Below, piece by piece: positions 1 to 64,000 of a stretch of DNA of 64,000 nt. Numbering within the stretch: the first letter of the stretch is position 1; every line of letters begins with the position of its first letter. The notes beneath the pieces were generated by a model that was given only the letters and a program-made list of their open reading frames with translations, was not told where the DNA came from and made no database searches. Location of the stretch: IMG/VR virus record IMGVR_UViG_3300046542_000248, positions 124,001 through 188,000 of that record. One strand, written 5' to 3'. A program made the position numbers and the translations under genes.

Positions 1-841
1 GGAAATTAAAATGCTCTTTATTGATGAAGGTTATTTCTTTCCTGATGAACTCGGCGAATTAGCTGAATCATTCGGATTGCCTATTTGTGTCTCTGGAGAT
101 CCAGGACAACTTGGGCCACCTTATGGAAGACCAAGATACCTATTAAAACCTGACTTCTTCATCAAAGAGCTTACTCGATTTGGTAAAGACTCTGGTATAG
201 TAGAACTTGCCACTCTAATCCGTAATGGCGAAGAATTACCTACTAAGAAAACTATATTCAAAAATGATGCGTTTATTATCCCTAAAGCAGAAATCAGTGA
301 TATCATTCTTATGAACTCTGATATAATTCTCTGTGGGAAGAATAGAACTCGCAATTACTTTAATAAACGTATACGTAATGATATACTAGGTATTAAATCA
401 AGACTGCCTGTTAAGGGTGACAAAATAATCTGTAGATTTAACTACTGGAATCGGATGCTTGAAAATACACCACTTACTAATGGTACAATTGGTACTGTGG
501 TGCATGATGTAACTAAAGGATCTATAGATTTAAAATCTAGAACTATTCGATTGGATTTCATGCCTGATTATACTAATAATAATTACTATGTAAATCTTCC
601 TGTAGATATAGATTATTTCCAAGAAGAATGTGGTATGCATGAAGAAGAGGATTTCTCGTTCAATAGAAGATTCGGAATTAAAATGGAATCAGGTCATGCT
701 ATTACTACTCATATTTCTCAAGGTTCTGACTTCGACAACGTCCTATATTGGGACGAACAATTCGGAAGTGCTGACATGGTACGGAGAATGAGGTATGTAG
801 GCGTGACTCGTGCAAAGCAAATAGCAGTACTTGCAATTTAA
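1..841 (+). CDS. SF1B (Dda/RecD-like) DNA helicase, 5'-truncated by the window edge
   Basis: Walker B FIDEG, motif III GDPGQLGP, ELTRF, C-terminal AITTHISQGSDF and YVGVTRAK. The frame is open upstream of ATG 11 and Walker A is missing. Confidence 0.85.
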   Translation, partial: EIKMLFIDEGYFFPDELGELAESFGLPICVSGDPGQLGPPYGRPRYLLKPDFFIKELTRFGKDSGIVELATLIRNGEELPTKKTIFKNDAFIIPKAEISDIILMNSDIILCGKNRTRNYFNKRIRNDILGIKSRLPVKGDKIICRFNYWNRMLENTPLTNGTIGTVVHDVTKGSIDLKSRTIRLDFMPDYTNNNYYVNLPVDIDYFQEECGMHEEEDFSFNRRFGIKMESGHAITTHISQGSDFDNVLYWDEQFGSADMVRRMRYVGVTRAKQIAVLAI

Positions 842-847
842 ATGGGT

Positions 848-886
848 CGTACCAGATAAAAATTCTGGTACGGCTTCAATATTTTT
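848..886 (+). terminator. Intrinsic terminator
   Basis: CGTACCAGA/TCTGGTACG stem followed by a T-rich tract. Confidence 0.6.
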
Positions 887-890
887 GTGG

Positions 891-902
891 ATATATATTA
901 TT
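891..902 (+). promoter_or_regulatory. Early-type phage promoter motif ATATATATTATT
   Basis: Intergenic motif recurring about 16 times in the window, upstream of the RBS and start at 940. Confidence 0.75.
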
Positions 903-939
903 ATAATGAGCGTTACAATAAAATAATAAGAAAGGGAGG

Positions 940-1710
940 TTGAATAATATAATCTCTATAAATAAATCTACTAGATATGGTAGCTTAGACTACTTTACAT
1001 TGAACTGCGTTGATGAGACTTTACAAATTTTAAAAGATGAGCTGATGGATCGGCTCGCGGTAACTATTTTACCAGTTAAAAAAGCTAGGTTTTTACAACA
1101 TTCTGGTGGAGCTTCCCATGATATAAATATCTTTGATAAAAATTATGATGGAACACGACCACCAAAGCTTAAAGAAGTTATTGCGGAGATAACTCTCTGT
1201 AATGATATTGAATCACTGATAGGAAAGAAGACTTGTACTAACAATTTTGAAAAACGATTCTTTGAGTTCATAGAATCACTAGGGGTTGAGATTAATGTAT
1301 ACTCAATATTCACAATATCCCTTCTTCATGAACTTGGACACTCCAACCTGATAAAACTATTCCTAGACCTCGGTATGGAAAAGGAATATGATAACCTATA
1401 TCATTTGGCTAAAGCCACTGTAATGGCAACTGGCTCTTATAAGCAAAATGAATTATGGGAAAAGACACATAAAATATCTCTAGGACAAACGGCAGACGTT
1501 CAAGAGAATTTTGCAGATGCATATGCTTTAAAGAACTTTCCAAGAGTTTGGAATGTTGTGAAGCATTATATACGCCCAGAATTAAAGAATAAAAGTACCA
1601 CGGCCATAGTTCGATACAACCAGAGATTTAATCTGGAAGATCGAAAGTATGTAAAGGTTGTGGGAGAAGATCGTGGTATGAGCAATCTATTCAAGGAGAT
1701 ATTCGGATGA
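940..1710 (+). CDS. HExxH zinc-metallopeptidase-like protein (ImmA/IrrE-like), paralog 1
   Basis: LLHELGH plus downstream ENFADAYA; GGGAGG RBS; TTG start. Confidence 0.6.
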   Translation: MNNIISINKSTRYGSLDYFTLNCVDETLQILKDELMDRLAVTILPVKKARFLQHSGGASHDINIFDKNYDGTRPPKLKEVIAEITLCNDIESLIGKKTCTNNFEKRFFEFIESLGVEINVYSIFTISLLHELGHSNLIKLFLDLGMEKEYDNLYHLAKATVMATGSYKQNELWEKTHKISLGQTADVQENFADAYALKNFPRVWNVVKHYIRPELKNKSTTAIVRYNQRFNLEDRKYVKVVGEDRGMSNLFKEIFG

Positions 1711-2339
1711 TAAGTATAACAACCGAAAATATCAAATCAAGATACCAATTCTTTAGAACTGTTTGTATTGAGGAAACCCTTAAGTATTTAAAGGATAAAC
1801 TTCCTCATGAAACTAATGTTAATATTATCGCAGTATCTGATTACAATCACTTTATGGTAGAATCCACAGGTGGTGCTTTGTGTGATGCAAGATATAACAA
1901 AGATGTGTTAATATGTGACATCTTCATCTCTGATAATATTTATGGCTTTAATCAAATTTTCTACCCTGGAGAAACAGATAGAAGGGAAACCTTCTTAACA
2001 TCTCTTGATGTACCTATTGATAAGTGCTCATTATTCTTAATAGTACTACTGCATGAACTTGGGCATGCAAACTTAATAAAATTATTTCACGACGCTGGAA
2101 TTATTGATGATTATAGTATATTCGATTCGCTATCTGAATCTGTATCAAAGTTATTTGAAAGACGAAGAGCAACTCTTCAAAAGTGGGAAGATCGTTACAA
2201 TAGTAATAATCTCTCCCAGATTGTAAACGGCATCGAATCTCAATGTGATATCTTTGCCAGAGATAATTTTCTTCCACTATGGAAGATTATTAGTAAGATT
2301 TTAAAGAACTATACTATTGACCCAAATAAACTCGACTAA
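1707..2339 (+). CDS. HExxH zinc-metallopeptidase-like protein, paralog 2
   Basis: LLHELGHANLIKLF, ESQCDIFA; aligns with 940..1710; ATGA overlap. Confidence 0.6.
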   Translation: MISITTENIKSRYQFFRTVCIEETLKYLKDKLPHETNVNIIAVSDYNHFMVESTGGALCDARYNKDVLICDIFISDNIYGFNQIFYPGETDRRETFLTSLDVPIDKCSLFLIVLLHELGHANLIKLFHDAGIIDDYSIFDSLSESVSKLFERRRATLQKWEDRYNSNNLSQIVNGIESQCDIFARDNFLPLWKIISKILKNYTIDPNKLD

Positions 2340-2357
2340 GAGAAAAGAGGATTATAT

Positions 2358-2852
2358 ATGATCAGAATTAATGCACAATTACGTAAACCGATTGAAACTT
2401 CGTTCCATAAAGATTGTCAGAACGAGGTTAGAAAACAATTTTATTATTACATGCCTAAAGATACTGCAAAGGGTTATGTTAACGATGTTCACAGCATCTC
2501 TGTAAGACTTATTGATATTAACGAAGAACTTCGAGGACTATTCTGTAAATTCCTTACACATATCCAAGAAGAAATTACTGATCAATCTTTATATGTATTA
2601 TCCATGCTTCAAAAGGTTGGAGAAGATAAAATCCGAGAATCTCTTGGGTATAATAATTCTCTATGCTCCAGCATGAAGAAAATGACTCTAGCTGATTTGG
2701 GTGGAAACAATACTGTCTATAGCAGCGGCGTTGCTGAAACAATGTTCAAAGAAAGTCTCGGACTATCTATTTATGTAGCTCAAGCTCTCATATTTGCATT
2801 CAATGCTTTCAAATCTATTTGGGGAAGTGTTAAACATACTCCAGCGACCTAA
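2358..2852 (+). CDS. Degenerate paralog of the two upstream metallopeptidase-like proteins
   Basis: SLYVLSMLQKVGE aligns to SLFLIVLLHELGH; ALIFAFNAFKSIW aligns to CDIFARDNFLPLW. Confidence 0.5.
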   Translation: MIRINAQLRKPIETSFHKDCQNEVRKQFYYYMPKDTAKGYVNDVHSISVRLIDINEELRGLFCKFLTHIQEEITDQSLYVLSMLQKVGEDKIRESLGYNNSLCSSMKKMTLADLGGNNTVYSSGVAETMFKESLGLSIYVAQALIFAFNAFKSIWGSVKHTPAT

Positions 2853-3087
2853 TCACATTTCTGTTGGAATTTACGCAAGTGGAAACTTCGTAATTAATAT
2901 TGTACACCCTGATGATCTGGCTTATCATATTGAATACAATAAATCAAGGCGCCCTGGTCGTGCCTTGATCGTTGATGGAGAAAGTCTTAATAATGGATAT
3001 CTAAAGGATGATGCGATAGAAGAATGGAAAACTAAAATCGCAGCCATGGATATAAATTCTGCTAGACCTACAATCCCATATCAGTAG
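2794..3087 (+). CDS. Hypothetical protein (true start probably downstream of 2794)
   Basis: ORF with phage-like composition filling the gap before an intergenic region. Confidence 0.6.
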   Translation: MHSMLSNLFGEVLNILQRPNHISVGIYASGNFVINIVHPDDLAYHIEYNKSRRPGRALIVDGESLNNGYLKDDAIEEWKTKIAAMDINSARPTIPYQ

Positions 3088-3187
3088 CTTATACAAAATT
3101 AAATACGTTGTATAACTCTAGTATGGAGAGAAAAGTTCATTCACCTTAAGGAAAAGGTAATCCCAGTGGGACCCGAGTACGAAAAGG

Positions 3188-3200
3188 AATATATATTATT
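3188..3200 (+). promoter_or_regulatory. Early-type promoter motif
   Basis: AATATATATTATT. Confidence 0.75.
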
Positions 3201-3260
3201 ATAGTGTGAATGACAATGTATTAATCAATCTAATTCAAATTCTGAAGGGAGTTTTCGAAG

Positions 3261-3734
3261 ATGTCGAATCTGAAAAAACAATTGAAAAAGCTGCAACAGC
3301 AACAAAAGAAATTAAACGAGGTTATCCGGTTGGAGCAAGCTACTTGCCCACATATCGGTAAAAACGGAAAAACTAAACTTGTACCGTTTGTAGAAGATGA
3401 AGTAAGAAAAGGCCGTTGCAAAAAGTGCGGAGAAGTTGTTATTCTTGATTCCGAGTACCTGACACAAGATATTCTGTCCTCTTCTGCGGATGTTATTAAA
3501 ACCGCGCTTGCTGAAGTTCGTGCTGCTGTTCACGTTGGTAAAATCAAACTGGACGATGAAACAATGCGCATGATCTCCACATTTGACGCGGAAGTTCTGC
3601 GTGAGCTTCCGTCCACTATCGCTGATATTACGAGAGCGGGAAGCAAGAAAGACAAGAAAAAGAAAGACAAAGGTAAAGGCAAGAAAGGTAAGAAGAGCAA
3701 GAAGAAAAACAACAAACGCGAGCGCTGGAACTAG
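3261..3734 (+). CDS. Putative Zn-ribbon protein with Lys-rich C-terminal tail
   Basis: CPH...CKKC ligands; KKDKKKKDKGKGKKGKKSKKK tail; own promoter and terminator. Confidence 0.65.
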   Translation: MSNLKKQLKKLQQQQKKLNEVIRLEQATCPHIGKNGKTKLVPFVEDEVRKGRCKKCGEVVILDSEYLTQDILSSSADVIKTALAEVRAAVHVGKIKLDDETMRMISTFDAEVLRELPSTIADITRAGSKKDKKKKDKGKGKKGKKSKKKNNKRERWN

Positions 3735-3762
3735 TCAGCCGCTGCAACCGATAAGGCGGATG

Positions 3763-3797
3763 GGGAGAAATCTCCATCTGCCTTTTATATTTTTTTG
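3763..3797 (+). terminator. Intrinsic terminator (GAAA loop)
   Basis: AAGGCGGATGGGGA-GAAA-TCTCCATCTGCCTT followed by a T tract. Confidence 0.85.
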
Positions 3798-3858
3798 CAA
3801 GATTTATTTTATGAGAAAGCTATCAACCATTTTATAATGACAAATATATATTCTTTAT

Positions 3859-6288
3859 TTGACTAAGTATGAGAGGACTGGTAGAAACGTGACAATACGT
3901 ATTCTATGGTATATGAGAAAAGACAAGAATGTCTTCGATTATACTGATGACAAGATTACTGTAAACTACGACGATAGATCCCGAGTTCGTCAATCACCTC
4001 AAGTGTATTTACCAAGTACTGATCTTGATGGTGCAATTCATTTATTCGAAGAAGCATTTGCAAATGACATTGATGAAGTACTAGCGCCGGATTCTTGTGG
4101 GTCTGAAATCATTATTACTTTTGATGAGAAGACTAGTGTGTTTACAATGCAAGACGATGGTCGTGGATTACCTCATGGTAAATTCTTCGATCTGTTAGAA
4201 GTTCTAAGTTCCTCAGGTAAAATGGGAACTACAAACCGTGCCTACAACCATTCAACTGGTGCATTCGGTATGGGTTTCAAATTGATTAACTTCTTCTCGG
4301 TATATATGAAAGTAAGATCCGAGAGAGATGGTAAGTTCATTGATGCATTATATGAAGATGGACTCCGTAAAGAAGTTAAAGAAGGTAAGACAAAATCAAG
4401 TGGTACTTATGTAGAGTGGAAAGTCGATAAACGATTCTTCACCAGCGTAGCTATCACTATTGATCATATCTTAGATAAGATCAAGAAGAAAAGTTTAGTT
4501 GCTGGTGGTTGTACTATCATCTTTAGTGGTAAATCCAAAAAAGGTGAAGAAGTCACTAAAACGTTTAAGAATGGCAAACTTAAAGATCATCTTGCCTCGT
4601 TCAAGGTAGTTCAACCTATCGCTGAATATAAGAGACAGGATGGTAACTCTAAGATTGAATTTGTATTTGGTTATGATCTTGAAACCGATGAGGGTCAAGA
4701 AGTAATTGGCTTTACTAACGGTTCTTACAATAAGATTGGTGGCTCTCATGTTAACGGCTTGATTGAAGGATTTTCTACCTTCATGAGAAAGTATATGATG
4801 GAGTCCTACCTATCTGATAAGGAAAAGAAAGACCTTACGGAAAAAGATAAGAAAGAAATGAGAATTCTTATTGATGACGTTAAAGCAGGTTTAGTAGGGA
4901 TTGTATCAATCTACGCCCTTAATCCTAGCTACAAAGGTCAATATAAAGAAGGACTTGATGATAACAATCTCAAGAACTTCACATTTAACTCTGTTAGAAA
5001 ATATCTGAGAGATCTTGATAAGAACACTATTAACAAGTTTGCTCAGATTATCAAAGCTAACATTAGAGCGCGTGTTGCTGCTGAAAACAGCAAGAAGCGT
5101 ATCAGAAAAGATATTACAAATGCATTTTCACCGGATAAAATCAATGAGTATTTACCAATCTCTAAATTTTCAACGAGTAAGTTTAGAGAGATGTGTATCG
5201 TAGAAGGACTTTCTGCTCGTGGTGGCTTTAAAGCTGTTCGTGATAAGAACCAAATGGCAGTACTTGCAATCAGAGGTAAAGTTGAGAATATCTTTGACCT
5301 TACGCCTGCTGAAGCTGCAAAGCCTGCTAATTCTAAGCTAGTGTCCAATCTCGTTCAGATTTATGAAATCGAAAATGAAAATATCAAGAATTTTGACATT
5401 GAAAAATTCCCATTCGATCGAGTTAATATCGTAACAGATGCTGACTCTGATGGTGGAGAAATCTCTTGTCAATTGGCAATGATCTATGCTAGATTCTTCC
5501 CAGCTATTGTAACATCGGGAAGATTGTTTAAGATTATACCACCTCTTTATGAAGTAAAGGTAAAAGGCGAATCGGTCTTTATCTCTACTGTGCGTGATTA
5601 TGCTAAGTATACTCAAACTAGCTTTATGAAAGCACATAAACTTTTCTTGAATAATAAGGAAATCAAATCCGAAGATCTATTGGACTTCTTGGTTGAGTTC
5701 CATACTTATCAAGATAACTTGCAATACCTATCCAATCAGTACTTGCTAACTCCAGAACTAACTGAGTTCCTGATTAGTAATCTACATGTAGGATTCGAAA
5801 ATCATAAAATTGAAATTTGGAATACCAATATCCTTCCGACTAAATATCGGTTCCTTAAAGCAAGACCAGGCGATAATGGTTATCTGGAAATTGAAGGTAT
5901 GGTTGGTTCCGAATATAATTTGTTCGAATTCACTGATGAATTCATTGAAGATACGGTAGAGCGTTATAAGATTAACCCTGAGGCGCATTTCTATGGATAT
6001 ACCATTGATGGTAAACAGATGAGTTTGTATGAAGTAATGCAAACTGTATCCAAGTATGCTCCTAAAATTGTTACACGTTTTAAAGGATTAGGTGAGATGA
6101 GATCTGCCGATCTTGAAAGAACTATCGTTGACAAATCAGCTCGTCACAGTATTCGATTGACTATGAAGGATATCGAAGATACTTATGAGCGTATGGCAGT
6201 AATGCATTCCAAGAAAAAAGATTATCCGAACAAACGCAAGATCTATATGCGTAACTTCAAGTTCGATATCATGGATGTCGATACTTAA
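3859..6288 (+). CDS. gyrB: Type IIA topoisomerase, GyrB/ParE-like subunit (start may be GTG 3889)
   Basis: GHKL motifs (EEAFANDIDE, DDGRGLP, GAFGMG); TOPRIM motifs EGLSA, IRGK, TDADSDG; RFKGLGEM. Confidence 0.93.
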   Translation: MTKYERTGRNVTIRILWYMRKDKNVFDYTDDKITVNYDDRSRVRQSPQVYLPSTDLDGAIHLFEEAFANDIDEVLAPDSCGSEIIITFDEKTSVFTMQDDGRGLPHGKFFDLLEVLSSSGKMGTTNRAYNHSTGAFGMGFKLINFFSVYMKVRSERDGKFIDALYEDGLRKEVKEGKTKSSGTYVEWKVDKRFFTSVAITIDHILDKIKKKSLVAGGCTIIFSGKSKKGEEVTKTFKNGKLKDHLASFKVVQPIAEYKRQDGNSKIEFVFGYDLETDEGQEVIGFTNGSYNKIGGSHVNGLIEGFSTFMRKYMMESYLSDKEKKDLTEKDKKEMRILIDDVKAGLVGIVSIYALNPSYKGQYKEGLDDNNLKNFTFNSVRKYLRDLDKNTINKFAQIIKANIRARVAAENSKKRIRKDITNAFSPDKINEYLPISKFSTSKFREMCIVEGLSARGGFKAVRDKNQMAVLAIRGKVENIFDLTPAEAAKPANSKLVSNLVQIYEIENENIKNFDIEKFPFDRVNIVTDADSDGGEISCQLAMIYARFFPAIVTSGRLFKIIPPLYEVKVKGESVFISTVRDYAKYTQTSFMKAHKLFLNNKEIKSEDLLDFLVEFHTYQDNLQYLSNQYLLTPELTEFLISNLHVGFENHKIEIWNTNILPTKYRFLKARPGDNGYLEIEGMVGSEYNLFEFTDEFIEDTVERYKINPEAHFYGYTIDGKQMSLYEVMQTVSKYAPKIVTRFKGLGEMRSADLERTIVDKSARHSIRLTMKDIEDTYERMAVMHSKKKDYPNKRKIYMRNFKFDIMDVDT

Positions 6289-6314
6289 AACCCAAATGAG
6301 AGGGCTGATGCCAT

Positions 6315-6590
6315 TTGAAGAATACAAAGCAGTTTAGAATCAAATATTATGATTACGAGGACTCTGAATTGTATACTATCATTCAAATGGCGTCAAGCAA
6401 ATCTCAAGCGATTATACTTGCTGATGCTAGGCTTAGAAAAACTACTAATAATTTTCTTATTTATGAAGAAATGATTACTGAGCTTGATGCACAGCATTAC
6501 ATTAATCAAATTCGCACTAATTTAACTACTTCTATTATGGAGAGGAATGACCCAAGTTGGCTAAGAAGAAGAAAAAGAGTGACGGGTTAA
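6315..6590 (+). CDS. Hypothetical protein
   Basis: GAGAGGG RBS and TTG start, between gyrB and gyrA. Confidence 0.55.
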   Translation: MKNTKQFRIKYYDYEDSELYTIIQMASSKSQAIILADARLRKTTNNFLIYEEMITELDAQHYINQIRTNLTTSIMERNDPSWLRRRKRVTG

Positions 6591-6946
6591 CTAATTTCGA
6601 AATTCAATACAGTAATGCGTCTGGGAGTCATACTGGCACTCAACGTGCAATTGATAAACATGACGCTATTCTGAAATTCAAGCAGCTTAATCCTGGCGTT
6701 AGAATAAAAGATGCCAAGGAAATTCCTAACCCGAATATTGGTCGTGGGATGTCTTCACCAACTTTAATCATTGATGATAGACCTATAGATGCGATCAGCG
6801 ACGGTAATAAACGACTTTATCCGTATGATCAACAAATTGATCCGCAATATAGATCCGATATACCACCAACAATACCCCCTGTAATGATTCTTACTGGGAA
6901 AAAGCCTTATAATGGGCAAATTGAAATTCAGAAGGATGAGATTTAA
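6557..6946 (+). CDS. Hypothetical protein
   Basis: GGAGAGG RBS and TTG start; stop overlaps the gyrA ATG (TAATG). Confidence 0.6.
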   Translation: MAKKKKKSDGLTNFEIQYSNASGSHTGTQRAIDKHDAILKFKQLNPGVRIKDAKEIPNPNIGRGMSSPTLIIDDRPIDAISDGNKRLYPYDQQIDPQYRSDIPPTIPPVMILTGKKPYNGQIEIQKDEI

Positions 6947-9372
6947 TGACTTACATAATCAGACCTAAGAAGGGTTTTTGGAATATCGAAAACATTGATG
7001 AGCAGAACATTGCCCAATTTGATGAAGACGGTATGGCCCTTCATGGTGTAAATAGAAACCTACAAAGAAATATTGCGTTATTCTTTGATAACCTCAAAGT
7101 AGTTCATAGACGTATTCTATATGCTATGGCTACTAAAGGATTGAAACCTACAAGTAATTATTCGAAATCTGCTGGTGTTATTGGTAGAACTATTGAACAG
7201 TTTCATCCTCATGGTGATGCTGCTGCTTATGAAGCTTTAATCTTTATGGGTCAACCATGGAGAAATATTATGACTCTGGTAGATGTCAGCGGAATCTATG
7301 GTAATGCTGAGAATCCAGATGAGTATGCTCAAATGCGTTATGTTGAGTGTAGATTGAACAAATTTGCATGGGACTGCTTCTTCTCCGAATGGGATTTGAA
7401 GTCAGACCTGGTTGATATGCGTCCAACCTTTAATGGTGAAGACTTAGAACCAATTTATCTTCCTGCAAAATATCCTTTATTCTTAATGAACTGGGGTAGT
7501 GGTATGGGCTTTGGATTATCCACATCCAGCCCAGGATTCTTACCTCAAGTTGCAATGCAAGCAGTCATCGACCTTGTTCTAGATCCTAATGCTAAACTTG
7601 TGATGTACCCAGAAGACCCAATGGGCTGTACCATTATAGGTAAGAAGGTATTCCATAAGTTCGTGGATCATGATATGAATAATGATGACGATGAAAGTCT
7701 GAAGTTCCGTGTTCGTTCCGACTATATCATTCAAGATGGTATGATCAGAATCTTAAACACTCCGTATGAAGTAAATCCTGCAACAGTCGCTGCTAAGATT
7801 AAAAAGCTGCGAGAAGAGAAAAAGATTGACGGTATTATAGAAATGGAGATTGACCTGATGGCAGGTAAAATTCCTCAGCATAAAGGCAAAGAGGATGCGA
7901 TGAATATCGTAATTGAATATGCCAAAGGTATTGATCCTCATATTCTAATGGATAAACTTTACAAGCTTACTCAATTGGAAACCACATTCTCACTTAACAC
8001 TGTGTATGTAGACATGAATAGAAATGTGAAGTACAATCTGCGTGAGAGTATTCTTAACTGGATTAAAACCAGAAAGAAAGTCTTAAAGCGGATGTATCGT
8101 AGTGATTTAACAATTAAAGCTAAACGTAATTACATTCTAGATGCTTTGATCGACCTATTCGAAAAGAAGCAACTGGATGACGTTATCGAGCTTTTCAAAA
8201 AGAAAAAACGTGCGGATATTCCTGAAATTCTTATCTCAAGATACGGTGTCAGTGATTTCCAAGCGAAGCAAATTTCAAGATTACAACTTGATCAAATCTC
8301 TCCTGAAGCTTATGCAGAGAATGTTCAAGAGCGTAAAGTTAATAAGGCTAAGATCCAAGAACTTCAAGATATTTTGAAGACTAAAGGATCTCTTAACAAG
8401 ATCATCATCGAACAGATGCAAGAGGGTATTTCTAAGTATTCTCGCCCGCGTCAATCGAAGATTATTGAAGCTAACTTTGGTGATAAAGAAGAAGCATTCT
8501 TTGACATCGAGGTTATTCATTCAGGTAGTATTCGTAAGACTAAAGTCGGTTCAACTATTGAGTTGAACAATGATGAGTCTCTACTCGTTGATAAGCATAT
8601 CAACGTTGGGGATGCTAATAAGCTATTCGTCTTCACAAACAACGGCTTGGTATTCAGCGATAACATTTCTAATATCAAGACCTCCAAAGATTCTAGCCTT
8701 GGAAGTATTATCTCTAAGCGCTATGATTCTACAAAGTATAACACAATCGGATCTCTTGTAGGTAAAGAGTCTAGCACTGCAAATATAATCTGTCTAACTA
8801 AACTTGGACTGATTAAAAACAGTAAGCTTTCTGACTACTTTATCTCATCGCAAGGAAGTTATGGGATCAAGCTTGCTAAGAATGATGAGCTTGTATCTGT
8901 ACTTGAATTCTCCGCTGCTGAAATTAAGAACTCCAAGATTCTCATCTATACCAAGAGTGGTAAATGTGGAATGTTCCCTGTAGATGATCTTACAGTAACT
9001 TCCCGATTCACTATGGGTAATATCGGCATTAAGCTGGAAGATGGAGATTATGTAATCGGAGCTGAGCTTGTTAAGTCTTCCGATGAACAAATGGTCACTG
9101 TCTCTGAGAGTGGTCATATTAAGAAATTCTCTATTGAGAATACGTTTAACAATATGAAGCGTGGCTCTTACGGAGTATCAGTAGTATCTTCAGGTGAAGA
9201 CCTGTATAAGATTGCTACAGTTGGTCCTAAGATCACTAAGCTTCTACTAGTATCTCTTCAAGGAACTGAAGAAGTGGTACTAGCTGATCTGCCGAATAAA
9301 ACAAGACTTTCGTCTGGCGAGAAGGTTCTTAAAGCCAAGCGGAAGAATGAGATTATTCTCAAGGAAAAATAA
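6946..9372 (+). CDS. gyrA: Type IIA topoisomerase, GyrA/ParC-like subunit with beta-pinwheel CTD
   Basis: DNLKVVHRRILYAM, KSA, FHPHGD, catalytic YAQMRY; C-terminal blade repeats (SQGSYGIKL, RFTMGNIGIKL, KRGSYGVSV). Confidence 0.93.
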   Translation: MTYIIRPKKGFWNIENIDEQNIAQFDEDGMALHGVNRNLQRNIALFFDNLKVVHRRILYAMATKGLKPTSNYSKSAGVIGRTIEQFHPHGDAAAYEALIFMGQPWRNIMTLVDVSGIYGNAENPDEYAQMRYVECRLNKFAWDCFFSEWDLKSDLVDMRPTFNGEDLEPIYLPAKYPLFLMNWGSGMGFGLSTSSPGFLPQVAMQAVIDLVLDPNAKLVMYPEDPMGCTIIGKKVFHKFVDHDMNNDDDESLKFRVRSDYIIQDGMIRILNTPYEVNPATVAAKIKKLREEKKIDGIIEMEIDLMAGKIPQHKGKEDAMNIVIEYAKGIDPHILMDKLYKLTQLETTFSLNTVYVDMNRNVKYNLRESILNWIKTRKKVLKRMYRSDLTIKAKRNYILDALIDLFEKKQLDDVIELFKKKKRADIPEILISRYGVSDFQAKQISRLQLDQISPEAYAENVQERKVNKAKIQELQDILKTKGSLNKIIIEQMQEGISKYSRPRQSKIIEANFGDKEEAFFDIEVIHSGSIRKTKVGSTIELNNDESLLVDKHINVGDANKLFVFTNNGLVFSDNISNIKTSKDSSLGSIISKRYDSTKYNTIGSLVGKESSTANIICLTKLGLIKNSKLSDYFISSQGSYGIKLAKNDELVSVLEFSAAEIKNSKILIYTKSGKCGMFPVDDLTVTSRFTMGNIGIKLEDGDYVIGAELVKSSDEQMVTVSESGHIKKFSIENTFNNMKRGSYGVSVVSSGEDLYKIATVGPKITKLLLVSLQGTEEVVLADLPNKTRLSSGEKVLKAKRKNEIILKEK

Positions 9373-9378
9373 CAAATG

Positions 9379-9417
9379 GAGAAGAGGAGAAATCCTCTTC
9401 TCTTCTTATTTTTTTTC
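9379..9417 (+). terminator. Intrinsic terminator (GAAA loop)
   Basis: GAGAAGAGGA-GAAA-TCCTCTTCTC followed by a T tract. Confidence 0.85.
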
Positions 9418-9423
9418 TGCTGA

Positions 9424-9435
9424 AACACACAGATA
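9424..9435 (+). promoter_or_regulatory. Late-type promoter AACA-N6-TA
   Basis: AACA CACAGA TA; matches the AR9 late consensus as recalled and recurs before structural genes. Confidence 0.65.
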
Positions 9436-9445
9436 ATAGACCACT

Positions 9446-10633
9446 GTGAAGGGAATGGTACAATTGTCTGATACTATTATTCTAGATAGTTTGTATAGCA
9501 AAGCAGCTACTGCTTTAAGTAATCCTGCTAATGTAATGAAATTGAAAACCTATTTGTCGAAGTACTTTGATAAGAACTCTCATATTCTTTTTTCTTTAAA
9601 TTTCACTGAACGGCTTATCGTATTTGAAGCTGATAAAGCGATTCTGTTTGAAAGTCTAGGAATCTCTGATAAGGAGATTCAAGCGGTACTAGATAAATCA
9701 CCATTTGGCAAAATCAATTGGGTATTGAATCCTACTACCGTTGCATTACTATTATGTATTCTTTATTTTGATAATAAGAAGTTAGAGAAGGATGTCGAAA
9801 TCTGTGAGATCTTCCTTACTTGCTACTTCTATTCTGTGCTACATCCTAAAATCTTTAACTATCCTCCAAACGCTGCCATCATGGAGTATACGTTAACAAA
9901 GAATCCTAATGTAACAGGAAACTTTATCTTTAAGAAGGAAGGTTCACTGTTCAATTCCTTCAAACATATGTCTAAAATCTCTCATGAGAATTATATCGTT
10001 GATCTTAAGACGTTAAAGACCGATAAGATGGTAAATGATTATGTCGGTTCTATTCGTACTCGTCTTAACTCATTGCTGAAGAATATCATGAACTATTTCC
10101 TTGAAGATCATAAAGCTGGTCATTATTTCAATAGAGAAGCTGATGTGCATGAGGATGATAAATATCGTCTTGCAGATAGCACAACTCTATTCGTTTCTAA
10201 ATTAGCTAGTAAAACCACTACTAATATCATTAGCTATCGCTTTAATAGATCTATTATTAAGCAGACAGCCAATGCTGATATCAATCTACATCCAATCACT
10301 CTTGAAAATATTCTCAATACTATTATTGAGCATTATAGACAAGATGTTGATGCGTTTGTAAGTTCCATTATTGAACTGTATGTAATTGAGGGTAACAATA
10401 ATGCTACCACTATCAATACGTCCAAGTTCATCAATGAATGTTTATACCTGTATAAATCCAATTCCAGTAAGCCACGAGTAGTTTATCTTAAAAATACTTT
10501 GGATAAGTGGATTGCTGAAGGTTCAAAATTAAATGGTCAACGCTTTATTAGAGAAGCTACTATTTACGCATATCGTAAAGCGATCTTCACCATGTTCGTA
10601 TATTCAATCAATAAAGAAAGTCAACCGTCATAA
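9446..10633 (+). CDS. Hypothetical late protein (possibly virion-associated; true start may be TTG ~9464)
   Basis: 395-aa ORF under a late promoter, co-transcribed with an RNAP beta fragment. Confidence 0.65.
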   Translation: MKGMVQLSDTIILDSLYSKAATALSNPANVMKLKTYLSKYFDKNSHILFSLNFTERLIVFEADKAILFESLGISDKEIQAVLDKSPFGKINWVLNPTTVALLLCILYFDNKKLEKDVEICEIFLTCYFYSVLHPKIFNYPPNAAIMEYTLTKNPNVTGNFIFKKEGSLFNSFKHMSKISHENYIVDLKTLKTDKMVNDYVGSIRTRLNSLLKNIMNYFLEDHKAGHYFNREADVHEDDKYRLADSTTLFVSKLASKTTTNIISYRFNRSIIKQTANADINLHPITLENILNTIIEHYRQDVDAFVSSIIELYVIEGNNNATTINTSKFINECLYLYKSNSSKPRVVYLKNTLDKWIAEGSKLNGQRFIREATIYAYRKAIFTMFVYSINKESQPS

Positions 10634-10650
10634 GAAGGGAATGATATCAT

Positions 10651-11382
10651 TTGGCTAAGAAGCACCAAAAGATTCTTAACTATATCTATAAAGCTATTGA
10701 TGCTATAGATCCAACTGGTAAGAATACTGAAAGATATAAACAGCATCTGGATGGAATGTCTGATGATGATTTCAAAAAATGGGCAAAAGATTTCCTTAGA
10801 GATGACAATGATAACTTCACTGCTGAAATGGATCAATTTGATCAGAACGTAACTATTGAACAGCTTGTTCATGCTGGGCAAACTGCAAATGTACTTCTTG
10901 AAGATTACATTGTAATGCCTAGTATTAGTGATGATCCTGATGATCCTTATGTAACTATTGAGAAGGTATTATTACTCTACCTGAATCAACGTCGAGTTCA
11001 ACAGACTCTATCTGTAAAGAACCACGTTTCTACTTCCATTAATAAACGTAACCCTAAAACGGGTCAAGTTATTGATGATGATAAAAACTCAAGAACTTCT
11101 GATATGGAAATGTACCAGTTAATCTTCCAAGGAGCTTTTAATAAGCTTGCAGAAGATTATGGCCCAAAATCAGATAACCTTGTAGCTAAGAATGAAATGC
11201 TCTATCAGATTCAGCGTAAGGGTTCAGTATCATTAGCTGAGCTTCCTAATCTTACAAAAGATAAGGTATCTCTTAACTATATGAACTTCCTACTATTAGC
11301 TGCTGGTTACCAATCCGACTTAATTAACGATAAAGAATTACTACCTATCGTTATTGAGCGTGGTGGTCAATTGTATCAATAA
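10651..11382 (+). CDS. RNA polymerase beta C-terminal fragment, probable virion RNAP subunit
   Basis: YLNQRRVQQ..KN..S...RNPKTGQV....NSRTSDMEMYQL...A...AE..GPKSDN resembles beta region I (YxxKLxH..K..R...TxQP..G..GGxRxGEME..L...A...L.E....KSDD). Confidence 0.75.
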   Translation: MAKKHQKILNYIYKAIDAIDPTGKNTERYKQHLDGMSDDDFKKWAKDFLRDDNDNFTAEMDQFDQNVTIEQLVHAGQTANVLLEDYIVMPSISDDPDDPYVTIEKVLLLYLNQRRVQQTLSVKNHVSTSINKRNPKTGQVIDDDKNSRTSDMEMYQLIFQGAFNKLAEDYGPKSDNLVAKNEMLYQIQRKGSVSLAELPNLTKDKVSLNYMNFLLLAAGYQSDLINDKELLPIVIERGGQLYQ

Positions 11383-11399
11383 TTGTATATTATCAGGGC

Positions 11400-11437
11400 A
11401 ACAATCTATTACAGTAAGTACTGAAGTATATATTATT
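11400..11437 (+). promoter_or_regulatory. Tandem late (AACA ATCTAT TA, 11400-11411) and early-type (TATATATTATT, 11427-11437) promoter motifs
   Basis: Both consensus motifs lie upstream of a small ORF. Confidence 0.6.
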
Positions 11438-11455
11438 ATTGTGAGGTGATATTCT

Positions 11456-11581
11456 ATGAATAGCAAGAAACCTCAATCTCCTCAACAACCACCAATTCAA
11501 GGTGGTCTAATGATGGAAGTCGCTGTCGGTGCACAGATCGCTTCCCAGATTATGAACGAATCTCAAGTCAAGAAAGGCTAA
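11456..11581 (+). CDS. 41-aa small protein MNSKKPQSPQQPPIQGGLMMEVAVGAQIASQIMNESQVKKG (not in the ORF track)
   Basis: GAGGTGA RBS, two promoter motifs, and a terminator GCTAAAGC/GCTTTAGC-TTTT at the stop. Confidence 0.7.
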   Translation: MNSKKPQSPQQPPIQGGLMMEVAVGAQIASQIMNESQVKKG

Positions 11582-11741
11582 AGCCATCGCGCTTTAGCTT
11601 TTCTTTATTAAACTATGAAAGGACGTGGGGCTTATAAGAAAATGGTGACAATGATTGTTTCATTATGTTACCCCTGATAAAATTTATGTAATGTGCTCAA
11701 AGCAATATCAAACCCTGATTAAACGTAGGAGGATTTTTATT

Positions 11742-12617
11742 ATGACATCGTACACTTTTAACCATAAGAGGTATAGAGTCACCAATAACTCTAAATTCAT
11801 TGTGTCAACCACTCTATTAGTTATGTTTGTTTTAACTATTGGCTATATGTTAGCATTTGCTGGGTATAAGCATTATACTCAGGTGAAAGAAGATAAAGCT
11901 TATCAAGCTCAACAGGTAGAATTGTCAAACCTCAAAGAAAAATATTCTTTTACTATTAATGACATTTACGTAGAAGCTACTAGTGCTGAAGAAGCCTTGC
12001 AAAAAACTAAAGCTCTCTTGGTAACACAGGCTGAGGAAACTACTAAACAAATTAACATAAACAAAGAGCAGCAAGAAACAATTGTTGCATTGCAAGAAAA
12101 GTATGATGCAAAGATTGAACAAGCTAAGGCAACCACAAAGCAAGACGTAAAGCTCTATAATGAGTATGCTTATGCTATAGAATACCCAGGGTCCGATATG
12201 ACTCTGAGTGATATCAAAATGATTGTGAACATCTCTAAAGAGGAGAAAGTAAATCCTCATTTGTGGCTTAGTCTTGTAGAATTAGAAAGTAAGTTCAAAT
12301 CAAATGCTCGTTCAAACAGATCAACAGCATCTGGTTGGGGACAGGTATTGAAAGGAACTGGCGAATCGCTCTATGAAGACCAGCTTAAACTCGGAAATTA
12401 TAACCATGCCTCGATGGGTATAAATAAAGAAATAAATGCCAAAATGTCTATTCATTATCTAGGTGAACTTATCAATACATCGGGCAGCATTGAAAGAGCT
12501 TTAATCAATTACAATGGTGGAGAATTAGGTGAAAAGTACGCTAATATCGTAAAACAAAACCTGAAAGAGAATACTGGCTTAACTCTATCAAAGGTCACTA
12601 AACCTGACCCTATTTAA
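11742..12617 (+). CDS. Membrane-anchored soluble-lytic-transglycosylase (SLT) domain protein
   Basis: N-terminal TM helix, coiled coil, SLT motifs VELESKF, ASGWGQV, ALINYNGG; AGGAGG RBS before ATG 11742. Confidence 0.85.
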   Translation: MTSYTFNHKRYRVTNNSKFIVSTTLLVMFVLTIGYMLAFAGYKHYTQVKEDKAYQAQQVELSNLKEKYSFTINDIYVEATSAEEALQKTKALLVTQAEETTKQININKEQQETIVALQEKYDAKIEQAKATTKQDVKLYNEYAYAIEYPGSDMTLSDIKMIVNISKEEKVNPHLWLSLVELESKFKSNARSNRSTASGWGQVLKGTGESLYEDQLKLGNYNHASMGINKEINAKMSIHYLGELINTSGSIERALINYNGGELGEKYANIVKQNLKENTGLTLSKVTKPDPI

Positions 12618-12647
12618 GACTTATCATTCCTAATGAGTAATCATTTC

Positions 12648-12695
12648 AAATATATATTATTAATGTGATGACCAAATCATAATGGTCATCACATT
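12648..12695 (+). promoter_or_regulatory. Early-type promoter followed by a perfect 13-bp hairpin
   Basis: AAATATATATTATT, then AATGTGATGACCA-N8-TGGTCATCACATT. Confidence 0.75.
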
Positions 12696-12720
12696 TCTAT
12701 ATTAACCTACTAAAAGGAGA

Positions 12721-13392
12721 TTGACTCGAATGGAAAATATTAAAAGTAATGAAACAACTCTGCTAGAAATTGGACTTACCAATGTTCAAACGCGTGTTAT
12801 TGACCGCATTATTGAAATTCAAAGGTATATGACACAACCATGTGAAAGTAAGATTGAGAAGCAAGTTCTTAAAAAGCTTCCATTAGAAGTACGTAAAACT
12901 CTTATTCTTAACACACCATCACCTAGATGGTTTGGTACTGATTTTCAATATTTTAATCCAACCGTAAAACAACGATTCGAAAAATTACTTAGTAAAGAAG
13001 AAGCAACTATCACACATTTACTTCCTCAGGTTGATAATGAACCGAATTGGCGTGATGAATTAAAAATGTGTTTGATACAAAAGAAAGATCCTATGTTCCC
13101 AGGTGAAAAGATTACCTATCTTGTATTTGAGAATAAAGAAGAAAGTGATAATGCGATTAAAGAAATTCGGGAAGCGCAAACATTCTGTTCAATTGTGACA
13201 GATGCATTACTCCCATTCGCTGAACAATATCATCTTCAAACTAAGAAATTAAAATCTGAGGCTAAACTATTCAAAAAGAAATTTGGAGTTAAGCCTATTT
13301 TCGATATTAAGAATAAACCTAAGTGGTTATACATGTTTGAAGACTGCATGAAATTGCAACGTGATTTCCACTGCCTTGATGTGATCATCTAG
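12721..13392 (+). CDS. Hypothetical protein (start likely ATG 12730)
   Basis: AAAGGAG RBS; 220-aa ORF. Confidence 0.7.
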   Translation: MTRMENIKSNETTLLEIGLTNVQTRVIDRIIEIQRYMTQPCESKIEKQVLKKLPLEVRKTLILNTPSPRWFGTDFQYFNPTVKQRFEKLLSKEEATITHLLPQVDNEPNWRDELKMCLIQKKDPMFPGEKITYLVFENKEESDNAIKEIREAQTFCSIVTDALLPFAEQYHLQTKKLKSEAKLFKKKFGVKPIFDIKNKPKWLYMFEDCMKLQRDFHCLDVII

Positions 13393-13405
13393 GACATACG
13401 TTGGT

Positions 13406-13418
13406 AATATATATTATT
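13406..13418 (+). promoter_or_regulatory. Early-type promoter motif
   Basis: AATATATATTATT followed by an imperfect hairpin. Confidence 0.75.
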
Positions 13419-13489
13419 ATTATGCGATGACTATATATTAGTAACTATCGCGTATATCATACACTATCTATTAAAAGGAGACTGAAACT

Positions 13490-14674
13490 ATGTCTAACGA
13501 ATCCGCAAAACTACTCGGGCAAGAACTGAAAGAAAATATGAGCAAAATCCAAGGTAAAAATGAAGCATTACAAATGAAAATGAAAGCAAGTATTTTTGGC
13601 GTTGGTGCTGGCGGCGGTAATATCGCACATCTTATGAGCTATTTCGATGGCTATGATACAGCAGCTTTAAATACAACACAATCCGACATGGTTGGTTTGA
13701 TGGTTGATCATAGAGTGGTAATTAAAGGTGTTAATGGATCTGGTAAAGATCGTGCATTTGCATCTGATCAATTCAAACTTTCCTATAAATCATTCTTTGA
13801 ACATGACGGAATTAAGAAGCTTATCGAGAACGATTTAATTTTCGTTGTCGGTACAGGTGGTGGTGGAACTGGTACAATCATTTCCATTATGACCGCCGCT
13901 TATCTTAAGAAAGAATATCCAAATAAACAAATCTTCTTTATTGGCATGCTAGGTTCAATTAAAGAAGATAAAACATCGCAGGAAAATATGCGTGAGTTTA
14001 TGTCTGATCTTGAAAATAAACTCAGCGTTCCGTATCTTCTATTCGATAACAATCGTACGAAGAATATGGTTGGCGATCAAGTTTACGATAAAGTTAATAA
14101 CGATATCGTTGACGCAATTCGTGTTCTATCTAAAGATTTCTTCGTTGAGACATCACGGAGTAATATTGACGGTCGAGACTATGCTCGCTTAGCAAGCTAT
14201 GCTGGTTTAACATCCGTAATCAATATTCCCAATCTGAACATCAGCGTGTCGGAAGAAACAATCGACCTTACTGGTCGTATTCAGCAAGCTATTGAAGGTA
14301 GTACAAATATCATCACGGAATCTCCTGAAGCATATGGCTTCTTCATGAATGTTGATGAGGAAGTATATTCGGCTGTGGATACTACATTCCATGATGTTCA
14401 AGAAAAGATTGCTGGAAAACCTTCAAGTGGTCTAGCATTCAAACATCTTCAAAATGCAACAGGACAAGGGCCAGAATTTGCAATGATTGCAACTGGTCTA
14501 TCAGCTCCAATGCAACGCTTTAAAATGATTGATCGTCGTATTTCCGAGCTTGAACAAGTTAAAGAAAAAGAAAAGCTGCCTACAGTTGAAAGAAATTCAT
14601 CCAAACTGCAACTTGCAGGGGATGGAAACTCTAATGGGACTGGGCAAGGTTCTAATGCCTTTGACGGATTCTAA
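13490..14674 (+). CDS. FtsZ/tubulin-family GTPase (PhuZ/TubZ-like)
   Basis: GVGAGGGNIA, ALNT, GSGKD, signature GGGGTGT, FDNN, T7 loop NIDGRD. Confidence 0.9.
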   Translation: MSNESAKLLGQELKENMSKIQGKNEALQMKMKASIFGVGAGGGNIAHLMSYFDGYDTAALNTTQSDMVGLMVDHRVVIKGVNGSGKDRAFASDQFKLSYKSFFEHDGIKKLIENDLIFVVGTGGGGTGTIISIMTAAYLKKEYPNKQIFFIGMLGSIKEDKTSQENMREFMSDLENKLSVPYLLFDNNRTKNMVGDQVYDKVNNDIVDAIRVLSKDFFVETSRSNIDGRDYARLASYAGLTSVINIPNLNISVSEETIDLTGRIQQAIEGSTNIITESPEAYGFFMNVDEEVYSAVDTTFHDVQEKIAGKPSSGLAFKHLQNATGQGPEFAMIATGLSAPMQRFKMIDRRISELEQVKEKEKLPTVERNSSKLQLAGDGNSNGTGQGSNAFDGF

Positions 14675-14691
14675 TCCAAACAGAAAGGTAG

Positions 14692-15819
14692 TTGCCATTG
14701 ATGAAAATCAAGTATAATAACTATACTAACCGAGAACGAAAGCAACAACAGCAGCAGCAGGGTGGGAGACATAACAACTCCCAGCCTCGCATCAAAGAAT
14801 TACGTAAGATCTATGAAAATCCAAAAACATTCCTACGGGAATCACTGGAGGTGATAGAAATTTCAGTTCAAGAACATCTCGAAACCATGTTTAATGATTA
14901 CAAGGAATGGAGAATGGGTAAGAAGAAGCGTCCAGAATATATCTTCAACATGACGCAAGACTTCGCCTTCGTTTCAATCCTTCCTAAGATCGTAAAGAAA
15001 AATTACGATTTCATTATTGAAAATGGTGAAGAGTTTAGCGAGATCATTTCGAATGCAGTAGGCGAACTCAATAGAACTCGTCGTAACCGCTACAAAGAAA
15101 TGGTTGCTATTTATTCAAGTCTCTATGAAGATTTAAACGAGAGAAGGATTAAGAAACTTACTTCTCTAAATATTAAAGGTGTAGATTGGGATGAAGCATT
15201 GAAGCTATGTTTAGTTTCACATGGTTCTCCTGGTCATACAATGATCAACACTCTTAGAATGATGTACAGCACGCTGAAGATCAGCAAGTATCAAGATATC
15301 TATAAAATTCTCCGTAAATTATACGGTAAGAAGGATATGGGTAAAGTTGCTGTATACATCTTACTAGAAAAACGTCCTGATTTCACAAAATCCAATTGGA
15401 TTGATTCAGAACTATATGGTACTCTTACCAGCATCGCTTTGGATGAGATTAATGCTCAGAAAAAAGATGGTGTTAAGACACTGCTAAAGCTATACTGTAA
15501 TGAAAGAAGAAGATCCGAGTTTGAGCAATATCAAAGACGTCGGGTTAACTTCTCTACGATCAATAAAGAAGATTATGCAAAGATCCACAAGGTTGCTAAA
15601 AAGCTTGCCAAGAAAAACGATATGTATCGAGTATACTTGGATAAGTCAGATAGCAAATACAAGCAAGAGCCGGAGAAGGTTCAGTTTAAACAACCTGAAC
15701 AGCCGCAGCAAAATCAATATCAAAATCGTGGTAACAACGATCGAAGATATGATAATCGGGATAACCGTAATAACAATAATCGCCACAATAACCAAAACAA
15801 TGGTCAACGGCGGTACTAA
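14692..15819 (+). CDS. Basic helical protein with Q/N/R-rich low-complexity termini
   Basis: QQQQQQGGRHNN N-terminus; NRGNNDRRYDNRDNRNNNNRHNNQNN C-terminus; directly after the tubulin gene. Confidence 0.75.
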   Translation: MPLMKIKYNNYTNRERKQQQQQQGGRHNNSQPRIKELRKIYENPKTFLRESLEVIEISVQEHLETMFNDYKEWRMGKKKRPEYIFNMTQDFAFVSILPKIVKKNYDFIIENGEEFSEIISNAVGELNRTRRNRYKEMVAIYSSLYEDLNERRIKKLTSLNIKGVDWDEALKLCLVSHGSPGHTMINTLRMMYSTLKISKYQDIYKILRKLYGKKDMGKVAVYILLEKRPDFTKSNWIDSELYGTLTSIALDEINAQKKDGVKTLLKLYCNERRRSEFEQYQRRRVNFSTINKEDYAKIHKVAKKLAKKNDMYRVYLDKSDSKYKQEPEKVQFKQPEQPQQNQYQNRGNNDRRYDNRDNRNNNNRHNNQNNGQRRY

Positions 15820-15893
15820 CCAACCAGTTAAACGAGGGATGAAAATCTCTCGTTTAATTTTTTCTTTGTTTTCATATAAAGGAGGATTACATA

Positions 15894-16163
15894 ATGTCAA
15901 AAAGAATTAAGATACTCAGTGATTATACATCTGCTGATGATCCAAATATTCTCACAGTGTTCACGGATGATCAGGGTGATATTCATATTTCTTTATTTCA
16001 AGGTAATGATGATGAATCTGGTGTTAGAATCGCAGCAAGTGGCACTAGACATACTCCAAGAGTAAGAGAAGCTTTAAGAAATCTAGTTAAAGCATATGAA
16101 GAAGAGTTGAAAGATCCTCATTGTAATCCAATTCTTAAAGCCCTGAATCCCAATATTAAGTAA
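15894..16163 (+). CDS. Hypothetical protein
   Basis: AAGGAGG RBS. Confidence 0.7.
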   Translation: MSKRIKILSDYTSADDPNILTVFTDDQGDIHISLFQGNDDESGVRIAASGTRHTPRVREALRNLVKAYEEELKDPHCNPILKALNPNIK

Positions 16164-16224
16164 TTATCTTTTTATTTATTAACTAACTTAGAAATAGAGA
16201 TAATAATCGAGTATAGAAAGGTAT

Positions 16225-16914
16225 GTGAACCCAATGTTCAGAGTGTATAATCGTGTATCCCAAGAAAGTACAATTAGAGGCTGGCAAGTTGCTAGTGAGC
16301 CTGTTCAAAATCGCACTGATCGTAAACATCATAACATTTGTCTATCTGGAATTGAAAAGGGCATTCGTTTGGCTCTTGATCGTAACAAATATGAAGATCT
16401 AACAGTAGTTGATGCTGGGATGGTCTATCCTAATAGTAATGTATTTACAAAAATGTATTCTATTTATCTTGGTGGTGATCGGTATCTGCCAATCGTAACT
16501 CTAGCTGAAACTCCTGAAGAAAATCGCAATATCTTGCTATTCAATTATGAAACAAACCCTGGTGAGATTATCGCCGATATCGAGTTCAATAACCTTATCC
16601 CAATCTCTCATTACATCAGCAATAAGGATTTCAAATCTCGTATTACTATTGCTGCTATTGATATTGATAATAAGAAAGATATGGGTATCAAACTGAAATA
16701 TGGATTTAACAATGGTCGTGTTTTAGAAGTAGAAGAGATTAATTTCACTAACTACTTCACTATCATGAATGCTGCCAATAGCAAAGCTGCTAATGCTAAA
16801 CCGGTTGAGCATTTCAATATTCACAATTCACATGAAACAGTACCACGAATTGAATCCGTTCGTCTAGAAATTCCTAGAATGGATCTATCTGATATCTGTA
16901 TCAATCCACAGTAA
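16225..16914 (+). CDS. Hypothetical protein
   Basis: 229-aa ORF, AGAAAGG RBS, terminator at ~16925-16960. Confidence 0.7.
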   Translation: MNPMFRVYNRVSQESTIRGWQVASEPVQNRTDRKHHNICLSGIEKGIRLALDRNKYEDLTVVDAGMVYPNSNVFTKMYSIYLGGDRYLPIVTLAETPEENRNILLFNYETNPGEIIADIEFNNLIPISHYISNKDFKSRITIAAIDIDNKKDMGIKLKYGFNNGRVLEVEEINFTNYFTIMNAANSKAANAKPVEHFNIHNSHETVPRIESVRLEIPRMDLSDICINPQ

Positions 16915-16972
16915 TTTACTTAGAGAGATAGGGAGAGAAATCTTCCTATCTCTTATTTAATATTTGGACTGG

Positions 16973-16984
16973 AACACGGAATTA
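16973..16984 (+). promoter_or_regulatory. Late-type promoter AACA-N6-TA
   Basis: AACA CGGAAT TA. Confidence 0.6.
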
Positions 16985-17003
16985 GATACTTACATAGAGA
17001 GGA

Positions 17004-18386
17004 ATGATTATTTTGGGTTTGTTTGATCTGATTGACAAACAGCGTAAGGCTGATAAGAAAGTTGACGATACAGTCGTCACTGAAATGAGTTATCCTACGG
17101 GATTTCTACCGCTTGACTATGCAAACGGTGTTCGTGTTACTTCATATGATAAAAATGACAGACCATTTGCAAAGCAAGATTTGATTGGGATTGTTGGTGG
17201 TACTTTCGTTAGTACTATTGGAATCTCAGGTACAGGTAAATCTGCATTGGCTATCGAGATGTCACTTGCTGGTGTTCATAAATTTGGTGATGTATCTGGG
17301 GTGACTCATTTTGACCTTGAATTAGCAACCACTATTCAACGCCCAATGACGATCTCCAAAATTAAGCCATCATTACTTAAAGATACTTATAAAATTTATC
17401 GTGATAGAGGGGCAGAAGATGTAGTTGACATCTTCAAAACTCATTGCGATGTAAAAGTTCAAAATAGAAAACTCTTCACATACAATACAGGCATTCGTGA
17501 TGTATTTGGTGATGAAATTCATGAACTCTATCCATCATTTGGTCTGATTGATTCCTTTGCCATGTTTAAATCAGGTGAAGTGAACTTAGATAACAAAGGT
17601 GTAGACGGAGTCACAAATAATATGCAAGCGGCTCAAGCTGCTAAATTTAACAAAGCGATTCTATCTCAAATGCTTGCTATCGGTAAGAAAGCAAACGTTG
17701 GTATTATTGCGGTTAACCATATTAACCAAGACGTAAACACTGGCTTTATGCCAAAAGCTAGTCAGCATATGTACTTGAACCAAGGTGAAACAATGCCTGG
17801 TGGTGCTGCTACATTATACTTGGCTAATAACATTATTAAATTGAAACTTCTTAAGAAATACCAGATCTCTGGTAAAACTGATGGCATGGATTATGGTATT
17901 CCTGGCTTCTTGGTTGAAGCTAAGTTTATTAAATCACGTACCAACGCTGCTAACGTTCCAGTAGAACTTGTGTTTGACCAACGTAAAGGTGGTTTCTCCA
18001 AAGTTCTTACTTTATTCCATTTTGCTGTGAAGAATGAACTTCTTCTTGGATCTAACCGTGCTCACTTCCTTCCAGGACTTGAGAGTGTTAAGTTCACTAA
18101 GAAAAACTTCAAAGATGTAGTAATGCAATCTCCTGAAATTTTGGAAGCATTATACATGGTTTGTCTGCCGTATCTTGAAGCTATGCTTTCAACTGATACA
18201 GGTCGCATGAATGCTGTAGAAACTGAATCTGAAAAAGTGGATTCCATGTTCGCGGCTCTTGAAGATCACCAACGTGATATTGAGTTCTACAAGAACCAAG
18301 GTTGGACTGAGTTCTTAAAGGCTGATAGAAAATATCACTATCAACGTAACAAATATGAACAAACTGCAAGTGGTATTTGGCACTAA
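17004..18386 (+). CDS. uvsX: RecA/UvsX-like recombinase
   Basis: YPTGFLPLD, Walker A GISGTGKS, FDLE, LIDS, VNHI, PGG, KSR. Confidence 0.85.
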   Translation: MIILGLFDLIDKQRKADKKVDDTVVTEMSYPTGFLPLDYANGVRVTSYDKNDRPFAKQDLIGIVGGTFVSTIGISGTGKSALAIEMSLAGVHKFGDVSGVTHFDLELATTIQRPMTISKIKPSLLKDTYKIYRDRGAEDVVDIFKTHCDVKVQNRKLFTYNTGIRDVFGDEIHELYPSFGLIDSFAMFKSGEVNLDNKGVDGVTNNMQAAQAAKFNKAILSQMLAIGKKANVGIIAVNHINQDVNTGFMPKASQHMYLNQGETMPGGAATLYLANNIIKLKLLKKYQISGKTDGMDYGIPGFLVEAKFIKSRTNAANVPVELVFDQRKGGFSKVLTLFHFAVKNELLLGSNRAHFLPGLESVKFTKKNFKDVVMQSPEILEALYMVCLPYLEAMLSTDTGRMNAVETESEKVDSMFAALEDHQRDIEFYKNQGWTEFLKADRKYHYQRNKYEQTASGIWH

Positions 18387-18412
18387 TTCTTATTTTATTA
18401 AACTTCTTCGAA

Positions 18413-18459
18413 AAATATATATTATTTATGTGGATAGGAAGCCTTATTCCTATCCACAT
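18413..18459 (+). promoter_or_regulatory. Early-type promoter followed by a perfect 13-bp hairpin
   Basis: AAATATATATTATT, then ATGTGGATAGGAA-N6-TTCCTATCCACAT. Confidence 0.75.
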
Positions 18460-18482
18460 CTTATTATGTAAAGGAGATTTAT

Positions 18483-18857
18483 ATGAGTGATACTCCGATT
18501 GATTTGAATTTATTTATTAATGATGTGGTTACTTTACACACACACGTTCAAGGTTCCATAAGCTTAAAAACAGTTATGATGGTTGTAAAAGACATTCATG
18601 AAAAAGGTTATAAAGTAATAGTTGAAAAAGACACGCCATTCCGTATTACCGATGAAGAATTTTCTCAAATATCTTCTAATGTGGTACGAGCTTGTTTTAT
18701 AGATCCTGATACTACTGCAAGTATTGAAGTTAGTAGTGAACATTTTGACAGCGGCAGAGAATGTATAGTATTTATATACGTAGCATCAAAGCTTGGAAAA
18801 TATGCACGAGCATTTATCATTACAAAAGTTACACTACCTATAAAGGGGACTGAGTAG
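18483..18857 (+). CDS. Hypothetical protein
   Basis: AAAGGAG RBS. Confidence 0.7.
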   Translation: MSDTPIDLNLFINDVVTLHTHVQGSISLKTVMMVVKDIHEKGYKVIVEKDTPFRITDEEFSQISSNVVRACFIDPDTTASIEVSSEHFDSGRECIVFIYVASKLGKYARAFIITKVTLPIKGTE

Positions 18858-20936
18858 ATGCTTCAACCAGATCAAATTGAAGAACTTGACCGTATTGCTA
18901 GTGACATTAAAAATATTGACCATGCTTTAGGGAGTGGATTACTTATTCCACTTGGAAATAAAGTAAACTCTTCACGGGCTGCATTAGTATTTCAACAAAC
19001 AGGTCAGTCTAAAAATCTTGTTGAACCTGAGATTGCAAGAGTATCTACTGGATATGAGAAAGTATTCGGAGATAGATCAACTTCTTTCCATAAGACTGAG
19101 AAAGAATTTGAAGTCGTTAACAAGATTCAAAAGTTTGGTAATGACTTTGTATATGCCTTAGTCCTTAGAGAAAAAGGTACAAATTATTATGATCTTGTAC
19201 TTAGAAACGAAGTAGAATCCTTTGCTGAATCTTCCGGCGTAAAGATCAATAACACGGTTATTGACTCTATGAATATCGGAGATAAGATTAGAGAAGGTGA
19301 GATTCTACACAAATCTAATTCCTATGATGAGAATATGAATTATCGTCTAGGAATTAATGCTAAGACAATTTATATGACTGATCCTGCAATTGTAGAAGAT
19401 GGGTTTAGAACGTCTGTCCCTCTTGCATATCGTCTACGTTCCACTGATGTTATACCGTATAAAGTTCCTAAGAATACAAATGATATCTTCTTGAATCTAT
19501 ATGGGAATAGTGAAGTATACAAAACGTTCCCAGATATTGGTGAGAAGGTAAAGAATAAGGTTCTATGTGGAAAGCGCAGAATTGATTATAATAATGCACA
19601 GTATATGCTTAAGAGTAAGAATCTCCGTAAAGAGATGTTTGGTGATACTCTTACGTATACTGATGGTACTGTAGTTGATATTGATATCTACTCTAATGTA
19701 CCTATTGATGATGTTCCTACCGATCGGGTAAACGAACAGACTCTTAAGTACATGAAAATGATTAGCAAATATTGGCATGAACTAAGAAAAGTTCTTGGTC
19801 GTATTGTCGATAATCCTGAGAATGAATATTCAGACCAAGTTGGTATTACTTATGCTCGGGCTAAAGATGTCTTGAGTATTGGTAAGACTACTAAGTGGGA
19901 TGATGATGGTTCTATCTTTGATAATATGATCATGTATTTTACAGTGGTCAATACTAAGAAAGCTGTTATCGGTACGAAACTTGTAGGACGCCATGGTAAT
20001 AAAGGCGTAATCTCCGAAATTGTTGAAGAGAAGTATATGCCACGAAGTGAAGATGGTGAATATGCTGAAATCATCTTTAGTGCTCTTTCAGTTATTGGTC
20101 GTCTGAATCCTTCACAGCTATATGAGCTTGAGCTTAACTGGATTGTGGATGAGATTCTTAATGGTAATGTCTCGCAGAAGAAGAAGTTCGATACACTGCT
20201 TGACTTCCTATCCATCTGTAACCCAAATCAAGAAAAAGTAGTGCGTGAACTATATGATTCTCTTGATAAAGCTGAAAAAGAAGTATTTATGAGTCAACTT
20301 ACAACTGAGTTCGTTACATTCCAACCGCCTAGTATGTCGATTAGCTTTGACAACTATGCTAAACTGGTTGAGAAGGTTGAACCTAAGAAGAAACGCTTTA
20401 CAGTTATGGATGAAAAAGGACAAGTCTTTAACATCCAAAACAAACTGATTATGTCTGATTCATATATCTACAAACTGAAACATGAACCGATTACAAAGTT
20501 CTCTGTACGTTCTAAAGGTACTATTAATCCACGTACATTCCTTCCGATTAAATCGCATGCATATAGCAGAGGAACAGCTCTGTTTAATAACCAAGCGATT
20601 CGGATTGGTAATATGGAAATGGATATCCTCAATCTGTGTAACGATCCTGCGGCTATTAACTACTTTACACGATTGTATTGTACATCCGTAATTGGTCGTC
20701 GTGAATTTGCACAGCTACTTGATACAAACATCTTCCAAGATGAAATGGAAATCGAGATGAACAACTCAACTTCTCGTGTAGTAGATCTATTCAACTCTAC
20801 TTTCATGGTATGTGGTATGGGACTACGTTTCGAATATCCAGATAAGAAAGTAAATGACATCTTCCTTGAAGAGATTAAGAACATGGAAAGCAAACATGTA
20901 AAAGTTGTCTTTGCCGGATGGGATAAGTTTAAATAA
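18858..20936 (+). CDS. RNA polymerase beta C-terminal half, probable non-virion RNAP subunit
   Basis: NSSRA, EDG, GTKLVGRHGNKGVIS, MP, GRLNPSQLYE, YIYKLKH, RIGNME. Confidence 0.93.
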   Translation: MLQPDQIEELDRIASDIKNIDHALGSGLLIPLGNKVNSSRAALVFQQTGQSKNLVEPEIARVSTGYEKVFGDRSTSFHKTEKEFEVVNKIQKFGNDFVYALVLREKGTNYYDLVLRNEVESFAESSGVKINNTVIDSMNIGDKIREGEILHKSNSYDENMNYRLGINAKTIYMTDPAIVEDGFRTSVPLAYRLRSTDVIPYKVPKNTNDIFLNLYGNSEVYKTFPDIGEKVKNKVLCGKRRIDYNNAQYMLKSKNLRKEMFGDTLTYTDGTVVDIDIYSNVPIDDVPTDRVNEQTLKYMKMISKYWHELRKVLGRIVDNPENEYSDQVGITYARAKDVLSIGKTTKWDDDGSIFDNMIMYFTVVNTKKAVIGTKLVGRHGNKGVISEIVEEKYMPRSEDGEYAEIIFSALSVIGRLNPSQLYELELNWIVDEILNGNVSQKKKFDTLLDFLSICNPNQEKVVRELYDSLDKAEKEVFMSQLTTEFVTFQPPSMSISFDNYAKLVEKVEPKKKRFTVMDEKGQVFNIQNKLIMSDSYIYKLKHEPITKFSVRSKGTINPRTFLPIKSHAYSRGTALFNNQAIRIGNMEMDILNLCNDPAAINYFTRLYCTSVIGRREFAQLLDTNIFQDEMEIEMNNSTSRVVDLFNSTFMVCGMGLRFEYPDKKVNDIFLEEIKNMESKHVKVVFAGWDKFK

Positions 20937-20941
20937 AGCTG

Positions 20942-20977
20942 AAAGAAACCGATGATTTCTCGTCGGTTTCTTTTTTT
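20942..20977 (+). terminator. Intrinsic terminator
   Basis: AAAGAAACCGATGA...TCGTCGGTTTCTTT followed by a T tract. Confidence 0.8.
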
Positions 20978-20998
20978 GCTGTAAATTCTAGATATACT

Positions 20999-21012
20999 AA
21001 ATATATATTATT
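20999..21012 (+). promoter_or_regulatory. Early-type promoter motif
   Basis: AAATATATATTATT. Confidence 0.75.
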
Positions 21013-21035
21013 TACTTGAATATACTATTAACTAT

Positions 21036-21644
21036 ATGGAGGAATTAACTATGGAAATGAAAAAACGGATGTCCAGTTTTAACAAACAGCTTAGAAAGCT
21101 TAACAAGGTTAAGAAAAAATATAATGAGCAATTAGGAAATCTGCCGTTTGAATTAAATTATTCTAAGGAGTCTCTTGAAAGTATGTTAAGTATTATTTAT
21201 AGTGTACTTACGTTATATACTCCCGAAGGAGATCAAGAGCATATATCTCTTATACAAGAATATAAATTTTATATCGGGAAAGATAATCTTGAGGAAGTCA
21301 CGACTCTGCTGATAAACAAAGTTAGATTGGCAGACTCTTTAGATAACGATAAGACTCAACTCAAAGATTATTATCAGCATAAGCTATTGAAGAAAATGCT
21401 CAAACATACAAAGGAAGTATTCAAGAAAATGCATAATCATTTAAAAGGTGTGTATAAAGAAAAGATATGTGTTCATTTCAATATAACTAACGAAATGTTT
21501 TCAGATCTATTGATCACACCAGAAAGATGTGCTGAATTTGATGATATTGTAAAGGATCACCGGTGGTATGTTTTATATATGCATACCAAGAAATTTACTG
21601 AAATTCATAAGTTACAAAAAATTGTAAGTGAAATCAAAGAATAA
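21036..21644 (+). CDS. Hypothetical helical protein (start likely ATG 21051)
   Basis: GGAGG RBS at 21038. Confidence 0.7.
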   Translation: MEELTMEMKKRMSSFNKQLRKLNKVKKKYNEQLGNLPFELNYSKESLESMLSIIYSVLTLYTPEGDQEHISLIQEYKFYIGKDNLEEVTTLLINKVRLADSLDNDKTQLKDYYQHKLLKKMLKHTKEVFKKMHNHLKGVYKEKICVHFNITNEMFSDLLITPERCAEFDDIVKDHRWYVLYMHTKKFTEIHKLQKIVSEIKE

Positions 21645-21692
21645 GTAATTAGTATACGCCTTTGTAAATATACGGGGCGTATATTTTTTTGT

Positions 21693-21706
21693 AAATATAT
21701 ATTATT
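21693..21706 (+). promoter_or_regulatory. Early-type promoter motif
   Basis: AAATATATATTATT. Confidence 0.75.
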
Positions 21707-21745
21707 AACCTGAAGTAAAATGCTATATTTGAAAGGAGTAAGGTA

Positions 21746-23950
21746 ATGACGAAGTTTCATAATTTAGCAAAAGGATTAGTTGAGGATTTAAGTAGAGGTA
21801 AGTATCTGTCGGCTGTCGTAGCTTTACAGCATCCCGAGATTATGGTACCCCTTTATGAGATTATCAAGAAGAAACCGAAGGATATTAATGATCGGGAATT
21901 TCAAGGATTAAGAGATGTGATCATTGCAAGTAAAGCTTTATACGAAGCCAATCAGTATATGAGTGGTATTACGTATAAGCTTATGCCCAATGATACTTAT
22001 GATACTTTGATTGAGATTTATAAGGGACTGAAGAATGAAGATGAGCCATTCCAATCCTTTATTCCGAATGGAATGAGAAGTGTTTCTCAAGATTATCCTG
22101 AATTATCAGGTACTCTTGATAAGGCTTATACAATCTATGATCTCAAGGAGAAACCATCTGTAGAAAAATGGATAAGAAAGATCTTTAAAGAGCTTGGAGT
22201 TAAGAAGTTAAAGTTAATGGTGGCTCTAAAGTTCGATGGAACTTCCGTAACTGTTACTTATGAACCAAACCAATTGAAGAAGTTCGATGAGTCTACCTTA
22301 ATTCCTACTAAGGCAATAACTCGTGGAGATTTCGATAATAATCTTGGTGTCGACCTATTCAATATTCTTGTAGGAAGAGATCAATTGGTTATCAATGACG
22401 GTATAAGTGATTGTCTTAACGGTGAAAGAATTGGTGTTCAGTATGAAGCAATGGTTACCGAATATGGTAGAGAGAATCTATCTAAGATTGTTGGTATCAA
22501 CTATTCTACTCGTCGAGCAGCCATTGCAGCAGCCTTAAAACGGATATCTAATCCTAAGACACCACCACTTGAACTTGGTGAGATCAATAAGTGTGTTACA
22601 TTAGTACCTTTAATGATTGATGACAATTCTATTGGTAGATTTAAGAAATCTATGTACTTTGAAACTTTGATGGAAACTATTTCGATGGATTTCTATCGTC
22701 CTGATAGTAAAACCTCATTGGAGTATCGAATTGATTCTATTGATGGAGATATAGACAGTCTTCTCAATAAGTTTCAAGTACTCGTGGATGAATATGTCAA
22801 GAATCGTGCCGATCTAAACTTCAGCATTGATGGTCTAGTATTATCAGTCGCTGATTATAAGCACGTTGATACTCTTGGTCGGTCTAGCAATAAGAACAAG
22901 TGGCAAATTGCTTACAAGTTCGATGCAATGATTCAAAGAACCAAGATCACAGGGATTATTTCATCCATGGGTAAGCAAGGGTTTATCGGACACAATATAA
23001 CCTTTGATCCTATTGAGTTTAATGGGGTAGGATATGTGAAAGCTCCTGTTAATAATGTGACAAGATTCAATACACTTAACCCACATATCGGTGATGAAGT
23101 TCTTGTCTCATATAACGCAGATGTTATGGGTTATATCTACAAGGATGAAACCTGTAAACCTGCACCTGATGGTTTGGCTATTCCAATGCCAACCACATGC
23201 CTTAACTGTGGGTGTGAATTGGCTATTACTAAAGATATGCTTAAGTGTATTAATGATACATGTCCAGGTCATAAGGTAGGAACAATCCTTGAAGCAATTC
23301 GAATCTTTAGTATAGATTACTTTGGGGATGAAACTGCTAATGGTCTAGTGATGGATGCCAATATTTCAGATGTAATATCATTCATTAATATGACAAAGGA
23401 CGATCTTGCAAAAGTTCTTAAAGGACTTAATCTGGAAAAAGCATGGGAAGAATTCAAGAATAAGATTAAAGCACCTATTGAATATTCTAAGGTGATTGAT
23501 CTTCTAAGGATTCCAAATCTCAGAACTAAAACGGCTGAAAAGATTCTTGAAGATATCTCTATCAAAGACCTGAAGCAAATGATGCTGATGAAGGATGAGA
23601 AAGTTCTCTTAAAGGCTCTACAGGCAATTAAAGGTATTGATAAGAAGGCTCATGACTTTGCAATCAATCTGATTGATGCTTATCCTGAATTCTCGAATAT
23701 ATCTAAACTTCTAAATTGTATCGAGCCAGTTAAGCATGAGTATGATAAGAAAGTTCTTATCTCTGGATTCCGAAGCAATGAAAAGTTTGAAGAGATATGT
23801 GAAAGATTAAACTTCGAGATTCTTGAATCAGGTACTAAGGTTGATTTGTTGGTTGTAACGCCTGAGAACTTCAATAAAACAAAGGCAGAGAAAGCAAGGA
23901 AACGTGGTATTCCAATTATGCTTTTGTCTGAATTTATTGAAACGTACTGA
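21746..23950 (+). CDS. ligA: NAD-dependent DNA ligase
   Basis: KFDG adenylation motif, TRGD, IDGLV, WQIAYKF, C4 zinc finger (CLNC...CINDTC), HhH, BRCT-like end. Confidence 0.92.
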   Translation: MTKFHNLAKGLVEDLSRGKYLSAVVALQHPEIMVPLYEIIKKKPKDINDREFQGLRDVIIASKALYEANQYMSGITYKLMPNDTYDTLIEIYKGLKNEDEPFQSFIPNGMRSVSQDYPELSGTLDKAYTIYDLKEKPSVEKWIRKIFKELGVKKLKLMVALKFDGTSVTVTYEPNQLKKFDESTLIPTKAITRGDFDNNLGVDLFNILVGRDQLVINDGISDCLNGERIGVQYEAMVTEYGRENLSKIVGINYSTRRAAIAAALKRISNPKTPPLELGEINKCVTLVPLMIDDNSIGRFKKSMYFETLMETISMDFYRPDSKTSLEYRIDSIDGDIDSLLNKFQVLVDEYVKNRADLNFSIDGLVLSVADYKHVDTLGRSSNKNKWQIAYKFDAMIQRTKITGIISSMGKQGFIGHNITFDPIEFNGVGYVKAPVNNVTRFNTLNPHIGDEVLVSYNADVMGYIYKDETCKPAPDGLAIPMPTTCLNCGCELAITKDMLKCINDTCPGHKVGTILEAIRIFSIDYFGDETANGLVMDANISDVISFINMTKDDLAKVLKGLNLEKAWEEFKNKIKAPIEYSKVIDLLRIPNLRTKTAEKILEDISIKDLKQMMLMKDEKVLLKALQAIKGIDKKAHDFAINLIDAYPEFSNISKLLNCIEPVKHEYDKKVLISGFRSNEKFEEICERLNFEILESGTKVDLLVVTPENFNKTKAEKARKRGIPIMLLSEFIETY

Positions 23951-23981
23951 GCATCTTTAAATTAAAAAAGTAAATATTCTA

Positions 23982-23993
23982 AACATTAAATTG
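23982..23993 (+). promoter_or_regulatory. Late-type promoter AACA-N6-TG
   Basis: AACA TTAAAT TG at the start of an intergenic region with no + strand ORF. Confidence 0.6.
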
Positions 23994-24342
23994 GGAGAAT
24001 TTTAGAGTACACAAGTAATCACCACTCAACCATTTATGTTGATCGTCGTGTCCAAACCGTTCTCTCTTTGAAAACCTAATACTTCAAATCATTTCGCCCA
24101 TATACAGGAATGATCATAGCGACCTTTACTCGGAATTTTCTGCTGGATTCACCTATCAAGTTTGGTTGAATTAAATCGCAGAAGGTGAAGAGATCCTTGC
24201 TGAAGTTATTAGAAAGAGAGAATACATAGGTAGACGTTATATCATTTATCAAAGTGGACGTATTCACTTAGTTACCAATATTCTCATAACCATACAACGA
24301 ACCAGGGGTCAATGCGATCTCTGGTTCGTTCCTTATTTTTTT
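23993..24342 (+). ncRNA. Putative structured non-coding RNA (~300 nt plus terminator), family unknown
   Basis: Nested helices 23995-24000/24280-24285, 24005-24010/24260-24265, 24050-24054/24255-24259, 24060-24069/24213-24222, 24076-24086/24201-24212, 24138-24143/24178-24183; promoter upstream and terminator at 24296-24342. Confidence 0.6.
24296..24342 (+). terminator. Intrinsic terminator
   Basis: AACGAACCAGGG...CTCTGGTTCGTT followed by a T tract. Confidence 0.75.
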
Positions 24343-24367
24343 GTCAAAATGAATCGAATATGAAACC

Positions 24368-24381
24368 AAATATATATTATT
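24368..24381 (+). promoter_or_regulatory. Early-type promoter motif
   Basis: AAATATATATTATT. Confidence 0.75.
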
Positions 24382-24424
24382 ATAGTGTATATAGAACAAT
24401 ACTATCGAGGAGAGTGTATCTAAT

Positions 24425-25042
24425 TTGTCAAAACCATTTGGAGATTTAACACGAGAAGGCGTAAACACACTGTTTAACTGTACGTCAGCAAAACATGGCG
24501 GCAATATTGACATCAATTCAGAAGTTCAAGGATTTATTGATACTGGTGTCTCAAAAGGTATTACACATACCTTAAACCCTTTACTGGGGCAAGGTCCAGA
24601 TAAGCGTTTGGTACTCGGTCCATTCACATATGGGCACGGTGTATTCATGCTTACTGATGAGCAAGGATTCTTTGATAATATCGAAGAATATAAAAAAGAG
24701 CCTAGACTAAATCTAGCTCTGGTTGAGTTGATCGCTGAAAGTATTAGAAGCGATAGCAATGAAATATTTTATGAAGCAGCACATAATTACGCTAAGCTAA
24801 GTGAATATGATGCTGAGACACGCATCTGGACTGAGCAGCCGAATGAAGAAGATCGTGGTGTAGAGTTGGATTCATCCTCTCTATATCTGCTTGCAGCTGT
24901 ACATGTATTGGCAATTGCGCATATGTTACTGCGTTCCGCTAATAAAGAAGAAGCTTCACTAGTTGAAATACCAGGTGAGGGAATCTATACCATTGAGTGG
25001 GTTGACGACCAGTGGGCAATCGGGTTTACTCTCACCCAGTAA
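24425..25042 (+). CDS. Acidic protein, paralog of 25133..25837 (possible HU/IHF-like fold)
   Basis: Shared motifs IDTG, GPFTYG, DRGVE, VEIPGEG.YTIE; GAGGAG RBS; TTG start. Confidence 0.7.
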   Translation: MSKPFGDLTREGVNTLFNCTSAKHGGNIDINSEVQGFIDTGVSKGITHTLNPLLGQGPDKRLVLGPFTYGHGVFMLTDEQGFFDNIEEYKKEPRLNLALVELIAESIRSDSNEIFYEAAHNYAKLSEYDAETRIWTEQPNEEDRGVELDSSSLYLLAAVHVLAIAHMLLRSANKEEASLVEIPGEGIYTIEWVDDQWAIGFTLTQ

Positions 25043-25132
25043 ATATATATAATTATAGTGTATATGACACAATATTAGAAGTATCTAGTGTGTCAAAAAA
25101 TCAAACTACAAATTATTAGGAGGATTTTAACA

Positions 25133-25837
25133 ATGGCTAAAAAACTTATCGAGGTAACAAACGAAGTATCCAGCAAAGCATTTAACTGTGAACGCAACAT
25201 TGACGGTGACAATAAAAAGGCCGAAATTGATATCGCAATTCAAGCAATGATCGACACTGGTATCTCCAATGCAATTCCACGTGCTCTGTTCCTTATCATG
25301 GACGCTGAGCCGAAAGAAGAAGTACAATTGGTTGTAGGGCCGTTCACATACGGTGTAACTGCTCGTAAATCCGGCGAATCCTTATCATTGAATCCAACGT
25401 TCACGTTGACGAACGAAAAGAAATTCTTGGCTGAGCTTGACAATTTCGAAGAGAAGCTGCACAAGAACGTTTCCCTTATCGAAAGCATTGCAACAACTAT
25501 CGACGACGAAGTGTTCCTTGATACTGTTATGCACTGCTGCAAATTGGATGAATACGATGTGGCTGAAAGCGAATGGATTGAAAAGAAAACTGACGCTGAC
25601 CGTGGCGTTGAATTTGATCAAACTTCTTCGCAGCTATTCGTTGCATTACACATCTCCGCAATCATCCATGTCTTGGTTAACTCCAAGTCTCCGGATGAAG
25701 TAGTTAAATATGAAGTACCGGGCGAAGGTACGTATACGATCGAGCGTAAAAAGGACAAATGGGAATTCGGATTCATTCCATCCAAAGAGTTCAAACAAAC
25801 GATCAAAAACGACCGTCTTATCGAAGCCCTCGTCTAA
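25133..25837 (+). CDS. Acidic, probably highly expressed protein with two HU/IHF-like segments
   Basis: AGGAGG RBS; EVPGEGTYTIER...FGFIPSKEFKQTIK resembles HU VQLxGFGTFEV...PAFKPGKxLKxxV; own promoter variant at 25041-25054. Confidence 0.7.
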   Translation: MAKKLIEVTNEVSSKAFNCERNIDGDNKKAEIDIAIQAMIDTGISNAIPRALFLIMDAEPKEEVQLVVGPFTYGVTARKSGESLSLNPTFTLTNEKKFLAELDNFEEKLHKNVSLIESIATTIDDEVFLDTVMHCCKLDEYDVAESEWIEKKTDADRGVEFDQTSSQLFVALHISAIIHVLVNSKSPDEVVKYEVPGEGTYTIERKKDKWEFGFIPSKEFKQTIKNDRLIEALV

Positions 25838-25926
25838 TTATCCTTTATCAAATAGGCCGAACCGGAAACTTATCCGGTTCGGTTCTTACTATTTGTCAAA
25901 ATTTTTTGTAAGGTGGGAGAATATAT

Positions 25927-26101
25927 CATGGAAGAAACTCAGCGTTCCGTTAGCTGTAAAAGCTGCAATTCAACTTCTTGGATTTCAGCAACACCTCTTG
26001 GTAGAAGAAATTATCAAAAGTTTAAATGTAAATGCAGGAAAACTGTTCGTATTCTCACTTTAAAATGGGGGAAGACATTACAGTTTAGTTCAAAGTTATA
26101 A
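25927..26101 (+). CDS. Small Cys-rich (Zn-ribbon) hypothetical protein
   Basis: CKSC...CKC; GGGAG RBS; start is ATG ~25928 or GTG 25913. Confidence 0.45.
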
Positions 26102-26132
26102 GTAGATAGATAAGAAGGGAAGATGTCAATAG

Positions 26133-28004
26133 ATGAATTATCTAAGCCAGATGGTCGCTAAAATGTCTGACACCATGGTTGATGGTATTAATGAAGATCT
26201 GTTTGACCGCCGGAAAGGGAAACAAATCTGGGAATTTATCGCTGAAGATTTAAGATCAGTAGAAATGTTACCTGATATATTCCTGAAGAATGTTCAATAT
26301 ATAAAGGACCCGTCTAAACTTGATGTTCGTTTGAACCTGAAGAATATTAAGAATAAGAAGATTCTCAAGAATAAAATTGAGAAGCTTATTCCAGTACAGC
26401 CTGATGTATTCGATGCTATTCGATTTACTGTGGATATTGCCGGTGGTCAGAAAGTAGAGAATACTATTCTGCTTCCGAAATATATAGATAGATACAACTT
26501 CATGATCTCTGGGAATAAAACTTTAGCTATGTTCCAGGTTGTAGATAACGCAACTTACAACCGCAAAGGTGAAGTAATCCTTAAATCCAGAATCCAGAAA
26601 CGTCTTAGCAGAGAAGAGAAGAAAAAGAAATATGAGCTTCTCTGTGTTGAGACAGGCAACCTTTACAAGATCAGTAATTTAAATATCAATCTATTCAAGA
26701 AGACTTTCAATCCGTTATACTACTTTGCGGCTAGAAGATCTATTCTTGGAACGATTGATTTCTTTGGATATACAAAGTTTCTTAATCTAGTTACAGAAGT
26801 TAAGCAGCCTGAATTGTTCTATTACTTCCGTATCAATTCTAACATTCTTTTCGAGTGTGAAAAGACGTTGTTTGATGATGACGGATTCTTTAGAACTTTC
26901 ACAGGATTACTTGCTCAGCTATTCAATACTCGTAACAAGATTGAAGATATTTATGAAGAAGAACTTTGGGTCAAGAAACTTGGCACGCTATTCACATCAG
27001 CGGCTAAGAATCAATTGAACAAAGGTTACGATGTTATGAAGTCATTCCGAAACGTTCTGGACACCACAACTCAGAATGCTTTACGGATTGATTACAAAGA
27101 CAAAGCTGATATCTACTGTGTATTACGGTGGATGATGCGAGAGTTCAATGAGTTGAGAAATATGGATAACAACTCCTTGGCTAATAAACGTATTCGTACT
27201 AATGAATATATTGCTGCATACTTTGCACGGTATTGGAAAGATAAAGTTAACTACGCTTTGAATCTGAAGCCGTATGATAAAGACAAGCTTGCACGGATCT
27301 TCAAGGTTGATGAGCACATTCTTATCAAAGCCTTGTTCCGTGGTAAGAAGCCATCTCCACTATTCCGTTACAATATTGATATCAATGATCTTCAAGCATT
27401 GAACGGATTGAAATTCTCACTCACAGGTATTCAAGGTCTGCCATCCGATAAAGTTAAGGATGAACAACGGGATATCTATCCGAGTCATCTTGGACGGTTC
27501 GAGCTTAATGCTATCTCGTCCAGTTCACCAGGTATCTCCGGTATGCTTACTCCATTCTGTAAGATTTATGATGGAGGATACTTCGGAGATTCTCAAGCAA
27601 TCGAGAAGCCTTATATCAAGAAGCTTCGTAAGAGAATCAAAGAGATTAAAACTAATGAGGGTGTATATAATGTGATTAGAGCGCATTATAAAACTCTTGA
27701 GGAAGATCATGAGAAGAGAAGATTCAATCTCAAGTATCGTGAACTTCGAAATGAACGTGGCTTTATCCAGATCGTAAGACCTAGATATATTCGTAATGAG
27801 CGAGGATATATTCGAGTTGATAAGGTGATTAATCCTGCGAGTTACAAACGTACTCCTAAAGGATATATCAAAGTCAACAGAAACTTTGTTCTATTGCGAC
27901 TTACTGCTAGTGTTAAACCTGAATTTAAACAAGGTTCGTATGTTAGAACTCCTGATGGCTATATTGGAATTACAATTAATCCAAACGGTCTATTTAAGAA
28001 ATAA
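26133..28004 (+). CDS. RNA polymerase beta N-terminal half, probable non-virion RNAP subunit, with C-terminal repeats
   Basis: LPK...FMISGN, LANKRIR, fork/Rif region RDIYPSHLGRF....SSSSPGISGMLTPF. Confidence 0.85.
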   Translation: MNYLSQMVAKMSDTMVDGINEDLFDRRKGKQIWEFIAEDLRSVEMLPDIFLKNVQYIKDPSKLDVRLNLKNIKNKKILKNKIEKLIPVQPDVFDAIRFTVDIAGGQKVENTILLPKYIDRYNFMISGNKTLAMFQVVDNATYNRKGEVILKSRIQKRLSREEKKKKYELLCVETGNLYKISNLNINLFKKTFNPLYYFAARRSILGTIDFFGYTKFLNLVTEVKQPELFYYFRINSNILFECEKTLFDDDGFFRTFTGLLAQLFNTRNKIEDIYEEELWVKKLGTLFTSAAKNQLNKGYDVMKSFRNVLDTTTQNALRIDYKDKADIYCVLRWMMREFNELRNMDNNSLANKRIRTNEYIAAYFARYWKDKVNYALNLKPYDKDKLARIFKVDEHILIKALFRGKKPSPLFRYNIDINDLQALNGLKFSLTGIQGLPSDKVKDEQRDIYPSHLGRFELNAISSSSPGISGMLTPFCKIYDGGYFGDSQAIEKPYIKKLRKRIKEIKTNEGVYNVIRAHYKTLEEDHEKRRFNLKYRELRNERGFIQIVRPRYIRNERGYIRVDKVINPASYKRTPKGYIKVNRNFVLLRLTASVKPEFKQGSYVRTPDGYIGITINPNGLFKK

Positions 28005-28018
28005 ACTGGAGGTAGTAT

Positions 28019-28660
28019 ATGCTACGTATAACAAAAGTTACACTTATAAGGCCAGAGGATCAACCTCTGGCTTTAAAGTCGCTTAGTAAAAAGCATAAGA
28101 AAATCCTTAAAGATTTAACTCACAGAATGAAACGTGATGCTTTGGCTAAAGATTGTACAGGCTTCACTAATCCTAATGAGAAGAACATTGTTCTTATGGG
28201 AGATCCTGATGAATACACCACTGTAAAAGGTCATGTTACTGATGATCATTTAGCGGATTTTGATTATCACCATGGTGAAGGTGCAAAATTCATTCTAGTT
28301 AATATAGGTCGTGGAATGTATAAGAAGCTTTCATTGAAAGCCTATGAAAAATTGTCCAAGATTCTATATATGACTGTACGAGTTAAAGCAACTGTATTAA
28401 CAGATGGTGACGGTGAGAATGATAATGATTATGAAACCGTCATGGATGACACATACAATGTCGCATCATTAAATTATCTATTCGGTATAATACCTCGTAT
28501 AGAAGGTGTCATTGATGGGCGTTCTGCTTTCCAGAGAAGTCAAGAAGGCTGGAATACAATCAATGAAACTGATATTACTGTGAAGATTCTTAATAAGAGT
28601 GGAAGTGTAGAAGTTCATACACTCCATAAGTTTCTAGACAAGTATAAACTATTCTACTAA
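28019..28660 (+). CDS. Hypothetical protein
   Basis: GGAGG RBS. Confidence 0.7.
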   Translation: MLRITKVTLIRPEDQPLALKSLSKKHKKILKDLTHRMKRDALAKDCTGFTNPNEKNIVLMGDPDEYTTVKGHVTDDHLADFDYHHGEGAKFILVNIGRGMYKKLSLKAYEKLSKILYMTVRVKATVLTDGDGENDNDYETVMDDTYNVASLNYLFGIIPRIEGVIDGRSAFQRSQEGWNTINETDITVKILNKSGSVEVHTLHKFLDKYKLFY

Positions 28661-28673
28661 TGGAGGTATTCAA

Positions 28674-29324
28674 ATGAAAAGATCTGATATTGATAGTATT
28701 TGTGTCGGTGATAAATTTAAAGATGATCAAGGGGTACTATTTAAGATTAGAACGTTTCATGGTAGTAGACATGTTTGGTGTGAATGCTGCGAACATCCTG
28801 ATCCTGAACGTCCTTATCCTTTAGACCATTATGATTGCTATTTCTTACGTGATAAAACATTACTAGATCGAATCAATGATTATCATGATGAAATTACAAT
28901 GGCTGTCGGTGCGTCTACTGCTATACCATATGAAGCTAATCTTATTCTTAAACTTATCATACCACATAGTGAGAATCCTAATCCTATGAGGATTGAAATG
29001 CTTAAGAAAGCAAATAAAAATCTAGATATTCTTAAAGGTATCTTTACTCCTATGCCGGATGAAAGTGAAGGAATGAAGAAAATAATAAGAAAAGGTCTTT
29101 TAACCATCAAGATGGATGGCGATCCTGATCCGGATAATTATATCTTCCAAGGTGAAACGGAAATTATATTGAATAATGACTTCCAACTTGAAAAAACCTG
29201 GAATGGTGACGATACAGAATCCATAATTCCTCCTGATGTGGCTTTAAAAGCTTGTCAACAGGTTGATCAAGAGATTTTTGATTTTATGAAAAAGAATGAA
29301 ACAGAAAAAGCCCAAGAGGAGTAA
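28674..29324 (+). CDS. Hypothetical protein
   Basis: GGAGG RBS; N-terminal Cys/His cluster. Confidence 0.7.
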   Translation: MKRSDIDSICVGDKFKDDQGVLFKIRTFHGSRHVWCECCEHPDPERPYPLDHYDCYFLRDKTLLDRINDYHDEITMAVGASTAIPYEANLILKLIIPHSENPNPMRIEMLKKANKNLDILKGIFTPMPDESEGMKKIIRKGLLTIKMDGDPDPDNYIFQGETEIILNNDFQLEKTWNGDDTESIIPPDVALKACQQVDQEIFDFMKKNETEKAQEE

Positions 29325-29350
29325 TTTCCTCTTGGGTTTCTTTTTTTTTG
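29305..29350. terminator. Terminator hairpin between convergent genes
   Basis: AAAGCCCAAGAGGA...TCCTCTTGGGTTT followed by poly-T. Confidence 0.75.
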
Positions 29351-29353
29351 TTT

Positions 29354-30070
29354 TTATTCGTAACGACGAGTAAATTTACCAGCTTTATTCGGATAGCCTT
29401 TGCTATTGAATCTATCAATAACTTCTTTGCGATCCGACTCTCCACTCTCGAATAGACTAAGTTTAAGATCCACATTACCGATAGGCATACTCAACTGATC
29501 ATAGTGCTTCAGCTTATTGAATATGAAGATCTTAATATCAGCTTCTGCAAGATCTAAGAACTGTTCCACTACAGAATCAGCGATTGAAGAGAATGAAGGA
29601 TAGGTCATCTTGAAAGTAACGTACAAATCAGTTGTACCAAATCCTTTTAACTTCAATCTATTAGGAGGAATGAATTTAAACTTCTTGTAACTATATCCAG
29701 CAGCAGAAGCAATGTTCGTAGCCGCTGAATTTATTAGTACATCTTCAATACTCATATTAAACGGTATATAGCTATCCATCATAGACATACTATCTATACC
29801 AGATTTAATCTGAACATCTGCTACCGAAATGATATGAAGTTTATTCACAGTAATTTCAGGGATATTTAAGTAGAACTCATTTTCAACCGAGGTTTTATTC
29901 TCCTGTGGGTCGAAATCATATCTTCTGTAACACGGAAAATATTGTGAGAAGATAGGAAGAGTATTGGTCATAAGATTCTTATGAATCTCAGGATAAAGAT
30001 AGTTTAACTTATACTCAGGTAATCCTAATCTTTGATTGAGAAGGATATCGAGAATTGTATTGATATTCAA
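29354..30070 (-). CDS. Putative virion (head/neck) protein
   Basis: Downstream of the prohead protease in a late unit; GAGGTG RBS; function inferred from context only. Confidence 0.55.
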   Translation of the reverse strand: MNINTILDILLNQRLGLPEYKLNYLYPEIHKNLMTNTLPIFSQYFPCYRRYDFDPQENKTSVENEFYLNIPEITVNKLHIISVADVQIKSGIDSMSMMDSYIPFNMSIEDVLINSAATNIASAAGYSYKKFKFIPPNRLKLKGFGTTDLYVTFKMTYPSFSSIADSVVEQFLDLAEADIKIFIFNKLKHYDQLSMPIGNVDLKLSLFESGESDRKEVIDRFNSKGYPNKAGKFTRRYE

Positions 30071-30103
30071 TTATATCACCTCAATTCTTTTTTGCTTTTT
30101 ATA

Positions 30104-30991
30104 TTAGCGAAGACCACGAAGGATATTTTTGTAGTTATCTTTAACGTAAGATTCTACAGGAACAAATACTTTAATGGAAGATCCAAGATGAGATCCTTCA
30201 AGAATGATTTGACCTTTATCATTGAAAGTTCCAGCAGACTCTTCAAGTCCGAATAGTTCCTTAGCAATCTTGATATTATCAGACGCTTCAAGAACGAAGT
30301 TAGTGATTTGTTGAGTGATAGTGCTTGATTCCATCAAGTATGTGAGGGAACACTCTTGCAAGAAGGAATCAGTATACACATTGGTACCAGTTACATCACT
30401 AGGAGTAGCATAGGACTCTACATGAGAAGGTCTGTTTACTTGATCATAAGTGATGATAGTCAAAGGCCATACAGCAACGCTATTGGAATCAGTTGCTCCG
30501 AATGCACGAAGCGAGAAGCCCCAAGGACGACCTGCCATAAGTTTGTTATACATATCAAATCCATAACCAAATGGGGCAGTTGTTACACTGGCTTTAAGGA
30601 GATTACCCTCTTGCCAAGTTTTGTCGATATAGTGAGATACAAATGGATCAAGAACTTGGGATTGACGAGTAACATCCTTACTATCTGGATGACACCATTC
30701 TCCAGCCCATTGTTTTACCTTCATATCATTTTGAATCTTAGGGTTTTCAGCAATACCCCTCATTACTACTTTACCTGGATAATTACGACCGTTCCAGTTG
30801 ATACGATCAAAACTTTGTAGTACAGATTCGGCAGTTACAGTTTTAACTTTACCATCTGTACCATTAACTGTGTTCTCTCTTAGGATATTAGTTTTAATAT
30901 CCCCAGGATTTACAGCAGCTTCTACGATATAATAGATTGGAAATTCTTTCTTTGTAACTTGTGCGAACATAGTTATCAATCCCTTCCTCAA
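30104..30991 (-). CDS. Prohead (head maturation) serine protease, T4 gp21/phiKZ gp175-like
   Basis: NWNGRNY, GEWCHP (catalytic His), GFSLRAFG (catalytic Ser), TYDQVNRPSH. Confidence 0.88.
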   Translation of the reverse strand: MRKGLITMFAQVTKKEFPIYYIVEAAVNPGDIKTNILRENTVNGTDGKVKTVTAESVLQSFDRINWNGRNYPGKVVMRGIAENPKIQNDMKVKQWAGEWCHPDSKDVTRQSQVLDPFVSHYIDKTWQEGNLLKASVTTAPFGYGFDMYNKLMAGRPWGFSLRAFGATDSNSVAVWPLTIITYDQVNRPSHVESYATPSDVTGTNVYTDSFLQECSLTYLMESSTITQQITNFVLEASDNIKIAKELFGLEESAGTFNDKGQIILEGSHLGSSIKVFVPVESYVKDNYKNILRGLR

Positions 30992-31003
30992 TATAGGTAC
31001 TAT

Positions 31004-31062
31004 TAATGTAGTGTTCGACTGTAAAAAAGCTGTACAAATGTATAACTCGAAACATTTGAATA
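31004..31062. promoter_or_regulatory. Divergent pair of late promoters
   Basis: Minus strand AACA CTACAT TA (31015-31004); plus strand AACA TTTGAA TA (31051-31062). Confidence 0.7.
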
Positions 31063-31097
31063 ATGTAATCTATTCAATGAAAGGATGTGTACCATAA

Positions 31098-31790
31098 ATG
31101 ATTAATGGATTCTATAATAGCAAATTACTGTCGGGTAAAAAATCACAAATGCTTCAAATGGCAGTACCTTTTAGCCATGAAGATGAATCAGAAATTGTTG
31201 CCCCTATTGATGGTGATCTTGCTCTTGAGGCAATGATCCTATCACTAACTGAGACTCTCAATGAGTATATTGAAGCAAATACTGAAATGGTTCAATTACA
31301 AGAGGGTGTTACTCAAGTAGTAAGAAAAGTTAAAGACTCTGTAGCAAAAACAGTTGTAAGATTTACACTAGCTGATAAAGAAATGTCTGAAAAAATCAAT
31401 GATAAGTTTAATAGGTACATTAAACTCTTTAGAGAAAATAAGAGAAATGCTGCTTATGATACTATCGTTAAAAGTTCTATTAATCTTTCCAGAATGCTGA
31501 AAAATCTTTTAGGGTCATTTATCCTTGGACTCTTAATTCCTGGTGGTATTCCTGTAAAGATTGTTACTGCTGTAACTGCAATCATTGTTAAAACTGCTAT
31601 GGATAAGAGAGCAGACTCTAAGTATAAGAATCTTATCTTTAATGATTTGAAATTTGAAATTCAAGTTGTTAAGGAGAAGCTTAGAGATGCTGAGACTAGA
31701 GGAGATATCAAAGCCAAGTATAAACTCTTGAGAATTGAAAATCAACTTGGTCGAGCAATGAACAGAATTCAATACAACTTGAAAGAATAA
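31098..31790 (+). CDS. Putative internal head/ejection protein
   Basis: Late promoter; N-terminal LxE motifs (ALEA, IEAN, LQEG); hydrophobic hairpin; upstream of the capsid gene. Confidence 0.55.
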   Translation: MINGFYNSKLLSGKKSQMLQMAVPFSHEDESEIVAPIDGDLALEAMILSLTETLNEYIEANTEMVQLQEGVTQVVRKVKDSVAKTVVRFTLADKEMSEKINDKFNRYIKLFRENKRNAAYDTIVKSSINLSRMLKNLLGSFILGLLIPGGIPVKIVTAVTAIIVKTAMDKRADSKYKNLIFNDLKFEIQVVKEKLRDAETRGDIKAKYKLLRIENQLGRAMNRIQYNLKE

Positions 31791-31804
31791 TAGGAGGTGC
31801 CAGA

Positions 31805-32542
31805 ATGAGTGATGTTGCTAATAAGCTTCGGCTTATAATGGAAGGTGGTCTACTATTAGAAGCACCTGAAGATAAGTATGATCTTCCAAGTGGAGGTAGT
31901 GATAAAGCACCACCTATTCCTAAGGATGATACTGCTACTGATGATACTAATAAAGGAGGTGATACTACAAATACCGATGGAAACGAAAATACCGATGATA
32001 ACAAAAGTACTGACCCGACTGATCCTTCTACCAGTGATGATAATGCTGGCACTGATGACGATGCTGGCGGGAATTATGATCTTGATGACGACAGTTCTGA
32101 TGACGATAGTGGTACTGATGACGCCCCTATCACTTCTGATACTGGAGATGCTGACACTACTGGGACTGAGGATACGGCGGCTACTCCACCGGCACCGAAA
32201 GTTGGAGAACTCTTAAACATTGATCCTAAAGCTAGAGCTATCCTCATTTATAATAACTTTGAGAGATATCGAGATCTTAGGGATGATACTAGTAGATTAA
32301 TTAGTGAACTTTCAGAATTTGTTCCTACTAATGATGATATCAGATTGGTAGTAAATACTACTATTGAAAAGGGAACTGATCTTGTAAATAAACTCACTGA
32401 TTATATTTTATATAAGTACTCTGATAATTCTTATGAAATTAACTATTATAATTTTATGCAATTTATTCTGGAGAAGCGTCTACTAGGCGAACTTTATGCT
32501 AATATCATTAAGTCCTCATCTCAGGTCAAAAAGAATAAATAA
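31805..32542 (+). CDS. Acidic Asp/Thr-rich head (scaffold/core-like) protein
   Basis: IMEG/LLEA motifs, long D/T/G low-complexity tract, immediately upstream of the MCP gene. Confidence 0.6.
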   Translation: MSDVANKLRLIMEGGLLLEAPEDKYDLPSGGSDKAPPIPKDDTATDDTNKGGDTTNTDGNENTDDNKSTDPTDPSTSDDNAGTDDDAGGNYDLDDDSSDDDSGTDDAPITSDTGDADTTGTEDTAATPPAPKVGELLNIDPKARAILIYNNFERYRDLRDDTSRLISELSEFVPTNDDIRLVVNTTIEKGTDLVNKLTDYILYKYSDNSYEINYYNFMQFILEKRLLGELYANIIKSSSQVKKNK

Positions 32543-32637
32543 AAAAATAACTTCGAGAGAAGCAACATAAAATCGAGGTTTTAGAAAAACCAACAAAGAA
32601 TAAATATTTTAACTTACTCTTAAGGAGGAATTTCAAA

Positions 32638-34281
32638 ATGGCTAATCGCGACTTTCTTGAATTGTCCATGGGTATGACTACTGCTTCCGATCCTGCGGTT
32701 TCGAACTTCTATGCGAAACTGTTTGAATCTCATGGTGGTAATGTTTCTGGTGACTTGGCTAGTATTTTCAAAAGCAAAGAATCCGCACAATCTTTCTTGG
32801 AATCCGTAAACGAGGTTTTGGCTGAAAGCACTTACGAAGGTCAAGGTCTTGCGAATTCCATCTTGCGTGAAGATGCTGCAGCTCGTGCAGTGTCCATGCA
32901 AAACGTAGTAAACGAGATGCTTACTGAAGCAACTCAACAAGGCCTATCGGCTCTTAAACCGATCTCCTTGACATCTTTCGGGTTCCAAATCCGTTCGTAT
33001 GTTAAAGCAGTTATGCATCGTGCAGTTAAAACGATTCAAGCTGAGCGTCCAAGTTTCAAAATCACTGAGCGTAAGCAATACGTGATCGACATTGCTGGTA
33101 ACAAACATTATTTCACTGATGCATTCAACCGTAACTCGGATTTGGTGAACAACCTTCATCAAAAATTCGATTTCACAGTTACTGCACCAACAACGGCTTA
33201 TGATATCTTCACATCCGGTTCGATCGACAAGCGTAACAAGCTTGGAATCGACGTAGTTCTAAAATCTTTCACTGGTGTTAAAACCGATGGTACGACTGCT
33301 GAAGTTGCTGGCGATTTGAAAATCGTTGGACGCAACCGTCAGATCGACATCGAAACTGGTCGTTTCAGCGTTGATGTAACAATCGGACCTGAATTGACTA
33401 AAGCTACAATCATGGGCGAGATCGACTTCGAAGCTGCTGTTCTTACAAGCATCTCCGCAACTTCTTCCCGTGTTAAAACAGTAACTTTCGGTGCTCGTTT
33501 GTCTTCCGAAACTCATTTGAAAGCACTTCAAACTGGTTTCGAACACAAACACACAAACGTTGCTATTCCAGACGGCGCACACATCGAAGTGAACCCATCC
33601 GTTGAGTTCCTTGATGATGTAACTCGTATGACTGGTATCAACGTACTTGAAGAGTACACAAATCAAATGGGTCAATTGGTTGAGCAGTTGGAAGACCGCA
33701 CAATCTATGAGGCTCTTAAGGATCTTGAATCCCAAGCAATCCTTGCAAAAACTTTCAATGTAACTCCGGATGCGAGCTTCTCCCTTGGTCGTGAAGAATG
33801 GCTTCGTCGTGAGTTCCACCCGTTCATTGAGCGTATTTGTATCCGTCTTAAAGCTGAACTTCAGCTTGATGATTGCCACTTCCGTGTAGTTGGTAACCCG
33901 ATTGATATTCGTGTACCAAATGCATCCGGCGAGCAATACATCTTCCGTCGTAACCAGGATATGACTGGTGCTTCGCAAATCAACTATGATTTCGCGGTAA
34001 TGAGCACTGGTAACACTGTGTTCTACCTGTCTACAGATCGTGTAGCACCAGGTAAAATCTATGTTAACCTTATCCCTAACAGCATTCAAAACAACATCAT
34101 CACAGTTAACCACTACCGTTATGCTAACTATGTTAGCAACAAATACCGTAGCTCGGTTAACCCAGCCCTTCCGGCTATCATGGTGTCCAGCCGCTACCAA
34201 ACTAAGGAATACAATCCTGTTATGGCGGTTATCACTATGGACAATAACTACAGCGACTTCTACACTGGCAGATACGCATAA
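32638..34281 (+). CDS. Major capsid protein precursor
   Basis: 547 aa, strong codon bias, perfect AAGGAGG RBS, LxE-rich propeptide, UUCG terminator, position near the protease; possible late promoter variant AACA TAAAAT CG at 32564. Confidence 0.8.
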   Translation: MANRDFLELSMGMTTASDPAVSNFYAKLFESHGGNVSGDLASIFKSKESAQSFLESVNEVLAESTYEGQGLANSILREDAAARAVSMQNVVNEMLTEATQQGLSALKPISLTSFGFQIRSYVKAVMHRAVKTIQAERPSFKITERKQYVIDIAGNKHYFTDAFNRNSDLVNNLHQKFDFTVTAPTTAYDIFTSGSIDKRNKLGIDVVLKSFTGVKTDGTTAEVAGDLKIVGRNRQIDIETGRFSVDVTIGPELTKATIMGEIDFEAAVLTSISATSSRVKTVTFGARLSSETHLKALQTGFEHKHTNVAIPDGAHIEVNPSVEFLDDVTRMTGINVLEEYTNQMGQLVEQLEDRTIYEALKDLESQAILAKTFNVTPDASFSLGREEWLRREFHPFIERICIRLKAELQLDDCHFRVVGNPIDIRVPNASGEQYIFRRNQDMTGASQINYDFAVMSTGNTVFYLSTDRVAPGKIYVNLIPNSIQNNIITVNHYRYANYVSNKYRSSVNPALPAIMVSSRYQTKEYNPVMAVITMDNNYSDFYTGRYA

Positions 34282-34302
34282 GAAGATAGTTAGCTAGAAG
34301 AT

Positions 34303-34332
34303 TCCCAGCGGTTTCGGCCGCTGGGAGTTTTT
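34303..34332 (+). terminator. Intrinsic terminator (UUCG loop)
   Basis: CCCAGCGGT-TTCG-GCCGCTGGG followed by a T tract. Confidence 0.85.
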
Positions 34333-34389
34333 ATTTGATTTTAAGAATAGAACTTAATATAAATATGACTAATTTAAGGAGGAACGTCC

Positions 34390-35580
34390 GTGAACAAATT
34401 CGTATTTCAATTTCTAGCAAGTATGTTAGATGAGTTGAGACACAATCAACGTAATCCAAAAGATACAATTGATCGTATCAAAAATACTCTTAATAACGAG
34501 ATCTCTATTCCTTGTATTAATGTAGTGGTTAATAAATCTGCTACTGCTCAAAACTTCTATGGGATGATTGTATTCCCTAAGACTATTCTATCTGATCAGA
34601 AAGGTATTGAGATCAAGAGTTATGTAGTTGAGATTCAACAACAGCTCTTGGATGTACTAACTGGTCAACAACTTGCTGCTATGCTTATCCATGATCTATC
34701 TCATAACGTAATGACTTATACTGCGATTGAAAGATTCAAAGCAGCTATCTACCATGCATGTAAAATGTCGAATATGAAAGTAATTGACATCATGTATAAT
34801 ATTGATAGCAAAGCTCGTGATCTTGCATTGCTTGATATCGCAAACCGTTCTTATAAAGATCCAGTAGTTCCTGATACTGAGATGTATGAAGCAGACCGTA
34901 TCCTAGTTGATATGGGAATCTGCGATTACTTCAACTCAGCTATTCAAACTATTGCGAGAGAAGTAGAAGAATTCGATCTATCTAATCCTGATGATCAATA
35001 CGTAGCTGATACCTATATTGCTACCATGCTGATTAAAATTGTCATGGAAAAAGCAAAAGGTATGACTCGTCAGTATCAATGGCATAAACAATTCGTAGAG
35101 AAAACCTACGATACTAATATCTTCAAAATGTTCCCTTCGATTGATATCGAATTGAAAGAGGAACAGTTCGGACAACGTATCTCCGAGATTGAGGATCTTA
35201 AACCGTATGAACTTTCAATGCTGCAAGAAACTACTCTTGCTTATATTGAGAGTAAACAAAAGTTGAATGAAGCTTCTCTTATTATCGAGAGCGTATTTAA
35301 GCAAAAACGTCCTAATACTACAGCTCTGCAAAAAGAAATTGATATCATCACTTTCAAAATGCAGAATATGGCATCTAACTATGAGAGACTGTATCTTCTT
35401 GATCGGGTATATGATAGTATCTACCTTATCGAGAAGTATCTTGATCAGAATCCTGAAGATGAGGTTATCAATGGATACTTTAAGAAGTTCCTCGATCTTC
35501 CTCAAGTAATGAAAGATATGAAACCTTCCAAAAAACAATACGGCGTATTCATTGAATATCCCGCTGGTTATGAAGGCTAA
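34390..35580 (+). CDS. Putative virion head protein
   Basis: AAGGAGG RBS; clustered LxE motifs (LQET, LNEA, IIES); LIHDLSH; ends YPAGYEG. Confidence 0.6.
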   Translation: MNKFVFQFLASMLDELRHNQRNPKDTIDRIKNTLNNEISIPCINVVVNKSATAQNFYGMIVFPKTILSDQKGIEIKSYVVEIQQQLLDVLTGQQLAAMLIHDLSHNVMTYTAIERFKAAIYHACKMSNMKVIDIMYNIDSKARDLALLDIANRSYKDPVVPDTEMYEADRILVDMGICDYFNSAIQTIAREVEEFDLSNPDDQYVADTYIATMLIKIVMEKAKGMTRQYQWHKQFVEKTYDTNIFKMFPSIDIELKEEQFGQRISEIEDLKPYELSMLQETTLAYIESKQKLNEASLIIESVFKQKRPNTTALQKEIDIITFKMQNMASNYERLYLLDRVYDSIYLIEKYLDQNPEDEVINGYFKKFLDLPQVMKDMKPSKKQYGVFIEYPAGYEG

Positions 35581-35599
35581 TATATAATAACAAGAGGCG

Positions 35600-35878
35600 G
35601 TGCAATATATGTCAGTTGAACAGAATTTAAAGATGATTTTAGAAGGTACTTATATTTCGGAAGCTACATTATACGGTAGTCCGAAAGATAAACAAGCTGA
35701 GATTGAACATATGCAAAGTGTCATAGCAGGTTACGATCGTGCTATTCAACAAGTTAAAGATAATCATTCTAGGCATAATGATCCCGATGGTGATATCAAA
35801 GGACTTGAAGAGAAAAAAGAAAAAATGCAGGCACTTATTGAAAAGGTAAAAACGGGAGTTATCCACGCTCATCGTTAA
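35600..35878 (+). CDS. Small putative head protein
   Basis: ILEG and ISEA motifs; coiled coil. Confidence 0.55.
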   Translation: MQYMSVEQNLKMILEGTYISEATLYGSPKDKQAEIEHMQSVIAGYDRAIQQVKDNHSRHNDPDGDIKGLEEKKEKMQALIEKVKTGVIHAHR

Positions 35879-35894
35879 TTTCTCTATGTTCCAA

Positions 35895-35936
35895 AAAAAA
35901 AGAAGAGTATGCGAGATAATCGCATACTCCTTTTTA
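35895..35936. terminator. Bidirectional terminator
   Basis: A-tract, GAGTATGCGA-GATAA-TCGCATACTC, T-tract, between convergent genes. Confidence 0.8.
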
Positions 35937-35939
35937 CGT

Positions 35940-36599
35940 TTAAGATTTAAAGAATTTGTGAATAGGTACGGTAATGTTATTAACACCAACTTCTCTTGGC
36001 ATGTGATATTGACTCGGATCTGATGCAGATGTAAATTTAATAGATCCAATATCAATTTTAGCTAGAGATACAACTTTGTCAAATAGATCTTTTAATTCTA
36101 CAAATTCTAATATATCAAATTGTAATCTAACATAATCCATATCTTCTTCACATTCAAATTCTCCATCAAAATCTATGAAACTTTGTCCTTGGTAGTTGAG
36201 ATAAACTTGAAGTGAATGTAATTGAATTATATCTACAGGAGGATTAGAGTCGTCACAACTATTCAAATATTCTGGAGTTTTAAACCAAGCACTTAATTTC
36301 TCTTCTATTTCAGAATAGAATTTAGGACGGAAATCATTATCCTCGAATGACATCAATTCAGGGAATAATTTAACATAAGCTAAAGGTTCACACTTCTCTG
36401 CAAAATCATCAATACCCGCATAATCAGCAGCTTTATAAATAGAACCAACTCTTCTTATTTTAATATTACCACGATGACTTTCTGTCATATCATGGATAAG
36501 ATAACTATCATCATGTAGATCGACGATAGTTATATCACCACCAGTTGGATAGCAAGGATAAATCAAAGTTGTTTTCAAATCTTCTACATTTTTATTCAT
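35940..36599 (-). CDS. Hypothetical acidic protein
   Basis: GGAGGAATTTAAA-ATG leader. Confidence 0.7.
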   Translation of the reverse strand: MNKNVEDLKTTLIYPCYPTGGDITIVDLHDDSYLIHDMTESHRGNIKIRRVGSIYKAADYAGIDDFAEKCEPLAYVKLFPELMSFEDNDFRPKFYSEIEEKLSAWFKTPEYLNSCDDSNPPVDIIQLHSLQVYLNYQGQSFIDFDGEFECEEDMDYVRLQFDILEFVELKDLFDKVVSLAKIDIGSIKFTSASDPSQYHMPREVGVNNITVPIHKFFKS

Positions 36600-36611
36600 T
36601 TTAAATTCCTC

Positions 36612-37130
36612 CTATAATTTATCAAATAGACGTTCCATAGTTTCTGAAATTGTACCTTCTGATTCAACTCGTGCTATCTTTGATATCCCTTCTACGCAAT
36701 AAACACGAGGCCATAATGATGAATATAATACTTTAGTTACCTTTTTAAGATTTAAAGCTTTCTTTGCTCGACGAAGAATACGACGTTCACGGCGAGTATT
36801 AGTTTTCTTAGGAGTAAGTATTTTACATCCATGAAATATGTAATACGTTGACATCCTACCAATACTACCAACTCGATAATATCCTGGCTTGCTATCAAGT
36901 AATACTTGTACCGTACCCAATTCAAGTTTAAGTCGATTGATAACTCCTAGCGGATTAAATAGTATTTCGTTAGCTGGCAGCTCAGGTTTAATTACATCCC
37001 TAACTCCATAATGCCCAGTCAATAGAATGCTTGGAATTCTTTTTCTAGTATCAGTAGATATACTTGCTGCTAAAGCATCATCAATGTTTACTGGCTCGGA
37101 ATCACGGATAGTTATTTTTTTGTCAGTCAT
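36612..37130 (-). CDS. Hypothetical basic protein
   Basis: GGAGGAATTTAAA-ATG (37130); early promoter upstream. Confidence 0.7.
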   Translation of the reverse strand: MTDKKITIRDSEPVNIDDALAASISTDTRKRIPSILLTGHYGVRDVIKPELPANEILFNPLGVINRLKLELGTVQVLLDSKPGYYRVGSIGRMSTYYIFHGCKILTPKKTNTRRERRILRRAKKALNLKKVTKVLYSSLWPRVYCVEGISKIARVESEGTISETMERLFDKL

Positions 37131-37168
37131 TTTAAATTCCTCCAAAATAGTATAGTATATTACGAGTA

Positions 37169-37182
37169 AATAATATATATTT
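37169..37182 (-). promoter_or_regulatory. Early-type promoter motif (minus strand)
   Basis: Reverse complement reads AAATATATATTATT. Confidence 0.75.
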
Positions 37183-37209
37183 GTGGCTTTTTAAACAAAC
37201 AGTAGTCTT

Positions 37210-37250
37210 TTTATAGTTAAAACACCTGTATAATAACTTTTAACTATAAA
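37210..37250 (+). promoter_or_regulatory. Late promoter AACA CCTGTA TA within a 13-bp inverted repeat
   Basis: TTTATAGTTAAAA-N15-TTTTAACTATAAA; promoter at 37221-37232. Confidence 0.65.
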
Positions 37251-37268
37251 GGACGGTGAAATAAGCAT

Positions 37269-39431
37269 ATGTCACTCAAAAGACCCTATCGAAAGTCTGA
37301 AGAAGAATACCATATACATTGGGAAACGACTAATACGTCATTCCTTAAAGTAGCATTACTATTAAAGAATGCTGGTGTTGAGAACTATCACTTTATGCTT
37401 AGACTTTATGATGATGATCTAATGCATATTGACCCATATGATCCAGATATTAGTCCTGAGGATATGGGTAAAGTTTTACAGGAAGTTGCAATTAATTTTT
37501 TCTATTTTATACGTGAAGTTGCAAGGATTCCTGAAGAAGGAAGTAGTACTGAGGTTGGTGGTGGTACACCGTTTATGCTTCATCGGGGCAATCTGGCTCA
37601 GATGTGGGCTTTCGAACATAACATATCTCACTTCTTGGAGCTACCGAGACAGTTCGGGAAGACAACAGGGGCTGTACAGAGATATTTATGGCAATTCTCT
37701 TATGGCACCACATCTTCTACTACTATCTTTATGAATATGGATAAAGCGGCATCTGTTGCCAACTTAACTCGTTTGAAAGATAGTCGATCATTATTACCTG
37801 AGTATATGCAAATGGTATTTACTTTAGATGACAAAGGTCAACTGAAGAAAGATACTGATAACGTAAATGAAATCAAGAATAAGAAATTAAAGAATAATAT
37901 CATCACTAAAGCTGGTGCTCGTAACGTTCAGTCTGCCGAGAGGGTTGGTCGGGGTCTTTCTGTTCCTGCACTATGGTTCGATGAGTTTAACTTTATCCTT
38001 CTTAATGAAACAATCCATGCCGCTGCTATCCCAGCATTTTCTAAGGCTTCTGAAAATGCTCAGAAAAATGATAAACCATTTGCCATCTGTATCACTAGTA
38101 CACCTGGTGATCTTGGTACAGCACATGGTGCATATGGATATGATCTTAAAGAAAAAGCAGGTCGTTTCAATGAAAATCTGTATGATCTAGATCCGGACGA
38201 AGTAGAAACATGGTTACGTAAGAACTCAAGTAACGGAATGCTGTACATCTCCTTCTCATTCTATCAATTAGGTAAGACAATGGAATGGTTTGAAGAACAA
38301 TGTAGACGTATGAATCATAACTGGATGAAAATCCGTCGGGAACTTCTTCTACAATGGAATAAAGCTTCTCAAAACTCTCCTTTCCTTCCTGAAGATATTG
38401 ATGAACTTGATACAATGGCAGTTCCATATTTCAAAACTATTAGAATCAATAAATACTATGATGTACTACTCTACAAAGAACTTGATCCTTACAGACGCTA
38501 TATTATAGGTGTGGACGTTTCGAAGGGTGTGGGTCGAGATTCGACAGCAGTTGCTATCGTAGATTCCCAAACCTTAGAAGTATGTGGTCTATTTATTAAT
38601 AATACTATTAGGTCAAAAGAACTCAAACGATTCTTAATGAGTTTAGTTCTCGATCATCTTCCTAACTCAGTACTAGTCATAGAGAGTAATAATATTGGTG
38701 ATGCAATTATTGAGGATTTAAAAGCTTCTCCTCTTAAACATCACTTATACTACGACTTCGTTACTCGTCTTGCTGAAGATAGACGTAAAGATGGTCAAGT
38801 ACAAAAACAACCTAAAACTCGTATGATCTATGGTCATGAAGTAACTTCTGCTACTCGTCCTAAGATGATGGATCTATTACTTCAATTCGTTTCCAAACAC
38901 AAGAAGAAAATTGCTGTTAGGGAATTAGTTGATCAAATCCGTCACTTGGAGTATAAGAATGAAGAAAGAATTGACCATGCTGCTGGACATCATGATGATG
39001 CCGTCTTTGCGTACTTAGCGTGCATATACATCATGTTCTATGGTAAGAATCTTCCGAGATTCGGTCTATATAATGCTTTCAACTTTGAAGGTGGTGAGAT
39101 CGAAGATAGAGATCCACCTGAAGATAAAGTTGCTAAAGTATTTAAGAAAGCCAAGCTTCAACGACTCATTAAATCCAATCCTTATCTTGCTGGACTCTTC
39201 GAAGATCTTATATTCATCGACGATGTTAATAAAGCAATTGATAGAGAGATGTATGATCTTGAAGCTAGTGATGATGATAAAGGAAGTTTATTTACTTCCG
39301 ATGGAATGGCAGGTTCGAAAATCAAGAAGAATGCATTCAGAGAACTAAATGCTAGATCATCCAATCGTATAAACGGTAGTGCTGGTTCTGTATTTGGTCT
39401 AGGTGATAGATACTCTGGAAGCTCTTGGTAA
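37269..39431 (+). CDS. terL: Terminase large subunit
   Basis: Walker A PRQFGKT, GRG, Walker B WFDE, TSTPG, nuclease motifs IGVDVSKGVGRDST, VIESN, HDD. Confidence 0.92.
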   Translation: MSLKRPYRKSEEEYHIHWETTNTSFLKVALLLKNAGVENYHFMLRLYDDDLMHIDPYDPDISPEDMGKVLQEVAINFFYFIREVARIPEEGSSTEVGGGTPFMLHRGNLAQMWAFEHNISHFLELPRQFGKTTGAVQRYLWQFSYGTTSSTTIFMNMDKAASVANLTRLKDSRSLLPEYMQMVFTLDDKGQLKKDTDNVNEIKNKKLKNNIITKAGARNVQSAERVGRGLSVPALWFDEFNFILLNETIHAAAIPAFSKASENAQKNDKPFAICITSTPGDLGTAHGAYGYDLKEKAGRFNENLYDLDPDEVETWLRKNSSNGMLYISFSFYQLGKTMEWFEEQCRRMNHNWMKIRRELLLQWNKASQNSPFLPEDIDELDTMAVPYFKTIRINKYYDVLLYKELDPYRRYIIGVDVSKGVGRDSTAVAIVDSQTLEVCGLFINNTIRSKELKRFLMSLVLDHLPNSVLVIESNNIGDAIIEDLKASPLKHHLYYDFVTRLAEDRRKDGQVQKQPKTRMIYGHEVTSATRPKMMDLLLQFVSKHKKKIAVRELVDQIRHLEYKNEERIDHAAGHHDDAVFAYLACIYIMFYGKNLPRFGLYNAFNFEGGEIEDRDPPEDKVAKVFKKAKLQRLIKSNPYLAGLFEDLIFIDDVNKAIDREMYDLEASDDDKGSLFTSDGMAGSKIKKNAFRELNARSSNRINGSAGSVFGLGDRYSGSSW

Positions 39432-39556
39432 TAAGATTTAAAAAAGCTCAGGGAAATCCATCCCTGGGCTTTCTTGTTTTTATATAAAAATATTATACCT
39501 AAACCATACTATTAGAAGATATTGACAAAATTTGTAAGTAGAAGGAGCGTTTTTAG

Positions 39557-40330
39557 ATGAGTTATCTAGAATACGATGATGGGCCGCAAAACGATACAAA
39601 TGTGCGGACGATTATAGAGTTCATTGATAATGAATTCTATACAGAGGCAATTAAGGAGCAAATCTTTGAAAGCCTTGATTGTAACACTGTGGATTATATT
39701 GATCAAATCCGAATGAAAATTGAAGAAGTTCAAGAGAAGTATGATGAAGCTGATTATCAGTCCATTATCATATTCGAAGAGCAGCTCTACCGAGATACTA
39801 TCGGTTGGATTGAAGATCGTTATAGCGTTGAAATTGATTATGATGACGACTGCTTGAAATCAGTAGCTTATCAAATGTACAAATTCTTCGTTATCGAACT
39901 TAAAACTATTACTACGTCTTTCCTGCTAAATTATATTATTGAAAATTATGATGAATTACTTCCTGGAATTCCTGAAGATAATCTTAATACTCAAGTAACA
40001 GAAAAACTTGATGGTGAAGAAGATAAGAACAAATACATTGCTGTGAGTAATGTAGATGAACTTATCAAACAGGTAAGTTACTTGGATTTTGACTTTGAAA
40101 CTTTCATCCGATATGCTGCAAGAGCAGGAGACATCGAATCCTTCGAAGAGAGAGATGAAGAAGGTACTCCTGAAATTTCTTGGAAGTTTATCGAAGAAGC
40201 ATCACTCGTACAAACCATTCTTTATCAGATTGTAAATGGTGAGTATGATCGCTCGATCATTCTTGCTATTACAGATAACCTTATCAATGTATTCAATATC
40301 AAAATCAAATTGGACGAGGAGAATGATTAA
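39557..40330 (+). CDS. Hypothetical acidic protein
   Basis: AAGGAG RBS. Confidence 0.7.
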   Translation: MSYLEYDDGPQNDTNVRTIIEFIDNEFYTEAIKEQIFESLDCNTVDYIDQIRMKIEEVQEKYDEADYQSIIIFEEQLYRDTIGWIEDRYSVEIDYDDDCLKSVAYQMYKFFVIELKTITTSFLLNYIIENYDELLPGIPEDNLNTQVTEKLDGEEDKNKYIAVSNVDELIKQVSYLDFDFETFIRYAARAGDIESFEERDEEGTPEISWKFIEEASLVQTILYQIVNGEYDRSIILAITDNLINVFNIKIKLDEEND

Positions 40331-40331
40331 A

Positions 40332-41816
40332 ATGGAAAGAGAAAAACTTGAGCTTGTAGGTAAAGAAATTATGGGAGAAATTGGAGTTCCAGTAACTTCA
40401 AAGCCCATCTCCGATACAGAAACAGCACCTTTCAATGTACTGGCAAATAATTTACCGGCAAACCAAGAAGCAACTCCTGTTAAAGGATTTGATGGTGAAG
40501 GTGAACTCTTCGAAGGTAAAACTCGTGAAGATATTCTTGAAGAACTTGGTAAAACTGGTGTTGGTATCGAAACCGCTACTGGTGTAGTAATGACTGATGC
40601 TATCACTGGTGAAAAACTTGTTGGTAATGCAGGCGATCTAGTTGATATTAACTCACTGCAAGATATTCAACCTGAAAACATCAAGCGTCATCTTGCTGGT
40701 ATCATTAAGCAGAACTTGACTACTTTGATTCCTGAAGATCTTACTGAAGAAGATTCAACTGCAATCATTGCAGATATCGAAGCAAAGATCATTAACCTTG
40801 ATCGTAGACAGATTAAGGAAATGAGTCCGATTGAAATCAAAAACATCTACGGTAATGATGTATATGATCAAATCAAAAAGTTCAATCCGAATAACCATGC
40901 TCAACTGGCAAAGAAACTTCTTGTTGACTTCCGTGACGGTATCGTAGAATACGAAGGCGTTGTGGATTCAATGGAAGAAATCAACCGCCACATGAAATTC
41001 TTCCAAGATATTGATGTGGATGGAGTTCAAGCGGGTATCAAGGAGCAGTTGGAAACTGATACTGCAACTTACCCTACTGAATTCCACAAGTATCGCAAAT
41101 ACTTGGAATTATACCTTGAATATCTTGATGGTCGCACTGATTACACAGATAACCGTTTCATGGAAGAAGAGAAACGTGTTACTAATGATAAAATCTCTGC
41201 GATGACTGATGCTCTTACCTTTAAACAAATCTTCGAGAAATGTGAAAACGGTAAGCAAAAGCTGCTGAAAGATTTCCGTGATTCGGTTCTACTGAATAAA
41301 ACAATCTTTGACTTCGTTGGGAAATTAAACAATGATAGCACTATCAATGTTTCCTTCCCTATGCCAAAGAACTTCAGTCAGAAAACAAATGTACCGCAAA
41401 TCCTTACATCGGTATGGGTTAGCTTCCTTGAAATGTCTATGATCCGTGGACAATTCCCAGTAGTTAAAGCCCTTACTTCTAATGAATATACTGAAATGAC
41501 GCAAATTCTTAGAGGTGAACTGAAAGTTCAATCCACTAAAGAAGATGAAATTGTTATGGTTGATAAAATCGACATTAAACAATTCATTGCTGATAACGGT
41601 ATTAAAGTTGATCACATTGTAGAAGCTCGTAAAGCTGCTATTGCAGTGTGCTACATTATTGCCCGTACTTTCAAATCAACTACTCTAAACAATAGTCAGT
41701 ACAATAAGTACGTACTATCTTATACAATGAATGTGCTTACACAAAGCATGTATAACGATGGTTGCAACGCATTATTGATTGAGCTAGTTGAAGGTGTTAA
41801 AACTCGTATTATGTAA
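40332..41816 (+). CDS. Hypothetical protein
   Basis: GAGGAG RBS before ATG 40332; GAAA-loop terminator at 41832-41870. Confidence 0.75.
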   Translation: MEREKLELVGKEIMGEIGVPVTSKPISDTETAPFNVLANNLPANQEATPVKGFDGEGELFEGKTREDILEELGKTGVGIETATGVVMTDAITGEKLVGNAGDLVDINSLQDIQPENIKRHLAGIIKQNLTTLIPEDLTEEDSTAIIADIEAKIINLDRRQIKEMSPIEIKNIYGNDVYDQIKKFNPNNHAQLAKKLLVDFRDGIVEYEGVVDSMEEINRHMKFFQDIDVDGVQAGIKEQLETDTATYPTEFHKYRKYLELYLEYLDGRTDYTDNRFMEEEKRVTNDKISAMTDALTFKQIFEKCENGKQKLLKDFRDSVLLNKTIFDFVGKLNNDSTINVSFPMPKNFSQKTNVPQILTSVWVSFLEMSMIRGQFPVVKALTSNEYTEMTQILRGELKVQSTKEDEIVMVDKIDIKQFIADNGIKVDHIVEARKAAIAVCYIIARTFKSTTLNNSQYNKYVLSYTMNVLTQSMYNDGCNALLIELVEGVKTRIM

Positions 41817-41877
41817 TAAACAAACAAAAAGTCGCAACCGGAGAAATCTGGTTGCGATTTCTTTATTTTATTTTTTA

Positions 41878-41889
41878 AACATTTCATTA
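41878..41889 (+). promoter_or_regulatory. Late-type promoter
   Basis: AACA TTTCAT TA. Confidence 0.65.
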
Positions 41890-41914
41890 GTAGCTGGAGA
41901 AAGGAGGGACTATT

Positions 41915-42670
41915 TTGTCTATTTTAGATAGAACGTATTTTAAAAAGGTTGATACTACTATATTCTTGGAAACTTACAAGTGTGAAATTTATGTACCTGA
42001 TAGCTATTTCGAGAGTCGGCTTGCTGTTCAAGATGGAGAAATGTATAATCTATTCTTTATTTTGAAGTATAAATTATATCATAGTGAGAAGGATAGTGAG
42101 TCTAAGAATTTTGGTGAATTCTTATTCCCATCTATGGCAACCACTAAACCTGATGATGTTCGTACCGCAGAGCTTGATATCTACGGAGAACTTGAGAAGT
42201 TTCGGATATTTACCTACTATAAAGGATCACCTATTCTGAATAATAGTATGATTGTACAAACTTCAGTAATGGTGGAACGATTTGTTAGTCTAAGAAATGA
42301 TGGCAAAATTAGAGCACCTTATTGGAAAGTACCTGATATTGAGAATAAGATTCAAAAGGTGCACAGTACAAAAGTAAATGTACCACAGTATATTGAGCAA
42401 TTATCAATCTCTGAGGTATATCGGGATAAGAATGATTATTCCAAACCTGCTAGGTTAATTATGACTACTAAGGATAGGGATAATGCCAAAGTAAAAGCTC
42501 TTAACATGAGGGAGAACTCTGCGTTTACATCAACTTTAGCAGGTGTCAGTTTCGAGGATGTTAAGTCCATGTTAACTGTAGCTGATAATAGAGATGATAA
42601 ACAATCGACAACACTTAGCCCAATTGAAAGAGTAATCAAAGGTGTGAAGGAAACTTCAACACTTAGATAG
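41915..42670 (+). CDS. RNA polymerase beta' extreme C-terminal fragment, probable virion RNAP subunit
   Basis: VNVPQYIEQLSISEVYR and STLAGVSFEDVKSML...LSPIERVIKG resemble beta' INDKHIEVIVRQM and region H SAASFQET..VL...L.G..ENVI.G. Confidence 0.6.
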   Translation: MSILDRTYFKKVDTTIFLETYKCEIYVPDSYFESRLAVQDGEMYNLFFILKYKLYHSEKDSESKNFGEFLFPSMATTKPDDVRTAELDIYGELEKFRIFTYYKGSPILNNSMIVQTSVMVERFVSLRNDGKIRAPYWKVPDIENKIQKVHSTKVNVPQYIEQLSISEVYRDKNDYSKPARLIMTTKDRDNAKVKALNMRENSAFTSTLAGVSFEDVKSMLTVADNRDDKQSTTLSPIERVIKGVKETSTLR

Positions 42671-42674
42671 TGCC

Positions 42675-42686
42675 AACAATCAATTA
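42675..42686 (+). promoter_or_regulatory. Late-type promoter
   Basis: AACA ATCAAT TA. Confidence 0.7.
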
Positions 42687-42720
42687 AATATTAATTACTT
42701 TCTAAGGAGGTTTTTTGGAG

Positions 42721-44505
42721 ATGTTTGATAAAATCGTAATTGTGGATCAATCCACTGTAACCACAACGACTCCAGCAGCACTATCACCTGATAGACCTCG
42801 GGCATACATTCCTATCTTTTCACCAAAAGGATATGGAAAAGACACTGAGGTAAAATTGTTCCAAGCTAACAGTCAAGGTTCGCTTATTGACTATTATGGA
42901 ACGCCGAACATGCTTACAACTCTTGCGCCTCTTTATTATGCGCATGAATTCCTTCGTGGTGGTGGCGATGTTTACATTCGTCGTATTACTTCCACAACTG
43001 CTGCTTTTGCCCATGCGGTATTGGTAGCTAAATTCCGTGCACCTATTGAGGGTGTAAACCTTGGTAAAGTTGAGATCGTATTCGAAGTTCGCACACTTCA
43101 AGATGCAACAGACCTTGAAGATATGGTGAGTGACGCTGAAGCTTTGCTTACAACTACAGCTGATGCTGATGGATATAAAGTTTATCCTATTGCTATCACT
43201 GGGTTGAACTGGGCAGGTAGCGAAGGTAACAAGTATACTTTCCGCTTACTTCCTAACACTTCTCTTGACAAACAAATCGACCAAAAAGCATACAACTTGG
43301 AATCCCGTGCTTCGTCTTCAGGTTCTGCTAAGACGATTGGATTCACTGCTGATGCTGATGCGGTTATCGACGGTCAAAGTATTTATGCTAATGATATCTT
43401 TGAAGAGCAGTCTCAAAATGTATTCTTCAAAGTTCTTAGCACATACAATACTTTCTTGACTGCTTTAGCAACTTTCCTTCCTGCTGGTGAAAGCACTAAA
43501 CCGGATATTTTCTTCGGTAAAGATAAAACCGGCATTCCGTATTCTAAGTATATCATCTTGGATACTTCTGTAGATTTTACTGCTTCTGGCGGTATTACTC
43601 TAGCTGGTGGTAGCGATGGTAACTTTGCTGCAAATGTTTCTACTCGTGAAGATAACATGATGGATCAATACGTTGCATCCTTCGGTGAAATTACGAGCCA
43701 AATGCTGGAGAACGAATACAAGTATTTTATCGACTATGTATATGACTTCGGTGCTCCACAAACTGTTAAAGACGCTATCGTAGCATTTGCTCTACGTCGT
43801 AAGACTACAAAAGCAATTGTTGATACTGGTCGTGCTAACAAAACTGCAACATCGGTTCTTGCGGCACGGACTACTGGCGGTATCACTTACAGCAATGAGA
43901 AAGTTGTTGTATCTGGTGGTATCGGTACTTACCGTGATCCATTTACCAATAAGAAAGTAGTTATGCCTTTGTCATTCTTCGAGGCTTATGCTACTCCAAA
44001 CCATATCACTACATTTGAAGGTGGAGCACGTCCATTCGCTGGTGCGTCTTACACTTACAGTAACATCATTGCTGGCACGTATCTACCTGTCATCTATGAT
44101 GAAAATAGTGATGCTGCAAAATCTTTACTTGATCACCAAATCAACTTCGCTATGGAAGATTCGACTGGTTATCAAGCATTCCATCAAGGTACATCCTTGA
44201 AATCCAAATCACTTGGTCTTGGTGAGCGTAACAACGTACACCTTCTCCACTTGATGATGCGTTCTTGCTTGCTCGAAGCGAAAGCTGAGCGTTGGAACTT
44301 CGCTGAAGATTCCGATATCGAACGTTATGGTGCCCGTATTCAACAACGTTTGGAAATTCAAATGGCTGGTAAAGTCGGAGAATTGAAAATCCAAACAGCT
44401 CGTGCCGGAGCTTTCGGTGAAGATCGTAACCGTGTTAACGTATTCTTGACTGTTCGCTTCAAGAACATCAACAAAGGAACTACGTTCACATTCACAGTTA
44501 TTTAG
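42721..44505 (+). CDS. Contractile tail sheath protein
   Basis: ~595 aa, AAGGAGG RBS, YYGTP, LAGGSDG, sheath-like C-terminal domain, precedes the tube gene. Confidence 0.8.
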   Translation: MFDKIVIVDQSTVTTTTPAALSPDRPRAYIPIFSPKGYGKDTEVKLFQANSQGSLIDYYGTPNMLTTLAPLYYAHEFLRGGGDVYIRRITSTTAAFAHAVLVAKFRAPIEGVNLGKVEIVFEVRTLQDATDLEDMVSDAEALLTTTADADGYKVYPIAITGLNWAGSEGNKYTFRLLPNTSLDKQIDQKAYNLESRASSSGSAKTIGFTADADAVIDGQSIYANDIFEEQSQNVFFKVLSTYNTFLTALATFLPAGESTKPDIFFGKDKTGIPYSKYIILDTSVDFTASGGITLAGGSDGNFAANVSTREDNMMDQYVASFGEITSQMLENEYKYFIDYVYDFGAPQTVKDAIVAFALRRKTTKAIVDTGRANKTATSVLAARTTGGITYSNEKVVVSGGIGTYRDPFTNKKVVMPLSFFEAYATPNHITTFEGGARPFAGASYTYSNIIAGTYLPVIYDENSDAAKSLLDHQINFAMEDSTGYQAFHQGTSLKSKSLGLGERNNVHLLHLMMRSCLLEAKAERWNFAEDSDIERYGARIQQRLEIQMAGKVGELKIQTARAGAFGEDRNRVNVFLTVRFKNINKGTTFTFTVI

Positions 44506-44535
44506 TAGTAAAATAAATGAAGGAGGTAAGTACTC

Positions 44536-45345
44536 ATGGCAGATAATATCCAAAATTCATCGCTATGGTTGGGCGTTCCCAACCTTAGCAAGGACCAATT
44601 GAAGAACTTTGACCCAGCTTATACTGGCTACGTTCATATTTTCGTAGTTCGTGTACCTGAGGTTTTGGTGAAGCATGATACAGTATTTGGTACTAACCAC
44701 GGAAAGAACTTCAAAGCTATCTTTGAACGTACTTCCACAAGCTTCAGCGGTATTCCTGAATTGACAGTTAACTACGTTGACCAAGTTCACGGATTTGCCG
44801 ATCGTAAAGTTCCACATGCAACGACAATCGAAAGTAATTTCGATACATTCACAGTACGTTGCTTGGAATTCAAAAAGCTCCCAGTATATAACATGCTGCA
44901 AGAGTGGATGTACTTGGTTGGTGGCGATGAGTCGTCTAAAATCAAGGATTACAAAGGTATGGCGGCTGATATCGCAGGTGGTTATTCCCTTGAGAATCAT
45001 ACGGCTGCTTTCTTGGTATGTAACTCGAACCCTGAGTTGACTGAAATCCAAGGTCGCGCGCACTATATCACGGCAGCAATGCCTACTACTCTTCCACGCG
45101 AAATCTTCCATCAAAATGCTGGTGAAATCGGCATCGTTGAAGGACATGATATCGCAATGAAGGGCGTTCTTAAATGGGGTTCGGAGATCAATACTAAAGC
45201 TCTTGAATACCTGACTGAACGTAAGACTGTTATCAACTATTATGCGGCTTCGGCTGTTCGTGGTGGTAAACCTACTACGAATCCATTCCACCCAGGTGGA
45301 ACGTTGAATGGTGAAACAATTGCAGCTCAAACGTCCATGATGTAA
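44536..45345 (+). CDS. Tail tube protein
   Basis: Follows the sheath gene; strong RBS and codon bias; beta-rich, FDPAYTGY. Confidence 0.7.
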   Translation: MADNIQNSSLWLGVPNLSKDQLKNFDPAYTGYVHIFVVRVPEVLVKHDTVFGTNHGKNFKAIFERTSTSFSGIPELTVNYVDQVHGFADRKVPHATTIESNFDTFTVRCLEFKKLPVYNMLQEWMYLVGGDESSKIKDYKGMAADIAGGYSLENHTAAFLVCNSNPELTEIQGRAHYITAAMPTTLPREIFHQNAGEIGIVEGHDIAMKGVLKWGSEINTKALEYLTERKTVINYYAASAVRGGKPTTNPFHPGGTLNGETIAAQTSMM

Positions 45346-45351
45346 CAAAAA

Positions 45352-45392
45352 TATTCCCATACTCCATTAAGTTGGAGTATGGGAAGTTTTGT
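45352..45392. terminator. Bidirectional terminator
   Basis: TTCCCATACTCCA...TGGAGTATGGGAA between the convergent tube and portal genes. Confidence 0.8.
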
Positions 45393-45397
45393 TTGTT

Positions 45398-47740
45398 TTA
45401 AACGATTGAATCATCGGTACTAGTGGTAGTAGTATCACCAGTTGCTGCTGTAGATGCAGTTGTAATAGCAGTTTGCAGACCTTCTTTAATCTTAAACTCT
45501 CTACTTCTCTTGAGCATCTCATCAATACCAGCCCAATCGTAAGTAAGATTATCACGGATGAATTCTCTTTTAAAGATTTTCTTCAAGAGTTCATCATCTT
45601 CCATGATCTGAGTATCAGCAAATGTTTCAGCAAGATCCTTAATAGTATTCATAAGTTCATTAGTAATTTGCATTGCCATACTTCTTGATGGGATAAGAGA
45701 TGCATGAATAGATTCAATCTCATCCTTAGTAAGATCAAGTTCATATGTCATGATATGACGCATAAGTTTAGTAAGAGGAGTATTAAGCTCTGCTTGAGCA
45801 TGAGCACTAGAAGATGCTACATCGAGATTTGCCATAGATAGAGTCTTAGCAAATTCAACTTCTTCTGATACGTCAACTACTACCGATGGTACGTTAAATG
45901 ACATGATAATAGATTTCATAATCCATTGTAGCATTGGTTCATCCATATCTACTTGCTGACCAGAGATAACCTCTGGTTTGATAGGAACTTCACCATCTTG
46001 AGATTGAGGTAAGAATAGATCAACTGTGGAACCAATTGAACCAATGATACCTGTAATAGTGCCAACGTCTGACCATCTGATTTGAGACTGCTGAACAGCT
46101 TCGATAGCTTCCATTACAGAATCCTCAATATCATTAGATAGACCATTACTAATAGTCCATACAGTTCTATCAGAACCTTTACGAACTTTAGTAAGAATAT
46201 TACTCAGAATAAGAAGCATGTAAAGTTTCAAGAAGAAGAGAGCATTCTTCATAATAGATCCTTGTTGACGACGGAACTCAATCACATCGTCAGGATGAAG
46301 AATGATAATATCTCGTGCTTCTCTGTGAATTTGACGATCACGGAGGAATTCATATAGAACATCCATTCCGTCAAAGTTTGCTTCTAAGAATTTTGGAGAA
46401 ATGTTTGAGAGTACAGAGTTACCAATACTTCTGATAATTTGATTCTCAACCATTTTAAGATTTTGATCACTATAATCAGTGGAGGAATTCTTGTAGAATG
46501 AGAAATTCGATTGGAAATTGCTACGAAGATTCATTCTAAGAGCTTCGTCACGACGTTCCTCGATATAGATATAAGCAACAATCGTATCTTTGATTCTTAG
46601 AGGATATACTCTCGCAGGATCAAGACGTTCAATCTTACACCCAAGGATTTGTAACTTATCATACTCATCCTTCTTAGATGTATTAAGCAATCCTTCAGCA
46701 GCGGCATCATCATTAGGAGTTTTAATCTTAGTGATTTTTTCAAACTGCTCATCGTATGATGATTCAATTAAGAATTCATCCTTAGTATTGATAACTGCTT
46801 CAACTAAAGCAGAATCATAACCAATACGTTTATTAGATTTGTATACTTTGATACTGCTCAAGTATTTATTGACTGATTCATTCAAACCAGTCATGGAAGC
46901 TTTCTGTTTCTCAGTATCCATGGCTTTGAATTTTTCCTGCAATTTGTCTTCGAAAGCATCCATAACAGAAGACTCAGTTAGAATCTTAGGATGTTTACTC
47001 TTATCATTATCAAGAGTGATCAACGATGATTCACGAACCAGAGAAGCTCTACCGTTAGTACTTAGCTTATCTTGTTTGATCGCTTCAACGATTGCTCTAT
47101 ATGGTACTACAGTAATATATTCATTACCAATAACCAAATAGTTCTCCACAATCGTTTTAACTTTCAAGTTAAGCTCATATTTCTCCTTAACTTTTTTAGC
47201 AAGAGATTTCTTTGCCTCATCTTCAATATTGTATTCAAGAGAGAAGATTTCAGCAGTGATTGCTTCTGGAGTTACGATACTATTTAGAAGCAAATCAATA
47301 ACACGAGAAACTTGAGGAATAGCTCTACGGAAGATTTCATAATCTTGTAGAGTTTCATACAGTTTGTCATTCATAAGGATTTGATTCTTTAACTCTACGA
47401 ACAATCCTTTATTATTAGAGATGGCATCAAAGATACTATCGGGTTGATTACCGTTAGCACCTTTTTTACCTTGTGCATTTTGAATCTTATTCTTTCCAGT
47501 TAAACCAAAACCATTAATTCTGGAATTATTGTAGATACTTCCTTGAACTGTAGAGTTAAGAGAGGTTTCATCCTTCTTAGACAACTCATCCAGTTTATTA
47601 AGCATTCGCTCAGTATCAAACGAATCCTTGCTCACACCATAAGTTGAAAAGTTGGTGGATCTTGCTAACTTATTAAGGTTATCAAGAACTCCACCTAGAC
47701 TCTTCGATAGACTAGTATCGGGTTTCTTCTTGTCAGCCAA
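45398..47740 (-). CDS. Portal protein
   Basis: 780 aa; YLVIGNEY, ERLDPARVYP, DLFLPQ..DG..PI..EVISGQ, FNVPS (T4 gp20/phiKZ-like portal pattern). Confidence 0.75.
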   Translation of the reverse strand: MADKKKPDTSLSKSLGGVLDNLNKLARSTNFSTYGVSKDSFDTERMLNKLDELSKKDETSLNSTVQGSIYNNSRINGFGLTGKNKIQNAQGKKGANGNQPDSIFDAISNNKGLFVELKNQILMNDKLYETLQDYEIFRRAIPQVSRVIDLLLNSIVTPEAITAEIFSLEYNIEDEAKKSLAKKVKEKYELNLKVKTIVENYLVIGNEYITVVPYRAIVEAIKQDKLSTNGRASLVRESSLITLDNDKSKHPKILTESSVMDAFEDKLQEKFKAMDTEKQKASMTGLNESVNKYLSSIKVYKSNKRIGYDSALVEAVINTKDEFLIESSYDEQFEKITKIKTPNDDAAAEGLLNTSKKDEYDKLQILGCKIERLDPARVYPLRIKDTIVAYIYIEERRDEALRMNLRSNFQSNFSFYKNSSTDYSDQNLKMVENQIIRSIGNSVLSNISPKFLEANFDGMDVLYEFLRDRQIHREARDIIILHPDDVIEFRRQQGSIMKNALFFLKLYMLLILSNILTKVRKGSDRTVWTISNGLSNDIEDSVMEAIEAVQQSQIRWSDVGTITGIIGSIGSTVDLFLPQSQDGEVPIKPEVISGQQVDMDEPMLQWIMKSIIMSFNVPSVVVDVSEEVEFAKTLSMANLDVASSSAHAQAELNTPLTKLMRHIMTYELDLTKDEIESIHASLIPSRSMAMQITNELMNTIKDLAETFADTQIMEDDELLKKIFKREFIRDNLTYDWAGIDEMLKRSREFKIKEGLQTAITTASTAATGDTTTTSTDDSIV

Positions 47741-47742
47741 TG

Positions 47743-48477
47743 TTATTCATCCCTTTCCGGTAAGTAGAGTACATTGAATACGTTTATTATCTGGTATTCA
47801 GATTTATTGACTGTCGTTGTTGTTAAAAATACCGAAGATTTTTCATCACTGTAAGGGATACATTTAACTAATGCAGTATCACCTTTAGTGACATTTTGGA
47901 ATACTGATTTAGAAAGTCTTGTGAAGAATCTTTCATCATCAATAACAAGAGGTACTTCAGAAGCAGCAATATCTTCATAGATCTTAAGTTTAAACTCTTT
48001 ACTTTCTTTATGATTCATATCAGTAATAGAGTTGAAGATAGATACTGTCTTCTTATATAAATCGGATTTCTTTAGTTTTATCTTAGTTGCAAAATATGTA
48101 TCTTTCTTATAAATATTATCTTTGATCTTTACGAATGCTTTATCTGCATACATTACTTCAGGAGCAGCGCAATCATATAAGAATTCAATCTCTTTATCGT
48201 CGATAACAATATCAACGATTGTGAAATGCTTGTCCATGAATTTGAAAGTTGCAGGATGAATATCAAATACAAAAGGGAAAAACTCAGTAACGTTTTTCTC
48301 TAACTTTTCAGTGAATGTCAAGATTGTCATGATTCCTTCATGATATGTACTATACACACCTTTAGAGAAGTTAAATTCAGAAGCTTTAAATTTATTTAAG
48401 GTATCTACGATTTTCATAAATCCTTTATATACAGCAATTCCATCAATTTTAGTAAAGAGTCCAGTAAGTTCAGCCAT
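47743..48477 (-). CDS. Hypothetical protein
   Basis: GAGAGGG RBS; co-oriented upstream of the portal gene. Confidence 0.7.
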   Translation of the reverse strand: MAELTGLFTKIDGIAVYKGFMKIVDTLNKFKASEFNFSKGVYSTYHEGIMTILTFTEKLEKNVTEFFPFVFDIHPATFKFMDKHFTIVDIVIDDKEIEFLYDCAAPEVMYADKAFVKIKDNIYKKDTYFATKIKLKKSDLYKKTVSIFNSITDMNHKESKEFKLKIYEDIAASEVPLVIDDERFFTRLSKSVFQNVTKGDTALVKCIPYSDEKSSVFLTTTTVNKSEYQIINVFNVLYLPERDE

Positions 48478-48545
48478 TCATATCAGCCCTCTCATTTTAC
48501 TTGTCTATTAATGGTTCAAGGCTTTATAGATTTAAATTATGGTTG

Positions 48546-48557
48546 AACAGAGTATTA
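48546..48557 (+). promoter_or_regulatory. Late-type promoter
   Basis: AACA GAGTAT TA. Confidence 0.65.
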
Positions 48558-48591
48558 AAGAAACTACTTTATTTATAAGGAGGACTTTAAG

Positions 48592-49098
48592 ATGGGAATT
48601 TTACAAGATCGTCTTAAATCATTACTTGAAAATTCGTACATTCAAGAATCTAGCAAAGAACCGGCCCCTATTGGTGAAGCTGAAGTCACTGATGAAATGA
48701 TGGCTGAAGCTACACTAGCTATGATTTTGGAAGCTACTCAAGCGTATGCTCTTGAGGAAGCTCAATTATTTATTTCCGAAAATGCACACCTTTTGGTGCG
48801 CGACGGTTTGCTCACTGAAGATGCTGCCGGTCAATCCTTCATGGTACTTTCCCGTGATGCTCAGCGTAACAAAGCAGAATCAATGCTTCGTATGCAAATG
48901 GCTCGCAAAGCCAAAGATCCACGTCAATTTAAAATTGCAGCAATGCGCCGTACTATCAAACGTCTTAGCGCTGAAATTCATAACGATTCCCGTTATAATG
49001 AAGCAAAGACTATTGTGATGAAACGTCAATTCCGGTATGCTCCAGATGCTGCTGGAATGTCGGCTAAACGTACACAAAGCCAATTCAAATTGAAATAA
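48592..49098 (+). CDS. Putative internal head protein (acidic LxE-rich N-terminus, basic C-terminus)
   Basis: LLEN, IQES, MAEA, ILEA, LEEA, LTED motifs; AAGGAGG RBS; own terminator. Confidence 0.6.
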   Translation: MGILQDRLKSLLENSYIQESSKEPAPIGEAEVTDEMMAEATLAMILEATQAYALEEAQLFISENAHLLVRDGLLTEDAAGQSFMVLSRDAQRNKAESMLRMQMARKAKDPRQFKIAAMRRTIKRLSAEIHNDSRYNEAKTIVMKRQFRYAPDAAGMSAKRTQSQFKLK

Positions 49099-49151
49099 TT
49101 GAGAATTAACTCGATGATGACCATATTTGAGTCATCATCAGTTTTTCTTTC

Positions 49152-49165
49152 AAATATATATTATT
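49152..49165 (+). promoter_or_regulatory. Early-type promoter motif
   Basis: AAATATATATTATT. Confidence 0.75.
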
Positions 49166-49219
49166 TACTTGTGCAATATATCAATTACTTATACTAGAGA
49201 TGAAGGGAAGAGTTAAAAC

Positions 49220-51337
49220 ATGGGAAACAAAAAAGAGAAAAAAGCTAGACTTAAATTGAAAAAGAAAATGAAAGAGGTAGCTAAGACCCGCTACGCTATG
49301 GGTAATTGGAAACATAGTTTGAATGAAATTGTGGCACAGCTACAAGAAGAAGGGGAATTCACATCTACTGGGGATAGAAATCGAATCTATCCTACAATTA
49401 ATGAATTCGGTACTATTGATTCATATGATTCATATATTGAAGCACTAATCACTGGCACTAAACGCCTATTGTCTGATGGTAAGGATGAACTAGCCAAACT
49501 GACAATGGCATTCAAGTTTAATTCGGATGACGAATTTGAAGAGATGAACTATGTACGTTTCCTCTTCAATATTATCATGTGGCGTCCGTTTATCGTATCT
49601 AACATTGCTGTGACTAAGAAAGATATCTTCAATGCTGAAGTATTCCACAATAAGAAATATGAGGAGTATTTCAATAACTTTGCAGATAGATTTAGAGATA
49701 GATTTACAATGCAAGAATACTCTGAGATTCTATTCGATATTCAAGTGTATATGAATAAGATCGCAGTTGAACTTGGTCCGTTATTCGGTAACTCCATCTC
49801 TATCTATGACATGGTAAAGATGGCAAAACGTAATAACGAAATCAATGCTTTAATGAATACGGAAGTAGATCTTGAAAACTTCCAAGTCAGTCAAGTAGAG
49901 GAATTCCTCATCAAACAGACTGATCGCTTCTTCCAAATCTTGATGAATGAATCGGATAAGAATAATCCTCTTAAACCATTCATTCGTGCAGGTGTAGGTG
50001 TAAACAAACGTCAAGTTCAAGAGATCTTCTTGCACTTGGGCTTTAAACCGGATTTATCAGGTTCCACTATGCCATTAACTAGTAACAGTAACTTTACTAC
50101 TTATGGCTTGAAAGATCCAAGAGCATTGTATGTGGATGCTCAAGGTGCTCGTAAAGCCGCTATCATGCAGCTCGCAGTTAGTGAGTCAGGCTATTACGGT
50201 CGCCATCAAAGTTTCGTAACTTCGAATGTCGTACTACATGAAGATCCATCGTATTCTTGCAATACGAAGAATCTGTTGAATATCAAGATCGAATCTGCAT
50301 TGGATCTTGAACTATTTGATGGACGGTTCTACAAAACTGGTGAGAAGCGTTACAAGATTCTTACACAGAAAGACACAAATCTAATTGGTGAAACTCTGGA
50401 GTTCAGAACACCACAAACTTGTGCGAATAAAGATAGTCATATCTGTAAAGTCTGCTACGGTACAATGTATAACGTAAACTACGGAATGCATGCAGGACTG
50501 TTTGCAGCAATTGATTCAAATGAAAATAAAACTCAGCGACAGCTATCTGCACGACATGCATTAGCTACAATGAGTGCCACCATTAACTTGATCGACGAGA
50601 AGATGTTCCTAATCAATCAAAATGGCTGGCTGTTTAGTCTTAATAATGATATTGATAGAAGTAAGTATTCTATCGTATTCAATGCTTCGGATGTATTCAT
50701 GGATAACCCTGAAAACTACGAGCAATATGATAATTACTACGTTAATAAACTGACGTTCAAGAATAACAAAACCGAAGAACATTTCGAAGTGTATGAGGAG
50801 CAAAATACTCATATGTATTTGAGTAAGCAACTGTACAGCACTCTTAGAGATAAGAGATTCTTCGGGTTAGATAACGATGAATCTATCTCAATCCAATTAA
50901 AGAACTTCAGCATTGATGAGCCATTCACATTCTTACGGATCTCAAATGCTGAACTTGCTAAACCGCTAAAAGAGTTGGCTGGATTCATTCAAAAAGGTAA
51001 GAAACAACTTGAAGATGTTTTCGATTACCATGAATTCACTGATAAACTGAATAAACTTTATAGATATGGGGGTATGGCAATCCCATCCGTCCATATTGAA
51101 ATGCTTCTGAGAAATCTTATTAGAAGAACTGATGATGAGTTAAAGATTCCTGATTGGGAAGTAGAACAAACTCCTGATATGTATAAGATGGTTTCACTCA
51201 ATGATTCCATCATCCTATCAAACTCTGTAACTCTTGGATTGATGTTCGAGAAAGTTCGTCGTCAACTTAAAATGCCAAGAACTTATAGAAAACGTGGAAG
51301 TTCGATCTATAGCGTACTGTTCATTAACGAGCAATAA
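49220..51337 (+). CDS. RNA polymerase beta' C-terminal half, probable non-virion RNAP subunit
   Basis: Bridge helix GARKAA.....SESGYYGR, Zn site RTPQTC...ICKVCYG, trigger loop TQRQLSARH, HIEMLLRN. Confidence 0.9.
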   Translation: MGNKKEKKARLKLKKKMKEVAKTRYAMGNWKHSLNEIVAQLQEEGEFTSTGDRNRIYPTINEFGTIDSYDSYIEALITGTKRLLSDGKDELAKLTMAFKFNSDDEFEEMNYVRFLFNIIMWRPFIVSNIAVTKKDIFNAEVFHNKKYEEYFNNFADRFRDRFTMQEYSEILFDIQVYMNKIAVELGPLFGNSISIYDMVKMAKRNNEINALMNTEVDLENFQVSQVEEFLIKQTDRFFQILMNESDKNNPLKPFIRAGVGVNKRQVQEIFLHLGFKPDLSGSTMPLTSNSNFTTYGLKDPRALYVDAQGARKAAIMQLAVSESGYYGRHQSFVTSNVVLHEDPSYSCNTKNLLNIKIESALDLELFDGRFYKTGEKRYKILTQKDTNLIGETLEFRTPQTCANKDSHICKVCYGTMYNVNYGMHAGLFAAIDSNENKTQRQLSARHALATMSATINLIDEKMFLINQNGWLFSLNNDIDRSKYSIVFNASDVFMDNPENYEQYDNYYVNKLTFKNNKTEEHFEVYEEQNTHMYLSKQLYSTLRDKRFFGLDNDESISIQLKNFSIDEPFTFLRISNAELAKPLKELAGFIQKGKKQLEDVFDYHEFTDKLNKLYRYGGMAIPSVHIEMLLRNLIRRTDDELKIPDWEVEQTPDMYKMVSLNDSIILSNSVTLGLMFEKVRRQLKMPRTYRKRGSSIYSVLFINEQ

Positions 51338-51399
51338 TGATTCAAGGGAAGGATTCTCTATGATCCTTCCCTCTATTAATTTTGAGGAGAAAATTCTAT

Positions 51400-51876
51400 A
51401 TGATTAAACTAAATATAGTATCATTAAATTATCATTATGAAGATAAGAAACTAAAGAAAATAGAACGCGAAAATCGAATTGCTAGTGCAGTATATAGCAG
51501 CATTGCAACTATAACTGATTATCGTATAATAGATAAGGTTGCACAAGTTATTGAAGAAACAACTGAAGCTATTAATACAGTACTAACTAAGCATGATATT
51601 AAAATTGATAATTTTGAAAACGAAGAAGATGAAGAACTGGAGCTTAGTGATGAGCATCTAGAACGTAATGATGACATTGACAATGCGGTATTTGATTGTA
51701 TTAGCGTTCTCGCTGAAGATATTAATATGGAATGGAATATGCAGATCATCGGCGAAACCACAGATGCTATTAAATCTGTATTGTCTGATCATAATATTAA
51801 AGTAAGACATCCGCATATAGCTATACATGCAGATGGGTCACAAACTATTGAAGAATACGAAGAGGAGATTGTTTAG
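51400..51876 (+). CDS. Hypothetical protein with internal duplication
   Basis: GAGGAG RBS; two copies of AV..I.....QI/VI.ETT.AI..VL..H.IK. Confidence 0.65.
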   Translation: MIKLNIVSLNYHYEDKKLKKIERENRIASAVYSSIATITDYRIIDKVAQVIEETTEAINTVLTKHDIKIDNFENEEDEELELSDEHLERNDDIDNAVFDCISVLAEDINMEWNMQIIGETTDAIKSVLSDHNIKVRHPHIAIHADGSQTIEEYEEEIV

Positions 51877-51877
51877 A

Positions 51878-52357
51878 ATGGATACTAGTAAACTTGGAGT
51901 AAGAATCACCGATCGGTTCGGTCGGTGGGTAGCAAGAGGTAAAGATGTGGTAACTGGTGAATGGGTAGTTGGTACTTACATGTCGCTATTCGAAGAACTT
52001 CACTTTAAGAATGGATTTGGTGTAACTGACTTCAGAAAAATTGATACTGCTACTGTGGGTCAACGCCTGATGATCAGTTCACATGGTCAAGAAGATAAAT
52101 ATGTCTTCGAAGGTGATGTTGATGATAATGGATTCATTGTTACCTTCGTAGGAAGAAAAGAAAATGATGATGGTTCTGCCACTGGTATGGATATTGGCTG
52201 GTACTTACAAAGAGATAATTTCTCATCGTATAGCCAAATTGTAATCGGTGAAGATATCACTATCGTTGGTAATATCATTGATGACCCTGAACTCCCTGAG
52301 AAAATGAAAGATGAAAGATATCAAAGGCAGATAGATTCTGCAAAGGAGACAATCTAA
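51878..52357 (+). CDS. YopX-family protein
   Basis: RGKD..TGEWV.G, TVGQ, VFEGD, IVGNI.D.PEL. Confidence 0.75.
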   Translation: MDTSKLGVRITDRFGRWVARGKDVVTGEWVVGTYMSLFEELHFKNGFGVTDFRKIDTATVGQRLMISSHGQEDKYVFEGDVDDNGFIVTFVGRKENDDGSATGMDIGWYLQRDNFSSYSQIVIGEDITIVGNIIDDPELPEKMKDERYQRQIDSAKETI

Positions 52358-52570
52358 ATGGAATTAACTGCTAACGATTTAGTAACGGGTAAACCATATG
52401 TACTAAAACATGATTTCATGCAAACACCTCAGCTTCGTCATAATTTTGGCACTGAGGTTTCATTCCTTGGTCATATCTCAAATGATCAGCAAAAAGCAAT
52501 GGTTAAAGTTGTCAGATCAACTTCCGGTGGATTCATGATTCCTATTACATCATTAAAAGAGAAGGAGTAA
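52358..52570 (+). CDS. Hypothetical protein
   Basis: AAGGAG RBS. Confidence 0.65.
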   Translation: MELTANDLVTGKPYVLKHDFMQTPQLRHNFGTEVSFLGHISNDQQKAMVKVVRSTSGGFMIPITSLKEKE

Positions 52571-52576
52571 TTATAC

Positions 52577-53077
52577 ATGTCACTTAAATATATAGTAGCA
52601 GAGCAATTATCAGTATTTAGCGAGCCAGAGGGAGATTTTGTAGCAATACCTCCAGGAACTGAACTTGAAGTTGCTGAATATTCTCAAGGCATTTATCAAA
52701 TCACTGGTTCCCTTTATAAGCCTAAAGAAATTAGAGGAGCTATATTTGCAAAACCAGGTCCTAATCTTCCTATGTTTTATATTGAATTAATGTATGAAAC
52801 GGGACATGCTGACTCATTCTATACAAATCTTACAGAATATCTCAGACTAGCGTACTGTCATGATACTAATATGAAATATATTAACTATGGTGTACTGGAC
52901 GGGACAAAAATTTGCAGCTTACACATTAGTTTAGGTAAGGTTGCAAAGTTCACAGCGTATCAGCTTACCGATGATCTTGAACTTAAGTATATTGCTGAGC
53001 AAATTAAGCAGTCGGTTAAGAAATACGGTATAATTCAAAGACGTTATAAAGAAGAAGATTTGGATAAAGACAAATAA
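52577..53077 (+). CDS. Hypothetical protein
   Basis: AAGGAG RBS. Confidence 0.65.
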   Translation: MSLKYIVAEQLSVFSEPEGDFVAIPPGTELEVAEYSQGIYQITGSLYKPKEIRGAIFAKPGPNLPMFYIELMYETGHADSFYTNLTEYLRLAYCHDTNMKYINYGVLDGTKICSLHISLGKVAKFTAYQLTDDLELKYIAEQIKQSVKKYGIIQRRYKEEDLDKDK

Positions 53078-53143
53078 AAATAGTTTAGAAGACGGTGGAG
53101 AGTTCTGCCGTCTTCTAGATTTATTAAGAGAGGGATATTTTTT

Positions 53144-53812
53144 ATGATTAAAAAAATTAAAGCACTGTTAGGTATGGGTGATAAACTTACTGATATTACT
53201 ATAACGTTAACTCAGCTTTCTGACCAACTGAGCAACTTATCTAATCAAAGAAGACCTACTAGATATCAGGAAGTTCGTATTGATAGAGAAGTTTCTGATT
53301 ATGAGCAAGTAAAAGGAATGTTTGAGGATAAGTATCGTAAAGATGCTGCTGGTAAGTACAACGGCATTAAAGAAAATCTTCAAGAATGTATCGTACAGTA
53401 TGATAAAGTCTTGTATTTCAATAGAGACTCTATCAACTATATCGAACTAACTGCCAAACTTTATGAGCTATACGTACTACGTTCTTTTATCTTAGAAATA
53501 TTATTCAAAACTACTGATATTGAAAGCTTCTACTTCTATGCTATAAATAACAATGCTCTTTATAATACTATTTCCGACATCAATCATATTGATCTAGATA
53601 AAATCTTCTTACTTGATCAGGAGAAAGATTTAGATTACAGTTACTATACTATCCTAAATATGAGATCTGATAGAATCGTTCTTGTTACTCCTACTGAGGA
53701 TTATGAGCTTGAAAATCGTTATAAGAAAACCGTAGTGAGGGTTTTATACTCTATATACTTTGAGAAGTATTTCTTATACCACATATCAAATGATGGAGGC
53801 GATAAAGAGTAA
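53144..53812 (+). CDS. Hypothetical protein
   Basis: GAGGG RBS. Confidence 0.65.
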   Translation: MIKKIKALLGMGDKLTDITITLTQLSDQLSNLSNQRRPTRYQEVRIDREVSDYEQVKGMFEDKYRKDAAGKYNGIKENLQECIVQYDKVLYFNRDSINYIELTAKLYELYVLRSFILEILFKTTDIESFYFYAINNNALYNTISDINHIDLDKIFLLDQEKDLDYSYYTILNMRSDRIVLVTPTEDYELENRYKKTVVRVLYSIYFEKYFLYHISNDGGDKE

Positions 53813-53867
53813 TAATAATGTAAAAATATTTAATCGAGGACTTTAAATAGAAAATAATTGAGAGGTC

Positions 53868-55073
53868 GTGAGTTATTTGCAAACTATCGTACTTGGCTCA
53901 ACACAAACTGGTCACAATATGCCTATTAATGAGGCACTGAAATTATCGTCATATGCAGCGGGAGTCTGCTATATGAAAGAGGACATTGAAGCTATTCTTA
54001 ATGAGGATATTGAAAGAACTCAAAGAAGAATAGATCAAACTCTTGGTAGCGGTCATCATTCTGTATATCAACACGTTCATTATACATTGGTATTCAAAGA
54101 TATCCCTAAAATTATTGCAATGCTTATTAACAATGAAAAACCTTATACTACTTCCGAGAAGTCTGCACGTTATACCAAAATGACGAATCTTCCGGTTGAA
54201 GAAAAAGAGCGTTATGATAACTGGTTAGGTCGATTCAAAGAAATGATCAGAGCCGAATATCCGCTGCTACTAGATACACATATCACTAAACTTGCGATGG
54301 AAAATTCTCGTTATATGATTAGCGTATTCACACCAACTACAATGGTGTATACGACTAACCTATCGCAATTGAATTACCTAATTGAAATGATGCTTAAATT
54401 TGTCCGTGAAAGTCAGGAGAAGTATGCTGATAACGGATTTGTAACAAAACTGAACAAACAGATTCTGCTGTTTGTAGAATGTCTGAAGCCATTCGAAGTT
54501 GAAGGTATGAATCGCAAGAATAAAGGTATCAGTCTTTCAATGTTCCAATTGGAAGAACCTGTTGCGATGGAGTACTACTTCGGAAATACGTATGAAACTA
54601 ATTACTGGGCAACATGGGCGCAATTTGCACAGGCTCAGCGTCATAGAACTCTCCATTACAATGTCTTTATTCCTCAATACGATGGAATGGGTCCTGGAGA
54701 TTTCCTCTATGTTCCGCCAATCATTACAAGCGATGAAATGAAACAGGATTGGATTGGGGATATGGTATCTCTTCCAAAAGATACATTCCCACAAGCCGGT
54801 AAGATTCTTGTTCAAGAACGTGGCTTATATGAGCACTTCATTCTTAAATGTCACGAAAGACTTTGCTGTCAGGCTCAAAACGAGATCATGCAGCAAACTA
54901 AAGATACGTTTGCTATGTATCTCGAAATGGCATCATCAACTCATCAAATTCATACGGACTTCCCTAATATTGATTATACTTCGTTTAAATCTAAAACGCA
55001 GTTGAAAAATATCTGGTGTGCAGGTTCTTGTAACAATTTCGGTCGCAGATATGCGTTAAATCGTAAAGCTTAA
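53868..55073 (+). CDS. thyX: FAD-dependent thymidylate synthase, two-domain ThyX/Thy1 type
   Basis: GHHSVYQH, SEKSARY, ENSRY, QAQRHRT, RLC..AQ.EI. Confidence 0.82.
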   Translation: MSYLQTIVLGSTQTGHNMPINEALKLSSYAAGVCYMKEDIEAILNEDIERTQRRIDQTLGSGHHSVYQHVHYTLVFKDIPKIIAMLINNEKPYTTSEKSARYTKMTNLPVEEKERYDNWLGRFKEMIRAEYPLLLDTHITKLAMENSRYMISVFTPTTMVYTTNLSQLNYLIEMMLKFVRESQEKYADNGFVTKLNKQILLFVECLKPFEVEGMNRKNKGISLSMFQLEEPVAMEYYFGNTYETNYWATWAQFAQAQRHRTLHYNVFIPQYDGMGPGDFLYVPPIITSDEMKQDWIGDMVSLPKDTFPQAGKILVQERGLYEHFILKCHERLCCQAQNEIMQQTKDTFAMYLEMASSTHQIHTDFPNIDYTSFKSKTQLKNIWCAGSCNNFGRRYALNRKA

Positions 55074-55139
55074 ATTTGATGAAAGGTCTATGACTACGAA
55101 TCTGTGGTCATAGACAATATTTTTTAGGAGGTATGAAAA

Positions 55140-55376
55140 ATGAAAGAGAATATTAAATTTTGGGGATTGTTTCTTATCTGGGCTGCTATACTTTGGTATG
55201 TGGCAAAACTCATATTATGGATGCAGTTTGAATTGCATAATTACACACATCTTAAAGAAGTAATTGTTACGTGGGTTCTGCATATTATATTTGCAACAGT
55301 TTTACCATTCTGGATGACACTATTCACAGTTGTATCAAGACTTAATAAACCTAAAAAGGTTAAGAAGGATGCATAA
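55140..55376 (+). CDS. Small two-TM membrane protein
   Basis: Two hydrophobic segments; AGGAGG RBS. Confidence 0.65.
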   Translation: MKENIKFWGLFLIWAAILWYVAKLILWMQFELHNYTHLKEVIVTWVLHIIFATVLPFWMTLFTVVSRLNKPKKVKKDA

Positions 55377-55378
55377 GT

Positions 55379-56974
55379 ATGAATAACGACATCATTGCCA
55401 ACTTCTCGCATTATGTAATTCCTAATTACAAAGAAGAAGGCACAGAAGATCAACTGACCTACTTAGAGAAGGCTTTGAGTACGTTTGATAAAAGAATCTA
55501 TCGTTATATCCCTATTGGGTATCATTACAATATGGAAACTAATGAGCTACGGATTCCAAGAGGATATCCATATCAAGATATTCTCAACTCTTTCAGATTC
55601 AAAAGAAAGATGACTGTTAATCAAAAACCGCAAGAATATGATAAGATTAAGTTAAGACTCTTTCAGAATCCTAGAGAACAGTTGCAAGTAGAAATGATGT
55701 CTTTCCTATGTGGATTAGGCAAACATGCTTACACTGCAAAATTCTCTCAGGTATTTTGTGATCTGAATACAGGTAAGGGTAAAACCTACTGTACGGTTGC
55801 ATCACTATCTTATTTCCAAGATAAAATCGTCATATTCATTCCATCTAAGCTAAGTAAGCTTATAGATCAATGGTATGACGCATTTACGGACTATACTGAT
55901 AAAAAACCTAGAGACATTCTGATTGTCCGTGGTTCTGATATGTGTGAAGATATTCATAAAGGTAAGTACGCTGATAAAGAAGTGTTTATCATTACAAAGG
56001 GAACTGCACTATCATATGCTAACACATATGGTTGGACTAAGTTCCAAGAGATGATTGCACAGACTAAAGCTGGAGTTAAGATTATTGATGAAGCTCATAT
56101 GGATATGAGATCCAATGTCTTAATTGACTGCTATTCCAATGTTAAGAAGAATATTTACCTCACAGCGTCTGCTCTTAGAGGTAATAGATTCGAGAATGAA
56201 ATCTTCAAAAAGATCTTCAGCGGTGTGCCTATATTCGGTAAAGAATTAGTCAAAGCTGAAGAGAATTATATCATTATGCTTATGTATTTCTTTAAGCATA
56301 TGCCTAATGTTAAACAAAGAGCTTCCTGTAAGATAAGAACCAATGATGGCTATGGTCTATCGGCAGTGAAGTATTCTAATTATCTTGTATCTAAAGAAGG
56401 TGCAAGACAAGAATTCTTTACAGCTATGAATAAAGCTATTAGAGATATCTTTGTGAAATACAGAAATAACTCTGGCTTTGTTAGCTTACCTAATATTGGA
56501 CCTGGTAAATATATCAGAAACTCCAATGGCAATATTCAAATCAATAGAACTGAAAAGTTCCAAGGGAAACTTCTTATCCTTGGAGCAACGATTGAATTCC
56601 TCAAAACTATACGAAAGTTCTTAGAAGTAAACTTTCCTGAATATAGCATAGGGTTATACTCTGGCGAAATTAAGGATATGAAGATAAGAGAACTTGAGTT
56701 GGAGAAAGATATTATCCTTGCCACTGAAAAAGGTATTGGGACTGGAGCAAACATTGAAGATCTTCAGTTTATGATCAATACCATTCCTTATAGCAATCCA
56801 GTGTATGCGAATCAACTACCTGGTCGTTTAAGAGAACTTAAAGGAAGAAAAGTTTACTATATGGAATTAATCAATACAGAATTTAGTGAAGCTGCTAAAC
56901 AATATGAAAGACGATCCAAATTCCTAATGGAAAAAGCTAAAAGTAATAAACTAATAACCGTGTCTGTCACCTAA
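55379..56974 (+). CDS. SF2 DExH helicase (UvsW-like)
   Basis: TGKGKT, IDEAH, LTAS, GTGANI, QLPGRLR. Confidence 0.88.
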   Translation: MNNDIIANFSHYVIPNYKEEGTEDQLTYLEKALSTFDKRIYRYIPIGYHYNMETNELRIPRGYPYQDILNSFRFKRKMTVNQKPQEYDKIKLRLFQNPREQLQVEMMSFLCGLGKHAYTAKFSQVFCDLNTGKGKTYCTVASLSYFQDKIVIFIPSKLSKLIDQWYDAFTDYTDKKPRDILIVRGSDMCEDIHKGKYADKEVFIITKGTALSYANTYGWTKFQEMIAQTKAGVKIIDEAHMDMRSNVLIDCYSNVKKNIYLTASALRGNRFENEIFKKIFSGVPIFGKELVKAEENYIIMLMYFFKHMPNVKQRASCKIRTNDGYGLSAVKYSNYLVSKEGARQEFFTAMNKAIRDIFVKYRNNSGFVSLPNIGPGKYIRNSNGNIQINRTEKFQGKLLILGATIEFLKTIRKFLEVNFPEYSIGLYSGEIKDMKIRELELEKDIILATEKGIGTGANIEDLQFMINTIPYSNPVYANQLPGRLRELKGRKVYYMELINTEFSEAAKQYERRSKFLMEKAKSNKLITVSVT

Positions 56975-56986
56975 CGTAATATGTAG

Positions 56987-57000
56987 AAATATATATTATT
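56987..57000 (+). promoter_or_regulatory. Early-type promoter motif
   Basis: AAATATATATTATT. Confidence 0.75.
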
Positions 57001-57039
57001 ATCTTGATGAACTGACACGGAAAGGGAGAGAAACTTACT

Positions 57040-57291
57040 ATGAAGAAAGTTAAGGAATGTAGCAAAAAGAAGTTGTCTATTAAACTTCCGAATATGACTG
57101 TTACTGCTAAAGTAGATGAGAAACTTAAACTGAAAAAAGGAGATCACATTCAGATAAATATTGGCAAGCTTACGGTATACGGTATTGTAGCCACAGATCA
57201 ATCTGAAGATGGTAACAACATCGACAAGATTGAAGTCGATGAAGTTGAAACGATTGAAAAGTCAAAAATAAAGGTGGTGTTCTTTATTTGA
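57040..57291 (+). CDS. Hypothetical protein
   Basis: GGGAG RBS. Confidence 0.6.
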   Translation: MKKVKECSKKKLSIKLPNMTVTAKVDEKLKLKKGDHIQINIGKLTVYGIVATDQSEDGNNIDKIEVDEVETIEKSKIKVVFFI

Positions 57292-57294
57292 TCT

Positions 57295-58056
57295 ATGATT
57301 AAAATAACTAAGAAGCAGCTAGTAGATGTCATAAGTATTCCTATTATGAAACTATCTAGCAACCTAATCCTCTATCATAAGGTAAAGTTATCTCAGCCCA
57401 ATAAAATGGGTGATCGAGATTATTTCCATAAGGAATTTACCTATCAGTCAAAATATAAAGATCCTAATAAGGTTACCACTGTAAGATTAACACACTCTTC
57501 TATATTGAGTATTCAGTTTAAAGATGAATTATACTCTGATGCTTTGATTCTCAATATAACTAATAGAGACTTCTTCTGTAAGTACTTGAAGAAGATTAGA
57601 AAGGATTTAAAGAAAGACGATCTAATTCTAAAGATAGGTGATAATTATAAGATAAATAAAGACTATGGAACTAATGACATTATCGAGTTCTACAAGGATA
57701 AGTTAATAACTGCTAATCCTATGCTGATACTCAATGAGCAGTATAAAGAGCCTGAAGTTATGGTTCAACTCTGCATCGACTATAAGAACAAAACCTTTAT
57801 TGAGATTAAAGAAGATCGGTTTAAGACAATGCTCAGGTTCATCAAGAATTTTGACTTTCATCTTGCCGGACTTCTAGCAGTAACTTATTTACAATGTGCG
57901 GAAATTGGAAACCATGAATATGAATTTACTAGATCGTTATTGGAGGACTTCGATGAATTAAAGGAGCCTGACATGACTTTACAAAAAGAAAGCAATACGG
58001 GGATGGAAAAATTAAAATTACAAGGTCCTGCAATAACACAAAAAAAGGGCTGGTAA
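57295..58056 (+). CDS. Hypothetical protein
   Basis: 253-aa ORF in an early operon. Confidence 0.7.
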   Translation: MIKITKKQLVDVISIPIMKLSSNLILYHKVKLSQPNKMGDRDYFHKEFTYQSKYKDPNKVTTVRLTHSSILSIQFKDELYSDALILNITNRDFFCKYLKKIRKDLKKDDLILKIGDNYKINKDYGTNDIIEFYKDKLITANPMLILNEQYKEPEVMVQLCIDYKNKTFIEIKEDRFKTMLRFIKNFDFHLAGLLAVTYLQCAEIGNHEYEFTRSLLEDFDELKEPDMTLQKESNTGMEKLKLQGPAITQKKGW

Positions 58057-58075
58057 TGGGAGGATTGATTGACCA

Positions 58076-58891
58076 ATGTCGAAACTCAATAAGCTTAGAT
58101 ATGAACTTAAAGAGCTAACCGATTTTACGGACAGCTTCTATACATGGAGTTCGAATTTAGCAGCAATGTCGGAAAGACTATCCGATAAAATCATCAAGAT
58201 TGGTGAGTTCATGTATCGTATATATGACTTCCATGAAGTTGATGAGCTTGAACTTGGTAATGCTTATATCTTTGGCGGAGTCAAAGGGTCGTTTAGAATT
58301 AGCTATCCTTATGTATTTCCGTATCTCGGCAAGATGAAAAAGAACTCTGCCGAAGCTGGTATTTACCTTGATAAAGATGATAAAATCGTCGTCATTTATC
58401 CGCGTAATGATAAAGAACGCAAGCTGCATCACACATCGAGAATATTCGAAATTACTCCTGAGACTATTAAAGAGAAGCTCAATGAGTATCTCAATGAAGT
58501 CACAACCGAAGAACTCAAAAGTAAAGGTAGCGCTTTTGAACCTGAGATCAAAGATTCCGACGATACTGGTATTAAAGCAGTTCGCTTGGCGTTGATTGCT
58601 AAGCAGATTGAACTTGCGATATACCTTAATAAAATGGATAAAAACTGGGATAGAGCCAATACCAAGAAGGCTTTGGAAAAAGGTGATTCCCTAACATTCT
58701 TCAAACTGGATGAGTATGCTGACTTGTTCGATTTCAACTTTGGTTTGTTGATTTTCGATAAGCATACTGCTAAAGATCCAATCTCTAAAGATGGTAAAGC
58801 CATCATGATATTTAATGATGAGCATTACCCTATTAACGATGAGAATATTGAGGTAATCACGACTGTTAGTGACCTCAAGAATCTGACTTAA
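58076..58891 (+). CDS. Hypothetical protein
   Basis: GGGAGG RBS. Confidence 0.7.
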   Translation: MSKLNKLRYELKELTDFTDSFYTWSSNLAAMSERLSDKIIKIGEFMYRIYDFHEVDELELGNAYIFGGVKGSFRISYPYVFPYLGKMKKNSAEAGIYLDKDDKIVVIYPRNDKERKLHHTSRIFEITPETIKEKLNEYLNEVTTEELKSKGSAFEPEIKDSDDTGIKAVRLALIAKQIELAIYLNKMDKNWDRANTKKALEKGDSLTFFKLDEYADLFDFNFGLLIFDKHTAKDPISKDGKAIMIFNDEHYPINDENIEVITTVSDLKNLT

Positions 58892-58892
58892 T

Positions 58893-59096
58893 ATGTATAA
58901 AGTGTGGCTTAAAGAAAATTGGAAAGCCCTCTTTAATGAGGAACCTGTTGATATTAGGACTGAAATAGCCGAGACTCTAGTGAGATTCGGCTATAATACT
59001 TACACAGATTCTATCGGAGATAAGATCATAGCTATTATGAATATTAGCGGTGAGTCTGTAGAGCAAACTGTAAAATCTATATTAGGGGTGAGCTAA
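58893..59096 (+). CDS. VWLKxxWK-family paralog 1
   Basis: MYKVWLKENWK. Confidence 0.65.
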   Translation: MYKVWLKENWKALFNEEPVDIRTEIAETLVRFGYNTYTDSIGDKIIAIMNISGESVEQTVKSILGVS

Positions 59097-59393
59097 ATGA
59101 TTAGAGTATGGCTTAAACCTGATTGGAAGCAAATTCTTGGAGAAAAAGTTGCAATAGTCCAAATAGCGGGTGGGAATGTAGTTTCATACGAAAGCCCACC
59201 CAATATAAGATTAACTATCATTGACCATGATAGTCTTCAAGAAGAAATTCCTGAAGTTCTTGATGATTTAGGTTATAAGTACAATGATGATGAAGACTTC
59301 TTATCTGATTTACACGATGATGTAGTTCATGTCATTGCTAAGACTGGAAATGAGGATATCAAAAGTATTATTAAAGATATCCTAAAATTATAA
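59097..59393 (+). CDS. VWLKxxWK-family paralog 2
   Basis: MIRVWLKPDWK. Confidence 0.7.
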   Translation: MIRVWLKPDWKQILGEKVAIVQIAGGNVVSYESPPNIRLTIIDHDSLQEEIPEVLDDLGYKYNDDEDFLSDLHDDVVHVIAKTGNEDIKSIIKDILKL

Positions 59394-59408
59394 TCTGGAG
59401 GATGATCT

Positions 59409-59756
59409 ATGTTTAGAGTGTGGTTAAAAGATAACTGGAAAGAGATCTTTGCAAGTAAAACGGTAATAATTGAAATTGCAGATGGAGAAATTGCAGATTT
59501 CGAAATTCCCGAACACATGGATCTTATCGTTATCAATCACGATAATTTATATGATGATCTACCAATTGCATTAGAAAATTTAGGATATGAAGATTCTGTT
59601 ACTATGGCTCAAGAGATACATGATTTAGTTGCTGACGTTATGCGAGAAACTCAGAATGAAAATCTCGAAGCGGCAATAAAAGCTGTTCTTGCTGAGCATT
59701 ATATTGAAATAGATGATGAGGATGAAGAGGTTCTCATCACAATTGTTGAAGATTAA
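59409..59756 (+). CDS. VWLKxxWK-family paralog 3
   Basis: MFRVWLKDNWK. Confidence 0.7.
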   Translation: MFRVWLKDNWKEIFASKTVIIEIADGEIADFEIPEHMDLIVINHDNLYDDLPIALENLGYEDSVTMAQEIHDLVADVMRETQNENLEAAIKAVLAEHYIEIDDEDEEVLITIVED

Positions 59757-59854
59757 TGTATTAAGGCTATGGGAGTGTACTCATAGCCTTGTTTATATTA
59801 TTATTTATTTCCCCTTGGAATATAGATAAATACTAACTGAAAAGAGGTAATTGA

Positions 59855-61306
59855 ATGTCATATGGCATGGATTCTCACATGGAAGAAGCATTATTAAAAC
59901 TGGTAAACGAAAAACTGGATAAGAAAGATCAGCTCAAGATCAAGAAGTATCAAATGAGCGTACTATATGTATACGACCCAACCATTATCAAACAAATCTT
60001 GAAAGCCTGTAAATTCAAGGATGTTGGTAATATTTATGACTATCCGAAAGTATTCCCTAAGATGCGGATGGTTAACGGCTTCGATCTTACTGCCAATTTT
60101 GAATCATTCTTACGGATTGGCGTATCCAAGAAATTAAACACGGCGGTTATCTATAACTTCCAAGAGTATTCGTACTATTGTGTCTTCATGATTGACACTA
60201 AGATGCTCAAGAAGTTCGCCAAAGTCACTAAGCCGATCATTCAACAAGATTTATCTCAAATCAATATTTTCCAAGACGTTAGCTTCAAATGCAAACCTGG
60301 ACAATATCTTGAGGTATCTAAAGCGATCGGTAATCAAACAAAACCAGTTAATGCCGTTAAGAAAACTGTCTCTGATGAGAAGCTTGTCTTCGAAGAGAAG
60401 TCAGTTGTAAGTGAAGTTTTGGATGATATCACAAATTTCTTTACCGACGAAACCAAAGACTTCTATAAGAAAATGGATATTCCATTTAAACGTGGTTCTA
60501 TTCTTCATGGGCCGCCAGGAACAGGAAAATCTGCCGCTGTTCGTGAATTGATTCGTCGAATCGGTTCCGACGTTAGTAAAATCATTATCAGTCCAAACGT
60601 GGGATATGAGATTACGCATATCTTAGCATCAATGCTTCGTGCCTTGGACGGCAAGCCTGCAATTATCATTATTGAGGATATGGATTCTCTCATCAATGAA
60701 GAGAATCGCTCCGAGTTCCTCAATATCCTTGATGGTGTAGATGTTAAATCTGGTTCCTACATTATCGGTACTACAAACTACCCTGAACGTATTGACCCTG
60801 CATTCGTTAATCGGTCTGGTCGATTTGATCGTGCATTTAAGATCGACAATCCGACACATGCAACTAGAAAACTCTTCTTTGAGAGTAAGAATCTTAAAGA
60901 GGTTTTCAATACTGAAGAGGACATTGCTGAGATCTTCGCTAAGTTTACTGAAGGTCTTCCAATGGCTACATTGAAAGAAGTTATCACAACTGCAAAGTAC
61001 ACTCTTGCAGGTAATCCAAAACTGACTGTGACAGAAGCTGTCGAAGGTGCTACCAATAAGTTGAAATCCGACAAAGTGAAGCATATCGACGCTCACAAGC
61101 AGTTTAAGAATAAGAAGAAGAAAAATAAATTTGGATTCCAATCCAATGATGATGATGATGTGGAAGAGTTCGATACAGACAGCCTCGATGTTGTAACTGC
61201 GGCTACTGTTGAAGCGGTCAAAGTTGCTGGTAATGAAAAAGCAACTGGCTATATCAAGATCGTGAAGAAGGAAAACGCAGAAGTTGTCTTCGCTATGATT
61301 CCTTAG
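59855..61306 (+). CDS. AAA+ ATPase (classical clade, YjoB/BCS1-like)
   Basis: KRGSILHGPPGTGKS, IIIEDMD, TTNYPERIDPAF..RSGRFD. Confidence 0.88.
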   Translation: MSYGMDSHMEEALLKLVNEKLDKKDQLKIKKYQMSVLYVYDPTIIKQILKACKFKDVGNIYDYPKVFPKMRMVNGFDLTANFESFLRIGVSKKLNTAVIYNFQEYSYYCVFMIDTKMLKKFAKVTKPIIQQDLSQINIFQDVSFKCKPGQYLEVSKAIGNQTKPVNAVKKTVSDEKLVFEEKSVVSEVLDDITNFFTDETKDFYKKMDIPFKRGSILHGPPGTGKSAAVRELIRRIGSDVSKIIISPNVGYEITHILASMLRALDGKPAIIIIEDMDSLINEENRSEFLNILDGVDVKSGSYIIGTTNYPERIDPAFVNRSGRFDRAFKIDNPTHATRKLFFESKNLKEVFNTEEDIAEIFAKFTEGLPMATLKEVITTAKYTLAGNPKLTVTEAVEGATNKLKSDKVKHIDAHKQFKNKKKKNKFGFQSNDDDDVEEFDTDSLDVVTAATVEAVKVAGNEKATGYIKIVKKENAEVVFAMIP

Positions 61307-61368
61307 TCAACCATCATAAACAACGACTACCTATATGTAAAAGTATAGGTAGTCTTATTTTTTTTTTG

Positions 61369-61433
61369 CCGCAAGTAGTAGCGTATATAGGTATATATTA
61401 TTGATGAGTATAAGATAGAAATATAATCTATCT
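61369..61433 (+). repeat. Repeated early-promoter cassette, copy 1
   Basis: CCGCAAGTAGT-N12-TATATATTATT-N5-GTATAAGATAGAAATATAATCTATCT. Confidence 0.85.
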
Positions 61434-61473
61434 CATAACTCTGCTAAACATATGAAGGAGAGCTGCTAATCTT

Positions 61474-61920
61474 ATGATTACAACGACAGTAACAGCAATT
61501 GCTACACAAAAAATGGTGGATATGGAATTCGTATTCCCTACAACGGATTATGCAAAACCGATTGAATTCAAGTATGAACATGCTGAAGAATTGAAAAAAG
61601 TTTTAGCGTTCCTAGCTGAGAGAGAAGAAATTATCGTGCATGATGATCATAATAGCGGCACTGATACTCGTAAGCTTTCGGCTATTGTGGTTCTTGCAAC
61701 TGGTCATATCTGTGAATCATTTACAACTTCACGTCACTGTTTAAATCCTGTATATATTGATGACGCGAATAATAATTTGCATCTTTCAACTCTATCTTGT
61801 GCAGGTAATATTTATACAACTGACGATCCTAAGTATTATCGTAATGCAATCGCTGAATACAATAAAGGCATGCTTGGTTGGATGCCTAGTAAAAGAATTA
61901 TCGCTTACAAAATATTCTAA
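61474..61920 (+). CDS. Hypothetical protein
   Basis: AAGGAG RBS. Confidence 0.7.
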   Translation: MITTTVTAIATQKMVDMEFVFPTTDYAKPIEFKYEHAEELKKVLAFLAEREEIIVHDDHNSGTDTRKLSAIVVLATGHICESFTTSRHCLNPVYIDDANNNLHLSTLSCAGNIYTTDDPKYYRNAIAEYNKGMLGWMPSKRIIAYKIF

Positions 61921-61942
61921 TTAGAGAAAAGGATGATAACCC

Positions 61943-62254
61943 ATGAAAAACTTTATCAAAGAAGCAATTAAACTTATATATATTAAATTCGGATATTTCT
62001 TAATGATCCTTCTTGGTCTTAGTATTATCTTTAACAGAACTTCTGAAATCAATGGCTGGATTGGAATGCCAATCGTAGTTATCATTATGCTAACTGCATT
62101 ATTCACTATGGTGATGGTTGAGTTTAATGATGATAAAGATTCATTCACAGTTAGATTCCTTAGAAGATTCACAAAGATAGATGTACTGCTTGCTTGTGTA
62201 TTAATAATCTTCTACATAGGCGCTTGTAATGGCTGGGTAGATATGGTACAATAG
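61943..62254 (+). CDS. Small multi-TM membrane protein
   Basis: Three hydrophobic segments. Confidence 0.65.
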   Translation: MKNFIKEAIKLIYIKFGYFLMILLGLSIIFNRTSEINGWIGMPIVVIIMLTALFTMVMVEFNDDKDSFTVRFLRRFTKIDVLLACVLIIFYIGACNGWVDMVQ

Positions 62255-62272
62255 ATTCATAGGAAAGAGTTA

Positions 62273-62337
62273 CCGCAAGTAGTGGGCTTCACAGCTATAT
62301 ATTATTATTGGGTATAAGATAGAAATATAATCTATCT
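62273..62337 (+). repeat. Repeated early-promoter cassette, copy 2
   Basis: Same three blocks and same spacing as 61369-61433. Confidence 0.85.
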
Positions 62338-62374
62338 TAACTATAAACTAACTAGCCTTAAGGAGGCAAACAAA

Positions 62375-62842
62375 ATGAAAATCACTATTAACAAAACAGA
62401 AATGGTAAAAATCAACGGACTGGTAAAAACAATCTTTGAAAAGGTAGTCGCTGATCTTGGATTAACGGCAGGAATTGAAGCTGGTGCTTTCGATGTAATC
62501 GTTGATATGTTCAACCAAGAAGGTCCGGTTGATACTGGAACTGCAATTGTCACTGTATCTGTAACTGGCGAAGAATTAACAGTTGAAATCAAGGAAGAGT
62601 TCCTTGATAACTACTTAGAATTAATGAACGACATTGCAACTGACGTGCTGGCATTTGCAGTTACACATAAAGAAATCCTAATGCTTGGTGCTAGAAAAGC
62701 TGTAAACTCAATCGTTGGAAAAATGAGAGCGGTAGTAATGTCCACAATGTACAAATACTTCTTGCCAATCATGGAACCAGGTAAAGCGCTTATGGTTACA
62801 GTTCAAGGAAGATTCGAGAAGTTCGTTGAGAAATGCCTATAA
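62375..62842 (+). CDS. Hypothetical protein
   Basis: AAGGAGG RBS; UUCG-loop terminator at 62861-62890. Confidence 0.7.
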   Translation: MKITINKTEMVKINGLVKTIFEKVVADLGLTAGIEAGAFDVIVDMFNQEGPVDTGTAIVTVSVTGEELTVEIKEEFLDNYLELMNDIATDVLAFAVTHKEILMLGARKAVNSIVGKMRAVVMSTMYKYFLPIMEPGKALMVTVQGRFEKFVEKCL

Positions 62843-62936
62843 TATCGCATTCATAAAATGGAGAATGGGACTTCGGTTCCATTCTCTTTATTTAATTTAA
62901 AATTTTTTCTACGTTCCACGAGTCGAAAGTCGTATA

Positions 62937-62950
62937 AAATATATATTATT
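62937..62950 (+). promoter_or_regulatory. Early-type promoter motif
   Basis: AAATATATATTATT. Confidence 0.75.
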
Positions 62951-63050
62951 ATAGAGTATCCCACATAGATGATTAATGCCATCTTAATTTATTTTATCAG
63001 ATGGACCAATAATCCAGAGATACTGGTGAGGTTTATGAAAGGAATCTATT

Positions 63051-63383
63051 GTGGGTGATTTAGCTATGAAGTACGAGTTTAAAGGTATTGATTTTGATAT
63101 TGATGAAGAGAAAGATGAGAATGGAGTTGTAGTATTTTCATGTATTAACGAAGCACATATACATCCAGTATTTCTCCGTACAAACAATGTAAACATGTTT
63201 CAGTACAAAATTGGAGATGGAGATGACGACGAAGTTGAATGGGGTTGCTGCACAAGCAAGACTCAACTTGTAGAAAATTTTATAGATGCCGCTAATATAT
63301 GTGATAGACTAGATGGTGATTTCACTATTCCTAGTTGGTATGATAGCACTGATGCTTTACTGCATTACATAGAGTGGGTATGA
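63051..63383 (+). CDS. Hypothetical acidic protein
   Basis: ORF after an early promoter; GAAAGG RBS. Confidence 0.6.
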   Translation: MGDLAMKYEFKGIDFDIDEEKDENGVVVFSCINEAHIHPVFLRTNNVNMFQYKIGDGDDDEVEWGCCTSKTQLVENFIDAANICDRLDGDFTIPSWYDSTDALLHYIEWV

Positions 63384-63493
63384 CTCACTTAGAGGAGAGA
63401 TATAATTCTCTCCTCTTTATTTTTTATAGACAAGGAAAAATTAATTTTGTCCAAAACTTTCTATTAGAAAGTAAACTTAAAGGAGTGAAATAT

Positions 63494-63808
63494 ATGTTAA
63501 TGAAGCCACGCCCATGTGCTTATTGTGATTCTCTTGCATATGCAATTGATCCTATTAGATTTTGGATGACCCACAGATATGATGGCTTCTTTAATTCTAC
63601 AAGACGAATAGCTTTACCATATGCTGGCTGTTCACGTTGCCATAGAAAAGTAACTGGTATGACTAAGGATGAAGCTATTAAAAATTGGAATAAAATAACA
63701 AATTTCATAGCACCATTACTTTATAATAATTCGCATAGTTATTTCAATAATCTACGTAAAGCAGGAGGTCTATATGGAAGCTATACTTCATTCATGCCCG
63801 TTCTGTGA
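63494..63808 (+). CDS. Lar (restriction alleviation)-like zinc-finger protein
   Basis: KPRPCAYC...CSRC...TKDEAIKNWN; AAGGAG RBS before ATG 63494. Confidence 0.65.
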   Translation: MLMKPRPCAYCDSLAYAIDPIRFWMTHRYDGFFNSTRRIALPYAGCSRCHRKVTGMTKDEAIKNWNKITNFIAPLLYNNSHSYFNNLRKAGGLYGSYTSFMPVL

Positions 63809-64000
63809 TTTTAGTGCAGAGATTAAAAAGACCATAGATCTATATGCAGATAATCCGCATTTATTTGTGCAAGATAGATCTAGAAAATTTGTTATTCATT
63901 GTACTAATTGTAAAGTGGAAATGTTTGGATCATCCAAGGAAGCATTAATTGAAACATGGAATAATCAACGAGATAGAATATCAATGCTACAATATGCAAA
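63774..64000 (+). CDS. Second Lar-like zinc-finger protein, 3'-truncated (not in the ORF track)
   Basis: GGAGG RBS; MEAILHSCPFC...IHCTNC...SKEALIETWN. Confidence 0.65.
   Translation, partial: MEAILHSCPFCDFSAEIKKTIDLYADNPHLFVQDRSRKFVIHCTNCKVEMFGSSKEALIETWNNQRDRISMLQYA

What the first reader, a model, noticed from the sequence alone, without database searches (positions are those of the whole stretch)
27745..28004. RNAP beta-N subunit carries a C-terminal tail of R-x-x-x-G-[YF]-I repeats
Seen in sequence: after the conserved beta region the protein ends in LRNERGFIQI, YIRNERGYIRV, YKRTPKGYIKV, YVRTPDGYIGI and a degenerate NPNGLF. Cellular RNAP beta is continuous here, so the tail was added at the phage-specific split point. 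Inference: a basic beta-hairpin array that binds nucleic acid or a partner protein.
Basis: partly seen in the sequence, partly recalled or inferred. Interest (0 to 1): 0.6.

Follow-up and report, generated by a model that had tools for sequence, protein, structure and literature searches.

The report
Shared basic hairpin tail on phage RNAP
An uncultured soil jumbo phage ends one RNA polymerase subunit with 3-4 copies of a small basic hairpin motif, and the same motif also sits on the phage's replicative helicase and two other DNA enzymes, so it looks like a portable, undescribed DNA-machine add-on and not a quirk of the polymerase.

Summary
ORF 26133..28004 (+, 623 aa) is the beta-N subunit of an AR9-type non-virion RNA polymerase. 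Its core (aa 1-485) superposes on AR9 gp105 (Z 30.5). A 138-aa, strongly basic tail (net +20) follows: a confidently predicted helical hairpin (aa 493-534), then four units of consensus Y-[VI]-R-N-x-x-G-[YF]-I-x-[IVL].

The tail is absent from AR9, PBS1, Staphylococcus jumbo phages, phiKZ and cellular beta. It is conserved in one clade of metagenomic relatives, with 3 units and 4 in the crown group, and it is under purifying selection.

It sits where cellular beta carries the 'external 1' domain (Rpb2_45). Homology to that domain is not detectable by HMM or profile-profile comparison.

The new result is that the unit is not specific to the polymerase. In this genome and its relatives it also forms the C-terminal tail of the DnaB-like replicative helicase, an insert in an SF2 helicase, and the C-terminus of an HNH-family protein. 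The strict motif hits 4 ORFs against 0 in 300 shuffles, and AR9 has none. Helicase and beta-N tails resemble each other within each genome.

Best reading: a portable basic mini-sheet that binds nucleic acid. Main rival: a shared docking tag for a common partner. Function is untested.

The parts
26133..28004 (+). nvRNAP beta-N subunit gene (623 aa, P0001), stop codon included
   Evidence: ORF listing. PHROG 2943 'polymerase' matches aa 258-505. phmmer to AR9 gp105 (PDB 7s00_c) gives 1.5e-50. The AF2 model superposes on 7s00_c with Z 30.5, rmsd 3.1 over 465 residues.
26133..27587 (+). Conserved beta-N core, aa 1-485; ends at the fork-domain motif RDIYPSHLGRF..SPGISGMLTPFCKIYDGGYFG
   Evidence: Aligns to AR9 gp105 aa 58-474 of 496. 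Model residues 2-493 match gp105 1-484, model 14-488 match T. thermophilus beta 10-490, and model 10-488 match E. coli beta about 18-610. The motif lines up with E. coli [28 protein letters not shown].
27588..27737 (+). Linker plus helical hairpin, aa 486-535 (helices 493-507 and 509-534), net charge +6
   Evidence: AF2 pLDDT is 89-95 in the full-length model and 80-90 when the tail is folded alone. Charge. This segment is 28-84% identical among clade members, against 61-92% for the core.
27741..27773 (+). Hairpin unit 1, aa 537-547 ELRNERGFIQI
   Evidence: The position is conserved in P0002-P0014 and, in looser form, in P0015-P0023.
27786..27818 (+). Hairpin unit 2, aa 552-562 YIRNERGYIRV
   Evidence: Conserved position.
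27843..27875 (+). Hairpin unit 3, aa 571-581 YKRTPKGYIKV
   Evidence: AF2 strands at 571-573 and 579-581. Conserved position; G is invariant in all 22 aligned tails.
27939..28001 (+). Terminal unit 4 with a third strand, aa 603-623 YVRTPDGYIGITINPNGLFKK; present only in the crown group P0001-P0006
   Evidence: AF2 strands at 603-605 and 611-613. It resembles the helicase C-terminus KYVRNERGLISVTINTEFFSKK.. and the HNH-family C-terminus DYVRNSRGYISVTLSNTGIFNYKK.
55379..56974 (+). SF2 helicase (ResIII/DEAD) carrying the same unit internally, aa 378-388 YIRNSNGNIQI (56510-56542), preceded by a half-unit RNNSGFVSL
   Evidence: Pfam and PHROG assignments. The repeat-profile HMM hits it. Strict regex hit. 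The unit is conserved at the same position in homologues in G001, G003 and G005.
18858..20936 (+). nvRNAP beta-C subunit (692 aa); starts at LLIPLGNKVNSSRAAL, which corresponds to E. coli SLIPFLEHDDANRALM, so it defines the other side of the split
   Evidence: tblastn to AR9 gp089 gives 6e-97. Pfam Rpb2_6, PHROG 3295, N-terminal sequence.
49220..51337 (+). nvRNAP beta'-C subunit (705 aa), context
   Evidence: tblastn to AR9 gp154 gives 5e-46. PHROG 3015.

Best explanation
The tail is a lineage-specific accessory module on the beta-N subunit of an AR9-type non-virion RNA polymerase. It consists of a helical hairpin followed by 3-4 copies of a small basic beta-hairpin or three-stranded mini-sheet. 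The unit reads Y-[VI]-R-N-x-x-G-[YF]-I-x-[IVL], and its full C-terminal form continues ..T-I-N-x-x-(hydrophobic)-F-K-K.

The same unit is a portable element in this phage clade. One copy ends the DnaB-like replicative helicase, one or two copies are inserted between the RecA domains of an SF2 helicase, and one copy ends an HNH-family protein and some small lysine-rich proteins.

I propose that the unit is a sequence-nonspecific nucleic-acid (most likely DNA) contact element. The conserved Arg and the flanking Lys/Arg residues would contact the backbone, and the conserved aromatic and Ile residues would hold the hairpin together. On this view the polymerase carries several copies on a flexible arm that emerges at the beta-N/beta-C split, giving this alpha-less, omega-less split enzyme an extra hold on its template or transcript.

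Shown: the anatomy, the conservation, the clade distribution, the sharing between proteins, the basic charge and the purifying selection. Inferred: the binding to nucleic acid and its effect on transcription.
For: Identity of the protein and its context. All five AR9-type nvRNAP subunits are present, including a gp226-like subunit (phmmer 2.4e-22).

The tail is extra relative to solved and cultured relatives.

Conservation: 48 units in 14 proteins show R at -4 in 46/48, N at -3 in 36/48 and I at +2 in 47/48. G is invariant across 22 tails. All hairpin-tail proteins form one clade in a tree built from the core alone.

Purifying selection: dN/dS is about 0.15-0.26 in the repeats and about 0.01 in the adjacent core.

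Charge: +20 over 138 aa, and +3 to +26 across the clade, whereas the sister clade's tails are -1 to -13.

Sharing between proteins: the strict motif occurs in 4 ORFs of this genome and 0 times in 300 shuffles. The carriers are a DnaB-like helicase, an SF2 helicase and an HNH-family protein. A DNA pattern for the motif hits 3-5 times in each of five related viral genomes and 0 times for the reversed control, each time in beta-N and, in four of the five (all but the 21%-complete G005), in the helicase C-terminus; three of them (including G005) also hit the SF2 helicase and G002 hits an 81-aa ORF. 14 of the 15 full-length helicase homologues at 50-83% identity (P0169-P0183) keep the unit at the C-terminus. 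Helicase and beta-N tails from the same genome align at E 5e-9 to 2e-4, against nothing better than 0.01 for reversed controls. AR9 has zero copies.

Every carrier with a known function works on DNA or RNA, one copy is internal to a helicase, and homing-type HNH proteins typically carry small C-terminal DNA-binding modules (the last point is general knowledge).

The low pLDDT of the repeats (51-67), next to a confident core and helical hairpin, fits a flexible arm that orders on binding.

The unit resembles the first two strands of the lambda Int arm-type DNA-binding domain, LYIRNNGYYCYR (sequence). hhalign picks exactly that stretch.
Against: No binding was measured or modelled. The likeness to the lambda Int arm domain is not significant (probability 0.5%), and the Arm-DNA-bind_1 and AP2 HMMs find nothing in the genome. 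No known fold was found for the tail. The hairpins are predicted at low confidence.

C-terminal placement in three of the four carriers is also typical of protein-docking tags. In more distant helicase homologues the C-terminus is acidic-aromatic (..EFEPFDF..), and the sister clade's beta-N tails are acidic as well. That parallel fits a co-evolving protein partner better than DNA.
Confidence: 0.45

Rival explanations
1. Shared docking tag. The unit is a short recognition element that recruits several DNA machines (nvRNAP, replicative helicase, SF2 helicase, an HNH protein) to one common phage or host partner such as an SSB, a clamp-like factor or a replication-compartment scaffold. The several copies on the polymerase would give avidity. 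This would physically couple late transcription to the replisome, as the T4 sliding clamp does through the C-terminal tails of gp43, gp33 and gp55, or as the matched acidic tails of T7 gp4 and gp2.5 do on the T7 polymerase (both precedents are from established knowledge, not tested here).
For: The unit is at the extreme C-terminus of three carriers, after flexible or charged linkers. The helicase tail and the last beta-N unit resemble each other beyond the hairpin and change together between lineages..IKINE..PF.KK with ..IKMNE.FF.NKK..IIPILNRRPR.. with ..LIPIRRP..; KGFIKLTKK..ENGFV with KGLIKLTRK..ENGLV. Distant helicases and the sister clade's beta-N both carry acidic or aromatic ends instead. 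The whole motif set is absent from AR9, as expected for a system gained as a unit.
Against: No partner has been identified. One copy is internal to the SF2 helicase. A net charge of +20 and K/R-rich flanks are more typical of nucleic-acid contact. The last co-variation example could not be tied to a single genome. Co-variation could equally come from repeated copying of the module between genes.
Confidence: 0.28
2. Inter-subunit staple. The tail wraps around beta-C or beta' to hold the split subunits together in an enzyme that has no alpha platform and no omega, and its basic residues pair with acidic surfaces of the other subunits.
For: The tail emerges exactly at the beta-N/beta-C split. How split jumbo-phage RNAPs stay assembled without alpha is an acknowledged open question (PMC7598289; PMC9209446). 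The helical hairpin gains confidence in the full-length model (pLDDT 89-95 against 80-90 alone), which suggests that at least this part packs on the core.
Against: AR9 and phiKZ enzymes assemble without any such tail. The same unit on a helicase, an HNH protein and small proteins cannot be an RNAP staple. Beta-C shows no clade-specific insertion or deletion that could serve as a docking site. The complex prediction gave no answer and is not counted either way.
Confidence: 0.12
3. Remnant, not addition (a claim about origin). The tail is the highly diverged counterpart of the cellular beta 'external 1' domain (Rpb2_45, or Rpb2_4/5 in archaea and eukaryotes), kept on the N-terminal side of the split and lost in AR9. 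Alternatively, the units are reiterations of the native hairpin that follows the fork domain in every beta.
For: Positional equivalence: the core ends at E. coli beta about 588-610 and beta-C starts at E. coli about 675, while Rpb2_45 spans E. coli 591-656. The unit resembles YAQTNEYGFLETPYRKV of E. coli, and hhalign picks that stretch in two runs. The phage's own unsplit vRNAP beta has IVSSRGYIDV at that spot. Language-model features of aa 486-623 and of aa 536-623 have their nearest clusters in Rpb2_4/5 and Rpb2_45 fragments, with scores 0.85-0.91.
Against: No HMM or profile support: Pfam on eight tails; PF10385, PF04566 and PF04567 on the genome; hmmsearch; hhalign probability 0.2%. The positional counterpart of NEYGFLE is more likely IYDGGYFG at aa 478-485, inside the core. 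The language-model scores are below the tool's own 0.9 mark, share few features, and were never calibrated on parts of proteins. A polymerase-domain remnant would not also sit on helicases.
Confidence: 0.1

Closest known systems
Bacillus phage AR9 nvRNAP beta-N subunit gp105 (PDB 7S00/7S01/7UM0/7UM1 chain c; Fraser et al. 2022, PMC9209446)
   Same: Homologous core with the same fold (Z 30.5, rmsd 3.1 over 465 residues, 27% identity) and the same split point after the fork domain. The full set of five subunits is present in the genome. The gene order beta-C, NAD ligase, beta-N is shared.
   Different: gp105 stops about 22 residues after the core with a short acidic end. It has no helical hairpin and no hairpin units, and the AR9 genome has no copy of the motif anywhere.
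Cellular RNAP beta 'external 1' domain (Pfam PF10385 RNA_pol_Rpb2_45; E. coli beta 591-656)
   Same: Same place in the chain, between the fork domain and the start of the hybrid-binding domain. It is also a small, strand-rich element with G-aromatic-hydrophobic turns.
   Different: No detectable sequence relationship. The E. coli segment printed looks acidic (by eye; I computed no charge for it), whereas the tail is +20. The tail carries an extra helical hairpin and ends the polypeptide instead of leading back into beta.
Arm-type DNA-binding domain of lambda integrase (Pfam PF09003) and the related AP2 / Tn916-Int three-stranded-sheet DNA binders
   Same: The first two strands of lambda Int read LYIRNNGYYCYR, the same Y-I-R-N-(x)-G-Y-hydrophobic pattern. 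The full C-terminal unit here also has room for three short strands. The carriers are DNA enzymes, including an HNH-family protein, a class that often carries AP2-like modules (for example AR9 gp190).
   Different: The match is not significant (hhalign probability 0.5%, 13 columns). The PF09003 and PF00847 HMMs find nothing in the genome. The helix that completes those domains is missing. The fold could not be confirmed.
Matched C-terminal tails that tie several replication and transcription proteins to one hub (T4 gp45 clamp with gp43, gp33, gp55; T7 gp4 and gp2.5 acidic tails; bacterial SSB C-terminal tip). Recalled from the literature, not tested here.
   Same: One short C-terminal element is shared by a polymerase subunit and replisome proteins of the same phage, and it changes together between lineages.
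   Different: Those tags are short acidic or hydrophobic peptides with known partners. This one is a basic, structured hairpin, it is multi-copy on the polymerase and internal in one helicase, and no partner is known.

Membership tests
AR9-type jumbo-phage nvRNAP beta-N subunit (PHROG 2943; PDB 7S00 chain c) | Sequence homology to gp105 over the core | tested here: met
   phmmer 1.5e-50, query aa 74-485 to gp105 58-474. PHROG 2943 at 2.3e-25. tblastn to AR9 and PBS1 at 4e-42.
AR9-type jumbo-phage nvRNAP beta-N subunit (PHROG 2943; PDB 7S00 chain c) | Same fold as the solved subunit and as the N-terminal half of cellular beta | tested here: met
   AF2 model with pLDDT 82. VIA-align gives Z 30.5 to 7s00_c, 21.9 to phiKZ 9rjs_E and 15.6 to T. 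thermophilus beta.
AR9-type jumbo-phage nvRNAP beta-N subunit (PHROG 2943; PDB 7S00 chain c) | Partner subunits beta-C, beta'-N, beta'-C and the gp226-like specificity subunit encoded in the same genome | tested here: met
   tblastn and phmmer with AR9 proteins: beta-C 6e-97, beta'-N 2e-28, beta'-C 5e-46 and gp226-like 2.4e-22.
AR9-type jumbo-phage nvRNAP beta-N subunit (PHROG 2943; PDB 7S00 chain c) | Assembles into an active five-subunit polymerase | not testable with these tools
   Needs co-expression and in vitro transcription.
Cellular beta external 1 domain (Pfam PF10385 Rpb2_45; archaeal/eukaryotic PF04566 and PF04567) | Lies between the fork domain and the hybrid-binding domain | tested here: met
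   The core ends at the fork motif, beta-C begins at the LLIPLGN..SSRAAL motif, and Rpb2_45 spans E. coli 591-656.
Cellular beta external 1 domain (Pfam PF10385 Rpb2_45; archaeal/eukaryotic PF04566 and PF04567) | Matches the family HMM or a profile of the domain | tested here: not met
   No Pfam hit at E<=10 on eight tails. PF10385, PF04566 and PF04567 find nothing in the genome at E<=10. hmmsearch of the tail profile against E. coli beta misses the region. hhalign probability is 0.2%.
Cellular beta external 1 domain (Pfam PF10385 Rpb2_45; archaeal/eukaryotic PF04566 and PF04567) | Same fold as the domain in solved polymerases | tested here: inconclusive
   No solved chain aligns to residues beyond 493. 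The tail-only model finds nothing, but the repeats are modelled at only pLDDT 51-67. The language-model neighbours are Rpb2_4/5/45 fragments at 0.85-0.91, which is a lead only.
Arm-type / AP2-like three-stranded-sheet DNA-binding domains (PF09003, PF00847) | Matches the family HMM | tested here: not met
   PF09003 and PF00847 find nothing in the genome at E<=10. hhalign against the lambda Int N-domain gives probability 0.5%.
Arm-type / AP2-like three-stranded-sheet DNA-binding domains (PF09003, PF00847) | Binds DNA through the sheet | not testable with these tools
   Needs gel shift, NMR or a structure with DNA.
Choline-binding / cell-wall-binding hairpin repeats (CW_binding_1) | Family HMM match and solenoid fold | tested here: not met
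   No Pfam hit. C-LytA chains appear only at Foldseek E 1.7-5.6 with TM 0.1.

The most novel reading that the evidence does not exclude
In these phages the non-virion RNA polymerase and the replisome carry the same lineage-matched C-terminal tag. In this clade the tag is a basic hairpin, and in sister clades it is an acidic-aromatic peptide. The tag would dock both machines on one hub and so couple late transcription to DNA replication. That would be an independently evolved counterpart of T4's clamp-dependent late transcription, in an enzyme family whose assembly and regulation are still unexplained.
Probability: 0.22. Interest if true: 0.8.

Novelty: new variant of a known kind. Interest (0 to 1): 0.62.

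Why it matters
Jumbo-phage non-virion RNA polymerases are the most stripped-down multisubunit polymerases known. They have no alpha and no omega, and their beta and beta' subunits are split. The field still asks how they stay assembled and hold their template (PMC7598289, PMC9209446).

This clade shows that the C-terminus created by the beta split is a site where lineage-specific modules are attached: a basic hairpin array here, an unrelated acidic tail in the sister clade, and almost nothing in AR9.

The module found here is shared with the replicative helicase and other DNA enzymes of the same phages. That gives a concrete, testable handle. A 11-22-residue unit can be synthesised, deleted or swapped, and it either binds DNA or identifies a common partner that links transcription and replication.

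I found no description of this tail or motif in Pfam, PHROGs, the PDB or the papers searched.

Tried and rejected
Complex prediction of the tail (aa 486-623) with beta-C, using alignments for both chains: ipSAE 0.00, verdict 'no answer'. It is not used as evidence in either direction.

Fold searches with the tail-only model found nothing. Foldseek against the PDB gave nothing below E 1. VIA-align against 48,161 chains gave only generic helical-hairpin matches at Z<=4.5.

Pfam on eight tails at E<=10 gave only noise. One weak RRP7 C-terminal hit (0.0022, below the cut-off) on P0022 rests on a DEDGF-like motif.

The PDB sequence search with the tail found nothing.

The exhaustive profile search of 1.84 billion representatives with the repeat-only alignment gave 15 hits. 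The real ones are beta-N C-terminal fragments. Two are unexplained proteins with RNDDGYYVV.RP repeats. The rest are generic D/N-x-D/N-G-x-I loops (toastrack, EF-hand, NHL) and were set aside.

Homology of the basic tail to the sister clade's acidic tail: hhalign probability 0.1%, rejected.

Homology to the cellular external 1 domain: not supported.

The tail as a separate downstream gene in AR9 (gp106, gp107): no likeness.

The tail as a substitute for a missing gp226-like subunit: rejected, because the subunit is present.

Clade-specific insertions or deletions in beta-C that could mark a docking site: none found.

P0018 has no relative in the viral contig collection.

I could not place helicase P0186 and beta-N P0022 on one genome because they come from different samples.

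Read laying was not used. No alternative genetic code was needed.
Full report
WHAT IS THERE

The window is part of a 246,901-bp viral record (35% G+C; the window is bases 124001-188000 of it) that was assembled from a rhizosphere metagenome. ORF 26133..28004 (+) encodes 623 residues. PHROG 2943 ('polymerase') matches aa 258-505. tblastn against 50,697 phage genomes finds only beta-N subunits of non-virion RNA polymerases: AR9 and PBS1, Bacillus, Staphylococcus and Listeria jumbo phages, and phiR1-37. Every one of these matches ends at query residue 478-493.

AR9 gp105 is 496 aa and stops about 22 residues after the aligned region. Staphylococcus phage Madawaska gp001 is 540 aa and ends in a short acidic tail.

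An AlphaFold2 model built on 73 homologues (pLDDT 82) superposes on three kinds of solved structure:
- AR9 gp105 (7s00_c): Z 30.5, rmsd 3.1 over 465 residues, model 2-493 on gp105 1-484.
- The phiKZ nvRNAP chain: Z 21.9.
- Bacterial beta: Z 15-16, model 10-488 on E. coli about 18-610 and on T. thermophilus 10-490.

No solved chain aligns to anything beyond residue 493.

The genome encodes all five AR9-type nvRNAP subunits:
- beta-C at window 18858..20936
- beta'-C at window 49220..51337
- beta'-N at genome 1803-3320
- a gp226-like subunit at genome 207245-208759

It also encodes virion-RNAP subunits. The gene order beta-C, NAD ligase, beta-N is the same as in AR9.

THE OBSERVATION

R...G[YF]I occurs six times in the six-frame translation of the window, and four of those lie in this 75-residue stretch. 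The DNA copies share only 17-nt stretches at about 82% identity, so this is an old repeat kept at the protein level.

The tail has three parts:
- a short linker
- a helical hairpin (helices 493-507 and 509-534; pLDDT 89-95 in the full-length model and 80-90 when folded alone)
- the units, with G at positions 543, 558, 577 and 609 (spacings 15, 19 and 32 residues), modelled as hairpins at pLDDT 51-67

Net charge is +20 over 138 residues, with pI 10.3.

CONSERVATION AND DISTRIBUTION

The word-index protein search returned 97 relatives. P0002-P0014 (56-88% identical) keep the units at the same positions. P0015-P0023 (28-40% identical) keep looser versions such as RDENGFIKL, DAKGFIKLTKK and ENGRIIISKR.

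From 48 units in 14 proteins the consensus is Y-[VI]-R-N-E-[RK]-G-[YF]-I-x-[IVL]-x-[RK]. R is present in 46/48, N in 36/48 and I in 47/48.

In a tree built from core columns only, all hairpin-tail proteins form one clade. Three units are the rule, and the fourth occurs only in the crown group P0001-P0006. A large sister clade has an 85-97-residue acidic tail (net -1 to -13), and a third group, of AR9-like length, has almost no tail (FastTree, midpoint root, support values not inspected). The acidic and basic tails are not detectably related (hhalign probability 0.1%).

The tail evolves faster than the core: the repeats are 22-66% identical against 61-92% for the core. It is still under purifying selection, with dN/dS about 0.15-0.26 in the repeats and about 0.01 in the adjacent core. 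dS is saturated, so these values are rough.

Seven IMG/VR contigs carry the tail. tblastn with the tail alone finds nothing in deposited phage genomes (best E 0.4). In every relative the tail belongs to the same ORF as the core.

WHERE IT SITS IN THE POLYMERASE

The core ends with RDIYPSHLGRF..SPGISGMLTPFCKIYDGGYFG. This lines up with the E. coli fork-domain stretch [35 protein letters not shown]. Beta-C begins with LLIPLGNKVNSSRAAL, the counterpart of E. coli SLIPFLEHDDANRALM. Between those two points cellular beta has the external 1 domain, Pfam Rpb2_45, at E. coli residues 591-656. AR9 has only about 50 linker residues in that stretch. The tail therefore occupies a pre-existing domain slot at the split.

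I tested whether the tail is that domain in disguise. These tests were negative:
- Pfam at E<=10 on eight tails
- PF10385, PF04566 and PF04567 on the whole genome
- hmmsearch of the tail profile against E. coli beta
- hhalign against E. coli beta alone and against an 80-sequence proteobacterial profile, both at probability 0.2%

In both hhalign runs the only aligned stretch puts the unit on YA(Q/R)TNEYGFLET. The phage's own unsplit virion-RNAP beta has IVSSRGYIDV at that spot. The language-model search also puts both the whole tail and the repeats alone nearest to Rpb2_4/5 and Rpb2_45 fragments, at 0.85-0.91 with few shared features. I treat this as an unproven idea about origin and give it about 0.1.

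THE UNIT IS NOT CONFINED TO THE POLYMERASE

A profile of the repeats gave weak hits to other ORFs of the same genome. The strict pattern Y-[VI]-R-N-x-x-G-x-I-x-[IV] occurs in four ORFs and in none of 300 within-ORF shuffles. The three carriers besides beta-N are:
- DnaB-like replicative helicase, genome 120366-122312, just upstream of the window. PF20307 covers aa 211-541 and PHROG 19 also matches. The unit is at aa 622-632 in a C-terminal tail that reads ..KYVRNERGLISVTINTEFFSKKTEWQEF.
- SF2 helicase, window 55379..56974 (ResIII/DEAD). It has KYIRNSNGNIQINRTEKF at aa 377-394, just before the Helicase_C domain.
- A 125-aa HNH-family protein, genome 76483-76860 (PHROG 3377 covers aa 14-98). It ends ..DYVRNSRGYISVTLSNTGIFNYKK.

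The last beta-N unit, SYVRTPDGYIGITINPNGLFKK, matches these C-termini beyond the hairpin itself. This is why I read NPNGLF as a third strand and not as a fifth repeat.

The sharing holds in relatives. A degenerate DNA pattern for the motif hits 3-5 times in each of five related viral genomes and never for the reversed control. The hits fall in these places:
- beta-N in every genome
- the C-terminus of the DnaB-like helicase in four of the five genomes, the exception being the 21%-complete G005, where no helicase homologue was found. Examples are YVRNSNGFIVIKMNESFFKNKKEWQDF, KYVRNEKGFIPIHINHNFFKNKMEWRDF and LYVRNPNGYIRLTRKVR
- the same position of the SF2 helicase
- in one genome, an 81-aa protein ending ..MYVRNENGFIRLTRVADNATKGKKKKTK

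Among the 15 full-length helicase homologues at 50-83% identity (P0169-P0183), 14 carry the unit at the C-terminus, and one of them carries two. The truncated P0184 (438 aa) lacks this region.

Short-sequence BLAST between the helicase C-terminus and the beta-N tail gives E 5e-9 to 2e-4, against nothing better than 0.01 for reversed tails. The pairing by genome is of three kinds:
- G000 (P0001/P0169), G002 (P0011/P0181) and G003 (P0004/P0172) are pairs confirmed to lie on one genome.
- P0007/P0175, P0012/P0176 and P0009/P0179 are paired by equal contig length, which is an inference.
- P0005/P0174 pairs a beta-N from a short contig (7,895 bp) with the G001 helicase, so it comes from close relatives, not one genome.

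The best example is GSYVRNSNGFIVIKMNE against GTYIRNNDGFIEIKINE.

The flanks change together between lineages..IIPILNRRPR.. in a beta-N with ..LIPIRRP.. in a helicase, and KGFIKLTKK..ENGFV with KGLIKLTRK..ENGLV. I could not put the proteins of this last pair on one genome.

AR9 has no copy of the motif in six frames, and its DnaB-like helicase ends differently, in ..DSGIPF. More distant helicase homologues end in acidic-aromatic peptides such as ..EFEPFDF...

WHAT IT MOST LIKELY DOES

Shown:
- The unit is small, basic, conserved and under selection.
- It is attached, usually at the C-terminus, to several proteins that work on DNA or RNA in one phage clade.
- It is multi-copy on the polymerase, on an arm that follows a well-predicted helical hairpin.

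Inferred:
- It contacts nucleic acid nonspecifically.
- It gives DNA-tracking enzymes an extra hold on the template or transcript.

The reasons for this reading are the charge, the conserved Arg and flanking Lys/Arg, the kinds of carrier (including a homing-type HNH protein and an internal helicase insert), and the likeness to the first strands of the lambda Int arm-binding domain. That likeness is LYIRNNGYYCYR, it is picked by hhalign at only 0.5% probability, and the family HMMs do not match.

The main rival is a shared docking tag for a common partner. It is favoured by the C-terminal position, by the co-variation between helicase and polymerase tails, and by the acidic tags in other clades. 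It would imply that transcription is coupled to replication.

A staple between the split subunits is less likely. AR9 and phiKZ assemble without it (PMC9209446, PMC8287921), and the unit also occurs on proteins that are not polymerase subunits.

WHAT IS KNOWN

The AR9 and phiKZ structure papers, the 2020 review of jumbo-phage RNAPs and the comparative-genomics survey of jumbo phages describe the split subunits, the trigger-loop insert, the beta' C-terminal domain and the HD fusion. They describe no beta-N tail or shared hairpin motif. Pfam, PHROGs and the PDB hold no model of it.

I therefore class it as a new variant of a known kind: a known polymerase subunit carrying an undescribed accessory module that is shared across DNA enzymes of one uncultured clade.

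LIMITS

- No binding data exist.
- The hairpins are modelled at low confidence.
- The tree was not tested for support.
- dS is saturated.
- Some helicase/beta-N pairings rest on equal contig lengths.
- The complex prediction gave no answer.

Noticed in passing
G000 genome 120366-122312 (just upstream of the window; locus L099): The DnaB-like replicative helicase (PF20307) has a C-terminal tail with a K/E-rich helix and one copy of the beta-N hairpin unit. The unit is conserved in relatives at 50-83% identity. More distant homologues end in acidic-aromatic peptides (..EFEPFDF..) and AR9 gp007 ends ..DSGIPF, which resembles an SSB tip.
   Followed up: yes
window 55379..56974 (+), unit at 56510-56542: The SF2 helicase (ResIII/DEAD) carries one and a half hairpin units between its two RecA-like domains. 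They are conserved at the same position in three related viral genomes.
   Followed up: partly
G000 genome 76483-76860 (L100), G000 genome 91498-91758, and G002:2310: Small proteins end in the unit or in a degenerate form of it followed by a lysine run. They are a 125-aa HNH-family protein and 81-86-aa proteins of unknown function.
   Followed up: partly
G000 genome 86807-90961 (-), aa about 915-975 of the 1384-aa virion-RNAP beta: The virion polymerase beta is not split at the fork domain. It links the fork to the hybrid-binding domain with only about 35 residues, which contain a single SSRGYIDV hairpin. This is the counterpart of bacterial NEYGFLET.
   Followed up: partly
window 24425..25042 and 25088..25837 (+): Two adjacent paralogous ORFs (205 and 249 aa) share the motifs GPFTYG, DRGVE.D and PGEG.YTIE. 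Several ORFs of similar size lie between the ligase and beta-N in relatives (L011). Pfam and PHROGs have no family for them.
   Followed up: no
window 28019..28660 and 28674..29324 (+): Two ORFs directly downstream of beta-N (213 and 216 aa, no family hit) are missing at this position in the relatives behind L010 and L011. A 216-aa ORF does follow beta-N in the more distant L126.
   Followed up: no
proteins P0100 and P0102 (metagenomic, from the exhaustive profile search): Two secreted-looking proteins of unknown origin carry four RNDDGYYVV.RP units separated by lysine-rich linkers. This is the closest non-polymerase look-alike of the repeat in 1.84 billion representatives. One of them gives a weak RRP7 C-terminal Pfam match.
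   Followed up: partly
P0001 aa about 369-385 against AR9 gp105 aa 359-382: In the phmmer alignment, gp105 R363, which stacks on the -10 uracil in AR9, falls opposite an Asn here, while K375 appears to be kept. The alignment is uncertain in this stretch, so promoter chemistry may differ from AR9.
   Followed up: no
beta-N homologues P0026-P0092 (sister clade): The sister clade has an unrelated 85-97-residue acidic tail that ends in ..EYIDGFDIFGDG.MFY... The C-terminus created by the beta split therefore seems to be a hot spot for lineage-specific additions.
   Followed up: partly

Follow-up and report, generated by a model that had tools for sequence, protein, structure and literature searches.

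A jumbo phage related to the uracil-DNA phage AR9 encodes a predicted tandem ThyX-family protein and most likely has thymine DNA

The Bacillus phages AR9 and PBS1 (Takahashivirus) and the other uracil-DNA jumbo phages S6, phiR1-37, LPJP1 and BpSp carry dU in place of dT, and AR9 possesses split-subunit virion and non-virion RNA polymerases (vRNAP and nvRNAP). The AR9 nvRNAP is the only known multisubunit RNAP that reads its -10 element in the template strand and requires deoxyuridine there, at late promoters with the consensus AACA-(6N)-TA/G (PMC5312081, PMC9209446). In its gp226 specificity subunit, the C-beta of V206 lies 3.9 Å from C5 of the -10 uracil and excludes thymine; this valine is described as absolutely conserved in dU phages, and the engineered V206G mutant recognises -10 U and -10 T equally well, although it does not relieve the U requirement at -11, where T is excluded by the conformation of the DNA backbone (Fraser et al. 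2022, PMC9209446). Uracil DNA is stated to require the absence of thymidylate synthase (TS/Thy1) and of dUTPase (Iyer et al., PMC7824862), and a dCTP deaminase of the dCMP-deaminase family (PF00383) supplies dUTP in these phages (PMC12697855). Here we analysed a rhizosphere jumbo phage of 246.9 kb from soil, starting from a 64,000-nt stretch (IMGVR_UViG_3300046542_000248:124001-188000, hereafter the window). [quoted passage not shown]

The phage is a distant relative of the uracil-DNA group. Its major capsid protein matches only the AR9/PBS1, S6, phiR1-37, LPJP1 and BpSp group, the capsid, terminase, portal and sheath genes are shared, 53 genes are shared with AR9 in the same local order, including all RNAP pieces, and the window keeps the order of AR9 g089 to g156, but protein identity is only about 25-35%. 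The nvRNAP beta C-terminal subunit (18858..20936, +; homologue of AR9 g089) matches phrog_3295 at E=2e-90, with AR9 and PBS1 as the best tblastn hits at 34% identity. The beta N-terminal subunit (26133..28004, +; g105), which forms half of the -10 base pocket, matches by BLASTP at 32% identity and E=1e-47, and the beta' C-terminal subunit (49220..51337, +; g154) matches AR9 127955-129697 by tblastn at E=7e-48. Together with hits to g270 and g226, the split beta and beta' subunits and a gp226-like fifth subunit are thus present. In a single-gene tree of the beta C-terminal subunit, this phage and its complete relative G022 (207 kb, CheckV 100%) branch outside the uracil-DNA clade with moderate support (84/90). 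No genetic code other than table 11 was needed, no tRNA genes were found, and roughly 190 of the 248 ORFs have no assigned function.

Both AR9 promoter motifs are also present. The initial annotation counted about 10 copies of AACA-N6-TR. The motif AACANNNNNNTR occurs 53 times in the window against 103 +/- 9.8 in dinucleotide shuffles, so that the raw count is about two-fold below chance, and it is position that distinguishes it, with a 3-5-fold concentration in intergenic DNA upstream of genes. Genome-wide, 54 of 214 copies lie in the 7.2% of sequence that is intergenic, whereas the same tetramer with other spacers, or permuted tetramers, gives 11-24 intergenic copies, and 44 copies lie within 200 nt upstream of a same-strand gene; many of the intergenic copies precede structural genes. 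Thirteen intergenic copies are in the window and nine of them precede a same-strand gene, which fits the earlier count. AR9 analysed in the same way gives 98 intergenic copies against 18-53 for controls. Sites of the AACA-N6-TA form lie 37 nt upstream of the large terminase gene (37221..37232, +), 29 nt upstream of the tail sheath gene (42675..42686, +), and upstream of a virion protein gene homologous to AR9 g125 (41878..41889, +), the prohead protease/scaffold gene homologous to g114 (31004..31015, -), ORF 31098-31790 (31051..31062, +, back to back with the preceding site as a divergent pair), ORF 9446-10633, a homologue of g052 (9424..9435, +), the UvsX-like recombinase gene at 17004-18386 (16973..16984, +) and ORF 48592-49098 (48546..48557, +). 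The initial annotation had named transcription start mapping as a way to overturn the promoter assignment; starts at the R of TR were not measured, since no RNA run contains the sequence. An AR9-type early (virion RNAP) promoter, AAATATATATTATT-N4-TG, lies at 49153..49171 (+). It is one of 51 copies of ATATATTAT, 48 of which lie upstream of genes, and the extended consensus equals the AR9 early motif AAATATATATTAT-(6N)-G. This site heads an operon that contains nvRNAP beta'C, six small ORFs (five before ThyX and one after), ThyX and an SF2 helicase (55379..56974, +; homologue of AR9 g156, tblastn 28% identity, E=1e-47 to AR9 and PBS1), which marks the downstream edge of the ThyX slot; no other early motif and no intergenic AACA-N6-TR copy occurs between this promoter and 56991. 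AR9 g155, which occupies the corresponding position, is not a ThyX remnant, as no similarity was found at E<=10.

That the protein might not be a ThyX had been named beforehand as grounds for rejection, and the family assignment held. The open frame at 53868..55073 (+) encodes 401 aa and matches Pfam Thy1 (PF02511) in two stretches at E=4.4e-19 and 69.5 bits (cut-off 24.8), as well as the PHROG 'thymidylate synthase'. However, it scores only 43.4 bits with the NCBIfam thyX model (TIGR02170), below the equivalog cut-off of 87.9, and is therefore a member of the superfamily rather than a typical equivalog. The GTG start at 53868 has its GAGAGG ribosome site only 2 nt upstream, whereas the in-frame TTG at 53877 lies 11 nt from it and gives the N-terminus MQTIVLGST seen in homologues, so that 53877 is the more likely start. 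Megablast of the region and tblastn of ThyX against 50,697 phage records gave no match, so no annotated phage carries this form; phmmer against PDB sequences also gave nothing, and a profile of the family reached only E about 0.1 to the PBCV-1 ThyX, A674R.

The description of the enzyme as a tandem form with divided motifs is likewise correct. The N-domain (53868..54542, +; residues 1-225) has GHHSV (H63/H64), the active-site loop S96-E97-K98-S99-A100-R101-Y102 and E145-N146-x-R148, and reads NNEKPYTTSEKSARYT at residues 88-103, with NNE (88-90) in place of RHR. The C-domain (54543..55073, +; residues 226-401) reads AQAQRHRT at residues 254-261 and has Q255, R258-H259-R260, E317-R318, E330-R331 and A336-Q337-x-E339 (ERLC..AQ.EI) as well as a Cys pair, C384/C388, but lacks the Ser-x-Arg-Tyr loop and the His motif. 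The canonical signature RHR-x7-S with the Ser-x-Arg-Tyr loop in one chain segment is therefore absent: the residues are all present and invariant but split between the domains, the N-domain having NNE-x5-SEKSARY. H63-H64-S65 are invariant in the alignment of 26 family members and align with GHES of canonical ThyX in hhalign, an alignment used for this motif only because its probability is low (9.8, over 134 columns) owing to shallow alignments. Every residue class named for T. maritima ThyX TM0449 (H53, R78, E86, S88, R90, Y91; PMC11940539) has an invariant counterpart in one of the two halves, and counterparts also exist for H79, R80 and the R147-like Arg. In the AlphaFold model (pLDDT 81.4), residues 1-222 align to a whole ThyX monomer (Z 10.1, 188 residues, rmsd 3.4; VIA-align against M. 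tuberculosis ThyX, over residues 1-220), with all top fold matches being ThyX and the next non-ThyX hit at Z 3.2. The C-half folded alone (pLDDT 72.8) gives only ThyX chains as top Foldseek hits, with Z 9.8 to 3fnn (123 residues, rmsd 2.7) and 9.1 to 2af6 before a drop to Z 3.0. By sequence, the N-half alone scores 58.9 bits with Pfam Thy1, but the C-half only 15.8 bits (E=0.012, over the RHR part of the profile); hhalign found no similarity between the two halves (probability 0.6) or between the C-half and a canonical ThyX profile. An internal duplication therefore cannot be shown from sequence and rests on motifs and on predicted folds, of moderate confidence for the C-half. A symmetric homodimer is predicted with an ipSAE of 0.78 against a best control of 0.00 (a mark reached by 20 of 30 solved pairs and 1 of 23 single chains), runs agreeing in at least 96% of contacts, a partner pLDDT of 85 and an interface that includes loop residues 96-103. 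Such a dimer would contain four ThyX folds, as does the canonical homotetramer of roughly 220-aa monomers, whose four active sites each lie at the interface of three monomers, but the number of working sites is inferred only and the prediction leaves the correspondence undecided.

This long form is not restricted to the phage. About 3,450 full-length relatives were found by a word search, in at least 538 species-level genomes, among them uncultured gut Clostridia and Saccharibacteria; these cellular proteins are 41-46% identical and share the invariant residues, whereas the phage-clade proteins form the closest set (48-78% identical) and are slightly longer. Sixteen of 20 MAGs that carry the long form have no ThyA and 19 of 20 have no second Thy1 gene, although MAG completeness was not reported, so that this absence is soft evidence. 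A long ThyX also occurs in Chlamydia, which was not checked here. A literature search for a described tandem ThyX found nothing relevant, and to our knowledge no member of this family has been assayed; FAD-, NADPH- and CH2H4folate-dependent conversion of dUMP to dTMP was not measured here either. The same gene order around ThyX is found in three IMG/VR relatives.

The initial annotation had proposed a genome search for the enzymes of uracil and thymine metabolism and a comparison of the specificity-subunit pocket as tests, and both support a thymine-DNA phage. Elsewhere the genome encodes a dUTPase (genome 36692-37432; 116.7 bits against the NCBIfam dut equivalog cut-off of 103, phrog_135 at E=1e-48), in which all five catalytic motifs can be read directly, and a thymidylate kinase (genome 228409-229206; 51.6 bits, above the cut-off). 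G022 has all three genes, whereas AR9, S6, phiR1-37, LPJP1 and BpSp have no Thy1 or dUTPase match and AR9, S6 and phiR1-37 have no thymidylate kinase match. The PF00383 deaminase is present in AR9, phiR1-37 and S6 but absent here and in G022. A phmmer search with AR9 Ugi, g151 and g221 against the six-frame genome gave no hit at E<=10, so that no homologue of Ugi or of the PBS1-type dTMP phosphatase was found; inhibitors such as Ugi are small and fast-evolving, come in several unrelated folds and can escape sequence searches, which leaves the presence of an inhibitor undecided. The Ham1-like dTTPase was detected only in phiR1-37, and the NT5C Pfam profile misses even the AR9 enzyme, so that a divergent enzyme removing thymidine nucleotides is not excluded. 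The UDG and MazG families are absent from every genome tested and do not discriminate. The gp226 homologue (genome 207245-208759) matches AR9 gp226 at E=2e-23. The 2.1bis motif D-x-V-I-W-x-[YF] of AR9, BpSp, LPJP1, S6 and phiR1-37 reads D-S-G-M-W-K-R here, and Gly stands at the V206 position in this phage, in G022 and in 13 of 15 metagenomic clade members, the other two having Arg. As gp226 is only 24% identical to its AR9 counterpart, the residue equivalence rests on an alignment, although the flanking D and W are invariant. The natural substitution is accompanied by I207M and Y210R in gp226 and an apparent R363Y in the beta-N subunit, in which AR9 K375 is kept.

The two readings offered initially were a thymine-DNA relative whose specificity subunit reads T, or a ThyX repurposed to make a modified pyrimidine; this interpretation is supported, the first alternative strongly and by independent evidence, whereas nothing supports the second, even if sequence does not exclude it. 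We consider it likely that this phage is a thymine-DNA member of the AR9/PBS1-like lineage, which has not been reported in this group, and that the ORF is its working thymidylate synthase. Our data show the AR9-type transcription apparatus and promoter motifs, the position of ThyX in an early operon between nvRNAP beta'C and the helicase, the dUTPase and thymidylate kinase, and the lack of the dCTP deaminase; the pathway, the enzyme architecture and the way promoters are read are inferred. The base composition itself was not measured, as the only run containing the sequence is a rhizosphere metagenome, the probable source sample, kept as contigs, which does not distinguish U, T or a modified base. 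We propose that early after infection (i) dUTP is hydrolysed to dUMP; (ii) ThyX methylates dUMP to dTMP using methylene-tetrahydrofolate and reduced FAD; (iii) the kinase makes dTDP; and (iv) the replicated DNA carries T. In this scenario the protein is a fusion of two very diverged ThyX folds with complementary residues, the N-domain keeping the His motif and the Ser-x-Arg-Tyr loop and the C-domain keeping Gln-x-x-Arg-His-Arg and the C-terminal Arg/Gln/Glu helix, and a homodimer would imitate the usual homotetramer, probably with two composite active sites instead of four. Late transcription would still read the template strand opposite AACA, with a -10 pocket widened by the glycine such that T is accepted; the substitution opens only the -10 pocket, and the sequence does not indicate whether T is tolerated at -11. 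Given the position of the clade in the tree, thymine may be the ancestral state and the valine a later adaptation to uracil.

Other explanations appear unlikely. A modified pyrimidine instead of plain thymine, produced either by a ThyX-like enzyme transferring something other than a reduced methyl group or by further modification of dTMP/T, would be compatible with the glycine, which could make room for any C5 substituent, with the divergence of the family, with the many ORFs of unassigned function and with the existence of a ThyX-fold enzyme with another substrate, the UMP/dUMP methylase PolB, which is among the fold hits. However, all known ThyX chemistry yields a 5-methyl group, and the known thymidine hypermodifications start from 5-hmdU made by ThyA-family enzymes, of which no PF00303 homologue is present. 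No glycosyltransferase, aminotransferase or DNA-kinase module was seen, although the genome was not scanned exhaustively, the catalytic residues are invariant between the phage clade and the cellular family, that family is the only thymidylate-synthase candidate in 16 of 20 MAGs sampled, and a canonical thymidylate kinase accompanies ThyX.

Even less likely is that the phage still has uracil DNA and that ThyX, dUTPase and thymidylate kinase manipulate host pools, moonlight or are recent cargo without effect on phage DNA. Every characterised phage with this capsid, RNAP and promoter set has dU DNA, the AACA promoter, which in AR9 needs U at -11 and -10, is unchanged, and phage dUTPases are known to moonlight (PMC4231751). 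On the other hand, a dUTPase with all five motifs would destroy the dUTP needed for such DNA, the dCTP deaminase is missing from two genomes rated complete, no homologue of a thymidine-nucleotide-degrading enzyme or of Ugi was found, the U-selective valine is replaced, and the three genes are conserved across the clade, with ThyX keeping its position and having a GC content typical of the genome, so that it is not recent cargo. We regard as similarly improbable that the protein is a degenerate ThyX-fold protein with a different or no catalytic role, for example a nucleotide-binding or regulatory protein or an RNA methylase, with thymidylate coming from the host. This view draws on the loss of motifs in each domain, on the lack of profile similarity of the C-half to canonical ThyX and on the top structural match of that half, an atypical ThyX of Corynebacterium that is not required for thymidylate synthesis (3fnn/3ge9). 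The losses are complementary, though, the predicted homodimer brings the halves together, most sampled genomes with the family have no other thymidylate synthase gene, and in the phage the protein co-occurs with dUTPase and thymidylate kinase.

The phage also shares features with the phiKZ-like nucleus-forming jumbo phages (Chimalliviridae), namely thymine DNA (inferred here), two multisubunit RNAPs, a gp68/gp226-class fifth subunit and a possible PhuZ-like tubulin. The latter, at 13490-14674 of the window, matches phrog_4733 'tubulin PhuZ' at E=8e-10 but reaches only 23.2 bits with Pfam Tubulin, below the cut-off of 33, whereas the G022 homologue scores 38.4 bits, so that its assignment is not settled by these scores; none of the five uracil-DNA phages has such a protein. 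In contrast, the phrog_4795 profile, which finds phiKZ gp054 (769 bits), detected no chimallin here, in G022 or in AR9, the other uracil-DNA phages not having been examined for it, and a direct protein search was also negative. The structural genes and both promoter motifs are of the AR9 type, not the phiKZ type. It is possible, though we put this forward only tentatively, that the clade is the thymine-DNA sister lineage of all known uracil-DNA jumbo phages, already using template-strand AACA promoters read by a gp226-type subunit with an open (Gly) -10 pocket, and that uracil DNA and the uracil-only promoter lock (Gly to Val) evolved later from a thymine-reading ancestor. A PhuZ-like tubulin without detectable chimallin would then place the clade between the 'thymine plus nucleus' and 'uracil without nucleus' strategies, and its thymidylate synthase would represent an uncharacterised pseudo-tetrameric tandem class of ThyX with half the usual number of sites, the only thymidylate synthase of many uncultured gut Clostridia and Saccharibacteria.

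The uracil requirement of the AR9 nvRNAP has been proposed as the way in which these nucleus-less phages avoid transcribing host DNA (PMC7598289). A natural relative with the same promoter words but a thymine pathway and the V206G-type pocket would show that the engineered T-accepting change exists in nature, and would provide a direct comparison for how the -11 and -10 pockets evolve with genome chemistry. It would also raise the question of how a thymine-reading version of so short a promoter avoids host DNA, for which the two-fold avoidance of the motif inside the phage's own genes and the extra A at -12 are first hints. Separately, the tandem ThyX is a large, unstudied form of an antibacterial drug-target family. 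For the phages themselves, such a relative would suggest a direction for the origin of uracil DNA in this lineage.

The 246,901-bp IMG/VR virus record, of which the window covers bases 124001-188000, is rated 100% complete by CheckV, has a GC content of 35% and contains no tRNA genes. Among public sequencing runs, the region is present in only one, a rhizosphere metagenome that is probably the source sample. The 401-aa ORF at window 53868-55073 (+) matches Pfam Thy1 (PF02511) with an E value of 4.4e-19 and 69.5 bits over two matched stretches, and it also matches a PHROG annotated as thymidylate synthase. However, its score against the NCBIfam thyX model (43.4 bits) is below the equivalog cut-off of 87.9 bits. 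The GTG listed as the start codon at window 53868 is crowded by its ribosome site, GAGAGG, which lies only 2 nt away, whereas the in-frame TTG at 53877 (both within window 53868-53879) fits better, reproduces the N-terminus of the homologues and is the likelier start; a public gene call of 366 aa starts later still. The initial annotation of this ORF as a ThyX in a phage with AR9-type promoters is confirmed.

The major capsid protein retrieves only AR9/PBS1, S6, phiR1-37, LPJP1, BpSp and their close kin, at about 25% identity, and the nvRNAP beta-C subunit is closest to those of AR9 and PBS1, at 34% identity. Comparison of all ORFs with the annotated AR9 genome revealed 53 shared genes, which include every piece of both RNA polymerases, NrdIEF, the portal, terminase and sheath, and the window runs in the same order as AR9 g089 to g156. 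ThyX lies between the homologues of g154 (nvRNAP beta'C) and g156 (SF2 helicase), at the place occupied in AR9 by the unrelated g155. The order beta'C, ORF 53144, ThyX, helicase is kept in three IMG/VR relatives whose ThyX is 61-78% identical. Outside the window, a 1273-aa ORF at genome 197726-201547 matches in its C-terminal half the AR9 family-B DNA polymerase catalytic subunit g152; the polymerase seems to be fused here to a long N-terminal part, whereas AR9 has separate genes.

The literature confirms the AR9 late consensus AACA-(6N)-TA/G and the early consensus AAATATATATTAT-(6N)-G (PMC5312081). In the window, the late motif AACANNNNNNTR occurs 53 times against 103 +/- 9.8 in shuffled sequences and is thus avoided overall, being about two-fold under-represented. 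Genome-wide, 54 of 214 copies fall in the 7.2% of sequence that is intergenic, compared with 11-24 for other spacers or permuted tetramers, and 44 copies lie within 200 nt upstream of a same-strand gene, these genes including the terminase, sheath, tape-measure, prohead protease, a virion RNAP subunit and several giant structural genes. The sites show an added preference for A at -12 and for TA-A at the start. AR9 treated identically gives 98 intergenic copies, close to its 94 mapped consensus promoters, against 18-53 for controls. The AR9-type promoters proposed in the initial annotation are therefore real as a statistical and positional signal, although transcription starts, whose mapping had been named as the point on which this claim could fail, are not shown. 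In coding DNA, AACA-N6-TR occurs 160 times genome-wide against roughly 280-420 for control patterns, and this avoidance inside genes looks stronger than in AR9 (314 against about 316-510), which may reflect selection against spurious late promoters. Late-promoter-like sites also occur as back-to-back divergent pairs in short intergenic regions, some of them overlapping inverted repeats, as at window 31004-31015 (-) and 31051-31062 (+) and at genome 18322/18335, 80592/80607 and 116533/116562.

The early motif is present 51 times, with 48 copies upstream of genes and with the same spacing to a conserved G; examples are found at window 893, 3191, 12652, 13409, 18417, 21003, 21697, 24372, 49156 and 56991. 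In the form AAATATATATTATT-N4-TG it is almost letter for letter that of AR9, despite about 30% protein identity between the two phages. ThyX has no late site of its own but lies in an early operon that starts at window 49153-49171, before beta'C, and runs to the next early promoter at 56991.

The genes of nucleotide metabolism, several of which had been designated in advance as a test of the uracil-DNA question, contrast with those of the uracil-DNA phages. The phage encodes a dUTPase (genome 36692-37432), which scores above the NCBIfam dut equivalog cut-off (116.7 against 103), matches phrog_135 at E=1e-48 and shows all five motifs with an insert between motifs III and IV, as well as a thymidylate kinase (genome 228409-229206) above the Pfam cut-off. 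In contrast, neither ThyA nor any dCMP-deaminase-family protein was found. The complete relative G022 (207 kb, CheckV 100%) likewise has ThyX, dUTPase and thymidylate kinase and lacks the deaminase. The uracil-DNA phages show the opposite pattern, as AR9, S6, LPJP1, phiR1-37 and BpSp have no Thy1 and no dUTPase, and AR9, phiR1-37 and S6 have no thymidylate kinase but do have the deaminase. Li et al. 2025 (PMC12697855) showed that this deaminase is the dCTP deaminase that supplies dUTP, and that PBS1 has a dTMP phosphatase and phiR1-37 a dTTP pyrophosphatase. The Ham1-like dTTPase is found only in phiR1-37. A six-frame search of the genome for AR9's Ugi, its deoxyribonucleotidase g151 and its deaminase g221 returned no counterpart at E<=10; for the uracil-DNA glycosylase inhibitor and the thymidine-nucleotide-degrading enzymes, this absence of detectable homologues does not settle whether a divergent protein is encoded. 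A macro-domain protein (PF01661, E=1.4e-9; genome 29685-30434, outside the window; positions 9685-10431 of locus L008) lies just upstream of the NrdI-NrdE-NrdF genes, at the place where AR9 has its dCTP deaminase. Two P-loop NTPase/kinase-like ORFs are also located outside the window, at genome 245204-246706 and 5725-6288; the 187-aa one is 46% identical to AR9 g174 and could be a nucleotide kinase, and the 500-aa one has weak STAND-NTPase matches. Iyer et al. 2021 (PMC7824862) list the absence of TS/Thy1 and of dUTPase as the genomic requirement for uracil DNA. By that criterion, and by the complementary gene pattern, this clade makes dTTP and does not build up dUTP.

Comparison of the specificity-subunit pocket, likewise proposed beforehand as a check, was based on the findings of Fraser et al. 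2022 (PMC9209446), who reported that the -10 uracil sits in a pocket between the gp226 2.1bis helix and beta-N gp105, that its C5 atom is 3.9 A from the C-beta of V206, that V206G lets the enzyme use -10 T as well as -10 U, and that the valine is absolutely conserved in gp226 homologues of uracil-DNA phages. The gp226 homologue described here (genome 207245-208759) is preceded by an early promoter, lies next to the g227 homologue as in AR9, and matches AR9 gp226 at E=2e-23 and 24% identity. In a MAFFT alignment, the motif is D-x-V-I-W-x-[YF] in AR9, BpSp, LPJP1, S6 and phiR1-37 but reads T-D-S-G-M-W-K-R in this phage and in G022, and the flanking D and W are invariant across all seven sequences. 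V206 is therefore replaced by Gly, I207 by Met and Y210 by Arg. Of 15 further metagenomic members of the clade (50-91% identical, several on contigs of 200-258 kb), 13 have Gly and two have Arg, while two distant homologues have Ser or Thr. ThyX homologues and gp226 homologues occur on contigs of identical size (210,198 bp and 136,710 bp), which points to co-occurrence in at least four genomes. In beta-N (window 26133-28004), AR9 K375 is kept and R363, the residue that stacks on the -10 base, aligns with Tyr; together with the Arg at the position of gp226 Y210, which stacks on -9 G in AR9, this is an apparent reciprocal change in the -10/-9 pocket, although it is tentative at 24-32% identity. 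In AR9, T at -11 is excluded by the DNA backbone conformation rather than by a side chain. Sequence cannot tell how this enzyme deals with -11. Within this limit, the Gly at the V206 position is the strongest single piece of evidence that the promoter is read with T.

A word search identified about 3,450 full-length relatives of the tandem ThyX, of 380-400 aa. Beyond the phage clade they are 41-46% identical and come mostly from uncultured gut Clostridia and some Saccharibacteria, in at least 538 species-level genomes. The 380-aa form is widespread in small-genome MAGs of these groups: of 20 such genomes, 16 have no ThyA and 19 have no Thy1 gene other than the long one, and in 16 of the 20 it is the only ThyA/Thy1 candidate, but genome completeness was not reported, which makes this soft evidence. 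One MAG (G009) has the long form, a canonical ThyX and ThyA together, and close relatives of its canonical short ThyX sit on many contigs of 222-227 kb, a uniform size that suggests another jumbo-phage or megaplasmid group. In a 26-sequence alignment, the invariant residues fall into two sets: H63-H64-S65, N88-N89-E90, S96-E97-K98-S99, R101-Y102, E145-N146 and R148 in the N-half, and Q255, R258-H259-R260, P308-Q309, E317-R318, E330-R331, A336-Q337, E339, C384 and C388 in the C-half. By motif inspection against T. maritima ThyX (roles from PMC11940539), the N-half keeps the counterparts of H53, E86, S88, R90 and Y91 and the C-half keeps R78-H79-R80; that the C-half also keeps the C-terminal Arg and Gln-x-Glu helix is our reading of the motifs and not a computed alignment.

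The AlphaFold model (pLDDT 81.4, pTM 0.83) shows two domains, of which residues 1-222 superpose on whole ThyX monomers (Z 10.1). The C-half folded alone (pLDDT 72.8) does the same (Z 9.8), with 47 ThyX-family entries followed by a drop to Z 3.0, whereas sequence profiles do not link the halves to each other. A homodimer model passes its controls, with an ipSAE of 0.78 against a best control of 0.00, a mark that was reached by 20 of 30 solved pairs and by 1 of 23 single chains; as our own alignment was used, those counts hold only roughly. The runs agree in at least 96% of contacts, pLDDT is 85, and the symmetric interface includes the active-site loop, residues 96-103. We infer a pseudo-tetramer whose active sites are assembled from an N-domain loop and a C-domain RHR, probably with two sites per dimer, the number of working sites not being settled by the model. 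The description of a tandem enzyme with the SEKSARY loop in one domain and RHR in the other is thus right. In addition, this form is not peculiar to the phage but belongs to a large cellular family that, as far as we could find in the literature, has not been studied.

Taken together, the best explanation, which we hold with good though not full confidence, is a thymine-DNA sister clade of the uracil-DNA jumbo phages, with a natural V206G-type pocket and a working tandem ThyX. The gene content, the placement of the promoter motifs and the aligned residues are what the analysis shows, whereas thymine in the DNA, the activity of the enzyme and the reading of T at the promoter are inferred. Nothing in this analysis measures the bases, the enzyme activity or the transcription starts. 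Of the two alternatives offered in the initial annotation, a thymine-DNA relative whose specificity subunit reads T is supported. The other, a ThyX repurposed to make a modified pyrimidine, is considered unlikely, and a ThyX-fold protein that is inactive or acts differently, or the retention of uracil DNA, are considered less likely still.

A maximum-likelihood tree of the nvRNAP beta-C subunit (LG+C20, nine sequences) groups this phage and G022 with 100/100 support and places them outside a group of AR9, phiR1-37, LPJP1 and S6, which has 84/90 support. PhiEaH1 and Pseudomonas phage D6 lie beyond, and Fusobacterium phage JD-Fnp1 is on a long, unplaced branch. BpSp was left out because its gene is split, and phiKZ because only a fragment matched; the root is at the midpoint, for drawing only. 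This one-gene result with moderate support suggests, but does not show, that thymine is ancestral and uracil derived.

Window 13490-14674 (+) encodes a tubulin-like protein that matches phrog_4733 'tubulin PhuZ' at E=8e-10. Its Pfam Tubulin score of 23.2 bits is below the cut-off, while the G022 homologue scores 38.4 bits, above it, which leaves the assignment as PhuZ undecided for this phage. None of AR9, S6, LPJP1, phiR1-37 and BpSp has such a gene, and the chimallin profile that finds phiKZ gp054 finds nothing here. The field's working division is between thymine DNA with a nucleus and PhuZ on the one hand and uracil DNA without them on the other (PMC7598289), and this clade does not fit either side neatly.

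What the first reader, a model, noticed from the sequence alone, without database searches (positions are those of the whole stretch)
56455..56550. The same hairpin motif is inserted twice in the SF2 helicase, a candidate shared docking or localisation tag
Seen in sequence: an insertion at the start of the helicase second RecA domain reads KYRNNSGFVSL...GKYIRNSNGNIQI. It matches the RNAP tail repeats (RYIRNERGYIRV, SYKRTPKGYIKV, SYVRTPDGYIGI) about 29 kb away in an unrelated enzyme. Inference: a phage-specific motif, Y-x-R-x-x-x-G-[FYN]-[IV], may recruit transcription and recombination enzymes to a common scaffold, compartment or nucleic acid, possibly the ncRNA. I know of no description of such a system.
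Basis: partly seen in the sequence, partly recalled or inferred. Interest (0 to 1): 0.75.

Follow-up and report, generated by a model that had tools for sequence, protein, structure and literature searches.

The report
Shared hairpin tag on phage enzymes
A 12-15 residue beta-hairpin motif (Y-V-R-N-x-x-G-Y/F-I-x-V) is attached to the ends or loops of at least six different proteins of this uncultivated jumbo phage, among them its own RNA polymerase and two helicases; it is conserved in related phages and most likely ties these enzymes to one common partner.

Summary
The helicase (window 55379-56974, XPB-like SF2) has a 34-residue insertion just before its second RecA domain. 34 of 43 homologues lack it. 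The second copy (aa 377-390) is a hairpin with six residues invariant in all 9 insertion-bearing homologues. The "first copy" is mostly the end of a core helix and scores at chance.

An HMM trained only on the RNA-polymerase tail repeats also finds the motif in the helicase, at the C-terminus of the DnaB-like replicative helicase, and at the C-terminus of an HNH-like protein. All three score above every one of 100 shuffles. Weaker copies, conserved in orthologues, lie in a K/E-rich protein and a small basic protein. Four relatives show the same pattern. Two relatives whose polymerase lacks the tail have none. A distant relative carries a variant (R-D-x-D-G-F-x-x-L) in both its polymerase tail and its other carriers.

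No Pfam family, no shared DNA and no published description was found. The best reading is a modular docking tag for a common partner, which remains unidentified. Direct nucleic-acid binding is the main rival. Nothing links it to an ncRNA.

The parts
55379..56974 (+). XPB/UvsW-like SF2 helicase, 531 aa
   Evidence: Pfam ResIII/DEAD and phrog_16. AlphaFold model pLDDT 89. The best structural matches are XPB/Ssl2 of TFIIH (8ebs_A, TMq 0.59), archaeal XPB and T4 UvsW. The nearest named phages are AR9/PBS1 at 28% identity.
56462..56563 (+). Clade-specific insertion (aa 362-395) between the last linker helix and the first strand of RecA2
   Evidence: Present in 9 of 43 aligned homologues and absent from the rest. 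Low pLDDT, 47-57.
56507..56548 (+). The conserved hairpin copy, KYIRNSNGNIQINR (aa 377-390)
   Evidence: 10.6 bits with the RNAP-only HMM, above all 100 shuffles. Y378, R380, N381, G384 and I386 (and G376 just before it) are invariant in 9/9 homologues. Predicted strands are 378-380 and 386-388.
56456..56488 (+).
   Evidence: 4.0 bits here, 11.9 in P0004, and negative or not reported in P0005, P0006, P0008 and P0009 (1.8 in P0007). KYR is conserved in homologues without the insertion. The helix ends at residue 364 in the model.
26133..28004 (+). N-terminal half of the beta subunit of the non-virion multisubunit RNA polymerase (AR9 gp105 type), 623 aa
   Evidence: PDB 7S00 chain c, E 1.5e-50, over aa 74-485. 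phrog_2943. Named phage homologues are annotated as non-virion RNAP beta and all end near aa 485-493 of this protein.
27609..27734 (+). Helical hairpin (aa 493-534) that links the polymerase core to the repeats
   Evidence: AlphaFold helices 493-507 and 509-534, pLDDT about 86-93. Absent from AR9-type homologues.
27735..27779 (+). RNAP tail hairpin copy 1 (aa 535-549, YRELRNERGFIQIVR)
   Evidence: HMM 18.8 bits. Conserved in 14 orthologues.
27780..27824 (+). RNAP tail hairpin copy 2 (aa 550-564, PRYIRNERGYIRVDK)
   Evidence: HMM 20.6 bits. R, G and I are invariant in 14 orthologues.
27840..27881 (+). RNAP tail hairpin copy 3 (aa 570-583, ASYKRTPKGYIKVN)
   Evidence: HMM 15.3 bits. Predicted strands 571-573 and 579-581.
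27933..27977 (+). RNAP tail hairpin copy 4 (aa 601-615, GSYVRTPDGYIGITI); only the six closest orthologues have this fourth copy
   Evidence: HMM 15.7 bits. Alignment A3. Predicted strands 603-605 and 611-613.
18858..20936 (+). C-terminal half of the same RNAP beta subunit; carries no motif and is used here to place the tail
   Evidence: PDB 7S00 chain C, E 1.4e-94. Pfam RNA_pol_Rpb2_6. It starts at the 'LIP..' motif that follows the external-1 domain in E. coli RpoB.
61244..61267 (+). Possible degenerate half-motif (ATGYIKIV) near the C-terminus of an AAA+ clamp-loader-like ATPase (ORF 59855-61306)
   Evidence: 4.9 bits, which is within chance. 'GYIKIVKK' is kept in the G001 orthologue but not in more distant ones. 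Pfam AAA and phrog_168. Not counted as a carrier.

Best explanation
The helicase segment is one copy of a modular, flexibly tethered beta-hairpin peptide. Its core is Y-[VI]-R-[NST]-x-x-G-[YF]-I-x-[VIL], often followed by basic residues. A clade of uncultivated AR9-related jumbo phages has attached it to the termini or surface loops of several otherwise unrelated proteins.

Carriers:
- three or four tandem copies at the C-terminus of the non-virion RNA polymerase beta-N subunit;
- one copy (sometimes two) at the C-terminal tail of the DnaB-like replicative helicase;
- one in a loop of the XPB-like helicase, a recent gain;
- one at the C-terminus of an HNH-like protein;
- one at the N-terminus of a K/E-rich protein encoded next to the DNA polymerase;
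- one near the C-terminus of a small basic protein.

Shown: the motif is non-random. It is under purifying selection relative to its flanks. It has been gained independently in different proteins. It is maintained at the protein level, not the DNA level. Its sequence flavour changes in concert among carriers between distant genomes.

Inferred: the hairpin is a docking tag, like a short linear motif but folded as a hairpin. Its hydrophobic face (V/I/I/V) and conserved turn would be recognised by one common partner. This would gather the transcription and replication machinery on a shared hub. The multicopy RNAP tail would provide avidity. The partner is not identified.
For: 1. Enrichment. An HMM trained only on RNAP tails finds three non-RNAP carriers in the genome at 20.9, 15.6 and 10.6 bits. 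The maximum in 100 shuffles is 8.9. The regex gives 6 observed against 0.20 expected.

2. The same picture in relatives. G001, G002 and G003 each have 2-4 non-RNAP carrier ORFs above every shuffle. G004 and G005, whose beta-N lacks the tail, have none.

3. Conservation.
- All 15 DnaB-like homologues with >=50% identity keep the hairpin. Y, R, G and I are 15/15 identical. Mean column identity is 0.66 in the motif against 0.37 in the 20 columns upstream.
- In the helicase insert, identity is 0.69 in the hairpin against 0.50 in the rest of the insert.
- The N-terminal copy of the K/E-rich protein is kept in six genomes.

4. Modularity. Copies are C-terminal, N-terminal or in a loop. They sit in low-pLDDT, exposed regions. 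The helicase copy is a late gain, in a lineage that already had the motif in the RNAP and DnaB.

5. No nucleotide similarity exists between copies, and their codons differ.

6. Concerted change.
- In distant G006, the RNAP tail uses R-D-x-D-G-F-x-x-L.
- So do the orthologous K/E-rich protein (RDEDGFVLL), the DnaB tail (TDSDGFYVL) and several other termini. Four non-RNAP ORFs score above all 60 shuffles.
- An acidic hairpin tip argues against contact with a nucleic-acid backbone.

7. In hairpin-less sister clades, the DnaB tail ends instead in an acidic/aromatic peptide (DFEPFDF, DLFDF). From established knowledge of T7 gp4 and SSB tails, this is the look of a protein-docking tail.

8. No Pfam family matches the tail.
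Against: - No partner is identified and no interaction was tested. AlphaFold-multimer was not available.
- Every well-annotated carrier works on nucleic acid. The motif has an invariant Arg, aromatic residues and frequent basic flanks, so direct DNA/RNA binding fits many of the same facts.
- The concerted N-to-D shift rests on essentially one deep split, G000-G003 against G006/G008. Turnover of carriers copied from an intragenomic template could partly explain it.
- The variant HMM for G006 was built from only 12 units.
- The hairpins have low AlphaFold confidence, so even the hairpin fold is a prediction.
- No sliding-clamp family was detected in the genome.
- The phylogenetic-profile candidates for a partner are weak leads: a 185-aa protein and a 281-aa protein with possible Whirly/PurA-like features.
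Confidence: 0.5

Rival explanations
1. The hairpin is a minimal accessory nucleic-acid-binding arm, comparable in role to AT-hooks or the beta-arms of HU/IHF. Each enzyme uses it to hold on to phage DNA or RNA. The RNAP has several copies for avidity, replacing DNA contacts that cellular RNAPs make through alpha-CTD and sigma.
For: - Annotated carriers are DNA/RNA enzymes or basic proteins: RNAP, DnaB-like, XPB-like, HNH-like, and a small protein with a K-rich tail.
- The motif has an invariant Arg and conserved aromatic residues. Basic residues often follow the second strand (LTRKVR, LVRRR, LKRRK).
- Copies are tandem and flexibly tethered.
- AR9-type RNAPs lack alpha and omega subunits (PMC9209446).
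Against: - Turn residues are often acidic. In the distant clade they are strongly acidic (RDEDGF, RDDDGF, KDDEGF, TDSDGF).
- Three orthologous carriers change in the same way, which a generic nucleic-acid ligand does not predict.
- In sister clades the equivalent DnaB tail carries an acidic DFEPFDF peptide that cannot bind DNA.
- The motif does not match any known nucleic-acid-binding Pfam family.
Confidence: 0.28
2. The hairpin is an address signal. It would send proteins to a phage-built compartment or replication factory, or into the capsid for injection, through a dedicated receptor or transporter.
For: - The set of carriers (nvRNAP, replicative helicase, XPB-like helicase, nuclease-like protein) resembles the cargo that nucleus-forming phages import.
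- The motif is terminal or exposed, and portable.
- Clade-specific covariation exists.
Against: - phmmer with phiKZ gp54 (chimallin) and gp69 (PicA) finds nothing in seven related genomes, while the phiKZ DNA polymerase control is found in six of them (E 1e-9 to 1e-14).
- In chimalliviruses, cargo is recognised through surface patches, not a terminal signal (PMC12908238).
- A non-virion RNAP and a replicative helicase are unlikely capsid cargo.
- Three or four copies on one protein is unusual for a sorting signal.
Confidence: 0.1
3. The copies have no shared function. The RNAP tail would be a diverged remnant of the external-1 domain of cellular beta subunits, which lies at the same place in the chain and is also made of hairpins. 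The other copies would be convergent, structurally favoured N-x-x-G hairpins.
For: - The tail lies exactly between the 'PG..G.L' fork motif and the 'LIP..' motif. E. coli RpoB has the external-1 domain there (NEYGFLETPYRKVTDGVV...).
- Language-model features of the tail are nearest to Rpb2_45 and Rpb2_4/5 clusters, at 0.85-0.89, which is a lead only.
- Phage fibre proteins use a similar N-D-x-G-[FY]-I turn in an unrelated repeat.
Against: - Pfam PF10385 hits none of the 14 tails, nor the genome.
- The motif HMMs do not hit the E. coli segment. The best score in RpoB is -3.5 bits, elsewhere in the protein, and is no better than shuffles.
- Convergence does not explain the enrichment against shuffles, the invariant positions in orthologues, the restriction to genomes whose RNAP has the tail, or the concerted variant in G006.
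Confidence: 0.07

Closest known systems
Sliding-clamp-binding C-terminal peptides of phage T4 (gp43 polymerase, gp33 and gp55 transcription factors binding gp45); bacterial beta-clamp and PIP-box motifs
   Same: A short peptide at protein ends is shared by replication and transcription proteins, so that they dock on one hub. It is portable between unrelated proteins. (Established knowledge; not tested here.)
   Different: The sequence is unrelated. It is a predicted hairpin rather than an extended hydrophobic peptide. It also occurs at N-termini and in a loop. It is present in three or four tandem copies on the RNAP. No clamp family (PF09116, PF00712, PF00705) was detected in the genome.
Acidic/aromatic C-terminal docking tails (T7 gp4 helicase and gp2.5 SSB; bacterial SSB C-terminal tip)
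   Same: A flexible C-terminal tail on a replicative helicase carries a short recognition element. Sister clades of this phage have such a tail (DFEPFDF) at the position where this clade has the hairpin.
   Different: The hairpin is not acidic/aromatic. It is shared with an RNA polymerase subunit and with non-replisome proteins.
AT-hook and similar accessory nucleic-acid-binding mini-motifs; beta-arms of HU/IHF
   Same: A short motif, single or tandem, sits at termini or linkers of diverse DNA-binding proteins and has a conserved Arg.
   Different: There is no GRP core and no Pro at the tip. The turn is frequently acidic. No binding data exist.
[quoted passage not shown]
   Same: Phage transcription and replication enzymes are selectively gathered.
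   Different: Known cargo has no linear signal (PMC12908238). No chimallin or PicA homologue was found here. The nearest named relatives are AR9/PBS1-type phages.
External-1 domain of cellular RNAP beta (Pfam RNA_pol_Rpb2_45)
   Same: Same position in the beta chain, and hairpin-rich.
   Different: No HMM match. AR9-type homologues lack any domain there.
AR9 / phiKZ-type split multisubunit non-virion RNA polymerase
   Same: The host protein of the repeats is a clear homologue of AR9 gp105 (beta-N), with beta-C encoded separately.
   Different: The AR9, PBS1 and Staphylococcus jumbo-phage proteins end about 130 residues earlier and have no repeats.

Membership tests
Canonical SF2 helicase element (e.g. 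conserved motif or strand-separating hairpin) | Present at the equivalent position in homologous helicases | tested here: not met
   Absent from 34 of 43 aligned homologues; a gap of about 30 columns.
XPB/Rad25-UvsW group of SF2 helicases (for the host protein, not the motif) | Two RecA domains with SF2 motifs, and closest structural similarity to XPB | tested here: met
   Pfam ResIII/DEAD. Foldseek top hits are XPB/Ssl2 (TMq 0.54-0.59, E 1e-13), archaeal XPB and T4 UvsW. Sequence identity is only 11-16%, so the subfamily assignment is structural.
RNA_pol_Rpb2_45 (external-1 domain of RNAP beta) | Match to Pfam PF10385 at or above 28.2 bits | tested here: not met
   No hit in the genome or in the 14 tails at E<=10.
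RNA_pol_Rpb2_45 (external-1 domain of RNAP beta) | Located between the fork motif (ETPEG..GL) and the LIPF..DANRALMG motif | tested here: met
   Beta-N ends after SSSPGISGMLTPF plus the tail. Beta-C starts at GLLIPLGNKVNSSRAAL. The order was checked against E. coli RpoB.
Clamp-binding peptide systems (T4 gp45 type, beta-clamp, PCNA) | A sliding clamp encoded by the phage | tested here: inconclusive
   PF09116, PF00712 and PF00705 give no match in the genome. Divergent clamps could be missed, and a host clamp was not examined.
Clamp-binding peptide systems (T4 gp45 type, beta-clamp, PCNA) | Consensus such as QL[SD]LF, QxxLxxFF or the T4 C-terminal hydrophobic peptide | tested here: not met
   The motif read directly from alignments is Y-V-R-N-x-x-G-Y-I-x-V. 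The clamp consensuses come from established knowledge.
Chimallivirus nuclear cargo | Genome encodes the chimallin shell protein and PicA | tested here: not met
   phmmer with phiKZ gp54 and gp69 gives best E values of 2.9 and 0.048. The DNA polymerase control gives 8e-12. This is single-sequence sensitivity only.
Short docking motif / peptide tag (generic class) | Short, in flexible exposed regions, outside globular domains | tested here: met
   12-15 residues. pLDDT is 40-59 in both models. The position is terminal in five carriers.
Short docking motif / peptide tag (generic class) | Occurs in unrelated proteins by independent gain and is more conserved than its flanks | tested here: met
   Carriers have different folds and families. 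The gain in the SF2 helicase is dated to a subclade. Conservation is 0.66 against 0.37 and 0.69 against 0.50. There is no DNA similarity.
Short docking motif / peptide tag (generic class) | A defined binding partner | not testable with these tools
   No complex prediction or binding assay was available. Profile candidates only.
AT-hook-like nucleic-acid-binding mini-motif | Demonstrated or predicted nucleic-acid contact; basic core | not testable with these tools
   The composition is mixed: an invariant Arg but acidic turns. No assay was possible.
Phage fibre 'S-x-L-x-N-D-x-G-[FY]-I-T' repeats | Six or more head-to-tail units of about 17-22 residues with that consensus in a fibre protein | tested here: not met
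   These proteins are the only non-RNAP, non-artefact hits of the tail profile in 1.84 billion proteins (E 3e-5 to 7e-4). Their unit and context differ.

The most novel reading that the evidence does not exclude
The hairpin is the ligand of a so-far unknown phage-encoded hub or sorting receptor. That receptor would organise a transcription-replication factory in jumbo phages that do not build a chimallin nucleus. This would be the first portable peptide 'address' described in phage cell biology. Its code drifts between clades (R-N-x-x-G-Y-I against R-D-x-D-G-F-x-x-L), and clients are gained and lost by adding or dropping a 12-residue hairpin.
Probability: 0.2. Interest if true: 0.9.

Novelty: new variant of a known kind. 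Interest (0 to 1): 0.7.

Why it matters
How large phages bring their own RNA polymerase, helicases and nucleases together on their DNA is known in only a few cases: T4 clamp coupling, and import into the chimallivirus nucleus without a linear signal.

Here, sequence statistics alone reveal a portable peptide module shared by the non-virion RNA polymerase, the replicative helicase, an XPB-like translocase and several small proteins across a whole clade of uncultivated jumbo phages.

If it is a docking tag:
- it gives a direct handle for finding the hub, using the peptide as bait;
- it could be used to tag foreign proteins to the phage machinery;
- it would help annotate clients among the many proteins of unknown function.

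If instead it binds nucleic acid, it is a new minimal binding motif. Either way the question can be tested with a synthetic peptide.

Tried and rejected
1. Chance. Rejected by shuffles with the HMM and with the regex.

2. A normal SF2 element. Rejected by the alignment.

3. Two equal copies in the helicase. Rejected, because the first scores 4.0 bits and is not conserved.

4. Homology of the RNAP tail to the external-1 domain of cellular beta. This was my own lead, from the E. coli segment NEYGFLETPYRKVTDGVV.
- The position fits.
- PF10385 does not match.
- The motif HMMs do not hit E. coli RpoB there.
- The Atlas feature hits at 0.85-0.89 are leads only.

5. A mobile DNA element or recent duplication. 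There is no nucleotide similarity between copies.

6. A known Pfam repeat. None was found. The weak sub-threshold DUF1936 hits (4 of 14 tails, best E 0.0014, cut-off 25 bits) were ignored.

7. Phage-nucleus import. No chimallin or PicA was found.

8. A sliding clamp as partner. No clamp family was found.

9. Partner search by phylogenetic profile.
- Six ORFs are present in all motif-bearing genomes and absent from two motif-less ones.
- Two are host-range proteins (a tail fibre and an SLT transglycosylase), one is a 71-aa antisense ORF, and one is itself a carrier.
- That leaves a 185-aa and a 281-aa protein of unknown function.
- The 281-aa protein has weak Whirly/PurA-like leads (TM 0.37-0.43) and no homologue in cultured phages. 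This is not decisive.

10. A profile search of 1.84 billion proteins with the tail gave 11 hits: beta-N fragments, fibre proteins with a different repeat, and one low-complexity artefact.

11. Link to an ncRNA. Rfam finds nothing in the window. This was not pursued further.
Full report
WHAT IS AT THE COORDINATES

The finding lies in ORF 55379-56974 (+), 531 aa. It is an SF2 helicase by Pfam (ResIII 1.7e-9, DEAD) and PHROG 16.

An AlphaFold model built on 43 homologues is confident (pLDDT 89, pTM 0.80). Its best structural matches are XPB/Ssl2 of TFIIH, archaeal XPB and T4 UvsW. The closest named phages are AR9/PBS1 (28% identity) and Staphylococcus jumbo phages.

The window is part of a 246,901-bp IMG/VR virus record (G000, positions 124001-188000).

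- It is the N-terminal half of the beta subunit of the non-virion multisubunit RNA polymerase. It matches AR9 nvRNAP chain 7S00_c with E 1.5e-50 over aa 74-485.
- Named homologues are annotated as non-virion RNAP beta and all stop near aa 485-493.
- The C-terminal half of beta is ORF 18858-20936 (7S00_C, 1.4e-94).

THE OBSERVATION

The helicase peptide is a true insertion. About 30 residues between the conserved 'KYR' and 'GKLLIL' exist only in the nine closest homologues (55-100% identity) and are absent from the other 34.

In the model the insertion follows helix 343-364 and precedes the first strand of RecA2 (397-402). It is the only low-confidence region. It contains a short hairpin, Y378-I379-R380 / I386-Q387-I388.

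The two 'copies' behave differently.
- The second copy has G376, Y378, R380, N381, G384 and I386 invariant in 9/9 homologues. It scores 13.6-26.4 bits with an HMM trained only on RNAP tails.
- The first copy re-uses the core 'KYR' at the helix end. It scores 4.0 bits in this protein and 11.9 in P0004, and is negative or unaligned in P0005, P0006, P0008 and P0009 (1.8 in P0007).

So there is one robust copy and, at best, one nascent or decayed copy.

The RNAP tail has four copies here, at aa 535-549, 550-564, 570-583 and 601-615. Fourteen orthologues have three or four copies. A confident helical hairpin (aa 493-534) precedes them. The repeats themselves have pLDDT 40-59.

IS IT MORE THAN CHANCE?

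I built a 15-column HMM from 46 RNAP-tail units, with no helicase sequence in it. I scanned all six-frame ORFs of at least 60 aa in the whole genome (847 ORFs, 129,557 residues).

Besides the four RNAP copies (15.3-20.6 bits), the HMM found the following:
- the C-terminus of a 125-aa HNH-like protein, GWDYVRNSRGYISVTLS, 20.9 bits (G000 76483-76860);
- the C-terminal tail of the DnaB-like replicative helicase, KYVRNERGLISVTI, 15.6 bits (G000 120366-122312, just upstream of the window);
- the helicase insert, 10.6 bits.

In 100 residue shuffles of the same ORF set the best score averaged 5.0 and never exceeded 8.9.

Family assignments of the new carriers come from Pfam (divDNAB and DnaB_C) and from PHROG HNH families.

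RELATIVES

I fetched seven related IMG/VR records whole.

G001 (about 75% protein identity), G002 and G003 (about 50%) each show the RNAP copies plus 2-4 other carrier ORFs above every one of 60 shuffles. G004 and G005 (about 30% identity), whose beta-N lacks the tail, have no hit above shuffles.

Orthology analysis defines these carrier families:
- RNAP beta-N;
- DnaB-like helicase, C-terminal copy;
- a 400-aa K/E-rich protein encoded next to the DNA polymerase, N-terminal copy. It is weak in G000 (6.1 bits) but reaches 10-12.5 bits in G001-G003;
- a small basic protein of about 85 aa, with a copy near the C-terminus followed by a K-rich tail;
- a coiled-coil protein, in G002 and G003 only;
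- a 142-aa protein, with a C-terminal copy in G002 and degenerate copies elsewhere;
- the HNH-like protein, in G000;
- the XPB-like helicase, in the G000/G001 subclade only.

All 15 DnaB-like homologues with at least 50% identity keep the hairpin. Y, R, G and I are identical in 15/15. Mean column identity is 0.66 in the motif against 0.37 in the 20 residues upstream. One homologue has two copies.

By matching contig lengths, RNAP-tail and DnaB-tail hairpins co-occur on all eight contigs that could be paired. The SF2 insert is on four of them. The helicase therefore acquired the motif late, in a lineage where other proteins already had it.

A VARIANT IN A DISTANT CLADE

In G006 the beta-N is only about 28% identical to this one. 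Its tail repeats read R-D-x-D-G-F-x-x-L-x-R.

An HMM made from 12 such RNAP units finds the same variant in these G006 ORFs:
- the N-terminus of a 251-aa ORF (18.4 bits);
- the C-termini of a 126-aa and a 240-aa ORF;
- the N-terminus of the orthologue of the K/E-rich protein, RDEDGFVLL.

All four score above 60 shuffles. The variant is also visible in the DnaB tail (TDSDGFYVL) and in an HNH-like protein.

Three orthologous carriers thus changed in the same direction: N to D after the Arg, loss of the first-strand Tyr, and Leu at the end.

WHAT IT IS NOT

- There is no nucleotide similarity between copies, and codons differ. It is neither a mobile DNA element nor a recent duplication.
- No Pfam family matches.
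- The tail sits exactly where cellular beta subunits have the external-1 domain, between the fork motif and the LIPF motif. That domain starts with a superficially similar hairpin in E. coli (NEYGFLETPYRKVTDGVV). But PF10385 hits neither the genome nor 14 tails, and the motif HMMs do not hit that E. coli segment. Language-model similarity to Rpb2 clusters (0.85-0.89) is only a lead. I keep this as a positional analogy, not homology.
- A profile of the tail searched against 1.84 billion representative proteins found only 11 hits at E<=0.001. These are beta-N fragments, a low-complexity artefact, and phage fibre proteins with a different 'S-x-L-x-N-D-x-G-[FY]-I-T' repeat. Tandem arrays of this motif are therefore essentially confined to these polymerases.
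- No chimallin or PicA homologue was found, although the phiKZ polymerase control was. The review literature states that chimallivirus cargo has no terminal signal (PMC12908238).
- No clamp family was detected.
- Rfam finds nothing in the window.

HOW IT MOST LIKELY WORKS

Shown:
- a short hairpin-forming peptide, exposed and flexibly tethered;
- under purifying selection;
- portable between termini and loops of unrelated proteins;
- restricted to genomes whose nvRNAP carries it in tandem;
- changing in concert among carriers.

Inferred: it is a docking tag read by a common partner, and the multicopy RNAP tail gives avidity.

Three points favour a protein partner over nucleic acid.
- The turn is often acidic, and strongly so in the distant clade.
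- Three orthologous carriers show a parallel change.
- In hairpin-less sister clades, the same DnaB tail ends in an acidic/aromatic peptide (DFEPFDF, DLFDF). From established knowledge of T7 gp4 and SSB tails, this is the signature of a protein-docking tail.

Against this reading:
- no partner is known;
- all annotated carriers act on nucleic acid;
- the invariant Arg, the aromatic residues and the basic flanks fit a nucleic-acid-binding arm.

I put docking at about 0.5, direct nucleic-acid binding at about 0.28, an address or packaging signal at about 0.1, and no common function at about 0.07.

Phylogenetic profiling for a partner gave only weak candidates: a 185-aa protein next to the small basic carrier, and a 281-aa protein with Whirly/PurA-like leads, a G/S/N-rich linker and an acidic C-terminus.

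COMPARISON AND NOVELTY

In logic, the closest known systems are the clamp-binding peptides that couple T4 replication and late transcription, and the acidic docking tails of T7 gp4 and of SSB. In form, the closest are AT-hook-like mini-motifs. None shares the sequence, the hairpin form, the tandem array on an RNAP subunit, or the phyletic range.

I found no description of it in Pfam, in PHROG annotations or in the papers searched. I file it as a new variant of a known kind, a shared docking or tethering peptide, with function unproven.

LIMITS

- ORFs were taken stop-to-stop in six frames, so some short 'carriers' need gene calling.
- Shuffles keep composition per ORF only.
- The iterated HMM is partly circular. 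For that reason, counts are given from the RNAP-only HMM.
- The concerted-change argument rests on one deep split.
- All genomes are uncultivated, so nothing is known about expression or host.

Noticed in passing
G000 120366-122312 (just upstream of the window; locus L002 4366-6312) and homologues P0154-P0273: The tail of the DnaB-like helicase ends in 'FF.KK.EWQ[ED]F' after the hairpin. About 100 homologues in hairpin-less clades instead end in KRGKKN..ER...DFEPFDF or DLFDF, an acidic/aromatic peptide. The tail seems to be a docking tail whose peptide type was swapped between clades.
   Followed up: partly
RNAP beta-N homologues P0072-P0139 (tail-less clade): 53 of 68 end in G[FIY]D[ILM]FGDG followed by aromatic residues. 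This may be another C-terminal peptide motif on the same subunit in the sister clade. Its similarity to the DnaB 'DLFDF' tails was not tested.
   Followed up: no
window 61244-61267 (ORF 59855-61306, AAA+ clamp-loader-like ATPase): The C-terminal 'GYIKIVKK' looks like the second strand of the motif. It is kept in the G001 orthologue, but its score (4.9 bits) is within chance.
   Followed up: partly
G000 202289-203134 (locus L181 1289-2134): A 281-aa protein with a G/S/N-rich linker and an acidic C-terminus. It has weak Whirly/PurA-like structural leads and so is a possible single-stranded-DNA-binding protein. It is present in all motif-bearing genomes examined and was not detected in two motif-less ones.
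   Followed up: partly
G000 192995-193189 (locus L003 about 1025-1495; L005): A second RNAP beta-like piece (GRYGNKGV motif) matches Pfam RNA_pol_Rpb2_6 with an in-frame TGA inside the match. A 1396-aa ORF at G000 86810-90997 also matches weakly. These are presumably the virion RNAP set, possibly split or interrupted.
   Followed up: no
window 53868-55073: The ThyX-like ORF is 401 aa, but the Thy1 domain covers only aa 22-175. The long C-terminal part has no assigned family.
   Followed up: no
P0044 (916 aa) among the helicase homologues: A helicase homologue carrying a LAGLIDADG (PF14528) domain, probably an intein or homing-endonuclease insertion.
   Followed up: no
P0147, P0148, P0150, P0153 (metagenomic phage fibre-like proteins): Long arrays of 'P-T-K-x-S-x-L-x-N-D-x-G-[FY]-I-T' repeats with no Pfam family. 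They share the N-D-x-G-[FY]-I turn with the hairpin motif.
   Followed up: partly
   Followed up: yes
window 1-64000: No Rfam family reaches its gathering score anywhere in the window.
   Followed up: partly
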